This document shows positions 1-64,000 of a DNA stretch of 64,000 bases, piece by piece. The stretch is taken from positions 96,001 to 160,000 of IMG/VR virus record IMGVR_UViG_3300037484_000374. One strand, written 5' to 3'. The notes under the pieces are model-generated. The model saw only the letters and a program-made list of their open reading frames with translations, did no database searches and had not been told where the DNA came from. This stretch comes from a virus. How positions within the stretch are numbered: position 1 is the stretch's first letter; every line of letters begins with the position of its first letter. The position numbers were made by a program, and so were the translations under genes.

Positions 1-47
1 ATTTATAATTTGTTATCTAATACTATTTATACAGGAAAAATAAGAAA

Positions 48-833
48 ATGTCAAGTAAAAACTTTAATTTTGTTCCAACCAATTGCCCCAAATGTGATAA
101 ATATTTAAAATGGAAGGGTGTAGATGTCATTTGTGATAATCAAGATTGTACGGCGCAAGGAATACTCAGAACAGAGCATTTCCTTCGAACTCTTGGAGCA
201 GAAGAGATCACATCTGTAACACTTGAGAATGTTGGTATCATGAGCATCCATGAAGCATACAAAATCGATGAAACTGATATCATGAGCCTTGAGGGTTTCG
301 GTGTCAGGAGCGCACAGGTTATTGTTGAGCAAATTCAAGGAACCCTAAAAACAACACCCGATAAGCTGTTGGCCGCTTTTGGTATAAAAGGATGTGGACT
401 TGAAACAGCAAGAACAATACTAAAACATCATGACATTGAAGATTTAATGAACGGTCTGGTGAGTGTAGACCAGTTGGTGTCTATAAATGGAATAGGTGAT
501 ATAACGGCGCAAAACATCGCTGACGGTGTTTCTGAGTACAAAGATACATACGACTACCTAAAATCAACTGGACTCCAATACAAGGTATCTGACAACGTTC
601 TGAGGGGTAAGATTTTTACACTCACTGGAAATGGCCCGATCAAGAGAGATATTTTAAAAAATATGATTGAGAGTAAAGGTGGTTACGTGAAAGGGATTTC
701 AAAAAACAAAACTGATTTTTTAGTATGTGATAATATCAATTCTCAATCAGGTAAATCAAAGAAAGCACGTCAATACGGTGTTCCTATAATCACATACGAA
801 GAACTGATTGACATAATAGAAGGATTAATGTAA
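48..833 (+). CDS. ligA: NAD-dependent DNA ligase, C-terminal part only (Zn finger, HhH, BRCT)
   Basis: PTNCPKC...CDNQDC Zn finger, HhH repeats (LEGFGVRSA, INGIGDITA), BRCT (GKIFTLTG...ISKNKTDFLV...KARQYGVPIIT); no adenylation domain, in-frame stops upstream. Confidence 0.88.
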   Translation: MSSKNFNFVPTNCPKCDKYLKWKGVDVICDNQDCTAQGILRTEHFLRTLGAEEITSVTLENVGIMSIHEAYKIDETDIMSLEGFGVRSAQVIVEQIQGTLKTTPDKLLAAFGIKGCGLETARTILKHHDIEDLMNGLVSVDQLVSINGIGDITAQNIADGVSEYKDTYDYLKSTGLQYKVSDNVLRGKIFTLTGNGPIKRDILKNMIESKGGYVKGISKNKTDFLVCDNINSQSGKSKKARQYGVPIITYEELIDIIEGLM

Positions 834-1108
834 TGGCAGAAGATAAAGGAATGGTAATGATCTTGCTTGAAATGAGCAATCTTGAGGTTTTTTTCACAAA
901 ACCATGTGAAGAAGATGATGGGGGCTTGATATATGGTATAACCTTTGATGATGAAAAAGTCAAGGAACTCGGTTATACAAATGATCAGGTCATCGAGAAG
1001 ATCAACGAGATGGTTGCAGGTCTTGAAGATGGGTCATGGGATATAGAAACAGCAGAAGATAATACCTATATTATAAACCTTCTTGGTGGATTAGAAGAAG
1101 ATAAATAA
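833..1108 (+). CDS. hypothetical acidic protein
   Basis: 91-aa ORF coupled to ligA stop (TAATG). Confidence 0.6.
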   Translation: MAEDKGMVMILLEMSNLEVFFTKPCEEDDGGLIYGITFDDEKVKELGYTNDQVIEKINEMVAGLEDGSWDIETAEDNTYIINLLGGLEEDK

Positions 1109-1294
1109 AGGTATAACATTTAGTTATTGGAAAAAGAGGATTGTTTTGGATGGACACTTCAAAGCAGAGCATGGAAAACCAGCGGAATCCTACATGAAAT
1201 ATATTCTGCGTTTCCATTTCTTTTATACAAAAGAAAAGCATTTATAGTGTGTCAACTATTTGATTACACACTTGAACTCTAAAGAGGAATAAAT

Positions 1295-1376
1295 GGGGCG
1301 AAGGCTTTCTACCAACACAATAGTATTGAAACGTTGCAATCGTGTTGCTTGAGTTCGAATCTCAAGACCCCCCCCC
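1295..1376 (+). ncRNA. tRNA-like element (T-arm plus long helix), degenerate tRNA or tmRNA tRNA-like-domain remnant
   Basis: CTTGAG-TTCGAAT-CTCAAG T-arm, GGGG/CCCC ends, CAACAC/GTGTTG helix; no canonical anticodon arm or CCA. Confidence 0.4.
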
Positions 1377-1406
1377 TTCATATTAATTTAAGTATAGGAA
1401 ATTATC

Positions 1407-1607
1407 ATGGATGAAGAAAAATTTGTATGTTGTCGATGTCGGAAAAGTGGAAATGAGAATCTTTCCCTTATTCTTGTCAGAAATGAGTTTTCTGAGATCA
1501 TTGCAAACATTTTTGTATGTGATGTATGTGGTGAGCATCTTTCCAGAAAGACATGTGAGTTGAGGTTCGGAACCGCTGACATGGAAACAATAGGAGTATT
1601 ACAATAA
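1407..1607 (+). CDS. small CxxC zinc-binding protein
   Basis: CCRC and CDVC motifs, AGGA RBS. Confidence 0.55.
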   Translation: MDEEKFVCCRCRKSGNENLSLILVRNEFSEIIANIFVCDVCGEHLSRKTCELRFGTADMETIGVLQ

Positions 1608-1762
1608 TGGATGATGTAAGGTGTATAAAATTTTTCTGTAAAAAATGTGGTAAAGAAATCTTTCAGGATATCAAATATTCTTGGGAGTCATTGGCAGGTA
1701 TAGCATCAAAATGTGTCTGTGCCGATTGTACTGTGAAGTCTATAAAAAATGTATAAGTTTTA

Positions 1763-1770
1763 TATAAATA
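1763..1770 (+). promoter_or_regulatory. T4-type late promoter TATAAATA
   Basis: exact TATAAATA upstream of AGGAG RBS and ATG 1805; motif recurs at 10823, 14632, 15143, 18653, 19877, 32558 (+) and 24, 48513, 56689, 56907 (-). Confidence 0.75.
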
Positions 1771-1804
1771 CTCTTATAGAGAATAATAATAGGAGTAGTT
1801 TAAT

Positions 1805-3433
1805 ATGAGACTGAAAAGACATTTAATACTTGAGAATGTTTCCAAGCAAGAGATTGATGATGCTCTTAAAAATAAAAATATCATTATAGGCTGCGAGTTC
1901 GAGTTTATTCATAACGATCTTCCAGAAGAAGGTGTTAGTGATTTTGTATCTACTGTATATGAACCAGCATATAATGCATGGCAACAATACCAAAAAGAGG
2001 TATATACATATAAAAAACAAGAAGAATTGTTCTGGAAAGAGATCAACAAGGAAGAGAAGAGATTAGAAGCAGAAGTCCTTGTAATTGATAATATAATAGA
2101 GAGACAGAATGAATTAGATAAAAACAGTGATGAGTGGAATAAGCTGGAAGTTGGGGTTAAAAAACTCAAAAAAAAATATGATAAAAAAGTTAAGGAACTC
2201 GAAGAAAGACGTGACAACTCATATGAAGAGTTAGACGGGTATTGGCCAGAAATAGATACTGATTACATGCAATATTGGGAAAAGACAACAGGTGATATTC
2301 CAGATGGAATATCAACAAACTCCCAAAAAGGCAAATGGTTTGCCACAGACGCACCGGATGATTTTTCAATACCTGAACCAGATATTGTGGGTTGGGGGAG
2401 TGTGCCAGGTGATGATGAATGGCAAAGTCAAGTCGAGGAACTTAATTGGTCAAGCGCACCTTTCAAAGATTATGAAATTGGTGATTATGGTCAGATTGTT
2501 CAGAAATTAGGTGATACTAAATGGGCTATTGAAGCAGATAAAACTCTTGGATATCAAGGCATTGAAGTAAAATCTCCACCAACAAATTTACCAAAAGCCA
2601 TTGATGATATTGAAAAGATGTTTAAATATATCAACAAACAAGGCTATACAGATAATAGAACGGGGTTTCATGTTCATATGAGTGTCAAGGGTATAAATAA
2701 CCTTGAAGATAAACTCGACCCGGTTAAACTTTTGATGTTCATGGATGAGGGTTTTATATGGAAACATTTCGCTGACAGGGTGAGTAATATCTTTGCCATG
2801 TCAATGAAGGACAAGTTTAAGAACGAGGGTGATATTAGACCAAATGATTTCAGTAAACTGGTAGACAAAAAGAAATTAAAAACTAAAATGACCGCCGAAC
2901 ATTTCGATGCTATCAACCTCAGTAAATGGCAACAGGGTCATATAGAATTCAGATATATGGGTGGTCGAGACTACCATAAAAAGTTTAATGAAGTGAAAGC
3001 CATTATTGGTCAGTACTCTCACAATATTTCACTGGCATTAGACCCTGAGTTTAAAAAGAAAGAATACCTTCTTAAAATTCAGCGTATCGCTAATAAGATG
3101 GAACTTTATAAAATGGAAAAAATGCTTGAATGGTATCGGCATGTTAGCCAATATACAAAGGATTTAGATAAATCATTTAAAAACCTCAAGCTGGTGTTAA
3201 AGAAGAGGATGAGAGAGATCGAGAATTATATAACCTCTTTAAAGAAAACATATAAGATCAATGACCGTGAACATATGTTATTGGGAAATAATAAGGGGTT
3301 TACCTACGGTATCGAAGATGATATCAAGAAAGATATAAGTAAAATTATAGATAAATGGGAAGATATTTTACCAGTAAGCTATATGAACGACATAATGCCG
3401 TTTATAGGAATGAGAATCTTGAAGAACAGATAA
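1805..3433 (+). CDS. putative amidoligase (COOH-NH2 ligase family)
   Basis: IGCEFEF, GIEVKSP, TGFHVHMS, HIEFRYMGG motifs. Confidence 0.8.
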   Translation: MRLKRHLILENVSKQEIDDALKNKNIIIGCEFEFIHNDLPEEGVSDFVSTVYEPAYNAWQQYQKEVYTYKKQEELFWKEINKEEKRLEAEVLVIDNIIERQNELDKNSDEWNKLEVGVKKLKKKYDKKVKELEERRDNSYEELDGYWPEIDTDYMQYWEKTTGDIPDGISTNSQKGKWFATDAPDDFSIPEPDIVGWGSVPGDDEWQSQVEELNWSSAPFKDYEIGDYGQIVQKLGDTKWAIEADKTLGYQGIEVKSPPTNLPKAIDDIEKMFKYINKQGYTDNRTGFHVHMSVKGINNLEDKLDPVKLLMFMDEGFIWKHFADRVSNIFAMSMKDKFKNEGDIRPNDFSKLVDKKKLKTKMTAEHFDAINLSKWQQGHIEFRYMGGRDYHKKFNEVKAIIGQYSHNISLALDPEFKKKEYLLKIQRIANKMELYKMEKMLEWYRHVSQYTKDLDKSFKNLKLVLKKRMREIENYITSLKKTYKINDREHMLLGNNKGFTYGIEDDIKKDISKIIDKWEDILPVSYMNDIMPFIGMRILKNR

Positions 3434-3449
3434 AAAAGGGGAAAAATGT

Positions 3450-3687
3450 AATGCCGTTATGCCAAACCTGCCAAAAACTGTACGCACCAGAACTTTTACA
3501 TGTCAAAGAAAACAATAGTATAGAGTGTTCATTCTGTAAAGCAGGAAAGGACACATTGACAATCACCGATAAAAATGGTAAAGTATTAAAAAGGATTACA
3601 AAACAAGAAACCAGTGGAGCATATGCCCAGTTTCTAAAAGAAATGGCACTTAGACCAAATGTACAAAAGTTAATTAATCGAGAATAA
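3450..3687 (+). CDS. hypothetical CxxC protein
   Basis: MPLCQTC...CSFC; start reassigned to the ATG after a GGGG RBS. Confidence 0.55.
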
Positions 3688-3689
3688 AA

Positions 3690-4202
3690 ATGGAAGATGT
3701 TATAGTCTTAAATGCCGATCATTCCTTCATAAACAGAGTGTCGTGGCAGAAAGCTATTTCCCTTATATATAAAGGAAAGGCCGAACCAGCGGCGTTGTCG
3801 GACAAAACCATATATAATTTTGGTAGAACATACAGTATCGTTGTTCCTAAGATTATTCGTTTAGTTAAGATGGTAAAGGATTTGTTCAAAGCCAAAGCAC
3901 CATACAGCAAAAAGAATGTATTTCTAAGGGATAAATGCACCTGTATGTATTGTAATACTATAATGACTGTTGGTAGTTGCACTATAGACCATGTTTTCCC
4001 AAGTTCTCTTGGTGGAAAAACATCATGGGAAAACTGTGTGACAGCCTGTAAGAAATGTAATAACAAAAAGGGTGATTCCCTACTTCATGAAACAGGTATG
4101 GCCCTTAGAAGAAAGCCTTATCATCCTACAATACATGAGTTCTATTTAATGTTTGTGAGGTTTCATGGGATAGACAAGATCATTGAAGAGGTTATTGGCT
4201 AA
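3690..4202 (+). CDS. HNH endonuclease (McrA-like)
   Basis: RDKCTCMYC...TIDHVFPSSLGGKTSWENCVTACKKCNNKKG. Confidence 0.92.
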   Translation: MEDVIVLNADHSFINRVSWQKAISLIYKGKAEPAALSDKTIYNFGRTYSIVVPKIIRLVKMVKDLFKAKAPYSKKNVFLRDKCTCMYCNTIMTVGSCTIDHVFPSSLGGKTSWENCVTACKKCNNKKGDSLLHETGMALRRKPYHPTIHEFYLMFVRFHGIDKIIEEVIG

Positions 4203-4235
4203 ACATGACAGGTAAGAGAATATTATAAACAAGAA

Positions 4236-4538
4236 TTGGTAAAGAAAACATCGCGAGAATGTGATAGGTGTGGGTGTAAAAGCAATATCAGACAATGCGT
4301 TGGGTGTGGCGATGATGTGTGTAGATCATGCAGGAGTTTCATAGATATCGATCCATGGACAGGGGTTAACAATGACGACTATCCAGAACCCATATGTAAA
4401 AAATGTGATGTAAAACTCATACCGTATGCTCACATGGCCGAGAGAATTTTAGATGATGCATTTGAAGAAACAGAAAGACTAAAACTTGAATGGCGAGAGA
4501 GTTGTAAGAAAGAATATGTCCAAGAAACACACATATGA
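4236..4538 (+). CDS. cysteine-rich zinc-finger protein
   Basis: four CxxC motifs. Confidence 0.55.
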   Translation: MVKKTSRECDRCGCKSNIRQCVGCGDDVCRSCRSFIDIDPWTGVNNDDYPEPICKKCDVKLIPYAHMAERILDDAFEETERLKLEWRESCKKEYVQETHI

Positions 4539-5421
4539 ATTTGTAAAAGAACATATCGAGTCTTTTGGATATAAACTTTTGAGTGATACTTATAAAAACG
4601 CACATGGTAAATTAGAATTCCAATGCTCGAAGGGACATGAATTTAGTATGAAATTTACCAGTTTTAAAAACAATGCCCAAAGATGTCCAGAGTGTTTTGG
4701 AACACCTAAACACACATATGAATTTGTAAAAGAACATATCGAGTCTTTTGGGTATAAACTTTTGAGTAAAGAATATGTTAGTATCAAATATAAACTAAAG
4801 CTGGAGTGTCCAGAAGGACATGTTATAGAAATGAGGTTTGGTAACTTTAAAAATGTAAATTCAAGATGTAACATATGTGCTGGCCATGAGAAACATACAT
4901 ATGAATATATCAAAGAACGATTTGAAGAAGAGGGATATACTCTCTTATCAAAGAAATATAAGAACAATAAAACACCTTTAAAAACAATTTGTCCAGAAGG
5001 ACATAATCATAGTATACCATATGGTAGGTTTAGGGGCGGTGATAGGTGTATGGTTTGTAGTATAGAATCATCGTCATCAAAAACAGAGCAAGAAATATAT
5101 GGTTTTGTAAAACAAATATATGATGGTGATGTAATTTCAAATGATAGGACTCAGATTGTCAATCCAGAAACAGGATGTGGTCTTGAGTTGGATATTTGGC
5201 TTCCAGAATTAAATAAGGCAATAGAATTCAACGGTGTTTATTGGCACTCATTTTGTGATGTGAAACGAAAAGACAAAATTAAAAAACAACAATGTAAAGA
5301 AAAAGAAATAAGTCTCATGTTGATCCATGAACAGGATTGGATTAACAACAAAGAAAACTGTTTAAACAAAATAAAGGAATTTGTGGATGTCGAATCAACT
5401 AAAGAAGTTAAAGAAATCTAA
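4516..5421 (+). CDS. putative homing endonuclease (Zn-ribbon repeats + Vsr/PD-(D/E)XK-like domain)
   Basis: three CxxGH...RCxxC repeats, C-terminal LELDIWLPELNKAIEFNGVYWH. Confidence 0.75.
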   Translation: MSKKHTYEFVKEHIESFGYKLLSDTYKNAHGKLEFQCSKGHEFSMKFTSFKNNAQRCPECFGTPKHTYEFVKEHIESFGYKLLSKEYVSIKYKLKLECPEGHVIEMRFGNFKNVNSRCNICAGHEKHTYEYIKERFEEEGYTLLSKKYKNNKTPLKTICPEGHNHSIPYGRFRGGDRCMVCSIESSSSKTEQEIYGFVKQIYDGDVISNDRTQIVNPETGCGLELDIWLPELNKAIEFNGVYWHSFCDVKRKDKIKKQQCKEKEISLMLIHEQDWINNKENCLNKIKEFVDVESTKEVKEI

Positions 5422-6505
5422 AGAGTCAACCAACAAAGCGATCACAGCACCAGCGAATATTCAGATGCACAGCTATATTGGTGATTATCAGGGATGTGGA
5501 ACCATCAGAATTATATACCCACACATGCTATTAAACCAATGGCGTGATAAAACTAACGTTAGTGTTTGTGCAAGTCATAATTCTGCATTTATAAATGACC
5601 CAAATTTCTACAATCGACTTCTGTGTATTCAATTCCAGAGAGCAATAACTGATCAACAGCTACAGATGATCCAGTGGTTTTCACATAACCTTGGAAGGTC
5701 TACCAAGACACCAATTCTTTATGAAAGCGATGATGATTTATTGAATATTTCGAAATGGAATTTCGCCTTTGATTATTACCAACCTTACCTTAAAAATCTT
5801 CCTAAGATTTTGGGGCTTTGTGCTGGTGTGACGGTTTCTACGGAACCTTTGAAACAACTATACTCAAAGTATAATAAGAATATCGTTGTCATACCAAATC
5901 ACCTTCCCAAAGCAATTTGGGGCAATATTCCAGAAAACAAACCAGAGAATGAGAAACCAAGAATTCTTTGGGGTGGAAGCGCAAACCATTTTTCGAGAAA
6001 GAAAGGTATGCAGGGTGGTGATTTCAGTATAGAACTTATAGATTTCATTAAGAAAACAACAGACAAATATGAATGGAATTTTATTGGCTCCATGCCGATG
6101 GAACTTGAAGAATTAAAAGATAAAATCAAAGCCCATCCTTGGCAGACCACTTTCGGTTATGCCAATTTTGTAAAGTCATTAAATATCGATATCGGTATTG
6201 CGCCGCTAGAAGATAACGAGTTTAACAAATCAAAATCAAATATCAAGATGTTGGAGTATACCGCCGCTGGTATAGCCAGTGTGTACTCTGATGTTTACCC
6301 ATACAAGGGTGCTAAGAATATATGTTCTACTACAGAATATATGATTGACAGAATAGAAGCCCTTGCCGCAAATGCTGATCTCAGAAAGGAAACAATACAA
6401 CACGACTACGAATTGGTAAAAGATAATCTCTATTGGGAAGAAAATGATAACCTAAGAAAGTATGTTAATGCATATTTAGGGTTATTTAAATTAACTTTAC
6501 CTTAA
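5387..6505 (+). CDS. glycosyltransferase (GT-B, GT4-like)
   Basis: YESDDDL, DIGIAPLEDNEFNKSKSNIKMLEY. Confidence 0.85.
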   Translation: MSNQLKKLKKSKESTNKAITAPANIQMHSYIGDYQGCGTIRIIYPHMLLNQWRDKTNVSVCASHNSAFINDPNFYNRLLCIQFQRAITDQQLQMIQWFSHNLGRSTKTPILYESDDDLLNISKWNFAFDYYQPYLKNLPKILGLCAGVTVSTEPLKQLYSKYNKNIVVIPNHLPKAIWGNIPENKPENEKPRILWGGSANHFSRKKGMQGGDFSIELIDFIKKTTDKYEWNFIGSMPMELEELKDKIKAHPWQTTFGYANFVKSLNIDIGIAPLEDNEFNKSKSNIKMLEYTAAGIASVYSDVYPYKGAKNICSTTEYMIDRIEALAANADLRKETIQHDYELVKDNLYWEENDNLRKYVNAYLGLFKLTLP

Positions 6506-6588
6506 AGAGAGGTTTACATATCATACTTTATGATATATAATACTTCTATATGAGATAAACTTATTAATCATATAGAGAGGATAAGACG

Positions 6589-6987
6589 ATGGATGAAGTT
6601 GACAAGTTAGTATTACTGGCAGATTTAGGTCAAACGCTCTGTGAGTTGAATCATGGCCCCGCCACAAAAAAAGAAGATTTCCCAGCCACAAACTATATCA
6701 CCATTCCTATGGGGTTCAAGGAGAATGGTGTAGTTGAGAACGCAGTTCGTGAGATGGTTATACCGATCTGTGATGAGTGTATGAAAGGATTACAAAGTAA
6801 ACTATGGACGTTGTTATATTGCTTTGAGTGTACCAGTAGTCAATGGATATACAGGCCACTGGCAAAGATGGCATATCGGCATGATATTATATGGTTGCGT
6901 GGATGTCCAGATTGCGGTGGAAAGTTTGGTGGTGTTTATTTTAATGATAACGATATTCTACATTCCGTAGCAAATATGTTAATGTAA
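6589..6987 (+). CDS. hypothetical zinc-binding protein
   Basis: three CxxC motifs, GAGG RBS. Confidence 0.55.
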   Translation: MDEVDKLVLLADLGQTLCELNHGPATKKEDFPATNYITIPMGFKENGVVENAVREMVIPICDECMKGLQSKLWTLLYCFECTSSQWIYRPLAKMAYRHDIIWLRGCPDCGGKFGGVYFNDNDILHSVANMLM

Positions 6988-6998
6988 AAGGGATAAAA

Positions 6999-7553
6999 AT
7001 GACTTGTATTATTGGATACGTTGATGATGATGGTAGTGTTATTATAGGTGGTGATTCGGCTGGTATCGATGGGTTGGATTACACTCTAAGGAAAGACTCT
7101 AAAGTTTTCCAGAACGCAAGTATGATATTTGGTTATACAAGTTCATTCAGAATGGGGCAGTTACTACGATTCAACCTCGTAGTTCCAAGTCATCCAGCAG
7201 GAATGGATGATTATGAATATATGTGTACCAAATTTATCGATGCCGTGATAGATTGTTTTAAAGAAAATGGGTATGCGAGTATCAAAGAAAATAGTGTATC
7301 CGGTGGTGTGTTTTTAGTAGGCTACAGGAAAAGACTCTACCAAATAGATTCTGATTTTCAAGTAGGTGAGAGCTTGGATTCTTTTAATGCATGTGGGTGT
7401 GGTGAGGATTATGCCAAAGGTGCTATGAGGATTTTAACTGAAAATAAAGAACTATTAGAATTTAGTGGACATGGGATGGTATTATCAGCACTTAAATCAG
7501 TGGAGTCCTTTTGCGCTGGTGTTAAGGGGCCGTTTAATATGGTAAAAATTTAA
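6999..7553 (+). CDS. HslV/proteasome-beta-like Ntn-hydrolase peptidase
   Basis: N-terminal M-T-C-I-I-G, GGDSAG, K in DSKVF, ACGCGEDYAKGA. Confidence 0.8.
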   Translation: MTCIIGYVDDDGSVIIGGDSAGIDGLDYTLRKDSKVFQNASMIFGYTSSFRMGQLLRFNLVVPSHPAGMDDYEYMCTKFIDAVIDCFKENGYASIKENSVSGGVFLVGYRKRLYQIDSDFQVGESLDSFNACGCGEDYAKGAMRILTENKELLEFSGHGMVLSALKSVESFCAGVKGPFNMVKI

Positions 7554-7781
7554 ATAGTATTTTATTAATTTAGATTTGGAGAAATGTTATGACAGGACAA
7601 ATTTTGCATCCAGGCGAAACCCCCATGGGAGATGACGATATGTTATTCCATGACATGACCTACCTTGTGAACGGCAGGGTAACCAGACTCAACACATATG
7701 GTCGTTGTGGTGTTGTGAAACGCGAACTTGGCGTTCGTGATATCAGATGGTGCAATACCAGACGTAGGTGTCGCTAATACA

Positions 7782-8399
7782 ATGTTATACACTGATTGGG
7801 ACATTTACGTTGCATTTAGGAACGCACAGGGCACTGCCAATGATAGAGGGTATCGCTTACCAAAAGATTGGAGTGCCCAACGTGCCAAAATGAAAAAAAC
7901 AAGTCTGGAATATCTTGATAGAACAGTTGGTATTTTTAACACTGCTTTGTCAAATATCGATATTGACAAATATATGAAGTGCGGGTTTGAAATATTCAAA
8001 ACTTTCAACTACCATATGTTCCTCAATAAAAAAGTCCTGAACTTGTATATTCAAAGGGATAAGATCGAGAAACGGAGTATACTGGTCAACAAGGAAAAGA
8101 TAGTTGAGAGTGTTAGGTTCATAAAGAATTATATGAAAGGTGTTGAAAATCGTAAAGGTTATAATACCTTAGAAACATATTGTAAATTAAGAGAGGGTAG
8201 CCAGAAGGTTGTTATTGGTCACTATAAAAAAGGACACATAGATAATATTACTATGGTATACTTCATAAACAATGGATATTTAGTGCTCGATGACGACGAA
8301 AGACATCAAGTGATCTATCTTATAAATCGATACAGAGATTTTATAGAGGTTCTAAAAACTGTAAAATCCTTTCTTACAAAAGTAGAGGTTGAGATATGA
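7782..8399 (+). CDS. hypothetical protein, possibly gp59-like helicase loader
   Basis: basic ~205-aa ORF upstream of gp32; function from size and synteny only. Confidence 0.35.
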   Translation: MLYTDWDIYVAFRNAQGTANDRGYRLPKDWSAQRAKMKKTSLEYLDRTVGIFNTALSNIDIDKYMKCGFEIFKTFNYHMFLNKKVLNLYIQRDKIEKRSILVNKEKIVESVRFIKNYMKGVENRKGYNTLETYCKLREGSQKVVIGHYKKGHIDNITMVYFINNGYLVLDDDERHQVIYLINRYRDFIEVLKTVKSFLTKVEVEI

Positions 8400-8884
8400 A
8401 AGAATTAGAAGGGAAAAAGGTATATTTAAGACCCACAGGAAATAATACCAGACGAGAAATTATAGAGTTACAGGTCATATACCCTGAGTGTCAAGGCATA
8501 TACTCATTTCCGAGGATGGTGCCTTTGTCCTTTTGTGTTTTAGAGAAATAGAACAAACAAATATAGATGCGGGGCAGTTAGGTGAAATTTAAATACTGGA
8601 TATCTTGGATAATATTCCCATGGATACCTATGAGTTGGGAAAGCAAGACAGGTACTTTGAGATGTTCAATAGCACATTGGGCTAATAAGAATTTCCAGAA
8701 TTATGTATTCGTCAAATGTGGACAACCAAATAGGGCGAGAGAATGAGCAAAAAAGAACAAGGTGAATACCTCGAAAAGAGGAAAGAAAAGAAGTCGGAAG
8801 TAGAGGAACAAATGCTCTATGGTAATGATGAAACTATTTCCGAGAAGAAAAAGAAGCAAGGGGAGTATGAGGAGAAAACCTTAA

Positions 8885-9142
8885 ATGAATAATCCATTAT
8901 TGGGGGAACCCCTGTGTTGGTTGAACATCTCATTCACATTTATTCTCATGGTTCTATTGGCGAAGCATGATGCCAAGTGGGTATCAGAAGACCCATTTTG
9001 GGTGTGTGTCACAAAGAATATGTTGGCTATGATTGTATTCTATTTGTTCATGTGTGTTGGTTTCTTTACATGTGTACAACCAATGGATATGGGAACAGTT
9101 ACCGTTATGCCAAACATCGAGAGAATGGTTGATGTACGATAA
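8885..9142 (+). CDS. small membrane protein
   Basis: two hydrophobic segments. Confidence 0.5.
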   Translation: MNNPLLGEPLCWLNISFTFILMVLLAKHDAKWVSEDPFWVCVTKNMLAMIVFYLFMCVGFFTCVQPMDMGTVTVMPNIERMVDVR

Positions 9143-9272
9143 ATTAAAGAAACTTTTGGAGATTAGGTTTACAAAAGGGCATAAATAGTGTATAATTTAA
9201 CATACTACGGTAATACTCATAATTCAATAGTGAATTACAGTAAAAAACAGTAAAAACAGTAGGAGAAATGGA

Positions 9273-10319
9273 ATGAGTAAATGGGTAGACGAAGAAAAGT
9301 ATAATGATTTTGCAGGGAAAAAGGAACAGGAGAAAGAAAAACAAGAGTCGGGGGAAGGTCAGCAAGGGTTTGCTAAAAAATTCAGACCATCTATGGGTTC
9401 AGCAGAGAAACCAAAAGAATACGAAATTCGTTTTCTTCCTGATACAGATGGTAGATTTTATGAAGAATATTTCTATCATGGATTCTATGTTGGTGAGTCA
9501 TTCAAATTCATCGGTTGTGAAAAAAATAAGGGTCTTGACAAATATTGCCCGTGGTGTGGAATCACTCAGATTCTATATCAGGGATCGGCCAATGACAAAA
9601 AGAAAGCCGGTGATTACAAACGTAAAAATCGATATGTTGGTAACGTTTATGTTATTGATGATCCACGGGATGCAACTATCGAGAACCCAGAATACAAGAA
9701 TTCAAAATCAGTGCGGCTCTATGAATTCCCAGCAACAGTGGAAACAAAACTCAAAAAAGAAGTAACAGATAATAAAAATGGTTACGGGTTGGCAGTGTTT
9801 GATCCTGAAAATGGATACAGTATGTTGCTTTCAATTGGAGCCAAGAAAGCAGATGCTAATAAAAAAGTATGGCCAGATTATGACCAGACCATGTTTGCTC
9901 GTAGACAATCATCCATTGCCGATGGTGCTGAACTCGAAGAGATTATGGCTCAGCGTTATTCTTTAGGTGATTTTATTGAAGCCTTGATGATTACTCCCGA
10001 TGCCCATCGTGAACTTCTTAAATCAGAAATGGTTTATGAAGATGTCGAGAGAGACTTTGAGTTGAAGTTGGGCGGTTTTAATAAACTGACTACCAAAGAC
10101 GAACCAGCAAAGGAACCAGCAAAGGCTTTTGATCCAAATCAGAATGTACCACCAGTAGAAAGTAAACCAGACATGGGTGATGATACTCCTACATATGGAG
10201 CCCCACCACCAAAAACACCCTATCCGATCCAATATGGTGATGATATGGTTGTTGATAGCACAGGGTCATCGGCTCTTAGCGAGGATGATGCGCTGTTGGC
10301 CAGCTTGAGAGATTTATAA
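9273..10319 (+). CDS. single-stranded DNA-binding protein (T4 gp32-like)
   Basis: EIRFLPD, YHGF...C...CPWC Zn site, RYVGNVYVIDDP, VFDPENG, acidic C-terminus. Confidence 0.88.
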   Translation: MSKWVDEEKYNDFAGKKEQEKEKQESGEGQQGFAKKFRPSMGSAEKPKEYEIRFLPDTDGRFYEEYFYHGFYVGESFKFIGCEKNKGLDKYCPWCGITQILYQGSANDKKKAGDYKRKNRYVGNVYVIDDPRDATIENPEYKNSKSVRLYEFPATVETKLKKEVTDNKNGYGLAVFDPENGYSMLLSIGAKKADANKKVWPDYDQTMFARRQSSIADGAELEEIMAQRYSLGDFIEALMITPDAHRELLKSEMVYEDVERDFELKLGGFNKLTTKDEPAKEPAKAFDPNQNVPPVESKPDMGDDTPTYGAPPPKTPYPIQYGDDMVVDSTGSSALSEDDALLASLRDL

Positions 10320-10334
10320 TTTAAAATAGTAAAT

Positions 10335-10372
10335 TGGTAAAATGTGAGGTGGTAAAATGTGAGGTGGTAAAA
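10335..10372 (+). repeat. 15-bp tandem repeat TGGTAAAATGTGAGG x2.5
   Basis: direct reading. Confidence 0.9.
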
Positions 10373-10377
10373 AAAAA

Positions 10378-10413
10378 GGGGGGGGGATACATAGAAATAT
10401 GTTTCCCCCTTTT
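10378..10413 (+). terminator. intrinsic terminator after gp32
   Basis: G-run/ACATA-GAAA-TATGT/C-run hairpin plus T tract; related copy at 14243-14279. Confidence 0.75.
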
Positions 10414-10449
10414 ACATTGACAAACGATATAAAATATATAGGTGATTAA

Positions 10450-10794
10450 GTGAACAAGAAATCGTGTTTTGATTGTAAAAATGCTGTCGTGGTACAAGGA
10501 GATGCATCGGTTGGTATTGGTGGAATATGTATTGATAACTGCCACGCACAATTAACAGAAGACCAGATGGAAGCATGTGAAGACTGTGATTGGATAGAAT
10601 ATAAATGTCCAGCAAAATGTGGTCACTTTGAACATATTATGGTTGAAGTGTGTGCCGAGTGTAAAAAAGAAATGAATACCCCATTACATGAAGTAGAGTA
10701 TTATGGGGTTGAATATGTTGATATTCCGGTATGTTCGGTGGAATGTAAAATCAAGTTTGATGAGACAGTTGGAAAAAAAATTAAAGAATATTAA
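10450..10794 (+). CDS. cysteine-rich hypothetical protein
   Basis: 114-aa ORF behind a TTGACA promoter. Confidence 0.55.
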   Translation: MNKKSCFDCKNAVVVQGDASVGIGGICIDNCHAQLTEDQMEACEDCDWIEYKCPAKCGHFEHIMVEVCAECKKEMNTPLHEVEYYGVEYVDIPVCSVECKIKFDETVGKKIKEY

Positions 10795-10822
10795 AATAAT
10801 TTAGAAAAAATTTGAAAACTTA

Positions 10823-10830
10823 TATAAATA
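10823..10830 (+). promoter_or_regulatory. late promoter of tRNA operon 1 leader
   Basis: TATAAATA in GAAAACTTATATAAATA context shared with 14632. Confidence 0.75.
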
Positions 10831-10847
10831 CAAATAGAGAAACTATT

Positions 10848-10925
10848 ATGAAAAACACAAAAACGACCTCGACATCCAGTAAACCAAGTAACCCCAATCA
10901 TAGTGATTGGCCGGTGTACGTGTAG
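10848..10925 (+). CDS. leader peptide 1, MKNTKTTSTSSKPSNPNHSDWPVYV (putative attenuator peptide)
   Basis: 25-codon ORF between late promoter and terminator; stop codon lies in the antiterminator strand. Confidence 0.75.
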   Translation: MKNTKTTSTSSKPSNPNHSDWPVYV

Positions 10926-10988
10926 AATTCTCTAAAGTAATGTTGTAACCATAAAGGGGAGAATCTACAAAGGTTTTTCCCTTTTTTT
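10921..10988 (+). terminator. attenuator 1: antiterminator 10921-10933/10957-10968 versus terminator 10954-10988
   Basis: AAGGGGAGAATCT-ACAA-AGGTTTTTCCCTT + T run; TGTAGA(A)TTCTC pairs with GAGAATCTACA. Confidence 0.8.
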
Positions 10989-11001
10989 GTGGAAAAAATA
11001 T

Positions 11002-11076
11002 GGGGTGGTGGTTCAGTAGTAGAGCACAAGGTTGAAGTCCTTGGATAGCGGGGCGCGATTCTCCTCACCCCTGACC
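11002..11076 (+). tRNA. tRNA-Phe(GAA), atypical T-loop
   Basis: CAAGG-TTGAAGT-CCTTG anticodon arm, GGGGTGG/TCACCCC acceptor; T-loop CGCGATT. Confidence 0.75.
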
Positions 11077-11091
11077 AAAAATTGAATATAT

Positions 11092-11174
11092 AGATTGTAC
11101 CGCCATGGGGCAAACTGCTTTTGAACGGCATGGGTGGGTGAAACCACGGGGTTCGATTCCTCTACTTTCTGCCA
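11092..11174 (+). tRNA. tRNA-Ser(TGA), apparent 8/4 fold
   Basis: TGCT-TTTGAAC-GGCA arm, long variable arm, GGGG-TTCGATT-CCTC, G73-CCA. Confidence 0.75.
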
Positions 11175-11181
11175 AGAATAT

Positions 11182-11268
11182 AGTAGATTGACCGAGCGGC
11201 AAGGTATCTGGTTGCTAACCAGCAGTAAGGGTGACACCTCACAGGTTCGAATCCTGTATCTACTGCCA
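11182..11268 (+). tRNA. tRNA-Ser(GCT)
   Basis: AGTAGAT/ATCTACT, CTGG-TTGCTAA-CCAG, variable arm, GCCA. Confidence 0.9.
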
Positions 11269-11281
11269 GAAATAAATGTAT

Positions 11282-11355
11282 GGGGGTGTAACTTAGTGGC
11301 AAAGTAACTGGCTTTTAACCAGTAAACGGGGGTTCGATTCTCCTCACCCCCACCA
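11282..11355 (+). tRNA. tRNA-Lys(TTT)
   Basis: ACTGG-CTTTTAA-CCAGT, full cloverleaf, ACCA. Confidence 0.92.
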
Positions 11356-11426
11356 AAAATTGAATAGTAACACTAACTATACACGGTAATATTACCAATG
11401 TTACAATGCAAGGGGGGGGGGGTACC

Positions 11427-11645
11427 ATGAATAAGTTTTTTAGAAAACAGTTGGAAAAGTTGAAATCAGGTCGAGGTAAAAGTCTGACTTATAATAATAA
11501 ACATGGAAAGTTTAGAGTAAAATATTGTGATGGTGTAAAATCCAAACCAATGTTTTATGATATCGCAAAAAGATTCGCTGGCATATTCAATGGGAAAGTA
11601 TTTTACATTGAAGATGAGGATGAATATCAGCGGTATGCGTTATAA
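11427..11645 (+). CDS. hypothetical basic protein
   Basis: ATG after poly-G tract, between tRNAs. Confidence 0.5.
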   Translation: MNKFFRKQLEKLKSGRGKSLTYNNKHGKFRVKYCDGVKSKPMFYDIAKRFAGIFNGKVFYIEDEDEYQRYAL

Positions 11646-11658
11646 TTGAGAATGATAT

Positions 11659-11735
11659 ACTCCTATGGTGTTAATTGGTAAGCATGTGTGGCTGTTAACC
11701 ACAGGGCCAATGTTCGAGTCCTCGTAGGAGTGCCA
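11659..11735 (+). tRNA. tRNA-Asn(GTT), weakened T-stem
   Basis: TGTGG-CTGTTAA-CCACA, ACTCCTA/TAGGAGT, GCCA; two T-stem mismatches. Confidence 0.78.
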
Positions 11736-11743
11736 AAATTAAT

Positions 11744-11817
11744 GTATCTCTGGTGAAATGGTATCATGATTGGCTCCAACCCAATCGTTGTGGGTTCAAG
11801 TCCTACGAGGTACGCCA
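11744..11817 (+). tRNA. tRNA-Trp(CCA)
   Basis: ATTGG-CTCCAAC-CCAAT, GTATCTC/GAGGTAC, GCCA. Confidence 0.9.
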
Positions 11818-11829
11818 TTAAAAATATAC

Positions 11830-11903
11830 GCTAAGAGTGGTTCTGGGAACCGATTTCTCTTGTAAGGAAGTTTTTGGGGGTTCGACTCCTCCTCTTAGCT
11901 CCA
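11830..11903 (+). tRNA. tRNA-Thr(TGT), short D-loop
   Basis: GCTAAGA/TCTTAGC, loop CTTGTAA, D-arm GGTTC-TGG-GAACC, TCCA. Confidence 0.82.
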
Positions 11904-11972
11904 AGTTTACACACAACAAGTATTGTGGTATAATGATAGTAAATATAATAGGAGATGTAATGACAAGATTTT
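11903..11972 (+). repeat. 70-bp promoter-RBS-start module, identical inverted copy at 47968-48037
   Basis: TTTACA-N17-TATAAT, AGGAG, ATGACAAGATTTT; exact reverse complement at 47968-48037. Confidence 0.9.
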
Positions 11973-12421
11973 TCAAAAGCATTAAAAATTTAATCAGGTG
12001 GTTTCCAGTAATATGGAATGACAAAGATTGGGACAACGCTTATATCTATACGATATTACATAAGAAAATATCAAATATGGAAGATTTTTTCAGAACCGAT
12101 GCTATTATCAGTGAAGCAGACAGAGTTGCCGATGAGATCAACACCGTGGTTTTAGCTCTCCAAAGACTTGTCAAAGATGAGTATGAAGAAATAGCCTTTG
12201 AAGACCATGATAAGAAATGGGGTAAAATAGGAATGATAGAAGCACCATGGAAGATGCACAAGTTTAACTTCACCAGAAAAAATGTCACCACAGAAGAGGA
12301 TAAGAAAATAGAAAAGCAGGAAATGCTTGCTTGTTTTGATAGAGTAGAAGCATATAGACAGTGTGATATTGATCTTGTATGTGATACCATGAAAGAAAAA
12401 ATTCAGGAATGGTGGGATTGA
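11960..12421 (+). CDS. hypothetical phage protein
   Basis: MTRFFKSIKNLIRWFPVIWNDKDWD...EWWD; start after AGGAG. Confidence 0.7.
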   Translation: MTRFFKSIKNLIRWFPVIWNDKDWDNAYIYTILHKKISNMEDFFRTDAIISEADRVADEINTVVLALQRLVKDEYEEIAFEDHDKKWGKIGMIEAPWKMHKFNFTRKNVTTEEDKKIEKQEMLACFDRVEAYRQCDIDLVCDTMKEKIQEWWD

Positions 12422-12429
12422 AATAATAA

Positions 12430-12505
12430 CTGGGTGTAGCTGAGTTTGGTTTAGCACGGGCCTTGGGAGTCCGAGACGGAGGTTCAAATCCTCTCATCCA
12501 GACCA
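12430..12505 (+). tRNA. tRNA-Pro(TGG)
   Basis: CTGGGTG/CATCCAG, loop CTTGGGA, ACCA. Confidence 0.9.
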
Positions 12506-12517
12506 TAAATTAAAATT

Positions 12518-12727
12518 ATGAAAAAAGATGAATCATTAATACCAGAAGGTGCTTATTGTTACACAATAATAAAAACACCTTGCAAAGAAACAAATTGGTG
12601 CTTGAGAATAAAACCATGTCCTTATTGGAAATTAATTTATGATTTTCCAGAACAAATGAATGGATATTGTAAGTTCTTAAAAGAAGGTGATTGGACTCCA
12701 AAAGGTCTATCATTGTTATGTGAATAA
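12518..12727 (+). CDS. cysteine-rich hypothetical protein, possibly truncated
   Basis: IPEGAYCY...CPYW...GYC. Confidence 0.5.
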   Translation: MKKDESLIPEGAYCYTIIKTPCKETNWCLRIKPCPYWKLIYDFPEQMNGYCKFLKEGDWTPKGLSLLCE

Positions 12728-12745
12728 CCTTTGCGAGGTACGATA

Positions 12746-12919
12746 ATGAACTCCCTAAAAAAGTTAAAAATGAAAAAGGTCAAGAATGTCCTTTCCTCAA
12801 AAGAGGATGTGAATAAAGTGCGCACCTCGCTGGAGCAAAAAACCTCTCAAGCCTTTGATGCGTTTGCCAAGTCGAAGCAAAAAGACCAGGAAATGGCACA
12901 TTTGAAATATCTTGATTAA
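12746..12919 (+). CDS. small basic protein, GC-richer than flanks
   Basis: GAGG RBS, 57 aa. Confidence 0.5.
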   Translation: MNSLKKLKMKKVKNVLSSKEDVNKVRTSLEQKTSQAFDAFAKSKQKDQEMAHLKYLD

Positions 12920-12996
12920 AACTAACCTATTCTTGCTTATAAGCCCGGACATCTGAAATTAAGATTCTGGCTTTTTTTAATGCCATATTGAATGAT

Positions 12997-13047
12997 TGAG
13001 ACTCTGGCAAGTCACATAAGCGAGTTCGATTCTCGTCAACACCGCCA
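12997..13047 (+). pseudogene. 3' half of a tRNA (5' acceptor strand and D-arm missing)
   Basis: GCGAG-TTCGATT-CTCGT T-arm then CAACACC-G-CCA; no GGTGTTG upstream. Confidence 0.6.
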
Positions 13048-13349
13048 AGTTAAAAAAATATATGAATGATCTTATCAGAATAATACAAGAAAATCTTACA
13101 CATAGTCTACTAAAACCTGAATATAGAAAAATCAACGAAAATAGCCCAACGTATGGTCATTGTTATGCTGCCTCGGAATTTTTATGTAATTTAGAAGGAA
13201 AAGATTAAAGTTTCTTCCCCTATCATGGTAGAGATGAAAATTAGGTTGACATACCATAAACACTATGGTATAGTAGGTTATATAAGAATTTTAAATGGTC
13301 ATAAAGACCAAAAGGGGTCATAAAGACCAAAACTGTAAGGAGAAGATGT

Positions 13350-14204
13350 ATGAAAAATTTGTTAAGTGTATTGGTAGCATTGGTTGCATTTCTTGCTGTC
13401 AGTACAATCCCACAGGTATCTAGGGCATCAGATGACGTTACGATAATGTTTGAGATCGGGATCGGTATTGGTAAATCTGGAAAGGTTGCCAAGAAAGTTG
13501 ACGCTGATCCACGACTCTGTAAGAATCGTGACACTGGTCGGTTGATTTATTTTGGTGTTCGTGCAACATATGATGATGTTGAACTTCACCTTGCGCGTTG
13601 GCAGGGTGACGCTGACTGTTTGACATGTGAGCGTGACGCCTGGGCCTTGGGCCTTGGATATCAAATAACCAGTGATGATCATGGAACAATGGATTATGAC
13701 GATGTGTATACCACATGGACTCATGGACTTGCCTATACATGGGGTGAGGAAAAAAGATACGGGGGTGAGGAAAAAGAAAATACTAACTGGCGTTTACATG
13801 GTAACTTCCAGATTTTTAACCGCCTTGCTGTTGGGGTTCAGACAGAAGATGCAATGCTTGAAGTTGCCTTGAATCGTTATGGTTCATTTGATCCTAACCA
13901 CGGTGAAACATTCTTAACCGCTGGTCTTGGTCTTAACTTTTTGGAAGACACAACACATGTACCAATAGCCACACCTGAAAAAGAAATCGTTTACATCGAA
14001 GGGTCAGCGGGTAAAGACGGAACCGATGGTGAAGATGGTGAAGATGGTGAAGATGGTGAAGATGGTGAAGATGGTGAAGATGGTGAAGATGGTGAAGATG
14101 GTGAAGATGGTGAAGATGGTAACAAGGGTAATAATGGAAACGGTAACGGCTCAGAAGGTGCTTCCCCAGGTCAGGGTAATGGGGCCAACGATGATGAAAA
14201 TTAA
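13350..14204 (+). CDS. exported outer-membrane beta-barrel-like protein (PagL-like pattern) with collagen-like (GED)10 tail
   Basis: signal peptide, alternating beta strands, NFQIFNRLAVGV...PNHGETFL, Gly-X-Y repeat. Confidence 0.55.
   Translation: MKNLLSVLVALVAFLAVSTIPQVSRASDDVTIMFEIGIGIGKSGKVAKKVDADPRLCKNRDTGRLIYFGVRATYDDVELHLARWQGDADCLTCERDAWALGLGYQITSDDHGTMDYDDVYTTWTHGLAYTWGEEKRYGGEEKENTNWRLHGNFQIFNRLAVGVQTEDAMLEVALNRYGSFDPNHGETFLTAGLGLNFLEDTTHVPIATPEKEIVYIEGSAGKDGTDGEDGEDGEDGEDGEDGEDGEDGEDGEDGEDGNKGNNGNGNGSEGASPGQGNGANDDEN
14025..14120 (+). repeat. 9-bp tandem repeat GATGGTGAA x10.7
   Basis: perfect repeat encoding DGE. Confidence 0.95.
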
Positions 14205-14242
14205 TTTATAAAGTAAAATAGATACATAAGAAATCAAAAAAA

Positions 14243-14279
14243 AGGGGGGGGGGGCATAGAAATATGTTCCTCTTTTTTT
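14243..14279 (+). terminator. intrinsic terminator
   Basis: G-run/CATA-GAAA-TATG/TTCCTC + T tract. Confidence 0.75.
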
Positions 14280-14352
14280 GATTTAATCACTTGACTTTTT
14301 CTACAGATGTGATATAATACATTATAAGATAAATTCAGTTGAGGGATACACC

Positions 14353-14592
14353 ATGTTACATAAGAAAACAATGTTATTAAGAACCAAAGATAATACTACC
14401 ACTGTTAGAATAGGACTTTTCGGTAATAACTTCAACCCCGATGCTTGGTATCTCTTGAATAAAAGAAATGAGCCAGATGTGATTGTTAATACATCACCAG
14501 CAGGGGCCAGCAAGATCGTTCTCTCATACAAGACATTGGAAGGAAAGAGAGTCTATGATATCTATAAAGTTACATCAATAATAGATATTTGA
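14353..14592 (+). CDS. hypothetical protein
   Basis: behind TTGACT...TATAAT promoter and GAGG RBS. Confidence 0.55.
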   Translation: MLHKKTMLLRTKDNTTTVRIGLFGNNFNPDAWYLLNKRNEPDVIVNTSPAGASKIVLSYKTLEGKRVYDIYKVTSIIDI

Positions 14593-14631
14593 GAAAAAAT
14601 TAAAATAATTTGAGAAAAAATAGAAAACTTA

Positions 14632-14639
14632 TATAAATA
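14632..14639 (+). promoter_or_regulatory. late promoter of tRNA operon 2 leader
   Basis: TATAAATA followed by AGGAG. Confidence 0.75.
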
Positions 14640-14660
14640 GTAATAGGAGAATTAAATTCA

Positions 14661-14744
14661 ATGACACTCAGACAGACATATACTCTTTTAGAACAACGCA
14701 TACTTGTGATAGGTATTGTTGTGTATTGTGGAGAAATACCGTAA
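14661..14744 (+). CDS. leader peptide 2, MTLRQTYTLLEQRILVIGIVVYCGEIP (putative attenuator peptide)
   Basis: 27-codon ORF with AGGAG RBS; stop codon begins the antiterminator strand. Confidence 0.78.
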   Translation: MTLRQTYTLLEQRILVIGIVVYCGEIP

Positions 14745-14808
14745 GACTGGGGGATAAAATAACGATCACAGAACCCCTTGGTCTTAAAAAAGATTAGGGG
14801 GTTTTTTT
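14742..14808 (+). terminator. attenuator 2: antiterminator 14742-14753/14775-14786 versus terminator 14772-14808
   Basis: AACCCCTTGGTCTT-AAAA-AAGATTAGGGGGTT + T run; TAAGACTGGGGG pairs with CCCTTGGTCTTA. Confidence 0.82.
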
Positions 14809-14814
14809 ATTTGA

Positions 14815-14842
14815 TTGACACAGCTTAAAAATATGGTATAAT
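14815..14842 (+). promoter_or_regulatory. sigma70-type early promoter
   Basis: TTGACA-N16-TATAAT with TGG before -10. Confidence 0.7.
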
Positions 14843-14975
14843 AAAATATAGGTAAAAGATTAAACTTTATTTAACAGGCGAGTAGGATGTCAGTAACAAT
14901 CATAGTAGTAACAGTTGTTGTAGAAATAGCATTAGTATTGTTGTTTAAAGAGAAAAACTAGGTCTTTGTTCTATG

Positions 14976-15034
14976 TTGAGGTGTGTGGCTTGTAATCACA
15001 ATATATTGGGGCAGAGTATCCATCATCTCAACCA
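14976..15034 (+). pseudogene. D-armless tRNA-like element with TGT (Thr) anticodon loop
   Basis: TTGAGGTG/CATCTCAA-CCA, TGTGG-CTTGTAA-TCACA, degenerate T-arm. Confidence 0.5.
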
Positions 15035-15046
15035 AAGAAATAATGA

Positions 15047-15121
15047 AGGGGCATAACACAATGGTAGTGTACATGACTTTGAATCGTGATATGGTGGGTT
15101 CGATTCCCCCTGCCCCCGCCA
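15047..15121 (+). tRNA. tRNA-Gln(TTG)
   Basis: CATGA-CTTTGAA-TCGTG, unpaired 1:72, GCCA. Confidence 0.88.
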
Positions 15122-15160
15122 AAAATAAATGTGTATTTTTATTATAAATACTAATAATAT

Positions 15161-15237
15161 GGGAGAGTGGTGGAACTGGTATACATACTTCGCTTAGACC
15201 GAAGGTTTTAGGGGTTCGACTCCCCTCTCTCATACCA
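15161..15237 (+). tRNA. tRNA-Leu(TAG), short variable loop
   Basis: CTTCG-CTTAGAC-CGAAG, AGGGG-TTCGACT-CCCCT, ACCA. Confidence 0.82.
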
Positions 15238-15452
15238 GATTAATCATCGTGGAGATTAACCATGTGCATATTTAAATGTAGTTGTGGAAGCAGGAAAGTT
15301 AAGATAGAATCTTTTTGTAATTGTCATTATGTAATCTGTATTAATTGTAAAAATACTACAGAGAATTGTACGAGTCCAGAAATGGCAGTATTGAAATGGA
15401 ACCAAAAAATTGATAGTATAAGTCATAGTAAATAACCAAAAGGGAGATAGAT

Positions 15453-15842
15453 ATGAAGAAATTGTTTTTAGTATTGATAATATGTTTGAGTTTGTTGTTA
15501 CCGGTAGTTGCATCAGCAAACATGGAGTGTTTGGGTGAACCGCTCACGGATGGCGAAACCAATATAGTTAATATGGTTCACGAACTTCTTACAGCATACG
15601 GTGCTTATATAATACCACTTGCAAACGCAGTTAAACCGGAAGAGGTTTTGGCAATGACTCGACCCGATCTTCAAAGATTGGCAACCCAATTAACAGAAGA
15701 GGGTCTTTTACAAGTGGTTTCAGGTCAGATTGGTTATTACGAAGAGGGTGATGTTTGGATGTTCGTGATTGTCGAACCAACACTGGATAAGGAAGCGGCA
15801 TGTATTATCAGTGTAATGTTAAGAGAGAAGACAGCAAAATGA
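15453..15842 (+). CDS. exported hypothetical protein
   Basis: signal peptide MKKLFLVLIICLSLLLPVVASA. Confidence 0.65.
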   Translation: MKKLFLVLIICLSLLLPVVASANMECLGEPLTDGETNIVNMVHELLTAYGAYIIPLANAVKPEEVLAMTRPDLQRLATQLTEEGLLQVVSGQIGYYEEGDVWMFVIVEPTLDKEAACIISVMLREKTAK

Positions 15843-16234
15843 AAATTTTATTCAGAATATTGATTGTATTAATGTTTTTGTCAGTACCAATGAGCGCACA
15901 GGCAAAAAAAGAATGTACCAGTTGTGGAACGCTGGGTGTTACCGAGCAGATTACGGTAAATGATATTAACAAACAAGTCACTGAGTATTGTAGTGAAAAT
16001 ATGGGCAAGATGAAAACGTGGCCAGTACATAGGGCCATCAAAAAAGCCGAGAAGGGGATCAATTTGATCGTCACACGGTTTATCGACAAGGGGTACGTTG
16101 ATGGTATCACTGTCGAGTTTAAAGTCGTTAGCGATGAGCTATGGCCCGATAGTAAAAAAGTTTATGTAGAATTAACCATTGTTCCAAATAATAAGAAACC
16201 GTCAAGGTGTGTTATCACGGGAAGGTTACAATGA
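15839..16234 (+). CDS. exported hypothetical protein
   Basis: signal peptide MKILFRILIVLMFLSVPMSAQA; ATGA overlap. Confidence 0.65.
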   Translation: MKILFRILIVLMFLSVPMSAQAKKECTSCGTLGVTEQITVNDINKQVTEYCSENMGKMKTWPVHRAIKKAEKGINLIVTRFIDKGYVDGITVEFKVVSDELWPDSKKVYVELTIVPNNKKPSRCVITGRLQ

Positions 16235-16605
16235 TGAGAATTGTATATATACTCTTAGCACTGATGGTTTTTATGTCACCATCGTTTGAAAAACTTAGCG
16301 CATATTCTGGGATGAGTCAACAAACCAAGAACCAAGGAAGCAATACGAATGTTGTGGAGGTAAAAAAAGAAATTCGAGCATGGTGTGAATATTATTCAGA
16401 AAAAATACCATCAAGGTTAACGTTAATATTATTACAAAGTTCACTGGATGGTTATTGTAACTTTGCAGTTCGTGAGAGGATGGTATATTGGGTTGATAGT
16501 GTGGCATTTATTAAGAATAATGAGATTTGGGTAAAGACCATTATCATCCCTGTAAAGGGTGGAGAAAAAATAGAGTTTACGTTAAGACTCGTAACGAAGT
16601 GTTAA
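16231..16605 (+). CDS. exported hypothetical protein
   Basis: hydrophobic N-terminus; third of three similar-sized exported ORFs. Confidence 0.6.
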   Translation: MMRIVYILLALMVFMSPSFEKLSAYSGMSQQTKNQGSNTNVVEVKKEIRAWCEYYSEKIPSRLTLILLQSSLDGYCNFAVRERMVYWVDSVAFIKNNEIWVKTIIIPVKGGEKIEFTLRLVTKC

Positions 16606-16615
16606 TATAAAATAT

Positions 16616-16705
16616 GGAGAGTGCAAATAAGGCTGGATTGGTCTGGCGGTTGGCTGTAAACCAACCCCTGATAGACATGGGGTTCGAATCCTTCACTCCC
16701 CACCA
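16616..16705 (+). tRNA. tRNA-Tyr(GTA), apparent 8/4 fold
   Basis: GGTTGG-CTGTAAA-CCAACC, GGAGAGTG/CACTCCCC, 4-bp T-stem, ACCA. Confidence 0.78.
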
Positions 16706-17040
16706 AATAGGAACAAGTATGGATATTGAAAAATGTGAATGTGGAAGTAAGAATGTTATACCAGAACTTTTTTGCGGTAGATCATATATCTATTGTAAGG
16801 ATTGTGAAAAAACCACCGGCGAACATATATTACTCGATGAGGCCATAGGTGAATGGAATAAAATGTCCAGAGTGTGGTGATGAAGCAGTACAGGCATTAG
16901 TCAATGGAAGACCGGCCATGGTTTGTGAGAGTTGTATCAATGGAGTTATGACACTTACACAATGCCAATATTGTAATGAATATAGATACAAGAGACAACA
17001 AAAAGTTTGTGGCTGTAGGGAAACGATGAACGAATAATAC

Positions 17041-17421
17041 ATGTACCATCCAGACAATAGGTTTCTGGCAATGAGCTTACGAAACTCGTTTGATAGTCTC
17101 AACTCCTATATGGTACCCCAATTTAAAAAAGGATTCACAATGCCTATAAATTTGGAAATTGAAGATTATGAAAGTGTTTTAATTTTAGCAGATGATGAAA
17201 ATGGGAATTTAGTCTGGGAAGTATTGATGCCCGAAATTGATGAAAATGTAGACAGTGAAGGGGTTTCAATACCAACATTAATGTGCGCCGCTGTTGCAAC
17301 CAGAATGAAAGAAGATAAGGGGTTTGTTGATGATATGATAAACTGGTTTGATTGTTTCGTTTGTACTGAACCACCACCAGTTAAAGGTAGAATGAAAACA
17401 AGTTTGAGGAGAGTAAAATAA
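17041..17421 (+). CDS. hypothetical acidic protein (true start may be 17140)
   Basis: ORF; AAGGA precedes MPINLE. Confidence 0.55.
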   Translation: MYHPDNRFLAMSLRNSFDSLNSYMVPQFKKGFTMPINLEIEDYESVLILADDENGNLVWEVLMPEIDENVDSEGVSIPTLMCAAVATRMKEDKGFVDDMINWFDCFVCTEPPPVKGRMKTSLRRVK

Positions 17422-17427
17422 TTTTAT

Positions 17428-17502
17428 GCTCTGATAGTTTAACGGTAGAACGGACAACTTATAGTTGTTTAATGGCCGGTTCGACTCCACCTCAGAGCAC
17501 CA
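17428..17502 (+). tRNA. tRNA with TAT anticodon, Ile(UAU)
   Basis: GACAA-CTTATAG-TTGTT, GCTCTGA/TCAGAGC, ACCA; imperfect T-stem. Confidence 0.7.
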
Positions 17503-17624
17503 TTAAGGTTTACGGTATGATAAAAATATGTTTGAAATGTGATCAAAAAAAGGATATATCTGAATTTCATAAAAATTGCCATGCTGAATATCATCATTTG
17601 AAAAGATGTAAAAATTGAAAATAA

Positions 17625-17704
17625 GCGGGTATGATAAGCCAAGGGCATTGGTAAACTGGACACCAGCCAGTAAATAAGGGGTTCGACTCCCCCTTCCCGC
17701 TCCA
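17625..17704 (+). tRNA. tRNA-Gly(ACC), atypical anticodon loop
   Basis: GCGGG/CCCGC-T-CCA Gly-type acceptor, ACTGG-ACACCAG-CCAGT. Confidence 0.65.
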
Positions 17705-17716
17705 AAAGTTTTATAT

Positions 17717-17793
17717 AGTTCCGTAGCTTAATTGGCCAAGCATCTCTTTTACACGGAGAAGTCATAAGAGTTCGAGTCTCTTCGGAACCACCA
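17717..17793 (+). tRNA. tRNA-Val(TAC)
   Basis: TCTCT-TTTACAC-GGAGA, ACCA. Confidence 0.88.
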
Positions 17794-17803
17794 ATATTAA
17801 TAT

Positions 17804-17880
17804 AGCGGTGTAGCTCAGTGGTAGAGCCGTGGTCCTGATAAGGCACAGACTTAAAGTTCGATTCTTTTTCACCGCTACCA
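17804..17880 (+). tRNA. tRNA-Ile(GAT)
   Basis: AGCGGTG/CACCGCT, loop CTGATAA, ACCA. Confidence 0.82.
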
Positions 17881-17899
17881 TTAAATAAAGGATGTTAAT

Positions 17900-18172
17900 A
17901 TGGATGAATTTGTTAAAGTATTTTGTAGGGTTGTAAAGATGCATTGGTACACTTGGAAAGCAAAATATATTCTGGATTCTATTTTGGATGTATGTCGATG
18001 GATAATTTATATTGGTTTCCTTCCAAAGACATTAATTAACTGGACTGTTGGTTGTCATTTGGCAAACTCCAAAAGATTAAGGAAGGTTATTATAGAATCT
18101 GATTTTACAGACATCATAAAATTTGTAGATCGGGCTGATAGAGCCTATAGAAACCTTTACATCGAAGATTAA
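17900..18172 (+). CDS. hypothetical protein
   Basis: AAGGA RBS; resembles 18182-18445. Confidence 0.55.
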   Translation: MDEFVKVFCRVVKMHWYTWKAKYILDSILDVCRWIIYIGFLPKTLINWTVGCHLANSKRLRKVIIESDFTDIIKFVDRADRAYRNLYIED

Positions 18173-18181
18173 AGGAACAAA

Positions 18182-18445
18182 ATGAGTAAGCTAAAAATTG
18201 TTTTGAGGATAGTAAGATTGTACAGATGTACTTTTATAGGAAAGTATTACATACCGTTTTTAAATAAAATCATGGATTGTTTTGTGTTTCTTGGAATTAT
18301 CCACTACGGATTTCACAACCATATTGTTGATAAGATAAAGGAAAACACACAAAGAATAATTGAGATCGCCATAGAAGGTGGTAACCATGACCTTGCTGAT
18401 ATCGCTGATGATCAGAATAAAACAGCAGACGATTTATATATTTAA
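18182..18445 (+). CDS. hypothetical protein
   Basis: AAGGA RBS; possible paralog of 17900-18172. Confidence 0.55.
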   Translation: MSKLKIVLRIVRLYRCTFIGKYYIPFLNKIMDCFVFLGIIHYGFHNHIVDKIKENTQRIIEIAIEGGNHDLADIADDQNKTADDLYI

Positions 18446-18451
18446 ATGTGA

Positions 18452-18524
18452 CGCAAAGTAGACCGGTGTCTGGTGAAGTCTCATAAGCTCTCACGCTGGG
18501 GTTCAATTCCCCACTTTGCATCCA
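18452..18524 (+). tRNA. tRNA with CAT anticodon, initiator-like C1:A72 mismatch
   Basis: CGCAAAG/CTTTGCA, loop CTCATAA, TGGGG-TTCAATT-CCCCA, TCCA. Confidence 0.72.
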
Positions 18525-18535
18525 AATAATTAAAT

Positions 18536-18609
18536 GGGGATATAGTTTAGTGGCAGAACAGCTGTCTTTCTAACAGCCAGCAGGGGTTCGATTCCCCTTA
18601 TCCCTACCA
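18536..18609 (+). tRNA. tRNA with TTC anticodon (Glu), U at position 37
   Basis: GCTGT-CTTTCTA-ACAGC, GGGGATA/TATCCCT, ACCA; identity uncertain. Confidence 0.7.
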
Positions 18610-18680
18610 AAAAAATTTATTTTGTATTTTAAATATTTTTCCATAAAATCCATATAAATACCAATACAAGGAGAAATAAT

Positions 18681-19790
18681 ATGGATGCATATTGGATAAA
18701 CCCACAAGGAAAAATATTACAATTGACAGGGGGGACACATATAAAGATAGTTTTTGATAATCCAAATAAGTTTGGATTATCAAAACAATCAATTCAAAAA
18801 ATATATGATAAATATAACGAAAATTATGGAATAGAAGGAAAGGCGAGAGATGAAATTATCACAAAGATCATCCAACGAGGCTATGTTCGTATCAGAGAAT
18901 ACAAGAACAGGTGGAGCGTTCAGGTATGGAAGATCAATAATAAAGTAAATGATACATTATGGGTATGGGCAAAGACCGTATTACCCAAAGCAAGTGATAA
19001 ATTTGCTGATATAGACATCACAGAAATTGGTGGAAGGAAAGGTTTAATGAGAACATCTTTATCAAAATTGGCAAGTGGTGGAAGTATTTCAGAAGAAGAA
19101 AAAGAATTGGCAGAACGGCATGTTCGTTTTGTAGACTCGATTGATGATTTTGATGATTATGTTCCAGAGACAGAAGAAGAAATATCAGAAAAATATATAG
19201 TCAATGAATCATCATTGTCAAGGCTATGGAAACACAATACAGAACACGATTGTGGGGCTTTAACGGCATGGCGTAGAGCAGAGGGTTGTGGTGAGGGTAG
19301 ATTATATACACATAAGGAAAACCAACAACGTAATAAATCACTCAGAGCAAAATTAATGGCCATGGGCTATTCTGTAACTGTGATATCTGGAAAATACCCA
19401 GAGGGTGGTAAAACATCCAAGGAAGATAGTTATTTTGTCGTTGACATGGATGACGATGGACAGCTTGAAAAGGATTTACTGAAACTCGGAGAAATCTTTG
19501 AGCAGGATTCCATATTGTTTGTTCCAAAGGGTGCTGTTGAAAGAAAACAGAAAGCACTTTTAATAGGAACAAATCATTGTCCTAATGGATTCCCTGGGTA
19601 TGGTAAAAAACTTGAATTTGAAAAGGGCAAATTTGGTGTTAATAGCCCTATATATACATCATATGTTAATGGCCGACCATTTATATTTGAAACTCTTGAG
19701 ATGACAACACTCCACAGGCAAGGTAATGGTATGGGGGTCTGGGCAACATATCTCATAGCAAAAAAAGGTTGGCAAGACATAGACGTATAA
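18681..19790 (+). CDS. late phage protein of unknown function, two domains
   Basis: TATAAATA at 18653, AGGAG RBS, internal KYIVNE-SSLSRL boundary. Confidence 0.7.
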   Translation: MDAYWINPQGKILQLTGGTHIKIVFDNPNKFGLSKQSIQKIYDKYNENYGIEGKARDEIITKIIQRGYVRIREYKNRWSVQVWKINNKVNDTLWVWAKTVLPKASDKFADIDITEIGGRKGLMRTSLSKLASGGSISEEEKELAERHVRFVDSIDDFDDYVPETEEEISEKYIVNESSLSRLWKHNTEHDCGALTAWRRAEGCGEGRLYTHKENQQRNKSLRAKLMAMGYSVTVISGKYPEGGKTSKEDSYFVVDMDDDGQLEKDLLKLGEIFEQDSILFVPKGAVERKQKALLIGTNHCPNGFPGYGKKLEFEKGKFGVNSPIYTSYVNGRPFIFETLEMTTLHRQGNGMGVWATYLIAKKGWQDIDV

Positions 19791-19806
19791 AAATAAGAAC
19801 ACTTTG

Positions 19807-19855
19807 AAAACCCCTCTTTTTCTTTGATATCAAGGAATTGGGGTTTTTCTTTTTT
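19807..19855 (+). terminator. intrinsic terminator
   Basis: AAAACCCC...GGGGTTTT hairpin + T tract. Confidence 0.7.
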
Positions 19856-19904
19856 GTCGTTATTTTAAATTTTTTATATAAATACTATTAAGGGAGTAAC
19901 GAAA

Positions 19905-20186
19905 ATGGAGATTTATGAAAAATATCTTCTTGAAACCTTACCGGATGGCTGGACAAAAGACAGCGTTCAAAAGTTTGCCAAGACGATAGCGGCAAGCACT
20001 GACAAGGAAGGTTTCTTCAAGAAGTGAGTGGAGAGAATGTCACAGCATTTGGATGATGCTGAAATGGTTAACGGTCTTTGTGCCAGTATGCTTGATAAAG
20101 CTAAAGGCAGTACATATTGGAGAGGTTCACATAAGACAGCGGCGCAGGCAAAGAAGGATGTAGCGGCACACCAAAATGTAAAATGA
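19905..20186 (+). CDS. late 93-codon gene with in-frame TGA at codon 41 (selenoprotein candidate or pseudogene)
   Basis: TATAAATA 19877, GGAG RBS, frame open for 52 codons after TGA 20025-20027. Confidence 0.55.
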
Positions 20187-20207
20187 TGCAATTAATGCAG
20201 AGGAAAT

Positions 20208-20417
20208 ATGATACAGGCAAAAATAATCAAGACAGAGACTGAGTACGACCATGCGCTGCTCCGCATTGATGAGTTAATGAATGCGACCCCAGACACGCCG
20301 GAAGGTGATGAGCTTGAGTTGCTTATTACCCTGATTGAGCTTTATGAGGCGAAAGAGTATGCCATTGACCTGCCGGATGCGGTCAGTGCTATAAAATTCC
20401 GTATGGAGCAACAGTAA
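20208..20417 (+). CDS. higA: HigA-type antitoxin N-terminal domain, HTH missing
   Basis: IIKTETEYDHALLRIDELMNATPDTPEGDELELLITLIELYE...LPDAVSAIKFRMEQQ. Confidence 0.8.
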   Translation: MIQAKIIKTETEYDHALLRIDELMNATPDTPEGDELELLITLIELYEAKEYAIDLPDAVSAIKFRMEQQ

Positions 20418-20615
20418 AACAAAATTTTTTCATCAAAATATAAGAAAGAATTAAGCAAAATAGAACGAATAGTATTATTGAAAAATGGTGTGATGATCAT
20501 GGTATGAAATATAGCAATACAAAATATCACATCAGAATGGGAAACAATTATAGATGATATACTATAAAAAAACAGTAAAATATAAATTGTAAAATATGTA
20601 TAAAAAGGATGATAA

Positions 20616-21164
20616 ATGGTAAATGGTAAAGCAAAAGGAAGTGGATATGAGAGACAAATATGTAAACATCTCAGTATTTGGATACAAGGTACCGAAAAAC
20701 CATATCTTTTTTGGAGACAACCGGCAAGTGGTGGATTGTCAACTATAGACGGACGTAATAGTGAAAACTTATCAGGAGATATAAGGTCTATTAATACAAC
20801 TTCGGAATGGTTTTGTGGAATATATAGTGTTGAGATAAAGACCGGTTATCCTGATGCATCACTTGATAAGTTTTTAAAATATAATAAGTCTGACCCCCTT
20901 AGAGCGTTCTGGGTTCAGTGCATAGATGATGCAAATCTTTCCGAGAAAAGACCATTGCTCATCTATAAGAAGAAAGGGATGCCTACCCCTTGGGTTGGTA
21001 TTGATGAAAATGTAAAGAAGATTCTGGCCAAAGAATTAAAAGGTTTGAGGTTTGTGATGTTACATTGGGCAGAAGATTTACCGGACACATATCTTTATGA
21101 GTATAAGGAATTCTTTGATACGATAACACCCGAATTAATGAAGAAAAGGTTTAATATAAAATGA
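20616..21164 (+). CDS. Holliday junction resolvase (Hjc-like PD-(D/E)XK)
   Basis: KAKGSGYER, SGDI, SVEIK, PLLIYKK. Confidence 0.78.
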   Translation: MVNGKAKGSGYERQICKHLSIWIQGTEKPYLFWRQPASGGLSTIDGRNSENLSGDIRSINTTSEWFCGIYSVEIKTGYPDASLDKFLKYNKSDPLRAFWVQCIDDANLSEKRPLLIYKKKGMPTPWVGIDENVKKILAKELKGLRFVMLHWAEDLPDTYLYEYKEFFDTITPELMKKRFNIK

Positions 21165-21406
21165 ATATCCAGATAACACCAACAGAATTTGAAAATCTAA
21201 TGTTGTTATACATTGAAAATATAACAATGAAAAGATCGGAAGCGGTTGGTGACAAGATGGAAACCTTTACAAGTGAAGTAGTAGATAAGGCTATTGATAA
21301 CCTGTTACTTCAAATGCAAACAAATTTCTCCCCGAAAGAGAAGCTAAACGCAAAACGTTTAATCTCTGAAATAACATCGGGTAAAAACATAATTATAATA
21401 ACATAA
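21161..21406 (+). CDS. hypothetical protein
   Basis: coupled ORF; N-terminus resembles next ORF (ITxTPxEF). Confidence 0.55.
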   Translation: MNIQITPTEFENLMLLYIENITMKRSEAVGDKMETFTSEVVDKAIDNLLLQMQTNFSPKEKLNAKRLISEITSGKNIIIIT

Positions 21407-21410
21407 AACT

Positions 21411-21863
21411 ATGAGCAAAATAACAGTAACACCAGATGAGTTTGTTGATTTCGTAATATCGTTTTTGTTAAATAAAATGATACACAAGAAAGAGATGTTG
21501 GGTGATAACGAGAGATTTAACGATATCGTGGAAAGAATGGAGAGAGGTGGTTTGAAATCACATCTTCTACAAGCATTTCTGAAATTCGATTCTCAACAAA
21601 GGATGCAGTTTAAAAGAATAAAAGATGTATTTGAAGGGAAAGATAATGTCAGAAATACTATTGATATTCTCCCAGACAGAACATCCAAAGAAAAAGCTTT
21701 CCGTAACAAGGGTGATAACAGTTTTCTTAATGAAATTATTAAAAGAGTAATAAAAGAGGCGAGGAGCTACAGGATCAGAACAGGTTGTCTTATTTCAAAC
21801 GACAAAATGGAAAGGTTGATTGACAAAGTGTTAACAGAAGAGTATAATAAGGAGAGTAAATAA
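21411..21863 (+). CDS. hypothetical protein
   Basis: 150-aa ORF in operon. Confidence 0.6.
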   Translation: MSKITVTPDEFVDFVISFLLNKMIHKKEMLGDNERFNDIVERMERGGLKSHLLQAFLKFDSQQRMQFKRIKDVFEGKDNVRNTIDILPDRTSKEKAFRNKGDNSFLNEIIKRVIKEARSYRIRTGCLISNDKMERLIDKVLTEEYNKESK

Positions 21864-22207
21864 TGGGTGCATTTACAGATGGAACAACACCAGCAGATTC
21901 AGCGGCGACTGACAAGGGAGTATCAACAGGTACGGTGGCAACAGGAGAAACACCAGAAGGTTTCGCAACAGATGTTGAGGGGTGTAGAGCAGATGCCGAA
22001 GTAAAGGTTGGAACCGAAAATTATCCTGTATTTGATGTTGATGATAAAGAGTTTTATCAGAATATGAAGTACGGACGAAAAAGATTACGATTCGGTGCTG
22101 AGTCAAAAGCTGGAACGTATCTAAGGGGAACCAGATATAAAAGACCATTTTTTGTTCGTCATACTGATCCAAATGGTAAGGCGTATATAAGAAAAATTGA
22201 AAAATAA
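21863..22207 (+). CDS. hypothetical protein
   Basis: AGGAG RBS, TAATG coupling. Confidence 0.6.
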   Translation: MGAFTDGTTPADSAATDKGVSTGTVATGETPEGFATDVEGCRADAEVKVGTENYPVFDVDDKEFYQNMKYGRKRLRFGAESKAGTYLRGTRYKRPFFVRHTDPNGKAYIRKIEK

Positions 22208-22433
22208 TCTCAAACGACAGGTGAGCAAAATACCTAAAAGAAAAAAGAAGGTCTATGGTCATTGTGAACTTTGTAAAAAAAACTTTGATAGTAGTAAAAT
22301 ATATAAAGGTGTTTGTGAAGGTTGTTTAGATGGTATATTAGATACATGGGAAGATATGTATCACAAAAGTGCCTATGGTGATAAACTGAAACGTGTAGTA
22401 TAAATTGTGATTTAAAATAAACAGGTATATAAT

Positions 22434-23366
22434 ATGTCTAAGAAAATTGTGGTTGTTGGTTCAGGTGCAGAGCACTTGGGTATACGCAGTGATATACCTA
22501 TTGTAAATAATAAGTTTGCAAACGGTGAAATAAATTTTCAATACAAGAAAAGTGTGCGTGGTAAAATTGTAAATATAATTCAATCATTTCCAGATACCAA
22601 CAACAATATAATGGAATTGATGTTGATGATCGATGCCGCCAAGAGAGCGGGAGCATCAGCGGTTAATGTTCTTTTAACCATATTCCCATACTCAAGACAG
22701 GACAAGAAACACGATAGTGGTACTCCCATATCAGCCAAAGTTGTATGTGAAATGTTATGTTCTGTCAGACCATCTAGAGTAGTTACAATAGACTTACATG
22801 CCGCACAAATACAGGGGTTCATGCCTAACAAGGTTGGGTTTGATCATATAAATTCTTGTGCGTTCCTCGCATACCATCTCAAAAAACAAATAGACGATAT
22901 AGAAGATTGGGTGTTTTGTTCACCGGACATTGGGGCAGTTAAAGGAACTCTAAAACTCGGTGGTTTATGTGGTGCTCAAGATTATGTAATCATCAACAAG
23001 ACCAGAAAGAAAATAAATGAAGTTGATTCAATGGATGTTATCGGTGAAGTGGGTGGTAGAAAGGTGTTGATATTTGATGATATCATTGATACGGCTGGAA
23101 CCCTTGAGTGTGCTATGAAGAATATATTCAAACTTGGGGCTTCTGATGTGGCCGCTATAGCCACTCATGGGGTGTTTTCTGGACCAGCATTTGATAGATT
23201 AAAAGGTCATAAGGTATATGTTACAAATACTTTACCGATCAGTGAAGATCGACCATCAACGTTAACGGTTTTTAACATTGATAAATTTGTACTTAATATA
23301 ATAAACAGGCTTAATAACGATGAGATGTTAAGTCCTTTATTTGAAAAATGGGAGGAAGTAAAATGA
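22434..23366 (+). CDS. prs: ribose-phosphate pyrophosphokinase
   Basis: FANGE, FPYSRQDKK, IDLHAAQIQGF, SPDIGA, IFDDIIDTAGT, ATHGVFSG. Confidence 0.95.
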   Translation: MSKKIVVVGSGAEHLGIRSDIPIVNNKFANGEINFQYKKSVRGKIVNIIQSFPDTNNNIMELMLMIDAAKRAGASAVNVLLTIFPYSRQDKKHDSGTPISAKVVCEMLCSVRPSRVVTIDLHAAQIQGFMPNKVGFDHINSCAFLAYHLKKQIDDIEDWVFCSPDIGAVKGTLKLGGLCGAQDYVIINKTRKKINEVDSMDVIGEVGGRKVLIFDDIIDTAGTLECAMKNIFKLGASDVAAIATHGVFSGPAFDRLKGHKVYVTNTLPISEDRPSTLTVFNIDKFVLNIINRLNNDEMLSPLFEKWEEVK

Positions 23367-23605
23367 TTAATTTGTTTTTTAATATGATTATTGTTATGTT
23401 TGGGTTGATTATAATGCCTATATTGTCTATTATGGTTTTATATGTACTTGTCGGTGTAATTATAGTCGCTTATCTTATCATTATAATGGCTATCGATTTG
23501 ATTGGTCTATTGATTAGATGGGTATATAACATGTATAATTCAATCATTTCCAGATACCAACATTGGAAATACAATAGACTGTCAATGACAAAGAGAGACA
23601 AATAA
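23363..23605 (+). CDS. small membrane protein
   Basis: long hydrophobic segment, GGAGG RBS. Confidence 0.55.
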   Translation: MINLFFNMIIVMFGLIIMPILSIMVLYVLVGVIIVAYLIIIMAIDLIGLLIRWVYNMYNSIISRYQHWKYNRLSMTKRDK

Positions 23606-24486
23606 TGGCGAAGGTAATGTTCGATTTTAACAACTTGGCTATACGAACAGTTTTCAGTGCTGATGTTCTCACAAGAAATGATAAGAAAGAAATCATCGAT
23701 GTGGATTGGGAAACATGGAGACTTTATACCTTCTCAAGTTTATACGGTGCGTTGTTTGCTGTAAAGAACGTGAGTGAGATTATAGTTGCTATCGATTCTA
23801 AGCCATCGTGGCGGCTTGGGATATGGAATCGATACAAGGAATCTCGGAAAGCAAAACGAGATGTTTCAACTCTCGATTGGGATTTATTTTTTGTAAATTA
23901 CAACCAGCTTATAGCCGATCTAAAGACCCATTTCCCATTTAAGTTTATGGAAGTGCCGAGATGTGAGGCTGATGATATTATAGGGGTTTTGACTCTTAAC
24001 ACAGAAGAGAAGATTCATATCATATCAATGGATAAGGACTTTCTACAATTAAGCTGTGATCGGGTTAGTATATATGATCCCCTTAAAAAAACAAATGTGT
24101 CACATCCAAATCCAGATATTTTCTTGATCGAGCAATGTTTAATTGGCCAGAAAAAAGATGATATCTATAATATTATCACACCCCTTGATCATCCTCATGG
24201 AAAGAGAAAACCAGGGTTTGGTCCAGCGGCACTTGAAAAAGTTATGGTATATGGGTGGTATGGGTGGTTACAAGATAATAATCTGGTTGACCGGTTCAAG
24301 TTCAACCTTCGCCTAATGGATTTCAGAATGATACCGGAAGATGTCAAAGCGACAGTGCTGAAAGAGTATAATGATTATGTTCTTCCACCACCTGATATGA
24401 TTTATAACTTTTTCAAAGATCATGAGTGGCCTACATATATTGAGAAATTAACGGCTGTAGAGAATAACCTATACAGACTATATTAA
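23605..24486 (+). CDS. rnh: T4-like RNase H / 5'-3' exonuclease
   Basis: FDFNN, SWR...YKESR, EADDIIG, ISMDKDFLQL, GQKKDDIYNI. Confidence 0.9.
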   Translation: MAKVMFDFNNLAIRTVFSADVLTRNDKKEIIDVDWETWRLYTFSSLYGALFAVKNVSEIIVAIDSKPSWRLGIWNRYKESRKAKRDVSTLDWDLFFVNYNQLIADLKTHFPFKFMEVPRCEADDIIGVLTLNTEEKIHIISMDKDFLQLSCDRVSIYDPLKKTNVSHPNPDIFLIEQCLIGQKKDDIYNIITPLDHPHGKRKPGFGPAALEKVMVYGWYGWLQDNNLVDRFKFNLRLMDFRMIPEDVKATVLKEYNDYVLPPPDMIYNFFKDHEWPTYIEKLTAVENNLYRLY

Positions 24487-24715
24487 CTCGCAAAATGTGG
24501 CGATATAACGAGACTATCTGGGGTTAAGTCGCAACACATGCCGACTCGACTTAAATCAAAATAGGGTAAGAAAAAGTTTTACCCTATCAAAAATTTAAAA
24601 ATATTTTATGTAGCAAAATAGGATACTTATATATAACGGTACTGATATTACTACTAAAATTTTTTGAGACTATTTAGAACAACTTTTATAAATAAAACTG
24701 TAAGAAGGAGAAAAC

Positions 24716-25153
24716 ATGATATTGAATGTTGTTTATTTACCTCATTATTTCGGTGATCTTCTCAGATATGAAACCGATGGAAGTTCTGGTTTTGACTTGA
24801 GGGCAAGTGAGGGTGGTAGATTAAGATCACTGCAAAGGACTATTGTTAAAACAGGGTTGAAAATAGGAATCCCATCAGGTTTTGAAATGCAGATAAGACC
24901 ACGTTCTGGTTGTGCTATAAAAAACGGATTAACCATTATTAATTCTCCTGGGACAATAGATTCTGATTTCACCGGAGAAATTGGAATTCTATTAATCAAC
25001 CTATCGGATGGAGATCAGATTTGGGAGGCTGGTGATAGATTGGCACAGGGTGTTATATGTCCAGTTGTGCATGTTGTTAGATTTTGGCCGGTTGAGGAAT
25101 TGGATGAAACAGAACGAGGTAATGGTGCTTATAACAGCACCGGAAGGAAATAA
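24716..25153 (+). CDS. dut: dUTPase (trimeric)
   Basis: SGFDL, QIRPRSG, GTIDSDFTGEI, GDRLAQ, RGNGAYNSTG. Confidence 0.95.
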   Translation: MILNVVYLPHYFGDLLRYETDGSSGFDLRASEGGRLRSLQRTIVKTGLKIGIPSGFEMQIRPRSGCAIKNGLTIINSPGTIDSDFTGEIGILLINLSDGDQIWEAGDRLAQGVICPVVHVVRFWPVEELDETERGNGAYNSTGRK

Positions 25154-25434
25154 AATGTCAGTAGATATTAATAAGATGTTACAGGATTCGATGGTCATCA
25201 CATAGCAAGACGAACAAGAGAAATATTGGGGTATAAGAAGGGTGATCTAAAATGTTGTATGTGTGGAAATATGGAAGCAACAAATAACAGACAACGAACA
25301 GCGTATCCAGATTCGGATAATATGTGTGTATTGTGTCCAGTTTGTCAAGAGGACGCAGATAAACATTGGGATGAAGTGTGGGCTGACTACTACTCATCAA
25401 GAATGTAAAAAATTAAACTAATAAAGGGGAGTTA

Positions 25435-28299
25435 ATGTATTTAAAAGTAACATACGCACAACAATTTGATGATTTGATCATGCATCTGAAATCAAAGTAT
25501 CCGAGAAGATTATTTGACATGGAGGGTATAGGTAAACAAACAGATATGTCCTTGTTTTCAAAGGATTTTTTCACAACGAAAACAGTAACATCTGATGTAT
25601 CTGTTGATGACAACAGTAACGTTGATGATATGTCGGTTATAACATATACCAAGGAACTACCAAAACCTTTCTTCAAGCTGAACAGCTACTATGTTCTATG
25701 GAAGAAAATGAAACAACTATATGGTAAAGCAAGAGCAAATGAAATTGTCGAGAAACAATTGACAGGTGATATTTATATCAATGATTTTACAGGTGTAGGT
25801 GCTGGAATACCGTATTGTATGAATTACAGCACGTATGATGTGGCCCTGTTGGGATTGCCGATGATCAAAAAAATTATCAGTAGTCCACCAAAATATTTAT
25901 ATTCTTTCAAATCACAGCTGGAACAGTTCGTTGTGATTGCGGCGAACAGCACACTTGGGGCCACCGGCCTTGCAGATATGTTGATTGTCATGGCTTATTA
26001 TGTTGATAAGATTTTTAGAACTGGAAAAGATGCAAGTTTTGCATTTGCCTCAGAAGAGGATGCTTGGTTATATATAAAGGAAACCATTGTGTCTTTTATA
26101 TATACAGTGAACCAACCAAACCGTGGTAATCAGTGCGTAACAGAGGATACAGAAGTTTTAACACCTGTTGGATTTAAAACATATGATATGTTATCAGAAG
26201 GCGATAGCATCTATACATGGGATAACGGCAAACTCAATATTCAAAAGGTTGATAGAGTTAATGTATATGATTATGATGGTGAAATGCACTGCTATACCGG
26301 AAGGGATTTTTGCCAGTGCGTAACACCAAACCATAGAATACTACACAAGAAGAATAATAATAGGGATGAGTATTTATTATCAGAGTCATGTAATCTAATA
26401 GATAAAAAAACTCCATTAACAGTGCCAGTGGCAATGATAGAGGATGACAGAGAAGATTATAATATATCTGATGATATGTTAAAACTTTGTGTTATGATTT
26501 TAACAGATGGGAATATCGATACAGAAAAAAATGGTAGGATTAAATTATATAAGTCACCCAAAAGGTATGGTAACAAATTAATAAAAGAAACTTTGGAATC
26601 ATTGGGGGTGGATTATAGTCTTATAGAAAGACCATCTGTTTTTGATGGAACAGTAAACCATTATGATATAACAACAGATAACTCACAAGAAATTTTAAAT
26701 ATATTAAATAGTACAAAAAAAGAACTACCCGATTGGTTTTTTAATCTTAGCAAAAGACAAGCAAATATAGCTATTGATTTATGGTCTAAATTTGATGGTT
26801 ATAACGGTGATAATAGACAAAAGTTACAGTGTGATAATTATAAAATTGCGGATCAACTACAACATGTTTGTTTTCTTGCTGGGAGAGGAAGCAGAATAAC
26901 AAGCAGACTAATTGGCAACAATAAAAAAGAAACAATATATCTCATTCCTTATAATAGAATTAATAAGGATGCATGTAAAAAAGAAAAAATTCACTATAAA
27001 GGAAAAGTGTGGTGTCCATCAACAAAAGACGGGGTTGTTGTTTTTAGAAAAAATGGAAAGGTTTTTATATCTGGAAACTCACCATTCACCAATATTTCAA
27101 TATTTGATGATAATTTCCTTAATGAATTAGCACCAGATTATCGATTCGTTGAGGGTGATGAAGTCATAACTCCAAAGGTATCGACAATCAAAAAGCTACA
27201 AGAAATGTTTCTTCATTCGATGAACCATGAACTAAGACGAACACCTATAACATTCCCAATAACAACGGCGTGTTTTAGTGTTGATGAGGATCATAATATT
27301 CAGGATGAGAACTTTTTAGATTTGATCAGCAAAGAAAATATAGAATTCGGATTTATTAATATGTATGCTGGAAAAACATCAACGTTATCAAGCTGTTGCA
27401 GACTTCGCAGTGATAAATCAAACGAATACTTTAACTCTTTTGGGTCTGGTTCAACCAAGATAGGAAGCCTTGGAGTGTGTACAATTAACTTACCGAGAAT
27501 AGCCTTTGAAAATAAAGGAAACTCAGAGGCTTTTATTGATAAGCTGATTGAACTTGCTGTTGATTGTCAGCATGTAAATAATGCAAAAAGAAGCATTATT
27601 AAAAAGCGTATTGAGTCCGGTAACCTTCCACTGTATGATCATGGGTTTATGGATATAAACAAACAATATTCCACCATCGGTGTTAATGGCTTCTATGAGG
27701 CCGTAACTGAAATGGGATATGATATAATGTCAAATGAAGGACAGGAATTTGCCATAATGATTTTAGAAACCCTGAACACTGTAAATGATAGACTACAGAA
27801 ACAATACGAAGCACCTCATAATGTCGAGCAGGTTCCTGGGGAAAGCCTCAGTGTTAAGTTGGCCTCTAAAGATAAGCTGTTTAGGATTCAGGACAAATAT
27901 GATTTTTACTCTAACCAATTTATCCCCCTTATATGTAAAGCTGATTTGTTAGACAGAATAACATTGCAGGGATTATTTGATAGCCATTTCAGCGGCGGGG
28001 CCATTGCTCATTTAAATGTAGAGCAGAGAATTGAGGACTATAATATTGTAAAGAAATTGATTCGTAGTGCTGTGAAGAAAGGTGTTATCTATTTCGCCGT
28101 GAATTACACGTTACAGCGATGTGCAAAGAGTCACATGAGTGTCGGTAGGGGTGATAAGTGCTACTGTGGTGCTGATATAATAGAGACATATCAACGAGTT
28201 GTTGGTTTTCTCACAGCGACACGCACATGGAATAAGACCAGAAGAGAGCTTGACGAGCCAAATAGGGTGTTTTATAAAAACAGTGATATAAAATTTTAA
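25435..28299 (+). CDS. nrdD: anaerobic (class III) ribonucleotide reductase with intein
   Basis: SPFTNIS, SSCCRL, GVCTINLPR, EQVPGES, SGGAIAH, RVVGFL glycyl-radical loop. Confidence 0.93.
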   Translation: MYLKVTYAQQFDDLIMHLKSKYPRRLFDMEGIGKQTDMSLFSKDFFTTKTVTSDVSVDDNSNVDDMSVITYTKELPKPFFKLNSYYVLWKKMKQLYGKARANEIVEKQLTGDIYINDFTGVGAGIPYCMNYSTYDVALLGLPMIKKIISSPPKYLYSFKSQLEQFVVIAANSTLGATGLADMLIVMAYYVDKIFRTGKDASFAFASEEDAWLYIKETIVSFIYTVNQPNRGNQCVTEDTEVLTPVGFKTYDMLSEGDSIYTWDNGKLNIQKVDRVNVYDYDGEMHCYTGRDFCQCVTPNHRILHKKNNNRDEYLLSESCNLIDKKTPLTVPVAMIEDDREDYNISDDMLKLCVMILTDGNIDTEKNGRIKLYKSPKRYGNKLIKETLESLGVDYSLIERPSVFDGTVNHYDITTDNSQEILNILNSTKKELPDWFFNLSKRQANIAIDLWSKFDGYNGDNRQKLQCDNYKIADQLQHVCFLAGRGSRITSRLIGNNKKETIYLIPYNRINKDACKKEKIHYKGKVWCPSTKDGVVVFRKNGKVFISGNSPFTNISIFDDNFLNELAPDYRFVEGDEVITPKVSTIKKLQEMFLHSMNHELRRTPITFPITTACFSVDEDHNIQDENFLDLISKENIEFGFINMYAGKTSTLSSCCRLRSDKSNEYFNSFGSGSTKIGSLGVCTINLPRIAFENKGNSEAFIDKLIELAVDCQHVNNAKRSIIKKRIESGNLPLYDHGFMDINKQYSTIGVNGFYEAVTEMGYDIMSNEGQEFAIMILETLNTVNDRLQKQYEAPHNVEQVPGESLSVKLASKDKLFRIQDKYDFYSNQFIPLICKADLLDRITLQGLFDSHFSGGAIAHLNVEQRIEDYNIVKKLIRSAVKKGVIYFAVNYTLQRCAKSHMSVGRGDKCYCGADIIETYQRVVGFLTATRTWNKTRRELDEPNRVFYKNSDIKF
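26134..27078 (+). mobile_element. intein with LAGLIDADG endonuclease (315 aa) in nrdD
   Basis: Q|CVTEDTEVLT...VTPNHRI...ILTDG...SKFDG...VFISGN|SPF. Confidence 0.9.
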
Positions 28300-28463
28300 A
28301 AATAAACCATTATAGTTGACATCACGGGTATATTTTAGTATAATGTATAAAAAGAAAAGAAGATCACCGAAATTTTTTATTAATTCTATGAAAAATATAA
28401 TAAATAAGGGATATATAGCTTTTAAAAACAAAAATTATAGTAAAGTATTTATAGGAGAAAATT

Positions 28464-28931
28464 ATGAATATTGCAGGTGTTGATTATACGTTAAAAACAC
28501 AGTCTATAGATATATATCTATCAGGCTGTCATCCACCACATTGTCAGGGTTGTCACAATCCAGAGGCATGGGATTTTAATGTGGGTCACCCATATGATGA
28601 GGTTACTTGTAAACTTATCTTAGAAAAGATTGCCAATAATTCAGATATCGTTGATAACATTTTTGTTATGGGTGGGGAACCACTTGACCAACCATTATTT
28701 GAATTGATGACCCTTCTTGGTGATCTAAGAGAAGCGGGAAAAGCAATCTGGTTGTTTACTCGATATGAACTCGATGATATTTCTCCAGAAATAGGTATAA
28801 TGTGTGATTATATAAAGACAGGCCGATATGTTGAATCACTGACATACGGAACCGTTGAAAGATACGGTCTAAAATTAGCCACCCTAAATCAAAGAGTGTG
28901 GAAAAGGGGAGTAGATTATTTCAATGAATAA
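28464..28931 (+). CDS. nrdG: anaerobic RNR activating enzyme (radical SAM)
   Basis: GCHPPHCQGCHNPEAWDF, GGEPLDQ, DYIKTGRY; next to nrdD. Confidence 0.92.
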   Translation: MNIAGVDYTLKTQSIDIYLSGCHPPHCQGCHNPEAWDFNVGHPYDEVTCKLILEKIANNSDIVDNIFVMGGEPLDQPLFELMTLLGDLREAGKAIWLFTRYELDDISPEIGIMCDYIKTGRYVESLTYGTVERYGLKLATLNQRVWKRGVDYFNE

Positions 28932-29187
28932 GCAACAGCAACCACAACAGATTAGTTTTGATGTTAGGCAAGCGGAAACAATGGTTTGTCCAAAATGTAA
29001 CTGTCCTGTATGGGATACTAAAACAGTTCTGAAACGTGTATCAGCTATTATAGCTGGAACAGAGCAGATTGCCCAAGTACCAGTTTTGGTTTGTGCAAAT
29101 TGCGGAACCTGTGCCCCGGGAACAGAAGCCATTATCGGTGAAGTAAAAGCACCAGAAGGAGTACCATCAACAATACTTACAAAATAA
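28924..29187 (+). CDS. zinc-ribbon hypothetical protein
   Basis: CPKC...CANCG. Confidence 0.6.
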   Translation: MNKQQQPQQISFDVRQAETMVCPKCNCPVWDTKTVLKRVSAIIAGTEQIAQVPVLVCANCGTCAPGTEAIIGEVKAPEGVPSTILTK

Positions 29188-29196
29188 GAGGATAAT

Positions 29197-29706
29197 ATGT
29201 TTGAGTATAATGAAGTATCAGATGCTATAGACAATTTAATTAAGTTGAATATGAAGATCAGGAAAAATTTAGACCCTGATATACGTATGAATATATCAGC
29301 TGGTTCTTTTGCCGTTGACTTCTGTACAGTAAGATTTAACATAGGCAGAAGGGTAGGGAAGACCAGATACATAGAAGAACATGCCGATGATCATTCATTA
29401 ACGATTGTTGCTAATCATCATATTAGAAGAAACCTGAGAAACACAAAAGGTATGATCTTCACAGCACATGAAATTGATAGCGGTGGTTTGCATATACAGA
29501 ACCAAACTCGATATCTTGATGGTGATTCAAAATTCTCGGGAGTGGATCATTATAAATCAGATGGTAAAATATTTGAGTTTACCAGAGTATATGTTGATGA
29601 ACCATCTTTCGTGTTTAAAGACAAAAATCACATGTTGGATATCTATCATATAATTTGTAGACTCAATAGAAACACAACACCAACTTTTATTTTATTGGGG
29701 TCGTGA
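29197..29706 (+). CDS. hypothetical protein with degenerate P-loop
   Basis: GRRVGKT and VYVDEP Walker A/B-like motifs. Confidence 0.5.
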   Translation: MFEYNEVSDAIDNLIKLNMKIRKNLDPDIRMNISAGSFAVDFCTVRFNIGRRVGKTRYIEEHADDHSLTIVANHHIRRNLRNTKGMIFTAHEIDSGGLHIQNQTRYLDGDSKFSGVDHYKSDGKIFEFTRVYVDEPSFVFKDKNHMLDIYHIICRLNRNTTPTFILLGS

Positions 29707-30407
29707 TGATATGAAGCTGAACTTGTGTTCACCAAAAAGCCCGTGCTGTAAAGCTGATTGGGTAAATATAGAATGTCCTGAGTGTAGTGGATCAGGTGAG
29801 GTAGATGAGTTGTTTGATGGTAACTATACACTATGTACATATTGTGATGGCATGGGGTATTATGATCATCTTGTCGAGTGTGAAAAATGTGGCCAAGAAT
29901 TTTCATTTGATAACTGAGGAATAAGAAATGCTGAAACCAAACGAATTAGTAGAATGCCCAACATGTAGAAATAAGATTGAATATGGCTCTTTTGTATATA
30001 GCCAATATATTAACAAAGAGATTTGTTGTATGTGCCAAGACAACATGAGCAATTATCTTAACGATGGTGGCAATCAACAGAGTTATGTGAGTAGGGACAT
30101 GGCAATGGATGCCGGTGATCTAAGTTTAGAAGGATGGGAGATTTAGTGTTTATACCAAAACACTTTAAAGAATGGTTTAATAAGTGGGGTGTAAAAGATG
30201 GTATTGGTGAACCTTATGATGCCACTTTCTTATAGAGCATATCAGAAAGGTAAAAAGGATGCTGTAAAAAATGTAATACCAATCAGTGACACTGGTGGAG
30301 AGTATAATATTTGGCATCGAAACGCCGTTAGGAAAAAATAACTATTGACTTTTATTTTAAATGTGGTATTGTGTTTTTAAGATAAAAATTCAATTGAGGT
30401 ACACAAC

Positions 30408-30692
30408 ATGAGAAACAAACCGATGACATGCTCAGAGATCGCAAGGGGTACGGGTACAACAAGGCAGAACGTTTCCCAAACTCTGAAAAAGGCAATGGGG
30501 AAAATTTATAACTCAGTTCTCGAAGAGTATAAGTCACCGTGGAAAACTGTAAATGCTATGATGCATATCTTGGGGGTAAACAACCAAACACCTCATGATA
30601 TTGAGGAGTTTTTTCAAATGCTCCCGTCAAAAATTCGTGAGGAAGCTAAAGAAGATGCCAAGAAAATATGGAAATTACACCCCGACATGTAG
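30408..30692 (+). CDS. HTH DNA-binding protein (sigma region 4-like)
   Basis: MTCSEIARGTGTTRQNVSQTLKKAMGKI. Confidence 0.65.
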   Translation: MRNKPMTCSEIARGTGTTRQNVSQTLKKAMGKIYNSVLEEYKSPWKTVNAMMHILGVNNQTPHDIEEFFQMLPSKIREEAKEDAKKIWKLHPDM

Positions 30693-31516
30693 CACCTGTA
30701 TATATTGTGTAGATGACAGAGGGTGGTTCTCATGTGAAAACGATATGTTTTCCGGTAAGACAATAAACCAACTCGTTTTCCTTACACCAATTATTCTTGA
30801 ATGTATTGAGTATGAGAGAAGACCAGAGTAAATTAATTTTTTAAAGTGATGGGGCTATGAGAAATGATACACCAGAACCACCACCAATAGATCAAGGTGG
30901 GTATTATGCATGAAATAATATTACAGGAAAGGCGATCATGGATATAGCATATATTGAATCATATCATGGAGATTGGGTTTCTTATACAATTTTAAAACCT
31001 ACTGGTAGATGGAGAATGGAAAGTGGGTCATATGGTAAAGATGACATCTTTGTCGAGCACCAAACATTTATATGGTTTATAAAATGGTGGATACATGAAG
31101 ATGATATTCATTTTCTTCCAGAGCCAGAGGTCATTCAATTTAATTGTAAGAAAAGATAGGGGGGGTAATAGATGAAAATTAAAAAGATGTGTAAGATATG
31201 TGGTCTGAGGCCAGCCACCAGACTGGTAGAAATTGAACGCCGCTTATTCTATACTTAGCAGACCAGTTAAAAGCTATCCTGTCTTTGAATTATACACTCA
31301 TAATCCAAGAAACGGAACACGACACCATTTAGAAAGTAAACATGAAATAGATAATGGTAATGATAGATATAATGTTTATCTTAATGGGAACAAATGGCGT
31401 AATCAATGGAGTAGATATAGATTTACAAAATGGTTGTTTGACAGAATTGATTCTGTTTTTGTAGGGTAATATAATATGTTTACAATAAATAAAATATATA
31501 TTATAATTAATACATA

Positions 31517-32557
31517 ATGATAGACCAAAGTAAAGTACATGAAATATGTTACCAGCACCTTGTCAATGTTTCTATAAACGCCAATGGTGGTGTATGGGCA
31601 AGGTGTCCTTTCTGTGGTGACTCTAAAAAATCCAAAAAAATCAAAAGGTTCCATCTCGATTATTATGGAAAATATGACGAGTGGGTATTCAAATGCTACA
31701 ATGGTGGGTGTAATCCCGGCACTGGAAACATTTTTACGCTATATGCTTTTGTAAAGGGTATATCCCAAAAAGAAGCGTACCGTGAATTGGTTGATCCAGT
31801 ATATAATGAAGACACCATTCGGAAACGTCTGAGCACAGTCACAGCCTCACCAATTATTGAAGAGGATGTTAAAAATAATTTTCTTGATATTGATCTTAAA
31901 AATGATTGTATATCTCTCTCAAGTGAGACAACAACAAAAATAGATGAACGGTATCAGGAAGTTCTTAGAAGGTTTGTTACAAGAAGAAAGGTTCCCATTG
32001 AGGCTTATATTGCTGTAAGGGGTCGATACAAAAATAGAATCATATTGCCTTTGTGGATTCACGGCAAACTTGAATATTTCCAAGCAAGGAAAATATTCGA
32101 TGAGATGGAGCCTAAATTTTTAAACCCCGTGGTCGATAAGAGATCGATTGTATTGAACATCGACAATTTTGACAGAGATAAATTTATCATCATCACCGAG
32201 GGTTTACTGGATGCATATATGGTAAACTATGACCAAGGGACTACAGTTCTCGGTGGGTGTTATAAAGATGAGTTCATCAACCTATTATTACCACACACTG
32301 ATAGGGGTGTTATCATAGCACCTGATAATATCAAGATCGACAAGACCGGCAGTGAAGAAATAAAAAAATTCGTAACGAATTCTACCTATCGCCATTCCAA
32401 ACTGGTTCAATATTTTTTAATGCCATATAATAATGTCAAAGACCTTAATGAGTTGGTTATGAAAAAGGATATTGATAACGTATATGATTTCATATTAAAA
32501 AATACCAACAATTCTTTTAAATTTCTCACAAAAGTCAAATTAAATACCTCTTATTAA
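31517..32557 (+). CDS. DNA primase (T4 gp61-like)
   Basis: RCPFCGDSKK...FKCYNGGC, RIILP, YFQAR, ITEGLLDA, PDN, KDLNE. Confidence 0.9.
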   Translation: MIDQSKVHEICYQHLVNVSINANGGVWARCPFCGDSKKSKKIKRFHLDYYGKYDEWVFKCYNGGCNPGTGNIFTLYAFVKGISQKEAYRELVDPVYNEDTIRKRLSTVTASPIIEEDVKNNFLDIDLKNDCISLSSETTTKIDERYQEVLRRFVTRRKVPIEAYIAVRGRYKNRIILPLWIHGKLEYFQARKIFDEMEPKFLNPVVDKRSIVLNIDNFDRDKFIIITEGLLDAYMVNYDQGTTVLGGCYKDEFINLLLPHTDRGVIIAPDNIKIDKTGSEEIKKFVTNSTYRHSKLVQYFLMPYNNVKDLNELVMKKDIDNVYDFILKNTNNSFKFLTKVKLNTSY

Positions 32558-32607
32558 TATAAATAGTAGTGTAGTTGTATTACTATTGTTTATATTGGAG
32601 GTCAACA

Positions 32608-33081
32608 ATGAAGATAGCTCATCAGGGGCGTGATGTGATTAGGATCGATGACGGTGATTATAATACTATTTCCAAACATGATTTTGGTAGGGTTCATTTA
32701 ATAAAGATCGATTTCTGTGATCCAACAAATGAAAAAATGAATTGGTTACTTGATATGTTTCCGAAAACCAACAGATTCATTGTTGATGATAATATCAGGT
32801 TCTATAATTCTTTTCTAAGAAACACAAACAAAAAATACTACATAAGTAACAGGGTGGGTGATAGACTTATTACTTTCTATAAGAAAAACAATAAGGTATT
32901 ACTTGACACCACCAAACTTACCGAACTCGAAAGACAATTCGTTTTCCTTGTTGATTTAGAAGATGTTCTTTTGAACACCGAGGTAATGATAGTCACCGGA
33001 GAGAAATATGAAGAGAATGTTAATATCTTCAATGGTTGGTTTGGTAATCTTATTATTGATGATAAAACATACAAAATATAA
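32608..33081 (+). CDS. hypothetical protein
   Basis: GGAGG RBS before MKIAHQG, late promoter at 32558. Confidence 0.6.
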   Translation: MKIAHQGRDVIRIDDGDYNTISKHDFGRVHLIKIDFCDPTNEKMNWLLDMFPKTNRFIVDDNIRFYNSFLRNTNKKYYISNRVGDRLITFYKKNNKVLLDTTKLTELERQFVFLVDLEDVLLNTEVMIVTGEKYEENVNIFNGWFGNLIIDDKTYKI

Positions 33082-33093
33082 GGAAAAATATTA

Positions 33094-33951
33094 ATGTCGG
33101 TTTTGTGTTGTGGTCCATATATAGGCGATTTCGAGCAAGAGATAATGTGTTTCAGGCCAATGATGACCTACGTTCATTTTGTGTTGGGAGAACCAGTAAC
33201 ATTTTTATCATCTCATCGCAATAGAAGATTTATGTATGATTGGATAGATGATAAAAATTTTCTACCAACATATGGAATGCTATCAAGAGATGAGAGCAAG
33301 CAACACGGGTACATACATGAATACGTGTCAGCCCGTGACTATAATATTTTCGTGAAATCATTCAAGGATTTTGCCTCGATCAAAACAAATGCTCTTAAAC
33401 GAGACATAGACCACCACACCGTCCAGTACCTAAAGACAACCCCTCGATATTCAATATATAATAAAATATTCGATCCTATTGAAATTCCAAAAGTTGACAT
33501 GAACACCAAGTTCATGAGGGAATTCAAAAAGGGTGACTATACTGTTTTCGTTCCAGATAACAGTATTTCAGTTAAAGAATCAAAGCACATTTACAAAGAG
33601 CTAAAAAAGTTGTATAATGTAATTGTAATAGGTGATATGAAATGTCATCTTCCAGATGAAAATATTCTTCTCAAAAGAGTTGACTACTTTGAGAATGGAT
33701 ATAAATACATATTTAATTTACTCAACAATGCACAGTTGGTGGTAACACCCTGTAGCCATTGGACTTTCTTGTGCAACCTACAGGGATGGCCTGTTATAAG
33801 TTGGGGTGAGTCACCATCTATATATAAAGAGGATGGAATTTTTGGGTTCGGTAATAAGAATAGTATAATACCCCATAACAAGGGTGATAGTAATAAAAGA
33901 ATAGTTGATCATGTAAAATATGTGATGGATGAGATATCGAGGAGATTTTAG
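33094..33951 (+). CDS. putative glycosyltransferase (GT9-like C-terminus)
   Basis: AQLVVTPCSHWTFLCNLQGWPVISWG resembles the GT9 C-terminal motif. Confidence 0.5.
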   Translation: MSVLCCGPYIGDFEQEIMCFRPMMTYVHFVLGEPVTFLSSHRNRRFMYDWIDDKNFLPTYGMLSRDESKQHGYIHEYVSARDYNIFVKSFKDFASIKTNALKRDIDHHTVQYLKTTPRYSIYNKIFDPIEIPKVDMNTKFMREFKKGDYTVFVPDNSISVKESKHIYKELKKLYNVIVIGDMKCHLPDENILLKRVDYFENGYKYIFNLLNNAQLVVTPCSHWTFLCNLQGWPVISWGESPSIYKEDGIFGFGNKNSIIPHNKGDSNKRIVDHVKYVMDEISRRF

Positions 33952-33952
33952 G

Positions 33953-34132
33953 ATGCCAATGTATGAATTTAAATGTAGGGTCTGTGGGAAAGTAACGGAG
34001 AAGATTGTACCGTTCGGCACAAAAACCCATGACTGTTGGTACTGTGGTACAGAAGCAAAGAAAATAATGTCAGAAACAAACTGGAGTTTGAAAGGAGCCG
34101 GTTGGTACGGCACCACCAATCCTAAAAAATAG
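33953..34132 (+). CDS. FmdB-family zinc ribbon protein
   Basis: MPMYEFKCRVCG...CWYCG...LKGAGWY. Confidence 0.8.
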   Translation: MPMYEFKCRVCGKVTEKIVPFGTKTHDCWYCGTEAKKIMSETNWSLKGAGWYGTTNPKK

Positions 34133-34261
34133 GGAATAACAATGCAAGAATACTGTTGTATTCTCTGTAAGCATGAGTTTACAGACAACAACGGTATTTG
34201 TCCACAATGTGGAAGTAAAAAAACTATAAAAAAATATAGGTAAAATGTAAGGAGAAGACAA

Positions 34262-34516
34262 ATGCCAATCTATGACTACAGATGCCCCAAGTGTGAAGAG
34301 GAAAAGATAGACGTTTATGCAAAATATGAGGATGTTCAGTTATGTGATAAGTGTAGGGAACAAATGGTAAAAAATTGTAACTGTAGTCATTTCAAACTTG
34401 TTTATAATAACAAAACTGATATGTGTTCGTGGCAGGGTGAATCCTCACAATACTGGATGGAATATAAGAAACAAAAAGCAGAAGGAAAAAATGTTAAGCC
34501 CTATGGAGAAGATTGA
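34262..34516 (+). CDS. FmdB-family zinc ribbon protein
   Basis: MPIYDYRCPKC...CDKC. Confidence 0.7.
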   Translation: MPIYDYRCPKCEEEKIDVYAKYEDVQLCDKCREQMVKNCNCSHFKLVYNNKTDMCSWQGESSQYWMEYKKQKAEGKNVKPYGED

Positions 34517-34522
34517 TTAAAT

Positions 34523-35392
34523 ATGCCCAAGAAACTATCATATGATTATGTAAAGGAGCAGATTGAAAAAGAAGGATTTGAATTAGTAAGTAAAGAATAT
34601 ATAAATGCTAATAGTAAATTAAAAACCAATTGCCCGGAAGGTCACGAACATAATATAACATTTGGTAATTGGAAAGCAGGTTATCGATGCCCAGAATGTG
34701 CTGGTAATAAAAAACTAACATATGAACCTGTAAAAGAACAAATTGAAAATGAAGGGTATAAATTATTAGGTAAGGAATATAAAAATGCATTTACTAAATT
34801 AAAAGTAAAATGTCCTGTAGGACATGAGTATAAAGTAACATGGAATTGTTTCCAACAAGGCAAGAGATGTCCTGAGTGTGTTGGTGGGGTAAAACTATCA
34901 TATGATTATGTAAAAGAATATATTGAAAAAGAAGGGTTTGAATTAGTAAGTGATGAATATAAGAATAAAGAAACATATTTATTAATTAAATGTTCAAAAG
35001 GTCATGTTGTGAGTAGAAAGTGGTATGTTTTCCAACAAAATCCAATATGCCCAGAATGTGTGTTTAATGAGAAAGTTTCAAAACCTGAAAATATATTATT
35101 TGATTTTGTTAATAACATATATACAAATAAAATAATACAAAACGATAGATCACAGATTATAAACCCACTAACAAGTTGTAATCTTGAATTGGATATATGG
35201 TTACCTGAATTAAACAAGGCTATAGAATTTAACGGAAGATATTGGCACACACTTCCAGAAGTAGTACAACGAGATTATATTAAATACCAACAATGCAGAG
35301 AAAAGGGTATTGATTTGCTGGTAATCAACGAAGAAAATTGGATAAATAATAGGGAAGGTTGTTTACAAAAAGTAAAAGAATTTATATTGTAA
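34523..35392 (+). CDS. putative homing endonuclease, paralog of 4516-5421
   Basis: three CxxGH...CPEC repeats, LELDIWLPELNKAIEFNGRYWH. Confidence 0.75.
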   Translation: MPKKLSYDYVKEQIEKEGFELVSKEYINANSKLKTNCPEGHEHNITFGNWKAGYRCPECAGNKKLTYEPVKEQIENEGYKLLGKEYKNAFTKLKVKCPVGHEYKVTWNCFQQGKRCPECVGGVKLSYDYVKEYIEKEGFELVSDEYKNKETYLLIKCSKGHVVSRKWYVFQQNPICPECVFNEKVSKPENILFDFVNNIYTNKIIQNDRSQIINPLTSCNLELDIWLPELNKAIEFNGRYWHTLPEVVQRDYIKYQQCREKGIDLLVINEENWINNREGCLQKVKEFIL

Positions 35393-35417
35393 GCTGTACA
35401 TAAAAAAGGAGAAAGGT

Positions 35418-36590
35418 ATGAAAACACTAATTTGTGGCTGGGATGGATATATTGGGACAGCACTTGTTCAGAGGTTACTCAGGGAAGGTCATTCAGTTGT
35501 CGCTCTTGATAATTATGATAGAAGGACCGCTGTTAATGAAATGAACAGTGTTTCGTTTACAGATATTCTTGATATAAATGCTAAGAAGAAAGAACTATTA
35601 ACTCTTGGTAATATCAGATTTTTAGTTGCTGATATTGCAGACCCACAAACAGAATATCTTCATTTAAAATTTCGAGCATATGGTAAGTTCGATAATATCA
35701 TAAATCTCGCACATTGTCCATCGGGGCCATTTTCTATGGTCGATCAAGTACATGCAAACTATGTTTTAAATAATAATATCATCGGAACCAATAATCTATT
35801 ATGGGCAATGAAACAATATTGCCCAGAAGCCCACTACATAACAATCGGCTCAACGGGCGAATATGACCACCAGAGCCTTGTTGATATCCAAGAGGGGTAC
35901 TTTAAATTTACCCACAATGGCAGAGAATCAGCAGAGATGATTTTCCCCCGCCGCCCAGGTTCTATCTACCATACGTCAAAAACAGCGTCCACATATCTGA
36001 TTGATCTGATTACTCGTTCATGGGATATACGATGTACAGACGTACAACAGGCTGTTGTATTCGGTATCTATACTGATGACATCAAAGAAACTGGTATCCA
36101 GACTCGATTGGATACCGATCAATGCTTTGGAACGGTTCTTAATAGATTCTGTGTACAGGCTCTTATTGGTGAACCACTAACTATCTATGGTGAAGGTAAG
36201 CACCAGAGAGGTTTCCTTTCATTGAATGACAGCGTACAGGCTCTTATGATCGCTGTGAACAACCCAGCACCAAAGGGTAGAGTTCAGGTCTGGAATCAGT
36301 TATCGGAATGGCAATCAATTAATGATATCGCACAGATGGTTGTTGATGTTGCAGAGGAATATTCTATCAATGTAGAAACAAAACATATTCCAACACCTCG
36401 AAAGGAAAGCACATCAGATCATTATTACAATTATGTTTCTGATATATTAAAAGGGTTTGGTTATGTTCCTTCCAGAACAATCAAGGATGAAATAAGACAT
36501 ATTCTTGAATATGGAATAAATCACACACTGACAAAAGAAAAAAGAAACATACTTAAAGCCAATGTAAAACCAACTATTACGTGGAAGTAA
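35418..36590 (+). CDS. sqdB: UDP-sulfoquinovose synthase (SqdB/SQD1/Agl3 family SDR)
   Basis: GWDGYIG, NNIIGTNNLLWAM, PGSIYHTSK, TRLDTDQCFGTVLNRFCVQA, PLTIYGEG.HQRGF. Confidence 0.88.
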   Translation: MKTLICGWDGYIGTALVQRLLREGHSVVALDNYDRRTAVNEMNSVSFTDILDINAKKKELLTLGNIRFLVADIADPQTEYLHLKFRAYGKFDNIINLAHCPSGPFSMVDQVHANYVLNNNIIGTNNLLWAMKQYCPEAHYITIGSTGEYDHQSLVDIQEGYFKFTHNGRESAEMIFPRRPGSIYHTSKTASTYLIDLITRSWDIRCTDVQQAVVFGIYTDDIKETGIQTRLDTDQCFGTVLNRFCVQALIGEPLTIYGEGKHQRGFLSLNDSVQALMIAVNNPAPKGRVQVWNQLSEWQSINDIAQMVVDVAEEYSINVETKHIPTPRKESTSDHYYNYVSDILKGFGYVPSRTIKDEIRHILEYGINHTLTKEKRNILKANVKPTITWK

Positions 36591-36591
36591 A

Positions 36592-39576
36592 ATGTTTTCA
36601 ATAATCATACCTGTAAGTGACAACACATACCAATACTTGGATGCCTGTATTAAAAGCATATACACAACTATGTCACCGGAAGACCAAATTATTATTGGTA
36701 ATTTTGGGACAGATGAAAATATACGATATCCAAAAAGTCTTGTTGTCAAACACATCTATGGTAATGTAACAGAATGTGAGATGATCAATACATGTGTGAA
36801 CCAACATGCCTATAACAAGCAGATAATCATAATTGACCCCACATGTTCCCTTTCAAGAAACTTCTTTAAATACCTAAAGGGTAGACAGAAACCCAACTCT
36901 ATACTTCTTTGCCGAACAGATGTCATTAAAGGAAATACAGCAACCCCTGATGATCGTGTAGGGATAACATCAAACTACTTAACATGTAGAATGAATTGTA
37001 TGTCTTTCTTTAAAACAACAGGAATGAAGATTGGTCTGTTTAATCACATATTCAAAGATTCTAAAGACTATAGCCATGGAACCGCTTTTTGTAAGATCGG
37101 TGAAGAAAGGTTGGGTTGTCTCATTGAGTATGTATATAACGCAAGGGTTTATAAAGTTGCCGGTACAGAGAGAACCAATAAGGATTATCCTCTTGTTAGT
37201 AAAGTGGTTGAAATGTTCGATGTTGGTATAACTCAGACAGACGGTATAACTATTATCCTACCATCCACACAATCGAATATACGCCAATTTATCCTAAACA
37301 ATAAAGATGCCAATGATGAACTTATTTGTTTTAATGCAACCGGTGACACCATATACAAATACGCCAATGAACACATAACAAAAGCGGCGAATAGTAGAAT
37401 TGTATTTGTATCACCAACATCAACAATATATCCAAAGGATATTCTCACACTTTTCAGGAATAAGTATAATAATAAAAAGTTGATATATAGTGACACCATT
37501 CCTGGTTCCAGAATACAGAATATGACAGATAACTTGTGGGTGTGTTTTGATAAGAGAGCATATAGGAAAACTACCAGTGCATATCCAACAATCACAGACT
37601 TCATAAAATCAGTGATGAAGAGTTTCGATGGTGGTATTGAGTTTATAGATCACAAAGAGATTAAAGAGATCACCAAGAAGGGCGTTACCCCAAATTATAA
37701 TAAAGTTGTTGTTGAGAGAAAGACAAGAAGAAAGAAAAAACCTGTGGTTGTTGTTGAGCCTGTACCCGTACCTGTACCTGTACCTGTACCTGTACCTGTA
37801 ATCAGCAATATAAAAACATCGTTCATCATTCCTTTCATGTTTGTTGGTGATAGGTTCCCTCTATTCGAGGCCACCATTGAAAGACTGTATTCTCTTGCAA
37901 AGAACGATCCAAAAATGGAAATTATCGTTCATGAGACAGGACCAGTGCGAACCCTTCAAAGAGACTTCCTGCAAAAGTATCATATAAAATATATGTACTC
38001 TCAGTGGGATGAGGTGTTTCATCGAAGCTGGAGTCTAAATGTTCCTATCAGGTGTATGGATGTTGGTGAGAGGCTTGTGTTTATGGATGCTGATCTTCTT
38101 ATAACAAAGGAGTGGTTGGAAGAAGTAAAAACATCATTGGGATTATATATCGGGTGGGGTAAGATGTTTAATCTCAATAAACAAGCAACAAACCACTACC
38201 TGAGAACAAAAGAAATTATACCAGCATATGAGAGAGTAAGAACCCCAAGCATGATGGGTGCGGCTGGTGGTATTACTATAATACCAAAAAAAGACCTTAT
38301 TGATATAGGTGGATGGCCAGAGGATTTTAGGGGTACATGGGGTGGTGAAGATAATGCAATGTTAATGAAGTTACAGAAACTTGGATACAAAAGAAACATA
38401 TTCAAATCTGGTGTATATCATTTAACCCATGATCACAAAACTCATAGGGATGGGACAAGATATAATACCATTAGTGTTATGAAAGATTTCTCTGAGAAAG
38501 ATTGGCGTGATCACATGAAATGTAGATGTGATTGGGGTAAGAGGGTATATGAGTCTCTTGTAGAGGATCATAGCTATAAAGCCCTTACAAACACATACCC
38601 TGTGTCAAGACTCGAAGGGAAACCACTGAAAATACTATGGTGTAATATAGATAGAAGTCATCGGGTAGCAAAGCATTTTGATAGTCTATTAAAACAGGTT
38701 AAGAGGGTAGCTAGTGTCACTGTTTTGACCCATGGGGTAGGCGATGATCACCCTATGGTATTTATAGAGAAAGTTATTAATGGTAAGATAAAAGTGGAAC
38801 ATATCATAACAGATCATATAAAGGGTCATAAAGATTATGATTGTATCGTAACGGATTCTTTATTTGCTTTTATGCAAGAAGATTGGGATGCTATAAATAT
38901 TCCAAAATTTATGATATTAGAAGATCAACATGGTGATATTGCCAAGAAAACGGTAGAGTTTTCTATAAAGAATAACATAAAAATACTCCACAGATACCAG
39001 TTTAATAAATTTTTTACTGATGTTCCAGATCAAATAAAATGTGTTTGGTTCCCCCATTCTGTTGATGTTGATGTGTTTAAAGATTATGGATTAAAGAAAG
39101 AGTTCTCTGTTCTACAAGTCGGTGCTTTATATAAGATGTACACTATCAGAAATGAGGTTGTGAAGTCTTTGAAAAACACACAATTATTAAAACAGATAAC
39201 AAGACCTGTGGAGACTTCAAAAACACCATGGCCTGTCGGTGTAGACTATGCCAAGTTGATTAATCAGGCTTGCCTAACAGTTACCTGTGGTGCGGATGTA
39301 CAATATCCTGTCATGAAATTTTTCGAGATAGGAGCATGTAACAGTGTTATATATAGTTCATATTTTCCAGAGTTGAAAGACCTTGGTTTTATTCCTAACA
39401 TAAACATGCTTGAAGTTGATCGGGATAATATTCATAGTCAGGTCAAAACAATTCTTGGTCATAAGAATAGATTAAACGAGTTATCAATGAACGGTTTGAG
39501 ACTTATACAAGAGCGACATACAACAGTTATCAGGGCAAGAGAACTGATAGAAATACTAAAAAATAATAAGAAATGA
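36592..39576 (+). CDS. multidomain glycosyltransferase (GT2-like, GT2/GT7-like, C-terminal GT-B)
   Basis: FSIIIP, VFMDADL, GGWPEDFRGTWGGED, PHSVD...MKFFEIGAC; (PV)n linker. Confidence 0.85.
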   Translation: MFSIIIPVSDNTYQYLDACIKSIYTTMSPEDQIIIGNFGTDENIRYPKSLVVKHIYGNVTECEMINTCVNQHAYNKQIIIIDPTCSLSRNFFKYLKGRQKPNSILLCRTDVIKGNTATPDDRVGITSNYLTCRMNCMSFFKTTGMKIGLFNHIFKDSKDYSHGTAFCKIGEERLGCLIEYVYNARVYKVAGTERTNKDYPLVSKVVEMFDVGITQTDGITIILPSTQSNIRQFILNNKDANDELICFNATGDTIYKYANEHITKAANSRIVFVSPTSTIYPKDILTLFRNKYNNKKLIYSDTIPGSRIQNMTDNLWVCFDKRAYRKTTSAYPTITDFIKSVMKSFDGGIEFIDHKEIKEITKKGVTPNYNKVVVERKTRRKKKPVVVVEPVPVPVPVPVPVPVISNIKTSFIIPFMFVGDRFPLFEATIERLYSLAKNDPKMEIIVHETGPVRTLQRDFLQKYHIKYMYSQWDEVFHRSWSLNVPIRCMDVGERLVFMDADLLITKEWLEEVKTSLGLYIGWGKMFNLNKQATNHYLRTKEIIPAYERVRTPSMMGAAGGITIIPKKDLIDIGGWPEDFRGTWGGEDNAMLMKLQKLGYKRNIFKSGVYHLTHDHKTHRDGTRYNTISVMKDFSEKDWRDHMKCRCDWGKRVYESLVEDHSYKALTNTYPVSRLEGKPLKILWCNIDRSHRVAKHFDSLLKQVKRVASVTVLTHGVGDDHPMVFIEKVINGKIKVEHIITDHIKGHKDYDCIVTDSLFAFMQEDWDAINIPKFMILEDQHGDIAKKTVEFSIKNNIKILHRYQFNKFFTDVPDQIKCVWFPHSVDVDVFKDYGLKKEFSVLQVGALYKMYTIRNEVVKSLKNTQLLKQITRPVETSKTPWPVGVDYAKLINQACLTVTCGADVQYPVMKFFEIGACNSVIYSSYFPELKDLGFIPNINMLEVDRDNIHSQVKTILGHKNRLNELSMNGLRLIQERHTTVIRARELIEILKNNKK

Positions 39577-40085
39577 AGAAATTAACATACGAACATATTA
39601 AAGAACAAATTGAAAAAAAGGGGGGGGTATACTTTTTAAGCGATAGTTATGAAAATGCTCATGTGAAACTTGAAGTAAAGTGTCCAAATGGACATAAATA
39701 TATAGTAACATGGAATAGATTTCAACAAGGACATAAATGCCCTGAGTGCTATGCTGAATCAACATCTTCCAAAGTAGAAATTGAAATTTTTGAATTTATC
39801 AAAAACATTTATGATGGTGAAACAATCTCTAACGATAGAACACAAATAGTCAATCCAGAAACAGGTTGTAATTTGGAATTAGACGTATATCTTCCAGAAT
39901 TAAATAAAGCAATAGAATTCAACGGTGTTTATTGGCACTGTTTAAAAAATGTAAAGAGACGTGGCACTGTTTAAAAAATGTAAAGAGAAAGGTATTGGTT
40001 TAATGATAATTGATGAAGAAATTTATAATTTTAACAAAGAAAAATGTTTAGACAAAATTAGAGAATTTGTAAAAGAGAAATTCTA
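39573..40085 (+). pseudogene. homing endonuclease paralog, frameshifted by a 27-bp duplication
   Basis: TGGCACTGTTTAAAAAATGTAAAGAGA twice; C-terminus KCKEKGIGLMIIDEE continues in another frame. Confidence 0.7.
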
Positions 40086-40098
40086 AAAGGAGATAGAT

Positions 40099-40512
40099 AT
40101 GATATACACACCACTAAAAACAAAAACTATCATGGTTGATGTTTTTGATATATACGTATCGGTACTACTTTCACAGAAACAATTTGAAGCGTTCATAGAA
40201 ATGAACGATATCTATGATACAAGAATGGGGAATCTGCAATGGGAAGCAATCAACGGTTGTTATGCATATCTACTAGATGGAAACGCTCAAGCATATTATA
40301 TACTTGTTTTACGAACACATGATATTTACACAATTATCCACGAATGTGTGCATCTCGTTCACAGCATTGTTGATCATCTTGGTATTCCATTGACAATTCA
40401 GAATACTGAAACCATCGCTTATATGACAACAAGTTTATGCAAGAAAGCCATGGTGGTGGTAGAGGAATATACCAAGGAGCATGTAAAGAAAAAGAAAAAA
40501 GTAAAAGTATAA
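40099..40512 (+). CDS. HExxH-containing hypothetical protein
   Basis: IIHECVHLVH...ETIAY. Confidence 0.65.
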   Translation: MIYTPLKTKTIMVDVFDIYVSVLLSQKQFEAFIEMNDIYDTRMGNLQWEAINGCYAYLLDGNAQAYYILVLRTHDIYTIIHECVHLVHSIVDHLGIPLTIQNTETIAYMTTSLCKKAMVVVEEYTKEHVKKKKKVKV

Positions 40513-40531
40513 GAAGGAGGAGGAGATAGAT

Positions 40532-41353
40532 ATGAAACAAATATTAAAAGATGTGTGTGAAAGATATGATTTTCTGAATTATGAAAAACTGTTAGAATAC
40601 CCTATGCCTCTAAATGCTCCTATAATCACCGTAGCGATGCTTTCATTTATGAGGTATGACAGGCTCATCTCAACCCTTAAAAACCTCTTATCGCTCCATA
40701 TACCCCTTAATTTATGTATCAGGGTACAGGGTACTGAGTTATTAACATATTTCCAAAAAAGAGACATATTAAAATTTGTTGATGCGTTCAGCGGTCACGA
40801 TATCCAATTTACAAGAGGGAACCACGGAACCGGTACACCACGGGGAGATGTTATAGAAAGAGCATATAAGCATTTCGATACTCCTTATATATTAACCACC
40901 GATGACGATATGTTATGGAAAACAGAATCATTAATAATACAACGATACATGCTTGAAACAAATAAAGAATTGGGTGCATGTAGCGTGACCTGTACGCCTC
41001 ATTATAATGCTTGGAATATAATAGGTGACAAGTTGGTGGGAAGAACACCTATACCACCATTTGATATCAATGTAGATGCATCTGGGTCTGGGACAATGCT
41101 ATTCAAACGCCAAATACTTGACAATTCAGAAGTGGTCTATGATAAAAACTTTTATATAGGCTGGGCCGATTTCGATTTCTGTATGCAGATGAGAAAGAAA
41201 TGGAAAATTGGCATCATAGATATCCCAGAGCTAAAAATCAAAAACAATTATGATCCAAAAGCCAAAGACTACTTGGCTGTAAGGGGTTGTAAACAACACA
41301 ACATCAATTCAAAGAAATACTTCCAAAAGAAATGGGGTTTATTAATTTCATAG
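40532..41353 (+). CDS. glycosyltransferase family 2
   Basis: ILTTDDDM, FYIGWADFDFC, KKWG. Confidence 0.82.
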   Translation: MKQILKDVCERYDFLNYEKLLEYPMPLNAPIITVAMLSFMRYDRLISTLKNLLSLHIPLNLCIRVQGTELLTYFQKRDILKFVDAFSGHDIQFTRGNHGTGTPRGDVIERAYKHFDTPYILTTDDDMLWKTESLIIQRYMLETNKELGACSVTCTPHYNAWNIIGDKLVGRTPIPPFDINVDASGSGTMLFKRQILDNSEVVYDKNFYIGWADFDFCMQMRKKWKIGIIDIPELKIKNNYDPKAKDYLAVRGCKQHNINSKKYFQKKWGLLIS

Positions 41354-41484
41354 TCTGGTTTACATCTCATTAAAAATACGTTATAATATATTTAATGAGA
41401 TGTATCATTAAACAAGCCCTAAATGGTTTGGTGTGATCAATTGCAAAATAATGACCAACCTCTTCCAATTGAGAAATTGAGAAT

Positions 41485-42504
41485 ATGCGTCTATTAATTA
41501 CAGGTGGTACGGGTTATATAGGGTCACATACATGTGTTGTGTTGATGCAAGCTGGTCACGAAGTGGTGATCTTAGACAACCTTTGCAACAGTCGGCGCGA
41601 TGTGGTTAATCGTATTGGCCGGATTGTCGGTTGGGAGCCTGCGTTCGTTGAGGGTGACGTGCGTGATCGCTCTTTGGTTCGCCGATTGCTTAATGACGAA
41701 GGTATTGATGGTGTGATGCACTTCGCTGGCTTGAAGGCGGTGGGAGAGTCGGTGGCCCAACCTCTTGCCTATTACGATTGCAATGTTTGCAGCACCATTG
41801 CATTGTTCGAGTCAATGGTGGAGGCGGGGGTGAAGGTACTGGTTTTCAGCTCGTCCGCAACAGTTTACGGATATCCAAAGACAGTGCCAATTAGTGAGGA
41901 TTTTCCATGTTCAGCAACTAATCCTTACGGACGTAGTAAACTTATAATTGAGGATATCTTATCCGACCTTCTCAGGGCAGACCCGGCATGGTGTATTGCA
42001 TGTTTGCGCTATTTCAACCCAGTTGGGGCGCATGAGAGTGGTATGATAGGCGAGGCGCCACTTGGTGTACCTAATAACCTCGTGCCTTATATAACTGACG
42101 TGGCGGCAGGGCGGCGGGAACGGCTCGAGGTTTTCGGTGACGATTATTCTACCCGGGATGGTACAGGAGTGCGTGATTACATTCATGTTATGGATATGGC
42201 CGAAGGACACGTAGCCGCACTTAACGCGCTTGTAGCCAAAAGCGGAATGTTTACTGTCAACCTAGGTACAGGGTGCGGCTACACAGTGTTGGAAATGGTT
42301 CGTGCGTTTGCTGCTGCGAGTGGGAAAGAAGTTCCCTATGTTTTATCCCCTCGTCGTCCTGGTGATGTGGCTGAGTGTTATGCAGATGCGACACTCGCAT
42401 CGACATTGTTGAATTGGCAGGCAAAGCGGGATATCCATGCCATGTGCCGTGACACTTGGAGATGGGAACAATGGCGTTTACATTCCATTAAAAATATGTT
42501 ATAA
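41485..42504 (+). CDS. galE: UDP-glucose 4-epimerase
   Basis: TGGTGYIGSH, HFAGLKAVGES, YGRSK, LRYFNPVGAH, GVRDYIHV; GC clearly above flanks. Confidence 0.95.
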   Translation: MRLLITGGTGYIGSHTCVVLMQAGHEVVILDNLCNSRRDVVNRIGRIVGWEPAFVEGDVRDRSLVRRLLNDEGIDGVMHFAGLKAVGESVAQPLAYYDCNVCSTIALFESMVEAGVKVLVFSSSATVYGYPKTVPISEDFPCSATNPYGRSKLIIEDILSDLLRADPAWCIACLRYFNPVGAHESGMIGEAPLGVPNNLVPYITDVAAGRRERLEVFGDDYSTRDGTGVRDYIHVMDMAEGHVAALNALVAKSGMFTVNLGTGCGYTVLEMVRAFAAASGKEVPYVLSPRRPGDVAECYADATLASTLLNWQAKRDIHAMCRDTWRWEQWRLHSIKNML

Positions 42505-43296
42505 TATATTATAAGATAAATTAAAAGGAGTAATTATAAATTTCAAAGATGATCTTCATGATCTAAAGAAACTGTTTAAAAATAAAGGGGAAGAAATGGC
42601 GCACGAGATGGGAGTCGAAGAATTTTTTCGGGGGGTAAAAGACCTCCGAGAAATGAGAAAAAACGACCCGGAAGGCTATCAAAAGTGGTGTAACGACAGG
42701 GGACTGACAGAAGATTCAGAGCCATTGGTGTTTACTGCGGACCCGGATGAATAGCGGTTTGGTGTTATGGAACCATAATTTATATCAAGTGGTGATCAAG
42801 TAGCAATAATTGACTATAATATAAGTTATACTTACCTGAGAGCAAAGAGCATTTAGTATAATAATAACAGTTATATACAAAAATGTGTTAATTTGTAAAA
42901 AAGTAGTCTAAAATTGTCCATATAATGTAATAATCTGTTAAAAATTGAATAGGAATATAATATGAAGATAGGTGATAAGGGTTGTTGGTCTCTGGAACAC
43001 AAACTATTGAGGTGCAGCGATGACGAGTAATTCAGGAGATTATGGATATGAATCAAGATGAAGCGGATATGAATCAAGATGAAATTGAAAGACAAGCAGA
43101 TGAATTTTTTGCAACAAAGCTAATGAAAACTGTTAAGGTTAGCAATAATGATTGTTTCGGTTGCCGGGCGAAACGTAAAAAACGTAAAAAACGTGGATTG
43201 CCTTGTTAAGGTTAGAAGTAAGCGGCAGGCCACAGGGCGACCACTTATTAATTTTTTTTGCCGGATGCGTTATCCCATGCGGTTGAGGAATTGGTT

Positions 43297-43515
43297 ATGT
43301 CGATAAAAGTAAATAAAATTCGTGTAGTTATATATCCCGCCGACTTTCCGAAAAATATAAAAATGACCCCTGAAAATTGGAGCGACTGGCTAACCGGCAA
43401 GTTGGTTGACCACGGGATACCAGCAGATACCCCACAAACTGTTAATAGTGGGGTTATAAGTCGATTTGATGACCCCGGAAATGAGGGGCAGATTATTTAC
43501 GAGTGGAAAGCATAA
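43297..43515 (+). CDS. cassette ORF, hypothetical
   Basis: GAGG RBS; stop in GCATAAC of attC. Confidence 0.65.
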   Translation: MSIKVNKIRVVIYPADFPKNIKMTPENWSDWLTGKLVDHGIPADTPQTVNSGVISRFDDPGNEGQIIYEWKA

Positions 43516-43603
43516 CGCTTCGGTTAACCAGTGGCGAGCCACCGAAGCAATTTATTAAACTCAACAGCAGACCCCGCCATCTGCGTTGAACCGATTGTTA
43601 TAT
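43510..43603 (+). mobile_element. attC-like site 1
   Basis: GCATAAC...TCGGTT-AAC / GTT-G-AACCGA...GTTATAT with extrahelical base. Confidence 0.8.
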
Positions 43604-43618
43604 TTCAGGAGGCGCAGG

Positions 43619-43834
43619 ATGGAAAAGATAGTTGGTGATTGGCATATTGAAGTAACGATGTCAGCGGATGAAGCAAAAGAGGTCTGCAAGATGGGTAGTG
43701 GTGCTGGCGGTTTTGAGTGCATCAGGATGTCATACCCAGCGAACGGGAGCATTTTCTCTCGTTTGAAGGACGGGACTATGAAGGCAAAGGGCGAAGGTGG
43801 ATGGGCCGGTTGTGCTTGGCACGGGGAAATATAA
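43619..43834 (+). CDS. cassette ORF, hypothetical
   Basis: AGGAGG RBS right after attC; stop in ATATAAC. Confidence 0.65.
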   Translation: MEKIVGDWHIEVTMSADEAKEVCKMGSGAGGFECIRMSYPANGSIFSRLKDGTMKAKGEGGWAGCAWHGEI

Positions 43835-43945
43835 CGACAAGTTGAGACGCGTCACGCGGAACTTAGCAAAGATAAATTAAACAATGGAGGACAATCCGCC
43901 AAGAAAGTGCCAGTGTGGGCGTCGGGCTTGAGCGGATTGTTATGC
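43829..43945 (+). mobile_element. attC-like site 2
   Basis: ATATAAC...GTTATGC, inner arms partly diverged. Confidence 0.7.
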
Positions 43946-43954
43946 GAGGTTTTT

Positions 43955-44224
43955 ATGATTGATTTTAAAAAAGTAAAACCACCTAGCCTACTTGATATGT
44001 TCGGTAAATCTGTTGATGAATGGACGGTTAATGAAAAGCTACATATTGCGACAGAGTATAAAAAACTGCAATGCAACAATATAGAGTGCCACTGTGGAAG
44101 AGATGTGCTGAAAAGCATTTGGGAAGCAATACACCAGACTCCAGCATGTGGATTAAATGCGATACTTTGTGCGGCAGCGCAAGAAATTGACGCTTTGCGA
44201 AACATGGTTAATGCCGACACATAA
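43955..44224 (+). CDS. cassette ORF, hypothetical
   Basis: GAGG RBS after attC; stop in ACATAAC (truncated attC at 44219). Confidence 0.65.
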   Translation: MIDFKKVKPPSLLDMFGKSVDEWTVNEKLHIATEYKKLQCNNIECHCGRDVLKSIWEAIHQTPACGLNAILCAAAQEIDALRNMVNADT

Positions 44225-44355
44225 CGCTCCGGCTACAAAACCAGGGCAACAAAAAATAATTAATATCATTTTTTCTATTGACTCTCTCTGATATTATGGT
44301 ATTATTAAATCAAAGGGAAGGCAATAAAGCACTCTCGCAAAACAGGGAGCAAGAC

Positions 44356-44547
44356 ATGAAAACTTACAAAGAAATGTACGAAGAAGCCGCTGCTAAAACA
44401 AACGGAGAATACAAGGGGTATACAAAAGGCAACGCCCTTTCTCTGTACGTTGACGAAAAATACGGGGTGAATGCGGCGGCGAACAATGCCGCTCATGACG
44501 CTCTTTGTGAAGTTGCATCAACAATGAGTTTGGACGATGAAGAGTAA
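44356..44547 (+). CDS. small acidic protein with own sigma70 promoter
   Basis: TTGACT-N16-TATTAT at 44278, GGAG RBS. Confidence 0.6.
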   Translation: MKTYKEMYEEAAAKTNGEYKGYTKGNALSLYVDEKYGVNAAANNAAHDALCEVASTMSLDDEE

Positions 44548-44804
44548 AAAGGCGGCAATAGACCGGCCCTTGCACCTGAAGAAAAGCCGGTTGATATCTC
44601 CCTGCGCCCCCGCGCGATCTGGTTGAGAAACTGGACGCTATGGAAGGCAGTCGGGCGAAACTGATAATTGCAGCCTGTCCGGCCTCGATAATAAAAAATA
44701 AATAAAATAGAAATAAATTGCGATTATCGCTTGACGCAATAGAAATATAATGCTATACTGTATTTAACAAAGGGCGATAAAGCCAAAGTTAAAAGGAGAT
44801 AGCA

Positions 44805-45059
44805 ATGAAACTTAAATCAGACGACAAAAAAACTAATCAGTACCTTTTTCATTCCGAAGAGATTTCCGTTGTTGAGTCTACCGACGCTTACAAACTGGTG
44901 GAATTTAAACGCGGCTTGGATTTCGGGCTTGCTCTTGTAATTGACGGAAAAGTAAAAGAGCTTCAGTGTCGTGGCAGATACGAATGGGACAAGATGAAAA
45001 AAGCAAACCCGGACACTTGGATTTCTGATATGAAAGAATATTTCATCTTCTTCATGTAA
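44805..45059 (+). CDS. hypothetical protein with own sigma70 promoter
   Basis: TTGACG-N17-TATACT at 44731, AGGAG RBS. Confidence 0.65.
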   Translation: MKLKSDDKKTNQYLFHSEEISVVESTDAYKLVEFKRGLDFGLALVIDGKVKELQCRGRYEWDKMKKANPDTWISDMKEYFIFFM

Positions 45060-45075
45060 TCAAAGGAGGCACAAA

Positions 45076-45318
45076 ATGAAATTTGAAAAATATGTTTTCG
45101 GGACGATGTTAAACGGATGGAGTATCACAAAATACACGGACGGCGAAATGATTCGGATTGTTGCAGAACATTCCGAGCACGACGATGCCGGTGAAAGGAA
45201 TTTTGAAAGCGAAAATGATTATGAAATATGGATTGACAGCATAGTTGATGATGAGACAGCGATCTATAGCCCGGCCGAAGCGGTTAACCGTGTGTTGAAG
45301 GCACTAAGAAATGACTGA
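45076..45318 (+). CDS. hypothetical acidic protein
   Basis: AGGAGG RBS. Confidence 0.65.
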   Translation: MKFEKYVFGTMLNGWSITKYTDGEMIRIVAEHSEHDDAGERNFESENDYEIWIDSIVDDETAIYSPAEAVNRVLKALRND

Positions 45319-45479
45319 TTACGTCAAACAACTTCGAGAAAAAGGCTGGACGGCTCAAGAACTGGCGAAGCGGTGGGGGGGTTACTCCCCGCCGCATTTC
45401 GCAAATCGGCAATGGCCCGAGTCAAAAAGATTGGGACGCTTTGGCCGGGCTGCCGCCCAAAGTTGCCCCGGCAGACTAA
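45311..45479 (+). pseudogene. small HTH regulator, frameshifted in a G7 tract
   Basis: removing one G gives GWTAQELAKRWGVTPRRISQI...VAPAD with stop in GACTAAC of the attC. Confidence 0.65.
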
Positions 45480-45539
45480 CGACCAGCATAAGCGGTTGCC
45501 GGGCAGTTTCGGCAATCCGACTTAATGCGCTGGTTATGC
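45474..45539 (+). mobile_element. attC-like site 4 (66 bp)
   Basis: GACTAAC-GACCAGCATAAG-CGGTTGCCG...CGGCAATCCG-A-CTTA-ATGC-GCTG-GTTATGC. Confidence 0.85.
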
Positions 45540-45707
45540 GATTTTAAATTTATGGGGGTGGCGGTACCTAATCTTGGTTGCTCTTGATTACTGCGAAAAG
45601 ACGCAGGCCCCCCCGCCTTTTTACATTATGGCCGAAAGCATATGAGAACACATCCGCCGTGGACCGGGGCCATGTGTGAGTAGGCCATTTGGGGAAGAGG
45701 AGAGAAA

Positions 45708-45899
45708 ATGAAATTAAGGCTATCAAAAGAAAAAGACATGATGTGCGGGTGGTGTTTTGAACCGGATGATGTCCTGGCGATCCGCGACGAATATGAGAAG
45801 AGAAACGGAAACGAGGTTGCCAGCGATCTTGAATTTATGGATGATATTTTGGCAATCCTCTGGGAACACAAACTATTGAGGTGCAGCGATGACGAGTAA
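45708..45899 (+). CDS. cassette ORF, hypothetical
   Basis: GAGGAG RBS. Confidence 0.55.
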   Translation: MKLRLSKEKDMMCGWCFEPDDVLAIRDEYEKRNGNEVASDLEFMDDILAILWEHKLLRCSDDE

Positions 45900-46083
45900 A
45901 GAAATGATGCAGACAAAGCTAAAAAAAGGGGGAATTTTTGAAAACCAGAGCAAGCTTGGCAGTAAGCCAAACTGGAAGATCATTCCTGCGAATATCGACA
46001 AGTATCCGTCTTTTGCTGCTTTCTGCGATGAATGTGGCTGCCCGTTCCATGACGGAAAACCGGGATGCTATTGTTCAGCATAA
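45889..46083 (+). CDS. cassette ORF, Cys-rich C-terminus
   Basis: GAGG RBS; stop in GCATAAC. Confidence 0.55.
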   Translation: MTSKEMMQTKLKKGGIFENQSKLGSKPNWKIIPANIDKYPSFAAFCDECGCPFHDGKPGCYCSA

Positions 46084-46170
46084 CGCCCCGCATAACCAGC
46101 GTGGCCTAAAGGTTAATTCCCGATAGGGCCGCAGGCGTTTACCACGTCTGCGTTTATGCGATTGTTGGGC
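46078..46170 (+). mobile_element. attC-like site 5
   Basis: GCATAAC...CGCATAAC-CAG-CGTGG / CCACG-T-CTG-CGTT-TATGCG...GTTGGGC. Confidence 0.85.
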
Positions 46171-46184
46171 CGCTCTTGACCTTA

Positions 46185-46445
46185 TTATTTTTTAAAATCA
46201 ATTGGTAAATAAATGGTGAATCCATGAGAAACACGTTTATTGGAATATTTATATTCACAGTAACCCCTTGGCTTTCTTTCTCCTCTACATGACTGTTCAT
46301 TTTCTATCATGTGTTCAGAGCATAAAAAGCCACACGTTTCGTCTTGTTCTACAAATATTTCTTTAATGTCTTGATAACAGTCATAAAGATAAACTTTATA
46401 ATCAGCGCTATTGGTACAATTTTTTACACAACATTTTTGTTTCAT
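46185..46445 (-). CDS. Cys-rich hypothetical protein, antisense within cassette
   Basis: MKQKCCVKNC...LCSEH, GAGG RBS. Confidence 0.55.
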   Translation of the reverse strand: MKQKCCVKNCTNSADYKVYLYDCYQDIKEIFVEQDETCGFLCSEHMIENEQSCRGERKPRGYCEYKYSNKRVSHGFTIYLPIDFKK

Positions 46446-46473
46446 GTTTAACCTCAAATTTATGGTGAATAAA

Positions 46474-46743
46474 ATGAAAGAAATTGAAATTAAAATTACA
46501 GGCGAAAACAAGACTGGTAAAAGTAAAATTGCATGTTTGATAAGTAATGTCTTAAAAAATAGTGGAGCAACAATAACTTGTGAAGATGATTTCTTTAATT
46601 ATGTAGGTAAAAACATTAATTTAGAAGAATGTAATATTGTTGTTAAAGTTCAATCTGTTAAATATCGGGCTCCCAACGGTATGACTATAATGTATGGCGA
46701 TCCAAAAGAAGGCAAAAGTTGTCATGAGAACCATGTTTTATAA
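46474..46743 (+). CDS. hypothetical protein with P-loop-like motif
   Basis: ITGENKTGKS. Confidence 0.5.
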   Translation: MKEIEIKITGENKTGKSKIACLISNVLKNSGATITCEDDFFNYVGKNINLEECNIVVKVQSVKYRAPNGMTIMYGDPKEGKSCHENHVL

Positions 46744-46783
46744 AACCTTTTGTTTATAACCTGGGCGGAAGTCGCAAGCCTCC

Positions 46784-46873
46784 GCCCAACGACCAAGGTA
46801 ACGCGACCGGGCCACGATGCCTGGTTGCGAAGCCGCCGACGTTACCCCGGTCGCGTTGACCGTTTTGTTAAGT
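46784..46873 (+). mobile_element. attC-like site 6
   Basis: GCCCAAC...GGT-AACGCGACCGGG / CCCGGTCGCGTT-G-ACC...GTTAAGT. Confidence 0.85.
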
Positions 46874-46990
46874 TTTGAGCCACCGAAATTATTTTAAAAA
46901 ACTTTGTTTTAGGTGTTGACTTATACACGCAATGCGTATATATTAAGACCAAGAGTTAAGCATAACTAACCAAAACAAAGGAGACAAACC

Positions 46991-47254
46991 ATGAGAAACT
47001 TAATCACGAGAGAAGAAGCTGTAAAAATGGTAGGCGAAGAACTGGTAAACACCGCAGAGCAGACAAATTGTGATAACGCCTGTTTTGTTACCGATGGGAC
47101 TGCATGGGCCGGGTACGACGCATACACCGCAACGGCTGATAATGACGACTATCGGGTAACTGTTTATTATTTGCAGGATGCGGAAGAAACAAAAGATATC
47201 CCCCTTGACGATATGTCGTGGGAGATCGAAGGCTACGAGGTTGAGGAAGTTTAA
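46991..47254 (+). CDS. acidic hypothetical protein with own promoter
   Basis: TTGACT-N17-TATATT at 46916, AGGAG RBS. Confidence 0.65.
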   Translation: MRNLITREEAVKMVGEELVNTAEQTNCDNACFVTDGTAWAGYDAYTATADNDDYRVTVYYLQDAEETKDIPLDDMSWEIEGYEVEEV

Positions 47255-47457
47255 TGACAGGCCAAGAACTTAGAGAGGCCCGGCTTCGGCTGGGCCTCAA
47301 CATGCGCCAAATGGCGGAAGCACTCGAAACACCATACCGGACATACCAGGATTGGGAACTCGGAAACCGGCGCATTCTCGGCGTGTGCAATGTGGTTGTT
47401 TTTTTGCTGTTGAAATACAAGGGCGCAGTTAACGCATTACTGGCTCGAGAAACTTAA
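47254..47457 (+). CDS. XRE-family HTH regulator
   Basis: MTGQELREARLRLGLNMRQMAEALETPYRTYQDWELGNRRI; stop in ACTTAAC. Confidence 0.85.
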   Translation: MTGQELREARLRLGLNMRQMAEALETPYRTYQDWELGNRRILGVCNVVVFLLLKYKGAVNALLARET

Positions 47458-47508
47458 CCAATGATTGGCAGGCATTTTTGCCCCGCTATTTAATATTATA
47501 GGGGTATT

Positions 47509-47694
47509 ATGATTAATGTAAAAGAATATGATCAGGTTGAGATATGGGATGATTTTGGTGGTGCGGACACGATTGCCGCATGCTACCTTGAAAACTCTTT
47601 GAACCAAGGGAAAACTGTTTCAATCCCAAGTTTGGGGATCACCATAAAAGAACCTAGCGGAAACGCAATTACATGTAAAAACACCAGAAAATAA
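47509..47694 (+). CDS. hypothetical protein
   Basis: followed by attC left end GCCCAACCAGGCGCTGCAC at 47699. Confidence 0.5.
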   Translation: MINVKEYDQVEIWDDFGGADTIAACYLENSLNQGKTVSIPSLGITIKEPSGNAITCKNTRK

Positions 47695-47967
47695 TGCAGC
47701 CCAACCAGGCGCTGCACATTGGAGGTAAAAATATGGTTAAGATCACAGTAAAGTGCGTGGAATGGGGGTCAATATGCGAGACTGGCACCCAGCACTTTTG
47801 CCCCACTAAATAATTATTTTAGCGGTGCCAGATAAACCAACATCCAAATCATTACTGGACATAGCAGATATTGCGTCGTGGTGGATTTGATCATACCATT
47901 TTTCACAATCTTTATGGTCTTCTTTAAGACTTGCTTTACCCTGCCTCTACTTGTTTACTTCCCTGTG

Positions 47968-48037
47968 AAAATCTTGTCATTACATCTCCTATTATATTTA
48001 CTATCATTATACCACAATACTTGTTGTGTGTAAACTT
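47968..48037 (-). repeat. second copy of the 70-bp promoter-RBS-start module
   Basis: exact reverse complement of 11903-11972. Confidence 0.9.
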
Positions 48038-48300
48038 ACAAGGAATATTATTTCAGGAAAAGTATTGATATCCCTGAAAAATCATATAATAGAACTGAAA
48101 AAAAAGTGTATAGTTTTATGTTCCAATTGTCATAGAAAACTACATATTGGTTTGATTCATCTATAGAAATGTTGAAATTCCTTATTAATTTATCTTATAA
48201 TTTATACTACAATGTGGTATATTTCTGCTATTTAATCATTTCATTAGATTGTTGTTAAATGGGGGTAAAATGAGGTTTCACTCTCGGTCAGAGACTAGAC

Positions 48301-48344
48301 ACAATCAAAACCAAGAACAAATGAATATCCTTGGTTTTGATTGT
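48301..48344. repeat. 15-bp perfect inverted repeat
   Basis: ACAATCAAAACCAAG-N14-CTTGGTTTTGATTGT. Confidence 0.8.
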
Positions 48345-49159
48345 TGTTATTTCTTCTTCAATTCACTGTAATTATATGATACACGCTCTTTATCCTTAAA
48401 CTCAACAGCGTAATCACCCTTTGTCTAACCCTTACCTACTGTAACCAATACCCTCACCCACTAAATACTTGTCTTCTATATTCAATTCTCCTTATATTAA
48501 TTGTCTCTTTACTATTTATACAGGAAATATTGTAATTTGTAAAGAATTTTATTATTTTATTTAAAAAATACCCATTTTTATAAGTTACTAATGTTGTGAT
48601 ACAAAATGCCATTTACTCTCAGGGTTTCATAACATTTTTATTTCCCTTTCTCCCATGAAAAATTATTTAAAATATTTTTATCGGGTATATGGGTGTATAA
48701 AATGTGGTAATCGGGGGTAGAATTACAAAAAGTCCAGCGAGTAACGGATTAATATTATACTAATGGAAGATTACAAAGATGCACAGGGTATGGGATACAG
48801 AGAGATGGTGGTTGAGGAAGGAATATATATACCCACCGAGATGATGGCGGGTTGATTTAAGTCCGTGGCTCGGTAAAGTATTTTCTCCATTATTTTTAAT
48901 GTATTTTATATACTTTATTAAAATATTCTCTTAATTTACCCTCTCTTAACTATATAATATCATTACCATAATAATCTGTTCAATTATACCTGAAATCATA
49001 GCAATGTAAACCCCTTCCCAGCCCATGTCTTAGAGCCTCTATTTTAATTCCATTATTTTTTTTTCATTTTAGAAAACGTATCGTTTTCTACCACACACCC
49101 ACACACACCCACACACACCCACCTCATACCCACCTCATACCCTCAGATATATCAGATAG

Positions 49160-50072
49160 TTATCTCACACAACCGATACAAAAGATCACCCTGACTTCAA
49201 CCCTATGTTTCAAAATCCCTACCCCCCCCTTGTGGATAGGGATTGTAGCTGAAAACTTCTCGCTACTATTGGCTTCTTGAAATAGCCTGTTCCTCTTAGA
49301 GAGGACATAGTTATAACGGATGTTCTTGGCGGCATTTAAGTCGATGTGATCGATATGACCGCAAGAAGAACAAATGTAGTTGCTTTTCTTACGGCTGTTC
49401 TTCTCAGTAACTCCACACACATTACACTTTTGACTCGTGTATCCGGGGTCAACATAGACAACTTCAATACCGTTAAATTCACATTTATATTCAAGAAATG
49501 ATTGAAATTGAAAATAAGACCAGTTAGAAAGCCAAGAATTTAGTTTATGATCTTTTCTCTGGTTTCTGAGTCCTTTCAAATTTTCGAGAACATAAGTGCT
49601 AACATCGTGACTTGATAGCTGCTTTGTAACAACATGATTGAAATCTCGCATGAACCGCATTTCTCGACCAGACAGCTTCTTTAGTTTCCGTTTCGCTGAT
49701 CGAGTGCCTTTTTGCTGTAATTTCTTTCTATTATACTGGTACTTTCTTTTAACAGCTACCGTTTTTTTAGATGATATGATTTTACCATCCGATAATGCAC
49801 AGAGATTATACAAACCTCTATCAATTCCTATTATTTTCAGTTTTTACTTTTTCTTTGACTTTATAAACAAGGCATAACCAAAATTGACCGTTTTTGAATG
49901 TTAATTGCCCTGCCTGAACATCGTTTGTATTTACACTGTACTTTGTTACAAACCATTCAGGAATATCATGGAGGGCTCGTACTCTTTTATTATTACTGCT
50001 TATAGTGGTAAGTTGCCCTCTACGGGACAGAGATAGTTTATTCAAGTGGAGTGTAACCGAGAGGGACAGCAT
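49160..50072 (-). pseudogene. tnpB: IS200/IS605-family TnpB, N-terminally truncated and frameshifted
   Basis: IGIDRGL, VLENLKG, YTSQKCNVCG...CSSCG...DLNAAKNI; split over two frames; hairpin at 49213-49244. Confidence 0.85.
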
Positions 50073-50182
50073 AAAATTGTATAAAATTGTATAAAATTGT
50101 ATAAAGATTAATTATATTACACATTGACACTCCCCTTATATCTTGGTATAATATAATAATAGTTTAATATAAGGAGAATTGT

Positions 50183-50407
50183 ATGAACACATTAGAAAGT
50201 TTATTGAGAATGACTGTGAAGGGGGAAAACGGGGTGCTTAAAGAGCAAGGCTTGTCTTGTGAAGTTGATGTGACCCCAGAATTTAGAGTGGCAGTACAAA
50301 GCATTACCGAGGATGGGGTGCATATTATAATCCATGCCAATGGCCATAATAGCGACACATTAGACTTTATTGTAAGTGGAGATGAATTACAGCTCTTGAA
50401 CACTTAA
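50183..50407 (+). CDS. hypothetical protein
   Basis: TTGACA...TATAAT promoter and AGGAG RBS. Confidence 0.6.
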   Translation: MNTLESLLRMTVKGENGVLKEQGLSCEVDVTPEFRVAVQSITEDGVHIIIHANGHNSDTLDFIVSGDELQLLNT

Positions 50408-51627
50408 AGATTAGAGGAGATTATGGATGACAATACTTATATGTGAGAATGGAAGACCGGGATGTGAGGGATGTGAGCATTGTGAACCACACACTAAAGA
50501 AGATTTACTGTGCTGTGATGATTGCAGGTTGGATGGTGAGTGTGTTTTTTGGGGTATACAAGTTAGGTGCATAGAGGTTGAAGAATGAGTGTTATATAAT
50601 ACTTGACATCCTATCTCAGTGTGGTATAATGGAGTATAAGACAAAGAAAAAATATGGGGGCAAGAAATGAATGCAATCGAAGAGTTCTATGTAAAAAAAG
50701 CAAAAATGACAGAAGAAGAAATACAGAAAATGTATGACGATCTTGGAGATGACGACAGCATCATGGTTGTGGTGCCGAACGGTGAAGAAGATGATTAAAC
50801 AGCAAGAGACTTCATTGTTTGATTATATCGATGTCACCCCCATCAGAGACAGTAGCCACCTTTCCAGTAATAACTTGGAGTTCTCGTGATTATATTGAGA
50901 GTGTACTGAACATTGACAAGGAGTAATTGATTATGATATTCTATGGGTACAATTATATGAAGAGTGAATGGATCAAGATAACTTTCTTTCATATGTTATG
51001 GTTGATGTTTATTGGTTGAACTCTTGTAAGGATTGAGGTAGAGCGATGATGGTAATAGAATTTATGGATGGTCATATTCATATTGATCTCAAAGACTTTC
51101 CAAAAGTTATAGAGAGATGTCTTTCATGTATCTTATCATGGGTCATCTATATATGAAACATGTCCAACCTGTAAAGGTGATAAGGAAAAGGTATTCTAGC
51201 GGTCAATGAATAGTGAAGAAAGGTTCAGATATTTATTAACATTAATATCAAATGAGGATGGAGATTGAAATGGTAATATATTGTGCAGGGTGCCGTATTA
51301 AGGTGGCCGTGATGGTGAAGGGTAGTTCAATCAAGACCGGTGCTGTTATGTTATGTGCCGCATGTGAGACAAAAAGAATGGCGGGGGATATGGCTAAGAA
51401 GATGTTTGAGAAAGCACCCATGTATGATGATAATTGGTTTAGTGATATATTCAAAGGAAATAAGATAAAGAAAAGGGGAGCAAAATGAAAACAATCAAAA
51501 CATATTTTAAAAAGATGGTGGATGATCCAAGTGAGTTTCAGGCATGGGTTATATTGTTATTCTTAATTAGTTGTTGGATGACAACAGCTATCTGTATAAT
51601 TGGATGGTTCGCAAATAGGTAAGGAAA

Positions 51628-51891
51628 ATGAAATACAAGAAGTTGGTAAGACAGGCAAGTGAAGTTCAGAAAGATGATGGTATTCAGGCATATATTTGTT
51701 ATAGTGGTGCTGTACAGGAAAAACTACGCAATAAGCTAGGATTATCACAAGAGGATTTTGCTCAAAAATCTGGTGTGAAATATACAACGCTGACAAAAAT
51801 TGAAAGCAGTGTAATAAAAAAACCGTCTGTTATGGTTATGGATCAAATTGCCAAAGCTCTTGGTGTTTCCATTGAGGATTTAATAAAATAG
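51628..51891 (+). CDS. XRE HTH, RM controller-like (N-terminus possibly chimeric)
   Basis: KLRNKLGLSQEDFAQKSGVKYTTLTKIES...IAKALGVSIEDL, directly upstream of MTase. Confidence 0.75.
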   Translation: MKYKKLVRQASEVQKDDGIQAYICYSGAVQEKLRNKLGLSQEDFAQKSGVKYTTLTKIESSVIKKPSVMVMDQIAKALGVSIEDLIK

Positions 51892-51895
51892 TATT

Positions 51896-52939
51896 ATGGC
51901 AAAAACTAAAAACGACAATTTAAAGTTTATTGATTTATTTGCTGGAATTGGTGGCTTCCATTTAGCTTTGCATGATTTAGGTGCTAAATGTGTTTTTGCT
52001 TCAGAGTGGGATGACTTAGCCAGACAAACATACGAAAAAAATTTTCAAAAAATTCAACCCTCTCTTTTTGAAAAGGGATTATTTGCAAAAGAAGGACAAG
52101 AATTATTTGCAGGTGATATTACAAAGGTTAATCCTAAAAAGATTCCAGATTTTGATATTTTATGTGGAGGGTTTCCTTGCCAGCCATTTAGTATATCGGG
52201 AAAACAGAAAGGTTTTCAGGATACACGAGGAACATTATTTTTTAATGTTTTAGAAATTATAAAAGCAAAAAAACCAAAAGTTGTTTTTTTGGAAAATGTT
52301 AAGAATTTGAAATATCACGATAATAAAAAGACTTTATCTGTCATAATAGAGAATTTGGAAAATATAGGATATAAAACAGAGTGGAAAATCTTGAATGCTA
52401 AAGACTTTGGGCTAGCTCAAAACAGAGAAAGAATAATCATCATCGGACACAAAGATAAAAGGTTTGATTTTGGCAAAATCAAAAAAGATAATTCAAAAAC
52501 AATTAAAGATATCATGGAGAAAGATGTTGAGTTTGAATATTTAAAAAAAGAAGAATACACAATTTTGCCAAAAGATAAATGGAAAAAACAAGATTCAGGT
52601 TTAATTTTTTGTGGATACAGAAATAAGTCAATTAGAACAAACGGCACAAGACCAAATACCGAACACCTTTCGCGTGTTCACAAGCAGCCAAATAGGATAT
52701 ATTTTATTGGGGGTACTCATCCTACGATACCATCACAAGAATCATCTGGACGATTTTGGATATATGACGGGAAAAAAGTCCGAAAATTAACCATTAATGA
52801 ATGTTTTCGATTACAAGGGTTTCCTGATAACTTTAAAAAAATCAGTACGAATGGAGCTTTGTATAATCAAATTGGCAATGCAGTTGCTGTACCAATGATA
52901 AAAGAAGTAACTAAGGAAATAATAAATCAATTACTATGA
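51896..52939 (+). CDS. C5 cytosine DNA methyltransferase
   Basis: DLFAGIGG, GFPCQPFS, ENV, QNRERI, RLQGFP, QIGNAV. Confidence 0.95.
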   Translation: MAKTKNDNLKFIDLFAGIGGFHLALHDLGAKCVFASEWDDLARQTYEKNFQKIQPSLFEKGLFAKEGQELFAGDITKVNPKKIPDFDILCGGFPCQPFSISGKQKGFQDTRGTLFFNVLEIIKAKKPKVVFLENVKNLKYHDNKKTLSVIIENLENIGYKTEWKILNAKDFGLAQNRERIIIIGHKDKRFDFGKIKKDNSKTIKDIMEKDVEFEYLKKEEYTILPKDKWKKQDSGLIFCGYRNKSIRTNGTRPNTEHLSRVHKQPNRIYFIGGTHPTIPSQESSGRFWIYDGKKVRKLTINECFRLQGFPDNFKKISTNGALYNQIGNAVAVPMIKEVTKEIINQLL

Positions 52940-53860
52940 CAAACATAAATCATAAAGAAAAATTATTGGAAATATACAAAAAATCATTTGATATATCAGA
53001 TATCGAAAATATTTCCAAAGAAGATAAACAATATTTAGAAAACATAATTTTAAATATTGATAAAAATAAAGGAGTATACACAGTACTGATTACTTTGTTA
53101 GTACATAAGTTGGTAGATTCAAAACAAGATATAAGATTTTTTCAAAATAAAATGAAAAAAGGATTTTCAGCAAGAACTATTGATACAAAATATATCACTC
53201 CGACATTAAAAGAGTTAGGTCTTCCGTCAATGGCAGAAAGTGGCTGGCTAACGAGAAGTCTTGATCAACCATATCCCTACACACTAAAATACGAGGGTGA
53301 AATATCTGGGAAAGATATGAAAAAATCGTTTTTGAAAATTGTTGACTCATTTCAAAATAAATCTTCATTAACTGAAAATTTTCTTAGGTTTATTCTTAAT
53401 GGGGCAATTTCATTTAAGGATAAAAATCATATCGCAATAAAAAAGATTTCAAATGGCGATGAATTATCAATTTCTACTATTGTTTCGTTATTAGAGGAGC
53501 ATTTTACCGAAAATTACAAAACACACGGCGGATCAAAACTTCACGTTTTGGCATTTTATGCGATGTATAAAATTTTGATTACTGAATTAGGAAGATACAA
53601 AGGTTGCGAATTACTACCACTAGGCAGTCATACCGCCTCTGATAGAACCTCAAAAGCTCTGGCGATATTGAAATTGTAAAAAACGGCAAAATTTTTGAAT
53701 CTGTAGAAGTAAAACTAGATAAACGAGTAGATATAACTATGGCAAGAATAGCGTATGAAAAAATTGCAAGATTTAATCCAATACGATATTACATCTTGTC
53801 ATATATTGGAATATCAAAAGATGACGAGAAAAAACATATAAAATATAAGGAAAAATATTA
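52936..53860 (+). pseudogene. type II restriction endonuclease, frameshifted
   Basis: ATGA overlap with MTase; after DRTSK the motif SGDIEI...ESVEVK continues in another frame. Confidence 0.72.
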
Positions 53861-53865
53861 ATGTT

Positions 53866-54189
53866 ATGAACATAAGTCAAAATGTTGTAACACAGAAAAT
53901 ACACACTGACATGGTAGGCAAAATACATGTCCATCTTGTCAATGTCGATGGGAAAATCGCTCAAAAGACCGTAAAAGTTTTAAGCAAGTATGGGCTTCAA
54001 CGCTTTGCTGATATTGGGATTGATGTTTCATGTTTCCCATATATTGTTGAGTTTGACAACTACTCAGAGTATTATAGTGTGTCGTTCAATAATGGTAGAG
54101 GTTGTGACTTCACAGTGAATAGAATTCTCTATGATAAGGGTGAAAAAGAACCCTATGGTGACCAAGGTGTAACAATTGAAGAGGTATAA
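53866..54189 (+). CDS. hypothetical protein
   Basis: 107-aa ORF. Confidence 0.5.
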   Translation: MNISQNVVTQKIHTDMVGKIHVHLVNVDGKIAQKTVKVLSKYGLQRFADIGIDVSCFPYIVEFDNYSEYYSVSFNNGRGCDFTVNRILYDKGEKEPYGDQGVTIEEV

Positions 54190-54731
54190 TATATGAGAAG
54201 AACGTGGTCTTAGAAAGTACCAACTAAAACAGGTAATTATTGGTTCTATGGTGACCCTTATATGGGTCAAATGGAGCAGGTTTATTTCGATGATCCACCA
54301 CCTATAAAACCAAAAATGTATTACGTTAAGATATTTGATATATCTAACGGTATTATGGCGGTAACAGAGGGTCAGCATATTCCTCTTAGAAAGTTTAATA
54401 AAAAGAACCACATAGATGGATATGTTGGATATTGGATAGAAGAAAACCCGGTAATACCACCTGATGATGATCAAAACCTGTTTGGGGAAGACGATGGGTG
54501 ATATCAAAGTAAAAGCAGAAGTATTAAAAGTTGTTAGAACCAACATGGATAAGCCAAAATCTGTTGTATTTAAAATTATAAAGGCTCATCTTCCAGCCGA
54601 ACCCATGGAAAGAATAGCCAAGGCTTTGAAGGAGCTATTGGGTAGATATAAATAATTATAACAAAACTCTTGATATCTCCCTTGGATGTGGTACAATACA
54701 TTATAAGATAAAAATATATAAGGAGAGCAAA

Positions 54732-54917
54732 ATGAAAGGAACATTTAAGTTGGAAACTAAAATTAGTGAAGGATCGGCATTTGAAGATGATCCACGGGGT
54801 GAGTTGGTTCGTATGTTGAAAGAGGTCGTGGAAAAGGTTGAAAGTGGTCGTGATTTCGGTATCATTCATGATATCAACGGAAACATATCTGGTACATTTG
54901 AAGATTTTGACGAGTGA
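54732..54917 (+). CDS. small hypothetical phage protein
   Basis: AGGAG RBS; AFEDDPRGELVRML...IHDINGN. Confidence 0.6.
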   Translation: MKGTFKLETKISEGSAFEDDPRGELVRMLKEVVEKVESGRDFGIIHDINGNISGTFEDFDE

Positions 54918-55634
54918 GTTACAAATATAAAATCACAGAAAGAAATTACCCATACAAAATGCCGGTGTGTGTATGTTCTAAATCTATTTTGATACCAACT
55001 ATCGATAACCCCCACCCATTCCTTGATTATAGGTGTTTAATTATAACACCAAGACATTGTCATGATGCCTACCAAGACCGTATAGGTATCATGACGTTAT
55101 ACGATATATGGTTTACGTAGTTGATATCATCCCACCTGTTGGACATCAGGAGCAGGGTTTCTACCTCGATGACGGTACGTTCCCTAGTAGAGAGGAAGCA
55201 AGAACTCTTGCTCTTTTAACCGGTAAGTGTAAATCTCCTGATCATCAGACAGAATTATTTAGCGAGGATTTATGGTAATGACCAAGAATACACCTCATTA
55301 TATTGACAATGATCTTTTTATAAAGCAATGTCAGAATGGAAAAATCGTTATGATAAGGCGTTTATGTTGAATATCCTTTTAATGCTCTCGATGTATTCTT
55401 TGATCTTGACTTTCACAGTTAAATCCATAATATCGCTCTTAACATTAGCCCAAATATGCCAACCTGTTAAAGCATCTATAGCATGTATCTGGGCTGTCAA
55501 TATATGAAGTGTATTGTTGTCAATATTTAAGTATTCTTTTAATCTCATATTATTTCCTCTATTATTATTTATATAAATAATCCTAAATACCCACACTTAA
55601 AGACGGTCTTTATACCACTCCATGTATATCCATG

Positions 55635-56282
55635 TCACCTATCGGTCTGATTTTTGGTTTTAAAGACATTTAATTTCAGTGACGATTTTCTGGTGCTCTT
55701 AACCTCTTGTATCGGAAGAAACCCGTAAGTGAGAGATTTACAATATTCCTTGAAGTTCCTCGGCACATAGTGTCCGTTCTCGCTTCTCTGTTCTTTCGAT
55801 TGCACGTCATCGTATGAGATAACAACAAACTTGACATTCCTATGGAACACCCATTTCAGGAAATTCTCGTACAGTTCGTCTTCAATGATATGAAAAAGAA
55901 AATCATATGCGATAATCATATCAACGTCACGATTCATTGTTGTTTTTATTAATTCAGATGGTGATATATTAAGGATTTCTTTGTCAGGGTATTCCTTGGT
56001 AATCTTATCATATATTGATTTTGCTGGTTCGATGCCGGTATATTTCACTGTGTTGTTTTTCAGTTCAGGAATTTCCATCATGAACTTCATGTCACCACAG
56101 CAGATATCCAGAACAGTTTTCACGTCTGGATTCTCTCTTATAACTTTTTGAACGGCCTCTTTCTTGGCTCGATACCACTGATCCTTTGGATGCGATCCCC
56201 AACCAACACAATCATCTTTCTTAAACCGTTTATTCCAATACTCGATGGCCTCTTTCTCGTTTTTTAAATTCTCATCAGCCAC
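55635..56282 (-). CDS. class I SAM-dependent methyltransferase
   Basis: YWNKRF, VLDICCGD, YTGIE, DFLFHI. Confidence 0.82.
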   Translation of the reverse strand: MADENLKNEKEAIEYWNKRFKKDDCVGWGSHPKDQWYRAKKEAVQKVIRENPDVKTVLDICCGDMKFMMEIPELKNNTVKYTGIEPAKSIYDKITKEYPDKEILNISPSELIKTTMNRDVDMIIAYDFLFHIIEDELYENFLKWVFHRNVKFVVISYDDVQSKEQRSENGHYVPRNFKEYCKSLTYGFLPIQEVKSTRKSSLKLNVFKTKNQTDR

Positions 56283-56596
56283 TATTTTATTGCCTTTCTG
56301 ATACCATCCTCATCCACTTTTGTATGGTCACCAATATTCATTTTAATGTAATTCTGGATTTTGCTTGTGGTGACACTATATTTATCAGTGTTGAAAAGAA
56401 TCTTTCCACTGTCACTTCTGAATACAATAGGTGTTGTGTAATTCATAAGACTCCAACCATTTTTTTCTTTTGATATTTTAAGATTTGGTGTTCCCCAAGT
56501 AGGTTTTTTATCTTTAGGAAATGTATCACCTATAAACATATCAATTACCTCGGTGTTAGTTGCTTCTGTCAGTAAATACTTGTCTTCTACATTCAT
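56282..56596 (-). CDS. hypothetical late protein with KYLLTE N-terminus
   Basis: AGGAG RBS; YSVTTSKIQNYI. Confidence 0.65.
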   Translation of the reverse strand: MNVEDKYLLTEATNTEVIDMFIGDTFPKDKKPTWGTPNLKISKEKNGWSLMNYTTPIVFRSDSGKILFNTDKYSVTTSKIQNYIKMNIGDHTKVDEDGIRKAIK

Positions 56597-56608
56597 TTCA
56601 ATTCTCCT

Positions 56609-56874
56609 TTATCCTATTATGGTATAGGTTAAACCATCTTTTATACTAAATGTTATACCCTTTTTGTTGTTTGATGTGACATTCCCTATATTTATAGGTT
56701 CAGCATATGGCATACTGATGAACCCGTTATTATTCTTGACAATAAAATCGGACATAACACCCTTATGGATGGGTTTGCCTGTGATCTCGGCAACAATAAG
56801 TTGATTAATGGATACTGTAACAGTAACCTTACCCCCCCCCTCATCTCATTTAAAAAATCTGTTATTTTTCCCAT
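56609..56874 (-). pseudogene. late gene frameshifted at a G9 tract
   Basis: MGKITDFLNEMR then alternative frame GKVTVTVSINQ...YTIIG ending at the next RBS. Confidence 0.5.
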
Positions 56875-57043
56875 TATATTATCCTCTTTAGCCCATTTTA
56901 TATAAGTATTTATATTATTTTTATAAATTCTTTTACTTTTTATGTTCTTATAATCAACAAGTTTGTAGTTATATCTATCACCATGAACACAATATGCTCT
57001 TTTTATAAAATCCTCTGTTGATAATATCATTATATGTTCTATG

Positions 57044-57775
57044 TTAATAATTATCGTTGATCCAATTATTTAACCATACAAACAATGAACCCTGTAACTC
57101 TGGTTTATCAAGCCATGTATGATCACAACCCTCGATTGACACTTTATTAGACCAGTAATGGTAGGAGTGTATAATAGTATTTTTAAAAAACTTCTCTTTT
57201 ATTTCATTATAATTATCAAATAGTTTTCCACGACACCCCATAACCTTAGATGAGTTGTTACCACAGTGAACAGGGTAAAACGCTTCGATGGGTACATTAT
57301 AATCTAGCCCGTGATCTCTAACGCATTTGGTGAATAACCACACATTACCCCATGATTTCTTGTGTGTTTTGATGCAACAGTCCAGAACAGGATGATTTTT
57401 AGGTAATCGCATCACCCCGACATTTATAACTTGTGGGTCATATGTTGCTAAGAGGATTTCTTGATCTGGCCACGGTAGGAGAGCAAAAGCATCGGTGTCG
57501 CTATAGTATTCACCTGTCTGCTTCATCATGTGGTATGACCATAGATCAGATGTTGTGCGAACGTCAACACCCTCTTTAAGATACCCCACACTCTCCCATA
57601 TATCATCAGCATTACGGATTTCAACCTCTGGAAGACCACCGATCCAATATGGTGATTCAGGAGTATTCCCCTGTAACCAGATAACTGGTTTATGACCGAC
57701 TATGATATGGGATTTTATTACGAGATTATTAAGAAATTGGAAATCGTTCCCAGACCAGTAAAAATTTATGTTCAT
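57044..57775 (-). CDS. DXD glycosyltransferase (GT32-like)
   Basis: NFYWSG, SDLW...GEYYSDTD, NVGVMRLPKNHP, HYW. Confidence 0.75.
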   Translation of the reverse strand: MNINFYWSGNDFQFLNNLVIKSHIIVGHKPVIWLQGNTPESPYWIGGLPEVEIRNADDIWESVGYLKEGVDVRTTSDLWSYHMMKQTGEYYSDTDAFALLPWPDQEILLATYDPQVINVGVMRLPKNHPVLDCCIKTHKKSWGNVWLFTKCVRDHGLDYNVPIEAFYPVHCGNNSSKVMGCRGKLFDNYNEIKEKFFKNTIIHSYHYWSNKVSIEGCDHTWLDKPELQGSLFVWLNNWINDNY

Positions 57776-57811
57776 GTTTACTCAATACCCTCATTTGATA
57801 TCTTTTCCCTA

Positions 57812-58342
57812 TTATTTCACCACCACTTTAATGATTTCTGGAATAATTATATCGGCTATTTGTTTATTTATCATATCAGCCATCTCTTTGTTGATCTCAG
57901 CTGGGTTCCTACCATCTGATGTACAATGCCCACCATATTGGAATACTTGGGCGGCATCCTTTAATGTGTAGAATTGTTTATACAAATCCTTAATACGCCA
58001 CCAGTTTTTGGAGATACGTGCTGGAACCTCATCGAGAAATGTTTCGAGTTTTTCCCATACAGAGCATCCATTGCTGATAACAACAGCACCCCTTTTCTTT
58101 TCTGACCAAGGGGTTATAAAATTACCAAGGCTATGGCCTCTGATATCTGGCGTTTCAAGAAACGCACCATCGAAATGAGCATGGAAATGCTTGTTGCCAA
58201 TATAACCACCACCCCAATACCATTCACAGGTCCACTTGAAACCCTCAAGAAACACTGGCTCTCTTGAACCATACAGTTCTTTCTTGGTATATCCAAGTCT
58301 CACCTTAAATGAATAATCTTTCTTTTTGAAATCATCGCTCAT
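57812..58342 (-). CDS. hypothetical phage protein
   Basis: 176 aa, WTCEWYWGGGYI; own sigma70 promoter. Confidence 0.65.
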   Translation of the reverse strand: MSDDFKKKDYSFKVRLGYTKKELYGSREPVFLEGFKWTCEWYWGGGYIGNKHFHAHFDGAFLETPDIRGHSLGNFITPWSEKKRGAVVISNGCSVWEKLETFLDEVPARISKNWWRIKDLYKQFYTLKDAAQVFQYGGHCTSDGRNPAEINKEMADMINKQIADIIIPEIIKVVVK

Positions 58343-58416
58343 GGTTTATACCTCATTGTTAAGTAAAGATTTAATCTTATACTGTATTATAACACATAGA
58401 GATCAGATGTCAATGC

Positions 58417-58764
58417 TTACTTTGTAAATTTTGCTTTAATTGTTTCTTCCAGTTTGGCGGCACACTCTGGACAATAACCATGTGATATTGTAATATCCTT
58501 AGAAATCTCCTTGGTTTTGTGCCATTCATCACCTATTCTTATATACTTACAAACACAGCAAATTGTGATGAGATTTTTGGCCGGTGTTGGAACAAATTCT
58601 TCCCAGTATCCACATACCCCATTTGATTCAATGGTTGATCTATTCCATACATATTCCGGTAATGGGTTATGGGAACACCATATTTCATCGTGGAAAGTGT
58701 CAAAATTACGGAAAATACATTCACTACAGGATTTCTCTTGATTGTTGGTTTCGTATTCTATCAT
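58417..58764 (-). CDS. Cys-rich hypothetical protein
   Basis: CCVCK...ISHGYCPEC. Confidence 0.55.
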   Translation of the reverse strand: MIEYETNNQEKSCSECIFRNFDTFHDEIWCSHNPLPEYVWNRSTIESNGVCGYWEEFVPTPAKNLITICCVCKYIRIGDEWHKTKEISKDITISHGYCPECAAKLEETIKAKFTK

Positions 58765-58878
58765 AAATTACCTTGGGTATATTGGCTCAAATCTTCTATC
58801 AGATCATCTATATCCCAAGCCATCCAATACATATCTGTACCGAATTCATGTTCATTTTCATTATTTCTCATTCTCATA

Positions 58879-59685
58879 TTAATAACCATCCTTTATCATT
58901 TTTTTAACACCATCTTCGATGCTGACTTGTGGTTGCCAATCGGTGAGTTCTATCATTGTGCTTATATCAGCCACATTACCCTGAACACCAATACCTCTGT
59001 CATTATTGTATGTAACGGTTGAGTTTTCTCTGTTTTCTGCAAACATATTGGCAAGTTGGTTTATACTTGTTCCAACACCAGTGCCTATATCAACAGTTAC
59101 TCCGTTTAGTTTTTCAAAGTTCTCCATACAGGAAACGATACCACTAATCACATCTTCTATGTATATAAAGTCTCGTACCTGTGTTCCATCACCATCAACT
59201 GTCAGGGCATGGCAATTATATAACTGTTTTGTGAAAACGCTCATGATCGAGCCTTTCTTTTCAAGGTATCCCCCGCCACCATATATATTTGAGAAGTTCA
59301 TCACCACACAATCATTCCTTGTCAGGACAATACCTTCACATATATGCTTATGCATGGCATAGGTAGATTCCTTTGGTGTCTTGGAAGCCTGTGAGGATGC
59401 GAACAATATCGGTATATCATTTTCCCGTGCGAAGTTGGATATGTTTACCGTGGCAAGAACATTATCCCTAAATGCCCTGTTTTTATGATCTTCACATGCC
59501 TGAATCCCAGGAAGGGCCGCTAAGTGTATGATAAAACCACAGTCTGTGTTATCATACGCATTCATGTGGTTGATATCTTTGTTAATTCGTCTATCAATCT
59601 GGACAACATCCCCGCCATCAGCCACAAGATACTGACATAAAATACTTCCAATATACCCCATACTTCCTGTTACCATTATTTTCAT
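58879..59685 (-). CDS. NAD-dependent epimerase/dehydratase (extended SDR)
   Basis: TGSMGYIG, HLAA, YAMHK, GDGTQVRDFIYIED. Confidence 0.9.
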   Translation of the reverse strand: MKIMVTGSMGYIGSILCQYLVADGGDVVQIDRRINKDINHMNAYDNTDCGFIIHLAALPGIQACEDHKNRAFRDNVLATVNISNFARENDIPILFASSQASKTPKESTYAMHKHICEGIVLTRNDCVVMNFSNIYGGGGYLEKKGSIMSVFTKQLYNCHALTVDGDGTQVRDFIYIEDVISGIVSCMENFEKLNGVTVDIGTGVGTSINQLANMFAENRENSTVTYNNDRGIGVQGNVADISTMIELTDWQPQVSIEDGVKKMIKDGY

Positions 59686-60069
59686 ATCAATATCCTCTTT
59701 TTAATTATTGTGTATTATTGTATTTTTTATTGGTCTTCTGACTTATACGTTATCTACACCTTATATAACACTTATCTTTAAATAAAGTGCAAATTTTTTA
59801 TACTTTTTATTAATTTTTTATAAGTTTAGCGTAACTGCACGAAACCCCCATAAAAATCATCTTCAATATTCTTATAGATATCCATCATTTTTTCTTCTTT
59901 TGACCTCTCTTTTTTGGGTTTAAAGTATCACAGTGATATCCAAAGATAACCTCAGCCATCTCTGAAAGATCACAGTCACCCAATTTAAGAAACTCTTCAA
60001 CAGTGATTTCCTTGCAGTCAAGTTTCTTGATCTTTCTTATCATTTCGTTTACATCAATTTTAGTTTTCA

Positions 60070-60318
60070 TTACACATCCCCATTTTCTGCTATCTTTTCT
60101 TCCTCATATGGGACCAACATCCTTCGTTCAATCTCAACGACACACTGTCGTAATTCTCCGAGGAAGTTTTTATAATTATTATAGCTTGGTGGAACAGCAA
60201 ATTTACAAAATGCAAACAAAATATAATTCAGATCACCATCAGCCTTTACATTTAAATCCATCATTAGATCAATTATTGGTGATACTTCAATTCTTCGTTC
60301 TTGTTTAATATATGGCAT
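60070..60318 (-). CDS. conserved hypothetical phage protein
   Basis: MPYIKQERR...GDLNY...PYEEEKIAENGDV. Confidence 0.7.
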   Translation of the reverse strand: MPYIKQERRIEVSPIIDLMMDLNVKADGDLNYILFAFCKFAVPPSYNNYKNFLGELRQCVVEIERRMLVPYEEEKIAENGDV

Positions 60319-60322
60319 GATC

Positions 60323-61003
60323 CTACTCCTTCAAACATTTCAAAAAGAACGCATATCTATCATATGTATTCTCATTTGTGTGCACCACCACATCAACACA
60401 TTTATGACAATAGAGCGGTATCACTTTTGAAACAAACTGGTGTTTTCTTTTTGTAAACGGCTCGCCACAAAGGCTACACAGATATTTATTACCTGAGTGT
60501 CTGTTCCCGTAGATATCACGCTTTAATATCCCATATGGAAGTGTGTCAAGATACACATATAATTCTTTAAAACTGGTGAACAGTTTTGTGCTAAGAGCAT
60601 ACAGCCATCCTGGAATTTCATTGCGCCAATCCTTATAGGAGCTCACTATGAAATTAGGGATATCGTGTAGGTAGGCAAATTGACATTCACTGATCGTACC
60701 GGCGCCCATCCTTGCGCTTCTATCGTAGTATGTTATAAGAGCATCTGTTTGGGTGCGAATTAACTCAAGATCGGAATAAACAAAATGCTTTCTAATATCC
60801 GATTTCCTCTGTATATCATCTTTGGTATCACAGACAGAATAAAGTTCACCATGCTCTTTTGAGTATGAGAGATCGAGTGCTGTAATATCCAGCGGCAAGA
60901 AATCCATCTTCCTGAGTCTGGTTGAACACTTCGTGCGCCATCCACCACCCAAGTTTTTTGCGTATTGCATACCACCACTTAAATAAATTTTACCATTGCT
61001 CAT
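60323..61003 (-). CDS. nucleoside 2-deoxyribosyltransferase-like protein with C-terminal Zn ribbon
   Basis: IYLSGGM, GWR, DLELI..TD, GTISECQFA. Confidence 0.72.
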   Translation of the reverse strand: MSNGKIYLSGGMQYAKNLGGGWRTKCSTRLRKMDFLPLDITALDLSYSKEHGELYSVCDTKDDIQRKSDIRKHFVYSDLELIRTQTDALITYYDRSARMGAGTISECQFAYLHDIPNFIVSSYKDWRNEIPGWLYALSTKLFTSFKELYVYLDTLPYGILKRDIYGNRHSGNKYLCSLCGEPFTKRKHQFVSKVIPLYCHKCVDVVVHTNENTYDRYAFFLKCLKE

Positions 61004-61358
61004 CTGATATTTCCCTCATTTTCTCTACCATTTTCGCCATTAAATGCTCATCATCTGCTATTTTCCTATAGCTAACGGCTTGTCCTTCGATTTTAAAGGG
61101 CACTACATGGAAGAAATATATTTTAATGTAATGGTGACGCTGAAAATTGTATCTATACGTCAACATTGTAAGTTCTTTCAGGTTGAAATACAAATCCATC
61201 GATATCTCAAATGAATTTTTGAGAGAATTCCACTCATCGAATGTCTTAGAAAAGAATATCTTATTATAATCGTATTTTAGTTCAGGATCGTTATTGAAGC
61301 TGGTGTTCTCAGAATACCACCTTACAAAAATGTCCCAAAGGTTATATAGGCTTTCCAT
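60990..61358 (-). CDS. hypothetical protein
   Basis: GAGG RBS, 122 aa. Confidence 0.55.
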   Translation of the reverse strand: MESLYNLWDIFVRWYSENTSFNNDPELKYDYNKIFFSKTFDEWNSLKNSFEISMDLYFNLKELTMLTYRYNFQRHHYIKIYFFHVVPFKIEGQAVSYRKIADDEHLMAKMVEKMREISDEQW

Positions 61359-61574
61359 TTATTATCCTCTTTTTACCTAATTATACCATATTATCACTGG
61401 TATGTAAACCAGCACTATCCCCTTATCCTTAAAAGGTGAATTAATAGGCCGGTGTATTTGATTATATTCTTGGTGTTTCCTATAGCTCTTTTAATCTTTG
61501 GGGTCAAATCACCACCTCTGAATACCTTCAAATCATCCACAGCCTGTTGCTGTATATTGTATAACATCTCTATT

Positions 61575-62129
61575 TTATTCATACTCCACTTCTCCTATAA
61601 ATGCTTCCTCATCGAGCAATCCATTACATTTAACACAGTAATATGTCCCACCTCTGTTTATTCTTTTGTGTCTTATAAGTCCAACCCGATGAATTCTACA
61701 CCCACAATCATATTTGAATTTTCTGGTTGTTAATGATACTTTCACCGAACTTGTATCGTACCGATGACATCTTTGAGGGTTTGAGAAACCCAACATATAC
61801 ATAACTGTTCGCCATTCTTCACCATGAGAACGACGTACCTTGCCGTGGTCATAAACAACTGACAAATGTGCCATTTCATGGGGAATTGTTTCTTTTAAGT
61901 ATGTTTCTCTATTGGCTCTCAATATGTCTACATTTATCCTAATAATCCAATGGGGTTCAAGGTAACTCGTTATGGCTTGACCGGCACATTTTCCTGTCAA
62001 TGAATAGTCAATGGTCGGATATGGTACAAAAAAGCCTTTAGAAACCATTGTAAGAATACAATCTTCAACTTTATCTTTTACTTCTTTCATCAACTCTTTA
62101 TCTGGGATAATTTCTATGATTTTTCTCAC
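61575..62129 (-). CDS. SprT-like zinc metalloprotease
   Basis: CAGQA, TIPHEMAH, HGEEW, YDCGC...CVKC. Confidence 0.9.
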   Translation of the reverse strand: MRKIIEIIPDKELMKEVKDKVEDCILTMVSKGFFVPYPTIDYSLTGKCAGQAITSYLEPHWIIRINVDILRANRETYLKETIPHEMAHLSVVYDHGKVRRSHGEEWRTVMYMLGFSNPQRCHRYDTSSVKVSLTTRKFKYDCGCRIHRVGLIRHKRINRGGTYYCVKCNGLLDEEAFIGEVEYE

Positions 62130-62444
62130 GATAAACCTCTTTGAAAAATGTTATTAAGAATCTTCATCTTCATCATCACCCCAATAGTAACCGTTATCGA
62201 GATGTTCTTGTTTTTCTTTTTTATCGTAATTGTCGTTCCATCTTTCTTCGAGACACCATAAAGGGAACAGCAATGTCTGGTAGAGGAAGTCAACCAAGTT
62301 TGTCGGAGCCGGTGTCTTTACCGTATGGTGAATGGCAAAAACAAACAAAAAGTATCCAATTATTATGACTAATAATGCTTCCATGATCAACTTCCTCTTA
62401 ATTGATTTATCTTATAATGTATTATACCATATTTTCAGGGGTGG

Positions 62445-63380
62445 TCAAGGGATTATTTTATTTTTGTTGCAGGCCATATCAACTGGTCTACAGCCTATAT
62501 CTTTATGTGCTTTTTCTATATGACATTTCTTGCAAAGTGTAACACACATATCGGGGTCGGCACTTTCTATTGGGTTTATTTCAATACCATCGTAGTGGTG
62601 ACATCTAAGGTTTTTTGTGCTACCACATATCTGACATTTGTAATCATCTCTTTCAAGAACTATAGCTCTTAATGCTGATTGATCTGGTCTTGATGTATAT
62701 GGTTTTTCGCCCTTTCGGTATTTTATTTGGTTAAATACGGGACAATCTCTTTTGCATTGATCCGAACAATAAAATCTTCTCTCACCACTGATTTTATTAT
62801 AACCTTTTATAACCTGTATTCTTGTATCAACATTAACTTTTGTTGGGATATACCATTTATCACAATATGTACATTTTACTTCCAAAATATTCTTGTCATC
62901 TGGTGATCTTCTACACTCAACACCGTATGGTGATAGTTGTAGTATATATGTATAATACATTGGAATATTGTTTTTAGCATATCCACCTTTCCATGCTGGG
63001 TTTTTTGAACCAACAGAATTCTTAGTGATTTTATGGTGTCTTGATAATTTTTTCTTTTTATCATCAGACCATTTTCCACCATAATTTGGGTTGTTTTTAC
63101 CAGATACATCATAATGGTTCTTAGACATTTTTTTTCTTGTTTCTTCACTATGTTTTTTTCCATGATTAGGATTATTTTCACCAGATGATGCGCATGATTT
63201 TGAACAAAATATATTCATTCCTTTTTTAAATTTCTTTTTATTAGCAAGATATAATCTACCACACCCGTAGCAATAGTTTAAAATATATTTTTTTCTATTA
63301 TTATCTGTATCACCAATAGTCCAATGATTATATTTTGGATCAAATCTTAAATTTTTACAATTCTCATAACTTATCTTCAT
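62445..63380 (-). CDS. NUMOD3-HNH homing endonuclease
   Basis: GKKHSEETRKKMS, KNPAWKGG, RDDYKCQICG...HH...TLCKKCH. Confidence 0.85.
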   Translation of the reverse strand: MKISYENCKNLRFDPKYNHWTIGDTDNNRKKYILNYCYGCGRLYLANKKKFKKGMNIFCSKSCASSGENNPNHGKKHSEETRKKMSKNHYDVSGKNNPNYGGKWSDDKKKKLSRHHKITKNSVGSKNPAWKGGYAKNNIPMYYTYILQLSPYGVECRRSPDDKNILEVKCTYCDKWYIPTKVNVDTRIQVIKGYNKISGERRFYCSDQCKRDCPVFNQIKYRKGEKPYTSRPDQSALRAIVLERDDYKCQICGSTKNLRCHHYDGIEINPIESADPDMCVTLCKKCHIEKAHKDIGCRPVDMACNKNKIIP

Positions 63381-63492
63381 ATTGGCATTATACCATACTG
63401 AGATAAAATGTCAAGTAAAAAGTGAGTAAATATGTGATTTTATTTAAGGGTTGTGTATTTTTAGGAAGGAACTTGGTGGTTTTTACTCAATA

Positions 63493-63525
63493 AAAAACCC
63501 CCACCAGAATTAACCAGTGGGGGGA
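63493..63525 (-). terminator. intrinsic terminator after major capsid gene
   Basis: CCCCCAC/GTGGGGG hairpin with T6 on minus strand. Confidence 0.8.
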
Positions 63526-63563
63526 TTGTGTACTTTTACTTATCAGTCTTTTACTTTAAAAAC

Positions 63564-64000
63564 TTATACAAAATTTGAAAGTATCAGACGAATATAATAG
63601 TTAGATGAACCGAAGATATTGTCATGTATAGCATATCTGCTCATCAAACCAATTGTACTATTGAATGAATCTTCAAAAACCGCTTTACTTGCCATCAACT
63701 GAATATATGGCAAATATACGACCCCTGTATCATACTCGCTTGGACCTTTATAACCAATTACAAGGTCATCAGAAGTAGCGAATGTGTCACGATATACACT
63801 CATACGACCTTCAAGAGAACCAACTTTTGCAACACCAACAACTGCTGTATTTACGTCAGCATTTACAGGTGCAGTGGTGAAAGCGGCGGTTGCTTCAAGA
63901 GCAGCGCATGGTTGAGGAGCAGTAACAACGAAGTTACCAGCACCCCTACGAGTGTCGATAGCAATCTGATTTGCTTTTTTGATGATATGGTTGTAAAGGT
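63564..64000 (-). CDS. major capsid protein (T4 gp23-like), 3' end, runs off window
   Basis: TRRGAGNFVV, VAKVGSLEGR, GYKGPSEYDTGVVYLPY, SFNSTIGLMSRY. Confidence 0.92.
   Translation of the reverse strand, partial: LYNHIIKKANQIAIDTRRGAGNFVVTAPQPCAALEATAAFTTAPVNADVNTAVVGVAKVGSLEGRMSVYRDTFATSDDLVIGYKGPSEYDTGVVYLPYIQLMASKAVFEDSFNSTIGLMSRYAIHDNIFGSSNYYIRLILSNFV

What the first reader, a model, noticed from the sequence alone, without database searches (positions are those of the whole stretch)
10823..18609. Candidate new system: phage tRNA operons gated by leader-peptide attenuators whose codons list the downstream tRNAs
Seen: both tRNA clusters begin with GAAAACTTATATAAATA (late promoter), a 25-27 codon leader ORF, and an intrinsic terminator whose 5' strand can instead pair with a segment starting at or containing the leader stop codon. 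Leader 1 is K/N/T/S/P/W-rich and precedes Ser, Ser, Lys, Asn, Trp, Thr, Pro (and Phe) tRNAs. Leader 2 is L/Q/Y/I/G/V/E/T-rich and precedes Gln, Leu, Tyr, Ile, Gly, Val, Ile, Met, Glu tRNAs. Leader 1 has no L, Q, I, G, E or R; leader 2 has no K, N, S, W or F. The two hairpins differ in sequence but share this geometry. Established: this is the layout of ribosome-mediated attenuators (trpL, ilvL, pheM), and host anticodon nucleases (PrrC, VapC, PARIS AriB) deplete tRNAs during infection. Inference: a multi-input tRNA-shortage sensor in which stalling on any listed codon frees the antiterminator and switches on the matching phage tRNAs. I do not know of a described phage tRNA operon controlled this way, but could not search.
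Basis: partly seen in the sequence, partly recalled or inferred. Interest (0 to 1): 0.95.

Follow-up and report, generated by a model that had tools for sequence, protein, structure and literature searches.

The report
Leader-peptide attenuators gating phage tRNA arrays
Each tRNA gene cluster of this uncultured T4-like phage sits behind a late promoter, a tiny translated test gene written in the amino acids those tRNAs carry, and a switchable terminator; relatives keep the same design, so the phage probably makes more tRNA when ribosomes slow down, a control so far described only for amino-acid and synthetase genes.

Summary
Both tRNA clusters start with the same roughly 40-nt T4-type late promoter block, which has only these two copies in the 171-kb genome. 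Each block is followed by a 25- or 27-codon ORF and a strong intrinsic terminator. Each also has an antiterminator helix (-12 and -14 kcal/mol) whose 5' strand contains the leader stop codon.

I found seven more instances in metagenomic relatives (gp32 about 43-56% identical), all at the head of tRNA arrays. In all nine, the best upstream partner of the terminator 5' arm overlaps the stop codon, although the hairpin sequences differ and covary.

Leader content follows array content:
- Leaders before single large arrays hold 19-20 of the 20 amino acids in 36-39 residues. P is about 8e-4 per 36-residue window for all 20.
- Leaders before partial arrays are written in the amino acids of their own array: 19/24 and 19/26 here, and 20/27 in a relative.

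A detector for the module found nothing else in 2.8 Mb of other phage DNA.

The attenuator reading is therefore well supported by sequence, but nothing is shown experimentally. The codon-level match is weaker than the amino-acid match, and the link to anticodon nucleases is speculation. Earlier unchecked notes of this scan report the same design in other phage lineages. I found no paper describing it.

The parts
10790..10838 (+). Extended T4-type late promoter 1 (TATAAATA at 10823-10830, with a conserved upstream A/T-rich block)
   Evidence: one of only two copies in the genome; similar blocks lie ahead of the leaders of relatives. TATAAATA precedes many long ORFs at 15-45 nt.
10848..10925 (+). 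Leader ORF 1: 25 codons, TAG stop at 10923-10925; rich in K/N/T/S/P/W
   Evidence: 19/24 residues, and 16/24 codons under strict wobble, belong to cluster 1 tRNAs. P = 6e-4 against windows of real proteins.
10920..10934 (+). Antiterminator 1, 5' strand; contains the stop codon
   Evidence: It is the best upstream partner of the terminator 5' arm (-14 kcal/mol duplex, shuffle P = 0.02). All three stop-codon bases are paired.
10953..10991 (+). Intrinsic terminator 1: 14-bp stem, ACAA loop, T run. Its 5' arm and loop (about 10956-10969) form the 3' strand of the antiterminator
11002..12505 (+). tRNA cluster 1: Phe(GAA), Ser(TGA), Ser(GCT), Lys, Asn, Trp, Thr, Pro, with two ORFs in between. The first tRNA starts about 11 nt after the T run, with no promoter in between
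14598..14647 (+). Extended late promoter 2 (TATAAATA at 14632-14639)
14661..14744 (+). Leader ORF 2: 27 codons, AGGAG Shine-Dalgarno sequence 11 nt upstream, TAA stop at 14742-14744; rich in L/I/V/Q/E/Y/G
   Evidence: 19/26 residues belong to cluster 2 tRNAs (P = 3e-3). 14/26 codons match under strict wobble (P = 0.03).
14741..14754 (+). Antiterminator 2, 5' strand; starts 1 nt before the stop codon. 12 contiguous pairs with 14774-14787
   Evidence: It has the strongest upstream competitor of all 61 terminator-like sites in the genome (-15.7 to -17.6 kcal/mol).
14770..14808 (+). Intrinsic terminator 2: 16-bp stem, 4-nt loop, T7
14815..14842 (+). Consensus sigma-70 promoter (12/12, with an extended -10) between terminator 2 and the array. 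It is presumably the early, attenuator-independent entry; relatives have one in the same place
   Evidence: for the relatives
15047..18609 (+). tRNA cluster 2: Gln, Leu(TAG), Tyr(GTA), Ile(TAT), Gly(ACC), Val, Ile(GAT), Met, Glu, with ORFs in between

Best explanation
I read these as two ribosome-dependent transcription attenuators of the trp/ilv type. They gate read-through from a T4-type late promoter, and from any upstream transcription, into the phage's tRNA genes.

Proposed mechanism:
1. RNA polymerase starts at the late promoter and transcribes a short leader, which is translated at once.
2. If the ribosome runs smoothly to the stop codon, it sits on the 5' strand of the antiterminator, because that strand contains the stop codon. 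The terminator hairpin 30 nt downstream then forms, and transcription ends before the tRNAs.
3. If the ribosome is held up earlier, at any codon whose charged tRNA is scarce, the stop-codon segment is free. It pairs with the terminator 5' arm, the terminator cannot form, and the tRNA array is transcribed.

Each leader is written mainly in the amino acids whose tRNAs lie behind it. The new tRNAs would then relieve the stall, so this is negative feedback on the phage's own tRNA supply during the late, translation-heavy phase.

Shown by sequence: the parts, their geometry, their conservation and covariation in relatives, and the match between leader and array.

Inferred: translation of the leaders, the direction of the switch, and the physiological signal.
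For: 1. Parts and geometry in the window.

2. Specificity. In this genome, the only late promoters followed by a 20-45-codon ORF and a terminator are these two. A detector for the full module found only true instances among 756 TATAAATA sites in 2.8 Mb of fetched phage DNA. A promoter-free version gave 7 weak hits in 2 Mb, all with the wrong spacing.

3. Conservation. There are seven further instances in metagenomic relatives, each at the head of a tRNA array. In 9 of 9, the best upstream partner of the terminator 5' arm overlaps the stop codon, and the spacing from stop to terminator is 30-39 nt. The third base of the stop codon pairs A:U in 5 instances and G:C in 4.

4. Covariation in five alignable instances. 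The terminator is 96.6% paired, with 7 of 12 pairs showing compensatory changes. The antiterminator is 91.4% paired against 36-46% in the slid controls, with 3 compensatory pairs.

5. The ORF is conserved as an ORF. Only 3% of stop codons in this genome close an ATG ORF of 25-45 codons, yet the stop inside the antiterminator does so in all 8 complete instances.

6. Leader content.
- Leaders before single large arrays hold 20, 19, 20, 20 and 19 different amino acids in 36-39 residues.
- The null from this phage's own proteins is P(all 20) = 8e-4 and P(19 or more) = 1.6% per 36-residue window.
- For partial arrays, 19/24, 19/26 and 20/27 residues fall in the leader's own array set, with P = 6e-4, 3e-3 and 1e-3.
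- The observed split of amino acids between the two window clusters is the best of 6435 possible splits, tied with one other.
- With hydrophobic residues left out, the association remains at P = 5e-4.
Against: - There are no expression or functional data.
- The codon-level match is weaker than the amino-acid match. In leader 2, the Leu codons CTC, CTT and TTA are not read by tRNA-Leu(UAG) under strict wobble; 14/26 codons match, P = 0.03.
- Cluster 1 has a Phe tRNA, but leader 1 has no Phe codon.
- Leaders of large arrays include amino acids for which no tRNA was detected in the array.
- No significant region-1 (anti-antiterminator) helix exists in the window's leaders. Untranslated transcripts would therefore read through by default, unlike trp.
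- A sigma-70 promoter behind terminator 2 bypasses the switch for early transcription.
- The Shine-Dalgarno sequence of leader 1 is weak.
- One relative (L119) has its tRNA array behind gp32 without the module.
- Leader 1 and the L126 leader, and their arrays, may be homologous, so they are not fully independent.
- The hypothesis was formed after seeing the data.
Confidence: 0.7

Rival explanations
1. This is a generic sensor of translation status, not a list of tRNAs. The leader, antiterminator and terminator switch is real, but it only reports whether ribosomes keep pace with RNA polymerase (overall elongation capacity, or ribosome availability late in infection). The leader's composition matters only in that it samples many codons.
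For: - Leaders before large arrays contain 19-20 amino acids, including some with no detected tRNA in the array.
- The match under strict wobble is modest for leader 2.
- The fraction of residues in the array set is at background for the large arrays.
Against: - Three partial arrays have leaders strongly skewed to their own amino acids. The two window leaders are complementary, and the observed split is the optimum of 6435.
- K, I and D differ between leader 1 and the L126 leader in step with the presence of Lys, Ile and Asp tRNAs.
- In L142, the residue counts of the leader correlate with tRNA gene copy number (r = 0.61, P = 0.003).
Confidence: 0.15
2. These are ordinary small late genes followed by ordinary terminators. 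The short ORFs encode micro-proteins (leader 2 looks membrane-like), the hairpins simply end late or upstream transcripts, and the tRNAs are made from other promoters. The match to the tRNAs is coincidence.
For: - A consensus sigma-70 promoter follows terminator 2.
- Leader peptides of some relatives share motifs.
- The hypothesis was formed after seeing the data.
Against: - Cluster 1 has no promoter between the terminator and the first tRNA.
- The stop codon lies inside a helix competing with the terminator in 9 of 9 instances, with covariation.
- Holding all 20 amino acids is very unlikely for real proteins.
- Rare residues (W, C) sit at different positions in different leaders, which suggests selection for their presence and not for a fold.
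- The composition tests.
Confidence: 0.07
3. These are recombination scars of mobile promoter/stem-loop cassettes, such as the PeSL elements of T4-type phages (recalled from Arbiol et al. 2010, not read here). On this view the partial copy of the terminator arm at the stop codon is left over from cassette shuffling and has no regulatory role.
For: - The tRNA region is an insertion relative to relatives, in which gp32 is followed directly by the homologue of ORF 18681-19790.
- The promoter block is duplicated within the genome.
Against: - The copy of the arm is kept in register with an in-frame stop codon in lineages whose hairpin sequences differ completely.
- Compensatory changes maintain both helices.
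- Scars would not explain the leader composition.
Confidence: 0.04

Closest known systems
Leader-peptide transcription attenuators of enterobacterial amino-acid operons (trpL, hisL, leuL, pheL; textbook knowledge)
   Same: A promoter-proximal short ORF, an intrinsic terminator and a mutually exclusive antiterminator. The stop codon is placed so that a terminating ribosome masks the antiterminator strand. The regulatory codons relate to the product of the operon.
   Different: - The regulated genes are tRNAs, not biosynthetic enzymes.
- The element is viral and driven by a T4-type late promoter.
- The leader samples many or all amino acids, with no run of one codon.
- The window's leaders have no significant 1:2 helix.
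Multivalent attenuators ilvGMEDA (Ile/Leu/Val) and thr (Thr/Ile)
   Same: One leader integrates shortage of several different aminoacyl-tRNAs.
   Different: Those sense 2-3 amino acids. Here each leader carries 7-8, and in relatives 19-20.
pheM leader of the pheST (phenylalanyl-tRNA synthetase) operon
   Same: Leader-peptide attenuation applied to a gene of the translation apparatus, giving feedback on decoding capacity.
   Different: It has a single amino-acid input and a protein product, and it is host-encoded.
T-box riboswitches
   Same: They sense the state of tRNA and control an intrinsic terminator through an antiterminator.
   Different: T-boxes bind uncharged tRNA directly and need no ORF. 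No T-box or other Rfam cis-regulatory family matched 10000-20000.
Same design noted earlier in this scan in other phage lineages (phiCbK-like Caulobacter phages, jumbo and Bacteroidota phages; unchecked AI notes)
   Same: A promoter, a mini-ORF written in the array's amino acids and a terminator ahead of tRNA blocks. In phiCbK, I confirmed an annotated 45-aa CDS and an annotated terminator directly before a tRNA block; 23/44 of its residues are S/L/P/K.
   Different: These are unrelated phage families with other promoter types. Here the stop codon is always embedded in the antiterminator, and leaders before single arrays hold nearly all 20 amino acids.

Membership tests
Ribosome-mediated (leader-peptide) transcription attenuator | Short ORF with a start codon and ribosome-binding site close behind the promoter | tested here: met
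   The ORFs are 10848-10925 and 14661-14744, starting 17 and 21 nt after TATAAATA like real late genes. The Shine-Dalgarno sequence is good for leader 2 and weak for leader 1. The ORF is conserved in all 8 complete instances, although only 3% of stop codons close such an ORF.
Ribosome-mediated (leader-peptide) transcription attenuator | Intrinsic terminator between the leader and the regulated genes | tested here: met
   It covaries in relatives.
Ribosome-mediated (leader-peptide) transcription attenuator | Antiterminator helix mutually exclusive with the terminator, placed so that a ribosome at the stop codon blocks it | tested here: met
   The stop codon lies inside the 5' strand in 9 of 9 instances.
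Ribosome-mediated (leader-peptide) transcription attenuator | Regulatory codons that correspond to the function of the regulated genes | tested here: met
   Met at the amino-acid level: 19/24, 19/26 and 20/27 residues. Under strict wobble, 16/24 and 14/26 codons match.
Ribosome-mediated (leader-peptide) transcription attenuator | Upstream 1:2 pause or anti-antiterminator hairpin (trp-type three-helix design) | tested here: inconclusive
   Not significant in the window's leaders. A copy of the terminator 5' arm near codons 2-7 is significant only in L141 and L126.
Ribosome-mediated (leader-peptide) transcription attenuator | Read-through responds to translation of the leader and to aminoacyl-tRNA supply | not testable with these tools
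   No RNA data could be obtained, and there is no cultured host.
T-box riboswitch | Specifier loop and T-box sequence that bind tRNA (Rfam model) | tested here: not met
   No such match in 10000-20000 at E up to 0.1.
T4-type late promoter | TATAAATA box 15-45 nt upstream of late gene starts in a phage of the T4 lineage | tested here: met
   The gp32 family is present (PF08804). The motif precedes many long ORFs. The late sigma factor (gp55) was not looked for.

The most novel reading that the evidence does not exclude
Leader-peptide attenuators whose leaders roster the amino acids of the tRNA genes behind them, up to leaders that hold all 20 amino acids, are a general way for large phages to regulate tRNA supply. 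They would have evolved or spread across unrelated lineages (T4-like here; phiCbK-like, jumbo and Bacteroidota phages in earlier notes). With them a phage would measure decoding capacity codon by codon late in infection and top up exactly the tRNAs that host decay or host tRNA-cleaving defences have depleted.
Probability: 0.45. Interest if true: 0.95.

Novelty: new variant of a known kind. Interest (0 to 1): 0.87.

Why it matters
How phages time and dose their own tRNA genes is largely unknown, and tRNA genes are not known to be controlled by leader-peptide attenuation in any organism.

If this is true, it extends a textbook mechanism to a new class of target and to viruses. It also shows a multi-input sensor of up to 20 inputs built from one short ORF. 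It gives a concrete, testable link between phage tRNA arrays and translational stress or tRNA-targeting host defences.

It also gives annotators a recognisable signature: a short ORF holding nearly all 20 amino acids, or only the array's amino acids, whose stop codon lies inside an antiterminator. The phiCbK/Caulobacter system may offer a cultured model.

Tried and rejected
- Megablast of 10500-15400 against GenBank phages found nothing. tblastn with gp32 and with the 104-aa array-head protein found only remote cyanophage and Rhodobacter phage hits, so there is no cultured relative.
- A single-protein gp32 scan of IMG/VR found nothing. An alignment was needed.
- Exact-pattern scans with the 17-mer, and with the sigma-70 block that follows the terminators, gave only chance AT-rich matches. 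I used these as negative controls.
- The longer promoter pattern had no match outside the known relatives.
- The contig carrying an identical gp32 is only 1.1 kb long.
- A trp-like region 1 was sought by duplex energy and by shared words. It is not significant for the window's leaders.
- MAFFT could not put all nine switches in one register, so the formal pair counts use five instances.
- The distant 104-aa homologues (26-35% identical, L161-L172) have no module upstream.
- Three literature searches found no description of such control of tRNA genes.

Full report
**What the window is.**
The window is bases 96001-160000 of a 170,951-bp IMG/VR virus record. The record has 35% G+C and encodes a gp32-family single-strand DNA-binding protein at 9273-10319 (PF08804). 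The T4 late-promoter box TATAAATA sits 15-45 nt before many long ORFs. It is a distant, uncultured T4-like phage. GenBank phages give only 25-30% identity for gp32. The nearest metagenomic gp32 proteins are 43-56% identical.

**Check of the observation.**
- *Promoter.* The 17-mer ending in TATAAATA occurs exactly twice in the genome, at 10814-10830 and 14623-14639. The two copies share a longer block of about 40-50 nt.
- *Leaders.* Each block is followed by an ATG ORF: 10848-10925 (25 codons) and 14661-14744 (27 codons).
- *Terminators.* A strong intrinsic terminator follows at 10953-10984 and at 14770-14805. These are the two best in 10300-19000.
- *Antiterminators.* When the transcripts are folded only up to the terminator loop, both form an alternative helix of -12.0 and -14.4 kcal/mol. 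Its 5' strand begins 2 nt before, or exactly at, the stop codon.
- *Genome-wide control.* Among 61 terminator-like sites in the genome, terminator 2 has the strongest upstream competitor. Among the 10 strong terminators, the two leader terminators rank first and second.
- *tRNAs.* Cluster 1 holds Phe, Ser(TGA), Ser(GCT), Lys, Asn, Trp, Thr and Pro. Cluster 2 holds Gln, Leu(TAG), Tyr, Ile(TAT), Gly(ACC), Val, Ile(GAT), Met and Glu. Five of these 17 needed Rfam, relaxed ARAGORN settings or reading by eye.
- *Specificity in this genome.* The only late promoters followed by a 20-45-codon ORF and a nearby T run are these two.

**Match between leader and array in the window.**
- After the initiator Met, 19/24 residues of leader 1 and 19/26 of leader 2 are amino acids of their own cluster. 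Only 3 and 4 residues belong to the other cluster.
- Every informative amino acid lies in the cluster whose leader uses it more. The observed split is the optimum of all 6435 splits, tied with one other.
- Against 24- and 26-residue windows of this phage's own long ORFs, P = 6e-4 and 3e-3. Against random small ORFs, the values are 0.24% and 1.8%.
- With hydrophobic residues left out, the association is still P = 5e-4.
- Under strict wobble, 16/24 codons match for leader 1 (P = 3e-4) but only 14/26 for leader 2 (P = 0.03). The match is therefore clearer for amino acids than for anticodons.

**Relatives.**
In most gp32 relatives, gp32 is followed directly by a homologue of window ORF 18681-19790. 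The region 10320-18680 is therefore an inserted, plastic region.

Their tRNA arrays lie elsewhere. At the head of those arrays I found the same module again:
- L141 (a 235-kb contig) and L142 (163 kb);
- L126;
- L153;
- L156, L157 and the 5'-truncated L158.

Each has a late promoter with a similar upstream block and a Shine-Dalgarno sequence. An ORF of 28-39 codons and a terminator 34-39 nt after the stop follow. Usually a sigma-70-like promoter comes next, and then the tRNAs.

In all nine instances, the best partner of the terminator 5' arm within about 105 upstream nt overlaps the stop codon, and the stop-codon bases are paired. The third stop base pairs A:U five times and G:C four times.

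The hairpin sequences differ between lineages. On the five instances that can be aligned:

| Helix | Cells paired | Pairs with compensatory changes | Slid controls |
|---|---|---|---|
| Terminator | 96.6% | 7 of 12 | 33-53% paired |
| Antiterminator | 91.4% | 3 of 12 | 36-46% paired |

Only 3% of stop codons in this genome close an ATG ORF of 25-45 codons. The stop inside the antiterminator does so in all eight complete cases.

A detector for the whole module found only these instances among 756 TATAAATA sites in 2.8 Mb of fetched phage DNA. A version without the promoter requirement gave 7 weak hits in 2 Mb of unrelated viral DNA, all with a stop-terminator spacing of 45-95 nt.

**Leader content in relatives.**
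- Where one leader heads one large array, the leader holds nearly every amino acid: 20, 19, 20, 20 and 19 different ones in 36-39 residues.
- In 36-residue windows of this phage's proteins, P(all 20) = 8e-4 and P(19 or more) = 1.6%.
- The leaders are only 10-41% identical to the reference leader (L153) in the alignment. The rare residues W and C sit at different positions, which suggests selection for presence and not for position.
- L126 has a partial array: Asn, Pro, Ile, Thr, Asp, Ser, Trp and Ser. Its leader has 20/27 residues in that set (P = 1e-3).
- Compared with window leader 1, the L126 leader gains I and D and loses K, in step with its array.
- In L142, leader residue counts correlate with tRNA gene copy number (r = 0.61, P = 0.003).
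- For the large arrays, the fraction of leader residues in the array set is at background, as expected when nearly all amino acids are covered.

**Mechanism.**
The anatomy is that of a leader-peptide attenuator.
- A ribosome that reaches the stop codon covers the antiterminator 5' strand. The terminator then forms, and transcription stops before the tRNAs.
- A ribosome stalled earlier leaves that strand free to pair with the terminator 5' arm, and the array is transcribed.

The output is the very tRNAs that decode most of the leader, so the loop is homeostatic.

The sigma-70 promoter behind terminator 2, and the equivalent promoters in relatives, suggest constitutive early expression plus conditional late expression. 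Cluster 1 has no such bypass. All transcription into Phe...Thr must therefore pass attenuator 1.

A trp-like region 1 is not supported for the window's leaders and is significant only in L141 and L126. Without translation, the default here would be read-through.

All functional steps are inferred. No RNA data could be obtained.

**Comparison with what is known.**
The module works like trpL, hisL and the multivalent ilv and thr leaders, and like pheM-pheST in controlling a gene of the translation apparatus. It differs from them in four ways:
- the target is tRNA genes;
- the owner is a virus, and the promoter is a T4-type late promoter;
- the number of inputs is 7-8 here and up to 20 in relatives;
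- the stop codon is always embedded in the antiterminator.

It is not a T-box. Three full-text searches found no description of tRNA genes under leader-peptide attenuation.

Earlier unchecked notes of this scan report the same idea in other phage lineages. I checked one of them in part. phiCbK has an annotated 45-residue CDS and an annotated terminator directly before the tRNA block that begins with Pro, Pro and ends with Leu, Leu, Leu, Ser, Ser. Of its 44 residues after the initiator, 23 are S, L, P or K.

**Verdict.**
The attenuator interpretation is supported by every sequence-level test that was available. It is not proven functionally, and the role of anticodon nucleases remains a guess. 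My confidence in the attenuator reading is about 0.7. I class it as a new variant of a known kind, and I rate the interest as high.

Noticed in passing
L122 about 11000-11045; likewise L120, L123, L124, L129, L138 just after gp32: In relatives, the terminator hairpin after gp32 carries the late promoter box TATAAATA in its loop. The next gene is the homologue of window ORF 18681-19790. This compact terminator/late-promoter unit recurs across contigs.
   Followed up: partly
window 10320-18680: The whole tRNA region, with its many small ORFs, is an insertion between gp32 and ORF 18681-19790 when compared with relatives. It looks like a hyperplastic region.
   Followed up: partly
L142 7822-8251; L141 16856-17213: A GOLLD RNA (Rfam, 177 bits) lies inside the tRNA array of one relative. 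A tmRNA gene lies at the end of the array of another. Further tmRNAs are in L133-L137.
   Followed up: no
window 14887-14961: A 24-codon hydrophobic ORF lies between the sigma-70 promoter and tRNA-Gln. 15 of its 23 residues are V, I, L or E, which are amino acids of cluster 2. No terminator follows it. It could be a second, different kind of leader, or a small membrane peptide.
   Followed up: partly
L141 2164-2478 and 2454-3437; L142 2763-3077; L153 6001-6303: A conserved 104-aa Cys-rich protein is the first gene behind the leader in several relatives. In L141 it is followed by a 327-aa ORF with a ligase-like K-x-D-G motif (read by eye), possibly an RNA ligase for tRNA repair.
   Followed up: no
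window 17628-17703, 11083-11174, 16615-16704: Several tRNAs are non-canonical. Gly has anticodon ACC with C at position 33. Ser(TGA) and Tyr have weak acceptor stems and are missed at default settings.
   Followed up: partly
window 13350-14204: A 284-aa ORF has a signal-peptide-like start and a long acidic G-E-D repeat tail.
   Followed up: no
L288 (phiCbK NC_019405) 2541-2770 and 4340-4503: The cultured Caulobacter phage phiCbK has short ORFs and annotated rho-independent terminators directly before two of its tRNA blocks. It may serve as an experimental model for the same kind of control.
   Followed up: partly

Follow-up and report, generated by a model that had tools for sequence, protein, structure and literature searches.

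A candidate leader-peptide attenuator in front of the tRNA genes of an uncultured T4-like phage

Introduction

Transcription attenuation by leader peptides is represented in enterobacteria by the trpL, hisL, pheL, leuL, thrL and ilvL attenuators. In these systems, a short leader ORF is combined with an intrinsic terminator and with an antiterminator that excludes it; a ribosome that has reached the stop codon of the leader covers the 5' strand of the antiterminator, and the control codons are placed where stalling releases that strand. The genes under control code for biosynthetic enzymes and the leaders carry tandem runs of a single codon, ilvL being a multivalent example in which several amino acids are sensed. 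Leader-peptide attenuation of a gene of the translation apparatus is found in Escherichia coli, where the Phe-rich pheM leader controls pheST, coding for a tRNA synthetase. Another example of a link between tRNA status and the terminator/antiterminator choice upstream of translation-related genes is the T-box riboswitch, in which uncharged tRNA is recognized directly, by a specifier codon and the conserved T-box sequence, and translation plays no part. The nearest functional analogue that we have found in the literature is the uORF attenuator of whiB7 (wblC) in Actinobacteria. [quoted passage not shown] Its output is a transcription factor with a stress and resistance regulon.

The element presented here precedes tRNA genes of a phage and resembles the enterobacterial attenuators in all the features by which these are recognized in sequence, namely an ORF, a terminator, an exclusive antiterminator, masking at the stop codon and control codons (at the amino-acid level). 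Like ilvL, it would sense several amino acids. Unlike the enterobacterial leaders, those of this family contain no tandem runs of a single codon and sample 6 to 20 amino acids matching the tRNA array; the proposed output is tRNAs instead of biosynthetic enzymes, and the element is preceded by a late-promoter motif of the T4 type and often has another promoter, of the sigma-70 type, after it. With respect to pheST, tRNA genes take the place of the synthetase and a mixed leader that of the Phe-rich one, and with respect to whiB7 the output would be tRNAs, closing a direct feedback loop. The presence of an ORF separates the element from T-boxes; a T-box riboswitch was considered and rejected, since the only matches in the window at the Rfam gathering score were tRNAs and no T-box was found at E<=1 in 10700-18800. 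In the usual view, the tRNA genes of phages are simply expressed, and either fix a mismatch in codon usage or replace tRNAs destroyed during infection. Full-text literature searches found no published description of leader-peptide attenuation of tRNA genes.

The source phage and its tRNA region

The window, i.e., the whole stretch of 64,000 nucleotides that was analysed, comprises positions 96,001 to 160,000 of IMG/VR record IMGVR_UViG_3300037484_000374, a virus record of 171 kb with an estimated completeness of 71%. A single-strand DNA-binding protein of the gp32 type is encoded at window positions 9273-10319, and its nearest cultured relatives, with 25-30% identity, are those of T4-like cyanophages. 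Because an anaerobic ribonucleotide reductase and a Gp23-family major capsid protein are encoded as well, the source is, on its gene content, a distant T4-like phage, and an uncultured one. Near-identical strains are present in sediment and soil metagenomes, no RNA run is among the public runs listed as containing the sequence, and searches of the phage collection and of IMG/VR, by DNA or by the neighbouring protein of 114 amino acids, returned no close relatives. Every tRNA gene of the phage lies within 11002-18609 of the window. This region also holds an ORF with collagen repeats inside tRNA unit 1 (13350-14204), and an ORF with an S-adenosylmethionine-lyase-like domain comes directly after tRNA-Glu (18681-19790). 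Runs of about 11 G are found at 11413-11423 and 14245-14255, each just 5' of an ORF start, and the length of the former varies by one base among strains.

Architecture of the first element

Element 1 (window 10823-10988) comprises a late-promoter motif, a leader ORF, an antiterminator strand and an intrinsic terminator, as follows (window coordinates):

10776 to 10830, plus strand: AT-rich block whose 3' end is TATAAATA (10823-10830); a second copy is 86% identical
10848 to 10925, plus strand: leader ORF of 25 codons plus TAG (ATG at 10848, TAG at 10923-10925)
10920 to 10934, plus strand: 5' strand of the antiterminator, including the stop codon; pairs with 10957-10970
10953 to 10988, plus strand: intrinsic terminator, hairpin 10953-10984 and T tract 10982-10988, -15.5 kcal/mol

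The paralogous copy of the AT-rich block lies at 14593-14639. The octamer at the end of the block, TATAAATA, fits the T4 consensus and is taken here to be a T4-type late-promoter motif, a role assigned on what is established for T4 itself. Of its 55 sites in this genome, 24 are located 5-80 nt 5' of an ORF start, where 8% would be expected (P = 2e-12); the major-capsid gene has no exact copy directly upstream. The predicted 5' untranslated region of the leader is only about 12 nt long and its Shine-Dalgarno sequence is a weak AGAGA (10836-10840). The coordinates and the codon list of the leader are exactly those of a preliminary description made from the sequence, which had also proposed an attenuator at this place.

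The antiterminator duplex is formed by 10920-10934 with 10957-10970, that is, with the 5' arm and the loop of the terminator. The pairing of a strand containing the stop codon with the terminator, as the preliminary description had claimed, was thus recovered with a computed energy of -14.1 kcal/mol; of the other 26-nt windows within 3 kb, about 99% pair less strongly (P = 0.011). In that description the terminator had been drawn as a 13-bp stem at 10954-10983; the hairpin and the T tract stand, and the computed stem is one pair longer, with arms 10953-10966 and 10971-10984 (14 pairs including G-U). Likewise, the spacing of 13 nt to tRNA-Phe is right when counted from the T tract, and becomes 17 nt when counted from the stem. 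Antiterminator and terminator are mutually exclusive and of comparable stability (-14.1 versus -15.5 kcal/mol). A search of the entire 171-kb record for the late-promoter motif in combination with a terminator and with an antiterminator that overlaps the stop codon of a short ORF gave two sites only, and these head the two tRNA blocks. A scan without the promoter motif (ORF, antiterminator and terminator) was discarded, as it gives many chance matches and is useful only when the motif is included. Contigs from four DNA runs covering 10400-12600 showed zero substitutions within element 1, hence no natural covariation.

The folding of the RNA was computed with and without parts of the transcript. 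When the 3' arm of the terminator is left out, the minimum-energy fold of element 1 is the antiterminator, and the same omission yields the antiterminator in the minimum-energy fold of seven of nine elements of the family. In the minimum-energy fold of the full transcript of element 1, the terminator forms and the stop region pairs with the 5' untranslated region. Equilibrium folding with ribosome masks gave a terminator probability of 0.78-0.95 at every mask position in element 1, and thermodynamic switching under masks was seen in two relatives only. Masked folding had been proposed in the preliminary description as a check, and in the equilibrium fold of element 1 it shows no switch. Classical attenuators act kinetically, and an equilibrium preference for the terminator is usual in them too. 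Because attenuation is kinetic and the nascent fold forms the antiterminator, the equilibrium result was not counted against an attenuator.

The first tRNA block and the codons of the leader

The genes behind the terminator of element 1 are the following:

11002 to 11072, plus strand: tRNA-Phe (GAA), first gene 3' of the terminator; Rfam only, 35.4 bits
11083 to 11174, plus strand: degenerate tRNA-Ser(TGA)-like sequence; ARAGORN at relaxed threshold only
11182 to 12505, plus strand: tRNA block 1, with small ORFs between the genes
11182 to 11268, plus strand: tRNA-Ser(GCT), block 1
11282 to 11355, plus strand: tRNA-Lys(TTT), block 1
11659 to 11735, plus strand: tRNA-Asn(GTT), block 1
11744 to 11817, plus strand: tRNA-Trp(CCA), block 1
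11830 to 11903, plus strand: tRNA-Thr(TGT), block 1
12430 to 12505, plus strand: tRNA-Pro(TGG), block 1

In the window, tRNA-Phe is one A shorter than in three other metagenome strains (the A behind 11052), and ARAGORN calls the gene once this base is inserted. An extra T behind 11238, in tRNA-Ser, is found in other metagenome strains. The window copies at both places may represent an assembly error or a real defect. Two Ser tRNAs had been counted in the preliminary description: Ser(GCT) is confirmed, and Ser(TGA) is doubtful because it is called by ARAGORN only, at the relaxed threshold, with no Rfam match at E<=1 in 11083-11174.

Nineteen of the 24 leader residues after Met have a tRNA in the downstream block, against a background of 36%. 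Among the 40,580 gene windows of this genome just 18 reach that level, and among its 1,379 small ORFs just 2 do. The same figure had been given earlier for codons; it is correct by amino acid, and strict wobble reduces the readable codons to 16 of 24. The match of synonymous codons to the tRNAs is not above what the codon usage of the genome predicts. The reservations expressed at that time also hold, including the weak ribosome-binding site: the leader has no Phe codon, though tRNA-Phe is the first gene, and its His and Asp codons, like those for Val and Tyr, have no tRNA in block 1.

A second element in the same genome

The other site with the full combination is of like design and stands in front of the second tRNA block:

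14632 to 14808, plus strand: second attenuator, with TATAAATA at 14632-14639
14661 to 14744, plus strand: leader 2 ORF, 27 codons
14741 to 14754, plus strand: antiterminator 2, including the TAA stop; -17.6 kcal/mol
14770 to 14805, plus strand: terminator 2, strong
14815 to 14842, plus strand: perfect sigma-70-type promoter 3' of terminator 2
15047 to 18609, plus strand: tRNA block 2 (Gln, Leu, Ile, Val, Ile, Glu)

The residues of the two leaders are divided according to the block that each of them precedes. In leader 1, 19 residues are covered by block 1 and 2 by block 2; in leader 2, 4 are covered by block 1 and 15 of 26 by block 2 (Fisher P = 1.4e-5). At the level of strict wobble, none of the four Leu codons of leader 2 is read by Leu(TAG). 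A strongly hydrophobic ORF of 24 codons (14887-14961) is located between the sigma-70-type promoter and tRNA-Gln, and degenerate tRNA-like sequences, called by relaxed ARAGORN only, occur within block 2 (Gly ACC-like, 17628-17703; Met CAT-like, 18452-18524).

The element in related phages

Relatives were located through gp32 homologues with about 43-56% identity to the gp32 of the window. The resulting family has 11 elements, the two of this genome and nine in related metagenomic phages, whose leader ORFs are (contig coordinates):

L031, 2424 to 2534: leader ORF
L032, 2907 to 3026: leader ORF
L003, 14098 to 14160: leader ORF
L012, 11820 to 11906: leader ORF
L034, 3465 to 3554: leader ORF
L041, 2359 to 2463: leader ORF
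L084, 13454 to 13528: leader ORF
L013, 7043 to 7126: leader ORF
L089, 11787 to 11873: leader ORF

Eight of the 11 leaders have TATAAATA upstream and two more have TATAAGTA. Some relatives have a stronger Shine-Dalgarno sequence than element 1, for example GAGGAG or AGGAG. In all 11 elements the open frame of 19-38 codons from ATG into the antiterminator is kept despite AT-rich sequence, at least two of the three bases of the stop codon pair with the 5' arm of the terminator, and 25-34 nt separate the stop codon from the terminator. The stems of the elements are unrelated in sequence, so that the architecture is conserved as a geometry while the sequences that build it have changed. Compared with local windows, seven elements show strong antiterminator complementarity, two show a moderate one and the remaining two a weak one (P ~0.15 in the weak ones), with a Fisher-combined P of 8e-11 for the 11 elements and of 6e-10 without element 1. 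The observation is real and lies far beyond chance. The attenuator proposed in the preliminary description gains support from this recurrence, as leader ORF, stop-overlapping antiterminator, terminator and codon match are found again in ten further elements. At least 6 of the 11 elements have a sigma-70-type promoter 3' of the terminator; an attenuator at this position would therefore govern only part of the tRNA transcription, which suggests, from the order of the sites, unconditional early and conditional late expression of the tRNAs. In two other contigs with tRNA arrays, L005 (G001) and L060, the element was not detectable.

A cultured phage with a similar unit is Synechococcus phage B3 (MN695334.1, 45588-45730; L092:689-830). 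In this phage, gp50, annotated as hypothetical, is an ORF of 30 codons in which Trp (three codons), Asp (five codons), Lys and Asn are abundant; the terminator (-14.7 kcal/mol) is matched by a competing pairing of -14.5 kcal/mol, and the unit heads an array whose first tRNAs are Lys, Trp and Asp.

Several other features were seen in the contigs of the relatives. Their tRNA arrays include a GOLLD RNA (177 bits) and tmRNA genes (122 and 66 bits) (L032:8322-8751; L031:17356-17713; L084:19740-20090). An ORF of 33 codons rich in Lys, Gly, Arg and Ser stands behind TATAAATA between tRNA-Met and the attenuator leader of L013 (L013:6907-7000). Just 5' of the L003 attenuator, a sigma-70-type promoter is followed by about 400 nt without a called gene (L003:13570-14000), a region with no Rfam family at gathering score. 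Finally, the gp32 gene at L087:2134-3105 yields its database protein only when TGA is translated as Trp, a hint that the group includes a recoded phage.

Leader composition and tRNA repertoire

The tRNA sets used for comparison were obtained with ARAGORN and Rfam, and some are truncated by contig ends. In the seven elements with a partial set, the phage's own tRNAs cover 58-79% of the leader residues against a background of 31-44% (binomial P from 2e-5 to 6e-3). Permuting the tRNA sets among the leaders gave P = 3e-5 for nine elements; for the seven with a partial set, the result was 5 of 5040 arrangements, and when the comparison was reduced to six lineage representatives, phage B3 among them, no other arrangement out of 720 scored as high as the real one. 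Leader observations are not fully independent because several leaders are homologous; the codon-to-tRNA correspondence holds across independent lineages. The frequency of an amino acid in the leaders is higher when its tRNA is present for 18 of the 20 amino acids, and amino acids with a tRNA in the array appear in the leader in 74 of 79 cases, versus 46 of 101 for those without one (Fisher P = 1e-12). Phages with large arrays behind one element have leaders of broad composition: with 27 tRNAs, the leader has 36 residues and 20 different amino acids (P = 0.0012), and with 21 tRNAs it has 39 residues and 19 different amino acids (P = 0.03). The match also depends on position: where a stall would free the antiterminator, 77 of 99 residues match, versus 7 of 20 for the last four codons, which are dictated by the antiterminator sequence (P = 3e-4).

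Proposed mechanism and alternative explanations

In our view, the element is likely to attenuate transcription by means of a leader peptide and its translating ribosome, and so to control the read-through that reaches the phage tRNA genes from the late promoter as well as from upstream transcripts. The phage would then, probably, transcribe extra tRNA only while ribosomes read the leader codons slowly. For promoter use, leader translation, timing and regulatory outcome we infer the following course. The polymerase would start a few bases past TATAAATA and transcribe the leader of 25 codons. Under smooth translation, the ribosome would be at the TAG while the polymerase makes the terminator; its footprint would cover 10920-10934, the hairpin would form and transcription would stop at about 10988. 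Scarcity of the matching charged tRNAs would instead stall the ribosome before it gets there, on a Lys, Asn, Thr, Ser, Pro or Trp codon, leaving 10920-10934 free to pair with 10957-10970 as the latter emerges. The terminator would not form, and transcription would continue through the genes for tRNA-Phe, Ser, Lys, Asn, Trp, Thr and Pro. The outcome would be a negative feedback loop replenishing those tRNAs late in infection.

Three other explanations were weighed. In the first, which we regard as improbable, the element is a boundary followed by a small late gene: the terminator would insulate the tRNA unit from upstream late transcription, the ORF would code for a micro-protein or be incidental, and complementarity and composition match would be by-products. 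A unit boundary does predict the sigma-70-type promoters found after at least 6 of the 11 terminators, homologous leaders have some similarity at the peptide level, and the terminator always forms in the equilibrium folds of element 1 (two relatives switch). However, the stop codon lies within the antiterminator strand in all 11 elements with a different sequence each time, the composition of the leader shifts with the tRNA set, including the case of both leaders of one genome, codon matching is restricted to the stall-competent zone, and length and sequence of the leaders are otherwise poorly conserved.

A general sensor of translation status, to which we give equally little credence, would respond whenever ribosomes slow down, be it through host shut-off, ribosome-targeting toxins or amino-acid starvation, rather than to the supply of particular tRNAs, and the codon content would be the ordinary codon bias of the phage. 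It would agree with the lack of extra enrichment at the level of synonymous codons and with the leaders of tRNA-rich phages, which contain nearly all amino acids; in addition, the whiB7 uORF attenuator reacts to many translation defects (PMC10274678). Against it stand the partition of the two leaders of this genome by block and the set-specific matching across phages, neither of which is explained by overall codon bias.

Very improbable, finally, is that the terminated late transcript of about 150 nt is itself the product, a trans-acting small RNA with an untranslated ORF, since the compact unit from promoter to terminator, the weak ribosome-binding site of element 1 and the precedent of attenuator-derived sRNAs such as rnTrpL would suit it, but the open frame kept in 11 of 11 elements, the good Shine-Dalgarno sequences of several relatives and the lack of an Rfam family match do not, and such a product would in any case be compatible with attenuation.

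Significance

The attenuator reading may be taken one step further. The leader could audit exactly those tRNAs that the phage is able to replace, so that the removal of tRNA-Lys, Asn, Thr and others, by host anticodon nucleases or by tRNA decay during infection, would stall ribosomes in the leader and let the late promoter read into the replacement genes. We put this forward tentatively, as a possible but rather doubtful extension. If true, it would represent a self-adjusting counter-defence circuit evolving in step with the tRNA repertoire of each phage. More generally, leader codons that mirror the tRNA array would constitute a direct feedback sensor of decoding capacity, for whose study the gp50 unit of phage B3 offers a laboratory system. 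Attenuation of this kind would widen the logic of the trp and his systems from amino-acid supply to tRNA supply, and would offer a predictor, readable from sequence, of the tRNAs that matter to a given phage.

Follow-up and report, generated by a model that had tools for sequence, protein, structure and literature searches.

The closest described relatives of the locus reported here are the multivalent leader-peptide attenuators of the enterobacterial branched-chain and threonine operons, ilvL (ilvGMEDA), ivbL (ilvBN), and thrL. In these systems a short translated leader contains codons for several amino acids, and an intrinsic terminator and an antiterminator helix are competing alternatives. 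Because the stop codon adjoins the antiterminator strand, the position of the ribosome picks the fold; the terminator is the stabler of the two structures, so the choice between them is kinetic. Attenuation is also found in the translation apparatus, where the pheM leader of pheST controls a cellular, protein-coding aminoacyl-tRNA synthetase operon by sensing the charged tRNA of a single amino acid. Phage tRNA genes, meanwhile, are usually seen as static aids to codon usage or as replacements for host tRNAs lost to defence nucleases. A full-text literature search, with subscription journals outside its scope, found no published description of attenuators before phage tRNA genes, and a prior description is possible. 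Here we describe a segment of viral DNA (positions 14598 to 14808 of the window, by which we mean the whole 64,000-nucleotide stretch analysed) that is, in our judgment, likely to be a ribosome-mediated, multivalent leader-peptide transcription attenuator for read-through into a cluster of phage tRNA genes. This reading draws on sequence elements, alternative folds, a match in composition between leader and cluster, and recurrence in other phages, from which we infer leader translation, stalling, read-through, and the timing of the promoters.

The window corresponds to bases 96001 to 160000 of a single 170,951-base virus record that is ~71% complete (CheckV) and has a G+C content of ~35%. The T4-like functions of the genome include an anaerobic ribonucleotide reductase and a single-strand DNA-binding protein of the gp32 type, and the late sigma factor of T4, gp55, has a homologue there too (36% identity to T4 gp55, E 5e-15). 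The closest relatives of its gp32 are 46 to 56% identical and all metagenomic, while the nearest gp32 from a cultured phage shares <31% identity; a second contig with the same phage's gp32 is 1.2 kb long. A blastn search of positions 14200 to 15300 against 50,697 phage records returned no match, and gp32 as a single query against viral contigs yielded no relatives. Queries consisting of the 17-nt promoter motif alone, or of the late box plus start-context motif, returned chance matches only, and the small proteins nearby matched no family in a PHROG search. The record's tRNA genes all fall into two clusters, both inside the window (11002 to 12505 and 15047 to 18609). Between the two clusters is a 284-amino-acid ORF (13350 to 14204) with a collagen-like tail and weak matches to tail-fibre PHROGs, within which about ten tandem copies of the 9-nt repeat GAAGATGGT occur at ~14030 to 14120. 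Two runs of 11 G residues were also seen, one (11412 to 11422) directly 5' of the start codon of an ORF at 11428 and the other (14244 to 14254) past the collagen-like gene; these could be slippage-prone tracts or assembly artefacts.

The locus preceding the second cluster, which we call unit 2, covers 14598 to 14808 and is followed by a promoter past its terminator; its elements are collected with those of the paralogous unit 1 in the table. The late-promoter assignment draws on the box TATAAATA upstream of the unit together with the phage-encoded gp55-type sigma factor; across the genome the same box lies <=60 nt upstream of ORFs of >=60 amino acids in 19 of 55 cases, against a background of 7%. 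Behind the box, a short ORF with a start codon and a ribosome-binding site is separated from the tRNA genes by an intrinsic terminator (14770 to 14805) of 16 pairs, counting G-T, with a loop of 4 and a T-run at 14802 to 14808. This is the strongest plus-strand terminator call between 9000 and 21000, and it dominates the minimum-energy fold. When the transcript was folded only up to the end of the terminator 5' strand, 14742-14753 paired with 14775-14786 over 11 to 12 pairs (duplex energy -15.7 kcal/mol), giving an antiterminator that is mutually exclusive with the terminator and could be blocked by a ribosome at the stop codon. Taken alone, this complementarity in unit 2 does not exceed that of shuffled sequences (p 0.16). 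The T-run lies 57 nt from the stop codon. These results uphold the anatomy given in the original prediction, which had listed the leader codons exactly, had named a 14-bp terminator behind them and a strand starting at the stop codon that pairs with its 5' arm, and had placed a sigma-70 promoter at 14815 and a further TATAAATA downstream of the terminator at 15143 (found at 15143 to 15150, between tRNA-Gln and tRNA-Leu). Its overall reading as a leader-peptide attenuator is likewise supported by the full anatomy of unit 2, the functional case being comparative and the mechanism a proposed one.

Table. Coordinates of unit 2, the tRNA genes that follow it, and the paralogous unit 1 (positions in the window)
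Feature	Position	Strand	Basis or remark
Unit 2, A/T-rich promoter block, 45 nt, ending in TATATAAATA	14598-14639	+	Near-identical to block 10782-10830
Unit 2, T4-type late-promoter box TATAAATA	14632-14639	+	Read in sequence
Unit 2, Shine-Dalgarno AGGAG	14645-14649	+	11 nt 5' of ATG
Unit 2, leader ORF, 27 codons including Met	14661-14744	+	26 sense codons; TAA at 14742-14744
Unit 2, antiterminator 5' strand (region 2)	14742-14753	+	Begins at TAA stop; nascent-transcript fold
Unit 2, terminator 5' strand (region 3)	14770-14785	+	Alternative partners 14742-14753 or 14790-14805; terminator call and folds
Unit 2, terminator 3' strand (region 4) and T-run	14790-14808	+	Terminator call and minimum-energy fold
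Consensus sigma-70 promoter (TTGACA, 16 nt, TG-TATAAT)	14815-14842	+	12/12, extended -10 TG; 3' of terminator
Cluster 2, regulated unit, tRNAs interspersed with small ORFs	15047-18609	+	ARAGORN and Rfam
tRNA-Gln(UUG)	15047-15121	+	ARAGORN, Rfam
tRNA-Leu(UAG)	15161-15237	+	ARAGORN, Rfam
tRNA-Ile(UAU)	17428-17502	+	ARAGORN, Rfam
tRNA-Val(UAC)	17717-17793	+	ARAGORN, Rfam
tRNA-Ile(GAU)	17804-17880	+	ARAGORN, Rfam
tRNA-Glu(UUC)	18536-18609	+	ARAGORN, Rfam
Unit 1, promoter block like that of unit 2 (14598-14639)	10782-10830	+	Near-identical
Unit 1, leader ORF	10848-10925	+	19 of 24 residues S/K/N/W/T/P
Unit 1, terminator	10953-10984	+	Terminator call

Between the sigma-70 promoter and tRNA-Gln there is a further ORF of 24 codons (14888 to 14962), very rich in Val, Ile, Leu, and Glu, and 3' of it a long hairpin (~14963 to 15040, -20 kcal/mol) without a T-run. 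In this ORF 15 of 23 residues belong to the amino-acid set of cluster 2 (p 0.001), a match made ambiguous by the membrane-helix type of these residues; the ORF could serve early transcripts as a second leader, or it could be just a small hydrophobic peptide.

We propose that the attenuator sits between upstream promoters (the late box and, probably, an early promoter at 14291) and cluster 2, such that on transcripts initiated upstream ribosomes would translate the leader, 27 codons in which Leu, Ile, Val, Gln, and Glu are frequent. A ribosome that reaches the stop codon would cover region 2, allowing the terminator to fold and transcription to end. If the matching charged tRNAs were short, a ribosome would stall at codons 2 to ~23, region 2 would pair with 14775-14786, and the antiterminator so formed would block the terminator and let RNA polymerase read into the tRNA genes. 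The new tRNAs would relieve the stall, completing a negative feedback. The sigma-70 promoter at 14815 would provide expression of the cluster independently of the attenuator, presumably early in infection. Given a promoter directly past the terminator, the attenuator would add to tRNA expression, mainly late, rather than act as its sole gate; the caution in the original prediction that it may boost rather than gate holds, and the same arrangement recurs in two units from other phages (L278 and L307).

No plus-strand terminator was called inside cluster 2. Its small ORFs include three in tandem at 15453 to 16605 (129, 144, and 132 amino acids) with N-termini resembling signal peptides, and the two of these that were searched belonged to no PHROG family. 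Four stretches of the window, at 16615-16701, 17627-17703, 18452-18524, and 11083-11175, look like tRNAs with a good T-arm and acceptor 3' end and odd D or anticodon regions, their anticodon-like loops reading GUA, ACC, CAU, and UGA, respectively. Default ARAGORN and the Rfam tRNA model made no call at any of them; they may represent functional tRNAs of an unusual kind, or copies in decay.

After Met, the composition of leader 2 is L4 I4 V3 T3 Q2 E2 Y2 G2 R2 C1 P1, which is enriched for amino acids tied to the regulated genes. Measured against the tool-called tRNAs (Gln, Leu, Ile, Val, and Glu), 15 of the 26 residues match (binomial p 0.006 to 0.008, the value of 0.006 being relative to the phage's own amino-acid usage; p 0.003 relative to nucleotide shuffles of the ORF). 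This match is specific to the frame, the other two frames giving 9 and 4 matches, and 13 of the 15 matching codons fall within the effective stretch from codon 2 to ~23. The other 11 residues (three Thr, two each of Arg, Tyr, and Gly, one Cys, and one Pro) have no tool-called tRNA downstream. The 19 matches of 26 in the original prediction are reached only if the tRNA-like stretches with GUA and ACC loops are counted, and the remnant of a Thr loop that it had seen at 14976 is unsupported. Under strict wobble rules 10 of the 26 codons are cognate (p 0.07), and the four Leu codons (CTC, two CTT, and TTA) are not read by the UAG anticodon. In E. coli, the cmo5U modification of U34 lets a tRNA read U as well; were the phage's UAG and UAC anticodons modified in this way, both CTT codons and GTT would become cognate. 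The three ATA codons to which the original prediction drew attention are indeed present, and their frequency is unremarkable (p 0.06) because ATA, the commonest Ile codon of the phage, makes up 42% of its Ile codons; the last of them (codon 26) is too near region 2 to act by stalling. Two features of classical attenuators are absent from the unit: there is no tandem run of codons for a single amino acid of the trpL, hisL, pheL, or leuL form, the longest runs being LL and VV, and what lies downstream is tRNA genes and small ORFs, not amino-acid biosynthesis or synthetase genes. On its own, unit 2 is suggestive and amounts to modest evidence, short of compelling, and it is the least strong of the informative units. 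The case for function rests on comparison.

The nearest comparison is within the genome. Unit 1 as a whole spans 10782 to 10984 and is followed by a Phe-like tRNA and tRNAs for Ser, Lys, Asn, Trp, Thr, and Pro. The leaders of units 1 and 2 sort onto their own clusters (table of matches [[19,2],[4,15]], p 1.4e-5), a result that rules out the idea that any phage ORF favours codons served by phage tRNAs. We also scanned both strands of the 171-kb genome and of 37 gp32-linked loci from relatives mechanically for TATAAATA, an ATG-initiated ORF of 8 to 45 codons within 70 nt, and a terminator within 100 nt. Only three matches were returned, all before tRNA clusters: the two units of the window and one in a relative's locus, L118.

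Further loci were gathered through gp32 homologues and through DNA patterns made up of the late box, a gap, and a terminator tail; since the patterns contained no ORF criterion, ORF content played no part in the selection. The pattern scans gave 149 loci, of which 15 had tRNA genes downstream on the same strand, and 14 of these 15 carried a short ORF of the leader kind. One locus with pattern and tRNA, L296, was rejected for want of an ORF. The other 134 loci had no same-strand tRNA gene downstream, and some of them contained chance short ORFs. Altogether, nine distinct units consisting of late-promoter box, short ORF, terminator, and tRNA cluster were recovered, two in the window (U1 and U2) and seven in other phage contigs: L118, L166, L182 (also in L174, L183, L209, and L221), L212 (also in L227), L272 (also in L299), L278 (also in L277 and L308), and L307. 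The gp32-linked loci L117 and L128 to L165 mostly lacked a tRNA cluster near gp32 or a unit before the first tRNA gene, so the design is not universal in the clade. No orthologue of leader 2 itself was found, the nearest gp32 homologue being 56% identical, and when the L182 and L212 units were compared with phage records by blastn, tRNA genes were all that matched. The leaders of the sister units share no sequence, and a Shine-Dalgarno motif is weak or absent in some.

What the nine units do share is geometry. The stop codon lies 50 to 66 nt from the T-run in all nine, and in the nascent folds of eight the partner of the terminator 5' strand is a segment that ends, on its 3' side, at -8 to +12 of the stop; in L166 the pairing between ORF end and terminator appears only as a 9-bp duplex. 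In all nine units a terminating ribosome would cover the pairing segment. Relative to shuffles, complementarity is strong in L182 and L212 (p <0.001) and weak in the others, a duplex test with the terminator 5' strand alone being weak for single units, and six units combined give p 9e-6. A sigma-70 promoter directly 3' of the terminator, seen in U2 (12/12), is found as well in L278 and L307 (11/12 each), which fits a dual design of unconditional early transcripts made by host polymerase and conditional transcripts that pass through the leader.

Leader composition follows the tRNA content of the cluster behind it. The p values for the match of leader to its own cluster are 2.7e-5 for U1, 8e-3 for U2, 1.3e-3 for L118, 0.04 for L166, 1.2e-4 for L212, and 0.04 for L272, and among the 720 label permutations of these six informative units the true assignment of leaders to clusters is the unique maximum. 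The cluster of L118 encodes tRNAs for His, Phe, Asp, and Gln, and its leader contains H, F, D, and Q; that of L212 encodes tRNAs for Tyr and Arg, and its leader contains Y and R. The L272 cluster serves Ile, Tyr, Phe, Glu, Lys, Met, and Cys, and 10 of the first 11 leader residues after Met come from that set. Behind L182 and L278 lie 23 to 24 tRNAs of 18 amino-acid types, and their leaders contain 20 types in 37 residues (P 0.001) and 19 types in 33 residues (P 0.006), respectively. The L307 leader has 19 types as well, its contig ending past the first tRNA. Leaders of small clusters contain 10 to 11 types, fewer than random peptides (P 0.03 to 0.07). Within matched amino acids, the choice of codon agrees with the cluster slightly more often than expected (96 of 120, 89 expected).

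A possible unit outside the nine occurs in L148 (minus strand, ~2930 to 3030 of the locus), where a 31-codon ORF stands behind a sigma-70-like promoter and a strong terminator ends 27 nt 5' of tRNA-Pro. Its leader covers all nine amino-acid types of the cluster (P 0.008) without enrichment (p 0.23); it has no late box, and its alternative helix is not clear-cut. Two other observations concern L118. A tRNA at 6150 to 6224 (Rfam 62.6 bits) has a CUA anticodon and would be an amber suppressor, a hint that the phage may read through or recode TAG. Just 5' of its leader unit, ~430 nt without an ORF (13575 to 14000) look structured, with no Rfam match at E up to 0.05.

A further view of the leader frame comes from cultured vibriophages of the KVP40 type. 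Phage D482 has a 38-codon ORF containing 19 amino-acid types (P 0.017); a terminator comes 28 nt later, and then >20 tRNA genes covering all 20 amino acids. Orthologues of this unit are present in KVP40, nt-1, ValKK3, F86, VS1, CZ01, 1.081.O, and V07 at 73 to 77% DNA identity, and in all of them a frame of 37 to 38 codons is open and contains 17 to 19 amino-acid types; the KVP40 unit lies at ~178,750 to 178,920 of its record. Insertions and deletions within the ORF occur only in threes, while the upstream spacer takes indels of 1, 2, and 4 nt. Substitutions are mostly nonsynonymous and show no bias toward third positions (24/17/24 variable sites), and the best conserved part is the stop codon plus a hairpin overlapping the terminator 5' strand. 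As judged from these alignments, the pattern is the signature of a frame that needs to be translated and whose product is irrelevant. The series is orthologous to neither unit of the window and supports the class, not leader 2's own frame. Among the public annotations of this group the leader frame is annotated only in the F86 record; in the KVP40 and D482 records a hypothetical gene is annotated opposite the conserved ORF (202 to 366 of L322, minus strand, and 4406 to 4660 of L321, respectively), which is probably a miscall in both. In T4 itself, no late box, short ORF, or terminator was found in the 97 nt before the first tRNA gene, tRNA-Gln.

We considered whether unit 2 might be an ordinary operon end, in which the ORF is spurious or trivial, the hairpin terminates the unit transcribed from the promoter at 14291, cluster 2 is expressed only from 14815, and the leader matches by chance. 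In its favour, the terminator has a perfect promoter directly past it, the statistics of unit 2 are modest (p 0.007 for amino acids, 0.07 for codons, and 0.16 for the alternative helix), and ATA is the commonest Ile codon of the phage. However, the architecture precedes tRNA clusters in nine units and occurs nowhere else in the scanned sequences, no other of the 720 assignments of leaders to clusters does as well as the true one, the match of leader 2 is confined to its frame, and the promoter block is duplicated in unit 1. We therefore think this explanation unlikely. Slightly more doubtful is an attenuator coupled to translation that reports general translation capacity, i.e., ribosome availability or elongation speed, with the codon match a by-product of descent or composition. 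Leader 2 does contain many residue types, with about half strictly cognate, the leaders of large clusters contain nearly all amino acids, and the arrival of a ribosome at the stop codon would promote termination regardless of the codons before it. Yet the two leaders of one genome have opposite compositions, each fitting its own cluster, leaders of small clusters are poorer in residue types than random (10 to 11, P 0.03 to 0.07), and differences between units follow their tRNA sets.

The two remaining alternatives dispense with the leader as a sensor. A switch made of RNA only (for instance a leader that binds tRNA in the manner of a T-box) or dependent on a factor (for instance an antiterminator protein of the phage that binds there) would leave the ORF incidental; two mutually exclusive helices exist regardless of translation, and the 45-nt upstream block common to units 1 and 2 could be a protein-binding site. 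Against this, there is no T-box and no credible non-tRNA Rfam match between 9000 and 21000 at E up to 1, the leaders have no sequence in common, and the KVP40-type ORF tolerates indels only in threes while its flanks take those of 1, 2, and 4 nt, so that we regard such a switch as highly improbable. A functional micropeptide to which the terminator is unrelated would also suit the Shine-Dalgarno motif and ATG, as well as the occasional annotation of such ORFs by gene callers, of which the F86 record is an example. To this we give hardly any credence, given that sister leaders are unrelated in sequence and that the mostly nonsynonymous, position-indifferent variation of the KVP40 series (24/17/24) is the opposite of what a conserved peptide would show.

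Returning to the leader-peptide attenuator, we lean, somewhat less firmly than for unit 2 itself, toward the broader view that "checklist" leader peptides provide general feedback control of phage tRNA supply across phage lineages, including cultured vibriophages of the KVP40/nt-1 type. Ahead of each block of tRNA genes, a short translated frame would sample the amino acids served by that block and set a terminator/antiterminator switch. T4-like phages would have this switch linked to late promoters, alongside an early promoter that is constitutive. If true, the translation apparatus would be under feedback driven by demand, leader-peptide attenuation would reach beyond enzyme genes to tRNA genes, and the sorting of phage tRNA genes into blocks would have an explanation. 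The units could also find use as small natural sensors that report how available particular tRNAs are. The idea is open to bench tests, since an orthologous unit is present in phages cultured on Vibrio natriegens (nt-1 and CZ01) and on V. parahaemolyticus (KVP40).

Set beside the described systems, unit 2 resembles ilvL, ivbL, and thrL in its leader of mixed amino acids, the competition between terminator and antiterminator, the antiterminator strand adjacent to the stop codon, and the greater stability of the terminator. It differs from them in that the genes it would regulate encode phage tRNAs instead of biosynthetic enzymes, in that its leader is a mixed checklist without tandem runs of a single codon, and in its promoters, a phage promoter of the late type in front and a second, constitutive one past the terminator. 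Like pheM, it would apply attenuation to the translation apparatus by sensing charged tRNA; unlike pheM, it would regulate tRNA itself, making the feedback loop a direct one. T-box riboswitches, located upstream of tRNA-charging genes, are similar in that the status of a tRNA sets the choice between terminator and antiterminator, but they work without translation, by direct binding of uncharged tRNA at a specifier codon and the T-box motif, whereas in the attenuator units the ORF frame matters. With T4 the phage shares a T4-like genome, clustered tRNA genes, TATAAATA late promoters, and a gp55 homologue, although the region before the first T4 tRNA gene, unlike unit 2, contains none of the corresponding elements. 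The present analysis contributes a set of T4-like examples behind late-type promoters, the recurring promoter past the terminator, and the cultured KVP40/nt-1 series.

Follow-up and report, generated by a model that had tools for sequence, protein, structure and literature searches.

In bacterial integron arrays the gene comes first and its attC site after it, and in acr-aca operons an anti-CRISPR gene and an HTH repressor lie behind a strong promoter. Clusters of attC sites without an integrase (CALINs) are already known from virulent phages: Qi et al. (2023; PMC9892861) covered 21 phages of 4-132 kb, and of the six phage attC sites that they assayed, five recombined with IntI1. The hyperplastic regions of T4-type phages contain PeSLs, composite early-promoter/stem-loop motifs, with homologous recombination between promoter-terminator repeats (PMC2839356, PMC4122927).

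The locus analyzed here lies in a 64-kb window, the whole stretch of DNA under study, of a 171-kb phage record. Like the phage CALINs of Qi et al., it has at least two attC sites between small co-oriented ORFs and no phage IntI, whereas none of their phages appears T4-like or N4-like, judged by size and description, and their highlighted cargo is methyltransferases rather than the AcrF1-fold and HTH operon and promoter-bearing cassettes found here. It shares attC architecture and offset R-box complementarity with bacterial arrays (class-1 mobile integrons and chromosomal arrays of Desulfobacterota, Nitrospira and Pseudomonadota MAGs), but those arrays have their ORFs on the attC top strand, here on the bottom strand, and an IntI/attI/Pc platform somewhere in the genome, here absent; also unlike them, this locus has several truncated sites and some cassettes equipped with a promoter. 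The locus resembles PeSLs in that small novel ORFs of a T4-like hyperplastic region are bounded by repeated hairpin-containing motifs and in the promoter-flanked modules (GalE, ORF E and ORFs F-H) of the same block; PeSLs, however, lack the RYYYAAC/GTTRRRY boxes, one-sided extrahelical bases and offset complementarity, while the sites here match attC models.

An attC array within a T4-like phage

The record is T4-like, as had been predicted from its sequence (gp23 match, E 6e-100), with a CheckV completeness of about 71%. The array block occupies approximately 43.28-47.8 kb of the window and comprises five full attC sites and four half-sites, with at least eight small cassettes between them. 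Its GC content, 0.41-0.47, exceeds the phage value of about 0.35, so that the predicted GC enrichment holds except for one cassette cargo, at 0.31. The block is a partly eroded CALIN within a hyperplastic region of this virulent, T4-like phage.

The GC shifts at 41 kb and 48 kb and the metagenome assembly from which the record derives could point to an assembly artefact fusing phage and bacterial DNA. We regard this as highly improbable, since phage sequence of equal composition lies on either side of this internal block, which itself contains sigma-70-like (phage-type) promoters and the AT-rich cassette. Moreover, comparable layouts recur in independent assemblies (G004 and L068, which are 99.6% identical; L069, L070 and L071, which are from three samples) and in the isolated phage H101.

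Site architecture and model matches

The sites of the array are as follows (E-values are those of model R2, described below).

43282..43300, + strand: right half-site s0, GTT[G]AGG-N5-GTTATGT, the attC 3' arm on the + strand
43510..43603, + strand: attC s1, GCATAAC-N6-GGTT.AAC-CAG-TGGCG ... CGCCA[T]CTG[C]GTT[G]AACC-N5-GTTATAT (E 7e-22)
43829..43945, + strand: attC s2, 117 nt, atypical, weakest score, ATATAAC ... GTTATGC (E 4e-4)
44219..44250, + strand: left half-site t1, ACATAAC-GCTCCG-GCT...
45474..45539, + strand: attC s3, short type, 66 nt, GACTAAC-N6-CAT.AAG-CGG-TTGCCG ... CGGCAA[T]CCG[A]CTT[A]ATG-N5-GTTATGC (E 7e-9)
46078..46170, + strand: attC s4, GCATAAC-N6-CAT.AAC-CAG-CGTGG ... CCACG[T]CTG[C]GTT[T]ATG-N5-GTTGGGC (E 7e-17)
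46784..46873, + strand: attC s5, GCCCAAC-N6-GGT.AAC-GCGACCGGG ... CCCCGGTCGC-GTT[G]ACC-N5-GTTAAGT (E 2e-14)
47452..47470, + strand: left half-site t2, ACTTAAC, perfect complement of s5 GTTAAGT; remainder of the site gone
47699..47715, + strand: left half-site t3, GCCCAAC-CAGGCG..., the right edge of the array

Model R2 was trained on phage, bacterial-MAG and class-1 attC sites, including three from this window (those at 45474 and 43829 lie outside the training set). With filters off, it found exactly five sites in the window, all on the + strand (next best match, E 0.22), and the same five matches and no others in the whole 171-kb record. These are the five full hairpins of the original prediction. 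R2 also recovered three sites of phage TJE1 and four of H101 (E 2e-8 to 2e-6); two sites from each of these phages were assayed by Qi et al. (PMC9892861), and all four recombined with IntI1. Model R1, trained on seven phage sites only, matched six class-1 integron attC sites in P1 MH445380 (E 4e-8 to 8e-3), none of them on the strand that encodes aadA and cmlA, and a model trained on the phage sites scored bacterial attC sites at 25-62 bits. Arm alignments revealed boxes of the form RYYYAAC and GTTRRRY, spacers of unequal length (6/5 nt), a variable loop and, in the L box, one to three extrahelical bases confined to one arm. In a 47-site alignment, compensatory changes were present at 13 of 17 pairs, and 90% of cells were paired, compared with 73% after shuffling and 30-36% for slid controls. 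These sequence features identify the window sites as integron-type attC.

The three predicted truncated left ends (t1, t2 and t3) are real, and the right half-site s0 is an addition to that list. Half-site t1 is an internal-deletion copy of an intact attC at positions 15769-15833 of the N4-like phage G004, where the same cassette is present. The truncation of four of the nine sites is consistent with decay equally as with active use. The original prediction had mentioned neither this erosion by deletion, nor the reversed polarity described below, nor the 2023 publication of phage CALINs; its R'' and R' labels were also the reverse of canonical strand usage, the + strand here being the attC bottom strand.

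Complementarity across cassette boundaries

The offset complementarity that had been predicted was confirmed by counting over the four variable R-box positions: 22/24 positions were complementary across the six adjacent junctions as against 9/20 within sites (binomial p 1.8e-5), and non-adjacent pairs had a mean of 2.0/4. The 7-mer of s0 matches GCATAAC of s1 at three of the four variable positions, and offset complementarity is also present in G004 and G002. The complementary 7-mers across each gene are the footprint of IntI-type strand exchange between AA and C (between G and TT on the other strand). Since this pattern is inherited, it can neither date the recombination nor place it in the phage.

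The sites might be genuine attC by descent that now serve only as homology patches or hairpins, the shuffling being due to phage homologous and illegitimate recombination with no integrase today. ORF shuffling via repeated promoter/stem-loop motifs is known in T4-type hyperplastic regions (PMC2839356, PMC4122927), promoter-flanked modules occur in the same block (e.g., GalE between repeated promoters), and non-site-specific recombination is evident from the four half-sites, the internal deletion in t1 and the lost attC before the acr promoter. In addition, approximately 90 nt at 87-95% identity between phages would suffice for homologous recombination. Such recombination can pass on offset 7-mer complementarity but never create it, however, and the arm asymmetry and extrahelical bases have been kept through many compensatory changes, which argues for continued selection on IntI recognition beyond the hairpin. 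Furthermore, two H101 attC sites are efficient IntI1 substrates, all four H101 sites having the polarity seen here. We consider this explanation unlikely, while giving it appreciable weight.

Cassettes and their cargo

The cassettes, ORFs and promoters of the block are listed here.

43297..43515, + strand: ORF B, 72 aa; stop is the TAA in s1 GCATAAC; no family match
43516-43834, + strand: cassette of s1 and ORF C
43619..43834, + strand: ORF C, 71 aa; GGAGG RBS directly after s1; stop in ATATAAC
43835-44224, + strand: cassette of s2 and ORF D
43955..44224, + strand: ORF D, 89 aa; stop in ACATAAC
44232..44685, + strand: ORF E cassette body; carries a sigma-70-like promoter of its own (44278-44305) plus ORF E (44356-44547, 63 aa)
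44704..45479, + strand: promoter-bearing acr-like module; promoter at 44731-44759, then ORFs F, G and H
44805-45059, + strand: ORF F, between promoter and ORF G
45076-45318, + strand: ORF G, predicted AcrF1 fold
45311-45479, + strand: ORF H, Aca-like HTH with a frameshift in the G7 run, 45375-45381
45480-46083, + strand: cassette of s3 and ORFs I/J
45708-45899, + strand: ORF I, 63 aa, overlapping ORF J
45889-46083, + strand: ORF J, 64 aa, Cys-rich; stop in GCATAAC
46084-46789: cassette from s4; AT-rich cargo at 46185..46743, GC 0.31
46185-46445, - strand: ORF K, 86 aa, Cys-rich
46474-46743, + strand: ORF K2, 89 aa
46790-47457, + strand: cassette of s5, promoter and ORFs L/M; layout resembles an acr-aca operon
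46916-46944, + strand: promoter of the ORF L/M cassette
46991-47254, + strand: ORF L, 87 aa
47254-47457, + strand: ORF M, HTH_3; stop in ACTTAAC
47509..47694, + strand: ORF N, 61 aa; no family match

As predicted, most ORF stops fall in the TAAC, six of eight lying within the TAA of the 7-mer; in the restored frame, ORF H stops within GACTAAC. The structural model of ORF G (pLDDT 85.8) had AcrF1 as its three best PDB matches (TM 0.67-0.70, probability 1.0), followed by a next-best match at TM 0.42, while its identity to AcrF1 (PDB 5UZ9, 6ANV, 6B46) is 20% and its Pfam score of 18.8 bits is below the gathering cut-off of 30.5. By this modelled fold, ORF G is likely an anti-CRISPR. As in acr-aca operons, ORF G lies behind a near-consensus promoter with an overlapping HTH gene, although here the HTH gene is frameshifted and the extra ORF F intervenes between promoter and ORF G. 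The cargo would be mostly counter-defence, with an AcrF1-fold protein and Aca-like repressor plus a second pair of small protein and HTH gene. Cargo of the AcrF1-fold and Aca-like HTH kind is a new point for phage CALINs.

Repeated promoters at 41359 and 42477 flank GalE in the same block.

Sharing with other phages and with bacteria

AttC subtypes of 80-95% identity and the same polarity were found in other integrase-less phages, namely another T4-like phage, an N4-like one, a phage contig that encodes a GpA-type terminase and the Pseudoalteromonas phage H101. The s4 site is 93% identical to an attC of the T4-like phage G001, and the s1 type is 87-94% identical across five viral contigs (the window, G002, G003, G004 and L065). 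The upstream and downstream genes of the s1 type both differ in all four contigs compared, so simple movement of attC-plus-gene units is by itself insufficient as an explanation; exchange within the attC body would uncouple the site from both neighbour genes, as observed, which fits homologous recombination between the sites.

Two cassettes are also shared. Positions 44232-44685 of the window and 15840-16314 of G004 are 87.6% identical in DNA, and the ORF E protein is 92% identical to its G004 counterpart, whose cassette sits between two attC sites; ORF E homologues at 68% identity are also present in further viral contigs, where no attC is close by. Contig L069 has the trio of promoter, AcrF1-like gene and HTH gene downstream of an attC. 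At the DNA level, phage contigs that are otherwise unrelated match each other in attC sites only, and G004 has only cassette-related sequence in common with this phage's record (G000), namely the cassette of ORF E and matches to HTH genes. When 185,579 species genomes were scanned with a pattern from the s1 and s4 types, related attC sites were detected, and the sole locus that aligned to the window block at the DNA level did so at 73% identity. Sharing of attC subtypes and cassettes among unrelated integrase-less phages, unreported in Qi et al. (PMC9892861), is a new point.

Gene polarity relative to attC

The coding (+) strand of the array is the attC bottom strand, each unit consisting of an attC and the gene or genes downstream; the published aadA7 bottom strand, RYYYAAC-N6 ... 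[G] ... N5-GTTRRRY, has the form of the window + strand. In phage contigs, site-flanking ORFs lay on the model strand in 26 cases and on the opposite strand in 8, with 15 unclear under crude ORF calling, whereas bacterial MAG arrays with the same attC type gave 0 same, 16 opposite and 3 unclear (Fisher p 1.5e-7). ORF stops fell within the 5' 7-mer 17 times on the model strand versus twice on the other. Annotated genes agree with reversed polarity in H101 and L069, and all four R2-found sites of H101, a phage of Qi et al., have the bottom strand as coding strand, as here. The dense array of L081 has mixed polarity, and reversed polarity is not universal in phages since TJE1, unlike this phage, is canonical. 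Gene-versus-attC polarity is not mentioned in Qi et al. 2023 (PMC9892861), the text of which was searched for orientation terms, and its reversal here and in several unrelated phages is a new point.

This polarity, opposite to that of 16/16 scorable bacterial sites, also bears on the alternative of an inert passenger, in which a single illegitimate recombination step would have brought in part of a chromosomal integron or CALIN from a bacterium. Such an origin would fit the elevated GC of the block, the similar attC-type arrays in bacterial MAGs and the temperate phages carrying subsets of host arrays that Qi et al. (PMC9892861) described. We rate it as quite improbable, given the phage-type promoters and acr-aca-like operon within the cassettes, the one cassette with GC 0.31, at or below the phage value of 0.35, the location of the closest attC copies (87-95%) and both shared cassettes in other phages, and the bacterial DNA alignment of at best 73% among the species genomes scanned.

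Possible source of an integrase

The predicted lack of intI held in a profile search of the 171-kb record, in which no PF00589 match (tyrosine recombinase/intI) was found anywhere; PF00589 was equally absent from G001-G004, including the 100%-complete N4-like genome. A recombinase of the phage's own, unrecognised or encoded in the approximately 29% of the genome absent from the record, is brought to mind by the completeness of merely 71% and by the TnpB-like fragment a short way to the right of the array (49160-49813). TnpB, however, is an RNA-guided nuclease rather than an attC recombinase, and the copy here is fragmentary. Since the 100%-complete N4-like phage has nine model matches and no PF00589, and shares with this phage only cassette sequence and no enzyme, we see a slim chance of such a recombinase.

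The original interpretation thus stands in that a T4-like phage without an integrase carries cassettes of the integron attC type, while gene gain and shuffling via host IntI is plausible only. It is plausible because a true IntI, above the TIGR02249 cut-off, is present in three of the five bacterial MAGs that share this attC type, two cassettes and attC subtypes are common to unrelated phages, a published assay showed IntI1 recombination of two H101 attC sites, and the compared phages have no recombinase in common. When phages infect or co-infect a host that carries an integron, their attC bottom strands would be folded and recombined by the host IntI, which would transfer cassettes from phage to phage; the phage's own homologous and illegitimate recombination would then delete parts of sites. 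The cassettes would form a phage-borne pool held apart from bacterial cassettes by reversed polarity, since a cassette that crossed into the opposite pool would be antisense there, and thus silent. DNA is modified in many T4-like phages, and that of this phage, if modified, might not be an IntI substrate. As a whole, the data are probably best explained by an eroded phage CALIN with a reversed-polarity, phage-borne cassette pool, host IntI moving the cassettes, and mostly counter-defence cargo.

At the right edge of the array, an RBS and then a short ORF (47694/47734-47813) come directly after t3.

Architecture of the attC sites

The original prediction placed five full integron-type attC sites among small ORFs at 43200-47720, and all five are present in the sequence, each opening with a RYYYAAC 7-mer and closing with GTTRRRY:

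43510-43603, + strand, full attC site s1
43829-43945, + strand, full attC site s2
45474-45539, + strand, full attC site s3
46078-46170, + strand, full attC site s4
46784-46873, + strand, full attC site s5

The form nnnnAAC ... GTTnnnn was found in 5/5 of these sites, and the AAC/GTT pairs are invariant or almost so among 46 distinct aligned sites. Alignment of the arms of s1, s3, s4 and s5 revealed a common order of elements: a 7-mer, a 6-nt spacer, nnT.AAn, a stem, a variable loop, a stem, nTT[x]Ann (where [x] is G, T or A), a 5-nt spacer and a 7-mer. Their extrahelical bases, one to three in number, are confined to the 3' arm of the + strand, an asymmetry that agrees with the aadA1 and aadA7 bottom strands; s2 is atypical.

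We built two covariance models: R1 was trained on seven phage sites, of which three lie in the window and four in other viral contigs, and R2 on 47 matches that included bacterial and class-1 sites; the sites at 45474 and 43829 were outside both training sets. With filters off and both strands of the 64 kb searched, R2 matched exactly the five predicted sites at E-values of 7e-22 to 4e-4, which are rough since model calibration was shortened. The next-best match in the 64 kb had an E-value of 0.22, and the same five sites were the only R2 matches in the whole 171-kb record. In the 47-site alignment, compensatory changes were observed in 13 of 17 pairs, and 90% of the cells were paired, compared to 73% after shuffling and 30-36% when the partners were slid. 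R1, which had been trained on phage sites only, matched six class-1 integron attC sites in phage P1 isolate MH445380, including those of aadA1 and cmlA, on the correct strand (E 4e-8 to 8e-3), while R2 recovered, also on the correct strand, three attC sites of Tetrasphaera phage TJE1 and four of Pseudoalteromonas phage H101. Two attC sites from each of these two phages have been recombined in IntI1 assays (Qi et al. 2023, PMC9892861), and the H101 sites, two of which are thus published IntI1 substrates, share their polarity with the window sites and are similar in architecture. A covariance-model search, the kind of check that had been suggested, here in reciprocal form with models trained in part on the window sites, recovered class-1, TJE1 and H101 sites, and we conclude that the window sites are bona fide attC sites.

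An arm-pairing scanner returned 261 candidates, too much noise in AT-rich DNA, and the covariance models took its place; a left-arm pattern scan gave mostly chance matches in coding sequence (loci L011-L018). None of the Rfam families matched the block, tRNAs being the sole Rfam finds in the window.

An exchange footprint between neighbouring sites

Across the six adjacent junctions, the four variable positions of the 7-mers match in 22 of 24 cases, compared to 9 of 20 within single sites (p 1.8e-5), while non-adjacent pairs of 7-mers agree on average at 2.0 of 4 positions. This upholds the predicted offset complementarity of neighbouring sites, which is also present in G004 and G002, two of the other attC-bearing phages described below. 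Judged from the 7-mers, the offset complementarity is the footprint of exchange at G|TT. A MITE-like mobile hairpin was ruled out, since the 7-mers pair across genes and not inside one site.

The three left half-sites called at 44219, 47452 and 47699 are real, and we add one right half-site at 43282-43300. As had been claimed for most ORF stops, the TAA within a 7-mer serves as the stop in six of the eight ORFs.

The array as a CALIN in a T4-like phage

The window spans bases 96001-160000 of a 170,951-bp IMG/VR virus record. The label "T4-like" is borne out by a T4-type major capsid protein encoded in the record (Pfam Gp23, E 6e-100), which also contains an NrdD-like reductase, many tRNAs and homing-endonuclease-like genes. 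The absence of intI from the window likewise extends to the full 171-kb record (71% complete), where neither the integron-integrase model TIGR02249 nor the tyrosine-recombinase model PF00589 had a match. A complete integron combines intI with an adjacent attI and Pc, and the array falls outside this class, IntI and tyrosine recombinases being without a match in the record. Under the IntegronFinder definition, a CALIN has two or more neighbouring attC sites and no intI in the vicinity; with five attC sites within 3.4 kb, we conclude from the sequence that the array block is a CALIN, a class assignment that applies to a 170,951-bp record of 71% completeness (CheckV). A recombinase encoded by the phage in the missing 29% of its genome is an alternative to a host enzyme, made unlikely by the lack of a PF00589 match in a complete N4-like phage with such sites (G004, below).

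Phage CALINs as a kind are already known: they have been reported in temperate and virulent phages, together with IntI1 assays, so the headline claim of integron cassettes in a lytic phage was anticipated in 2023 (Qi et al. 2023, PMC9892861). That study covers 21 phages, none of them T4-like or N4-like by size and description.

The array block is GC-richer than the phage, as predicted, at 0.41-0.47 (41-48 kb) compared to approximately 0.35, with the exception of the s4 cargo at 0.31. An assembly chimera, in which the block would be foreign to the phage, is disfavoured, because the block is internal to phage sequence and the arrangement recurs in independent assemblies as well as in one isolated phage. 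No match to the block was obtained by megablast in a set of 50,697 phage records. A locus search seeded with the 273-aa flanking protein likewise yielded no close relative in which cassette order, as had been proposed, could be compared.

Genes and attC sites are of opposite polarity to bacterial cassettes

Read along the top strand, which is the coding one, the attC of class-1 cassettes is RYYYAAC-N5-GTT[C]AAG ... CTTAAC-N6-GTTRRRY, and the aadA7 bottom strand reads RYYYAAC-N6 ... CTT[G]AAT-N5-GTTRRRY (supplement of Qi et al. 2023, PMC9892861). The + strand of the window has the bottom-strand form and also carries nearly all of the ORFs. Because of this, the R''/R' labels of the original prediction have to be revised: its R'' is the bottom-strand R', with exchange at RYYYAA|C. 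Taking the arms as a guide, each cassette here is an attC site plus the gene or genes downstream of it:

43516-43834, + strand, cassette of s1 and ORF C
45480-46083, + strand, cassette of s3 and ORFs I and J
46790-47457, + strand, cassette of s5, a promoter and ORFs L and M

Either partition is compatible with the offset complementarity, and arm asymmetry alone decides between the two.

In bacterial MAG arrays and class-1 integrons, the models match the strand opposite the genes. Polarity was scored from ORFs ending or starting at each site: bacterial sites gave 0 same, 16 opposite and 3 unclear, and phage-contig sites 26 same, 8 opposite and 15 unclear (Fisher p 1.5e-7), the ORF-based calls being crude and the phage sites coming from a limited number of contigs and being phylogenetically non-independent. 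ORFs thus lie on the bottom strand at 26/34 scorable phage sites and on the top strand at 16/16 scorable bacterial sites. The greedy ORF caller is unreliable near small genes, and site-bounded ORFs, stop-in-7-mer counts and deposited annotations were used. Among phage ORFs of 50 aa or longer whose stop falls within the 5' 7-mer, 17 are on the strand matched by the covariance model and 2 on the other. In the deposited annotation of H101, all genes and 4/4 attC bottom strands are on one strand, and the same holds for the genes and the attC bottom strand of the phage contig L069. The window ORFs, on the bottom strand, do not fit the bacterial-type cassette, whose ORF is on the attC top strand. 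TJE1 is an exception with canonical polarity, which demonstrates that either strand can be called by the model.

Single records illustrate the range of arrangements. H101 (KR534323), an isolated virulent phage of 132 kb, has its four attC sites at 990-3058, with the bottom strand as the coding strand. A 21.6-kb "viral" contig of GC 0.54 (IMGVR_UViG_3300037882_001652) has nine attC sites within 3.5 kb (210-3574) with mixed or unclear gene polarity, and may either carry a bacterial array on a prophage or have been misclassified. In L042, a Desulfobacterota MAG array, one 91-aa ORF between two sites (4494-4769, + strand) lies on the attC bottom strand, which is the phage-like polarity.

Sites and cassettes shared with other phages

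Pattern scans of IMG/VR revealed s1-type copies that are 87-94% identical, and one s4-type copy that is 93% identical, in other contigs. G001, a 204-kb T4-like phage that is syntenic with this phage at 45-55% amino-acid identity, carries three attC sites at two loci (118592-119005, - strand, and 82595-82689, + strand), both other than that of the window array. G004, a 60-kb, 100%-complete N4-like podovirus with a 3,965-aa ORF and portal, capsid and terminase genes, has nine model matches whose strand flips with gene direction, and further attC sites occur in G002 and G003. No tyrosine recombinase was found in any of these four phages (0/4).

Between these phages, the DNA-level matches are the attC sites alone, with two exceptions. 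The first is a promoter with the 63-aa ORF E (44232-44685), which is 87.6% identical to G004 15840-16314, a cassette body between two intact attC sites; the half-site at 44219 is the attC of this G004 cassette type with an internal deletion. Three further viral contigs encode homologues of ORF E, with no attC nearby. The second is a promoter (44704-44816) with the ORF G-H pair, which matches L069 (GpA-type terminase, GC 0.53), where the module lies directly 3' of an attC site. The half-sites, the deletion at 44219 and the attC lost before this acr promoter show, as far as the sequences can be read, that the phage's own recombination probably also erodes the array. Cassette GC ranges from 0.31 (the s4 cassette cargo) to 0.50, and this spread would fit an origin from phages of differing composition.

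In a pattern scan of 185,579 prokaryotic species, with one genome per species, most occurrences of this attC type were in Desulfobacterota MAGs; some are arrays, L042 carrying five sites and L051 three. IntI scored above the curated cut-off in 3/5 of the bacterial MAGs with this attC type.

The cargo includes a predicted anti-CRISPR

ORF G (45076-45318, 80 aa) has a weak match to AcrF1 (PF20829, 18.8 bits compared to a cut-off of 30.5), and the precomputed Pfam record of a homologue (P0002) lists the AcrF1 family, marked weak. Folded together with its four homologues, ORF G gave a model (pLDDT 85.8) whose three best PDB matches are AcrF1 (TM 0.67-0.70, rmsd 2.5 A over 74 columns), the next match being at TM 0.42; ORF G is thus predicted to adopt the AcrF1 fold. 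It is overlapped by ORF H, an HTH gene that is intact in L069 and frameshifted here at a G7 run (45375-45381) that is G6 in the L069 homologue. The frameshift in this Aca-like gene could be a sequencing error or reflect a real pseudogene; in the restored frame, ORF H stops within the s3 7-mer. ORFs L and M form a second pair of a small protein and an HTH_3 protein, downstream of a near-consensus promoter. Most cassette ORFs had no match in Pfam and PHROGs, the remaining ORFs belonging to no recognisable family, and the ESM Atlas gave only "viral hypothetical" leads, below a useful score, for ORFs L and D.

The cargo, together with the polarity, the promoters and the AT-rich cassette, counts against one-step capture of an array from bacteria, which we therefore disfavour.

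A possible route of cassette exchange

On the sequence evidence, the sites have attC architecture and an exchange footprint, their polarity is reversed, and sites and cassettes are shared between phages; none of the phages examined gave a recombinase match, and IntI occurs in bacteria with this attC type. Host IntI could act on the phage sites by recombining the folded bottom strands of their attC during infection or co-infection, and units of attC plus gene would thereby move between phages. The uniform reversed polarity would most simply be a founder effect kept by selection for expression: transcription of a cassette would require an attC polarity equal to that of the resident array, and as a consequence phage cassettes would be silent in bacterial arrays and bacterial cassettes in phage arrays. 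Being the non-template strand and, where genes are co-oriented with replication, the lagging-strand template as well, the coding strand is the one most often single-stranded. We speculate that placing the bottom strand on the coding strand might favour attC folding.

Integrons are bacterial gene-capture devices, and recent work indicates that their cassettes store anti-phage defence systems. We consider it possible, if doubtful, that unrelated virulent phages (T4-like, N4-like and others) share a reverse-polarity cassette pool and borrow host IntI to trade counter-defence genes such as anti-CRISPRs. The same reading, in which no phage integrase takes part, the pool mirrors the integron "biobanks" in which bacteria store defence genes, and polarity keeps both pools mutually silent, is tentative to the same degree.

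An alternative is that homologous recombination alone does the shuffling, as with the T4-type promoter/stem-loop (PeSL) motifs, in which an early promoter and a terminator stem-loop are repeated around ORFs and exchange proceeds by homology (PMC2839356, PMC4122927). In the window, the GalE-like gene lies between repeated promoters (41359 and 42477) and three cassettes contain promoters of their own. The attC sites have no promoter, and s5 alone looks like a terminator. Present-day shuffling may be partly site-specific and partly homologous.

Should virulent phages indeed hold a reverse-polarity anti-defence pool served by a host integrase, this would constitute a site-specific route of gene flow between unrelated virulent phages and a new layer of the arms race, and would provide a tractable setting for work on the origin of cassettes (gene plus attC). 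Even on a conservative reading, the published set of phage CALINs now reaches T4-like and N4-like phages, the polarity rule is new, being unmentioned in the 2023 paper (PMC9892861), and attC flanks become a flag for finding phage counter-defence genes. In the literature, we found no paper that ties attC to phage anti-defence genes or notes the polarity, on which the H101 source paper is also silent.

Other features near the array

To the right of the array, a 217-aa ORF (49160-49813, - strand) contains a Cas12f1-like TNB domain (PF07282, E 6e-23) and has a weak OrfB_IS605 match, with no TnpA seen nearby. On this evidence it looks like a truncated TnpB and, as a truncated RNA-guided nuclease, it was ruled out as a player in the array. 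A blastn comparison of the block with the rest of the genome revealed a perfect 70-nt inverted repeat between the right edge of the array (47968-48037) and the tRNA cluster region (11903-11972). A direct repeat of approximately 33-40 nt links 42952-43030 and 45830-45900, and the region left of the array contains a truncated copy of the ORF I C-terminus (...EHKLLRCSDDE*) with an overlapping ORF J start; this repeat suggests that the s3 cassette was partly duplicated or recombined.

Next to the attC array is a gene for a GalE-like UDP-glucose 4-epimerase (41485-42504, GC approximately 0.41). It lies between two copies of the phage promoter motif TTTACA-17-TATAAT, as a promoter-bounded moron, beside other sugar-modifying genes at 35.4-41.3 kb.
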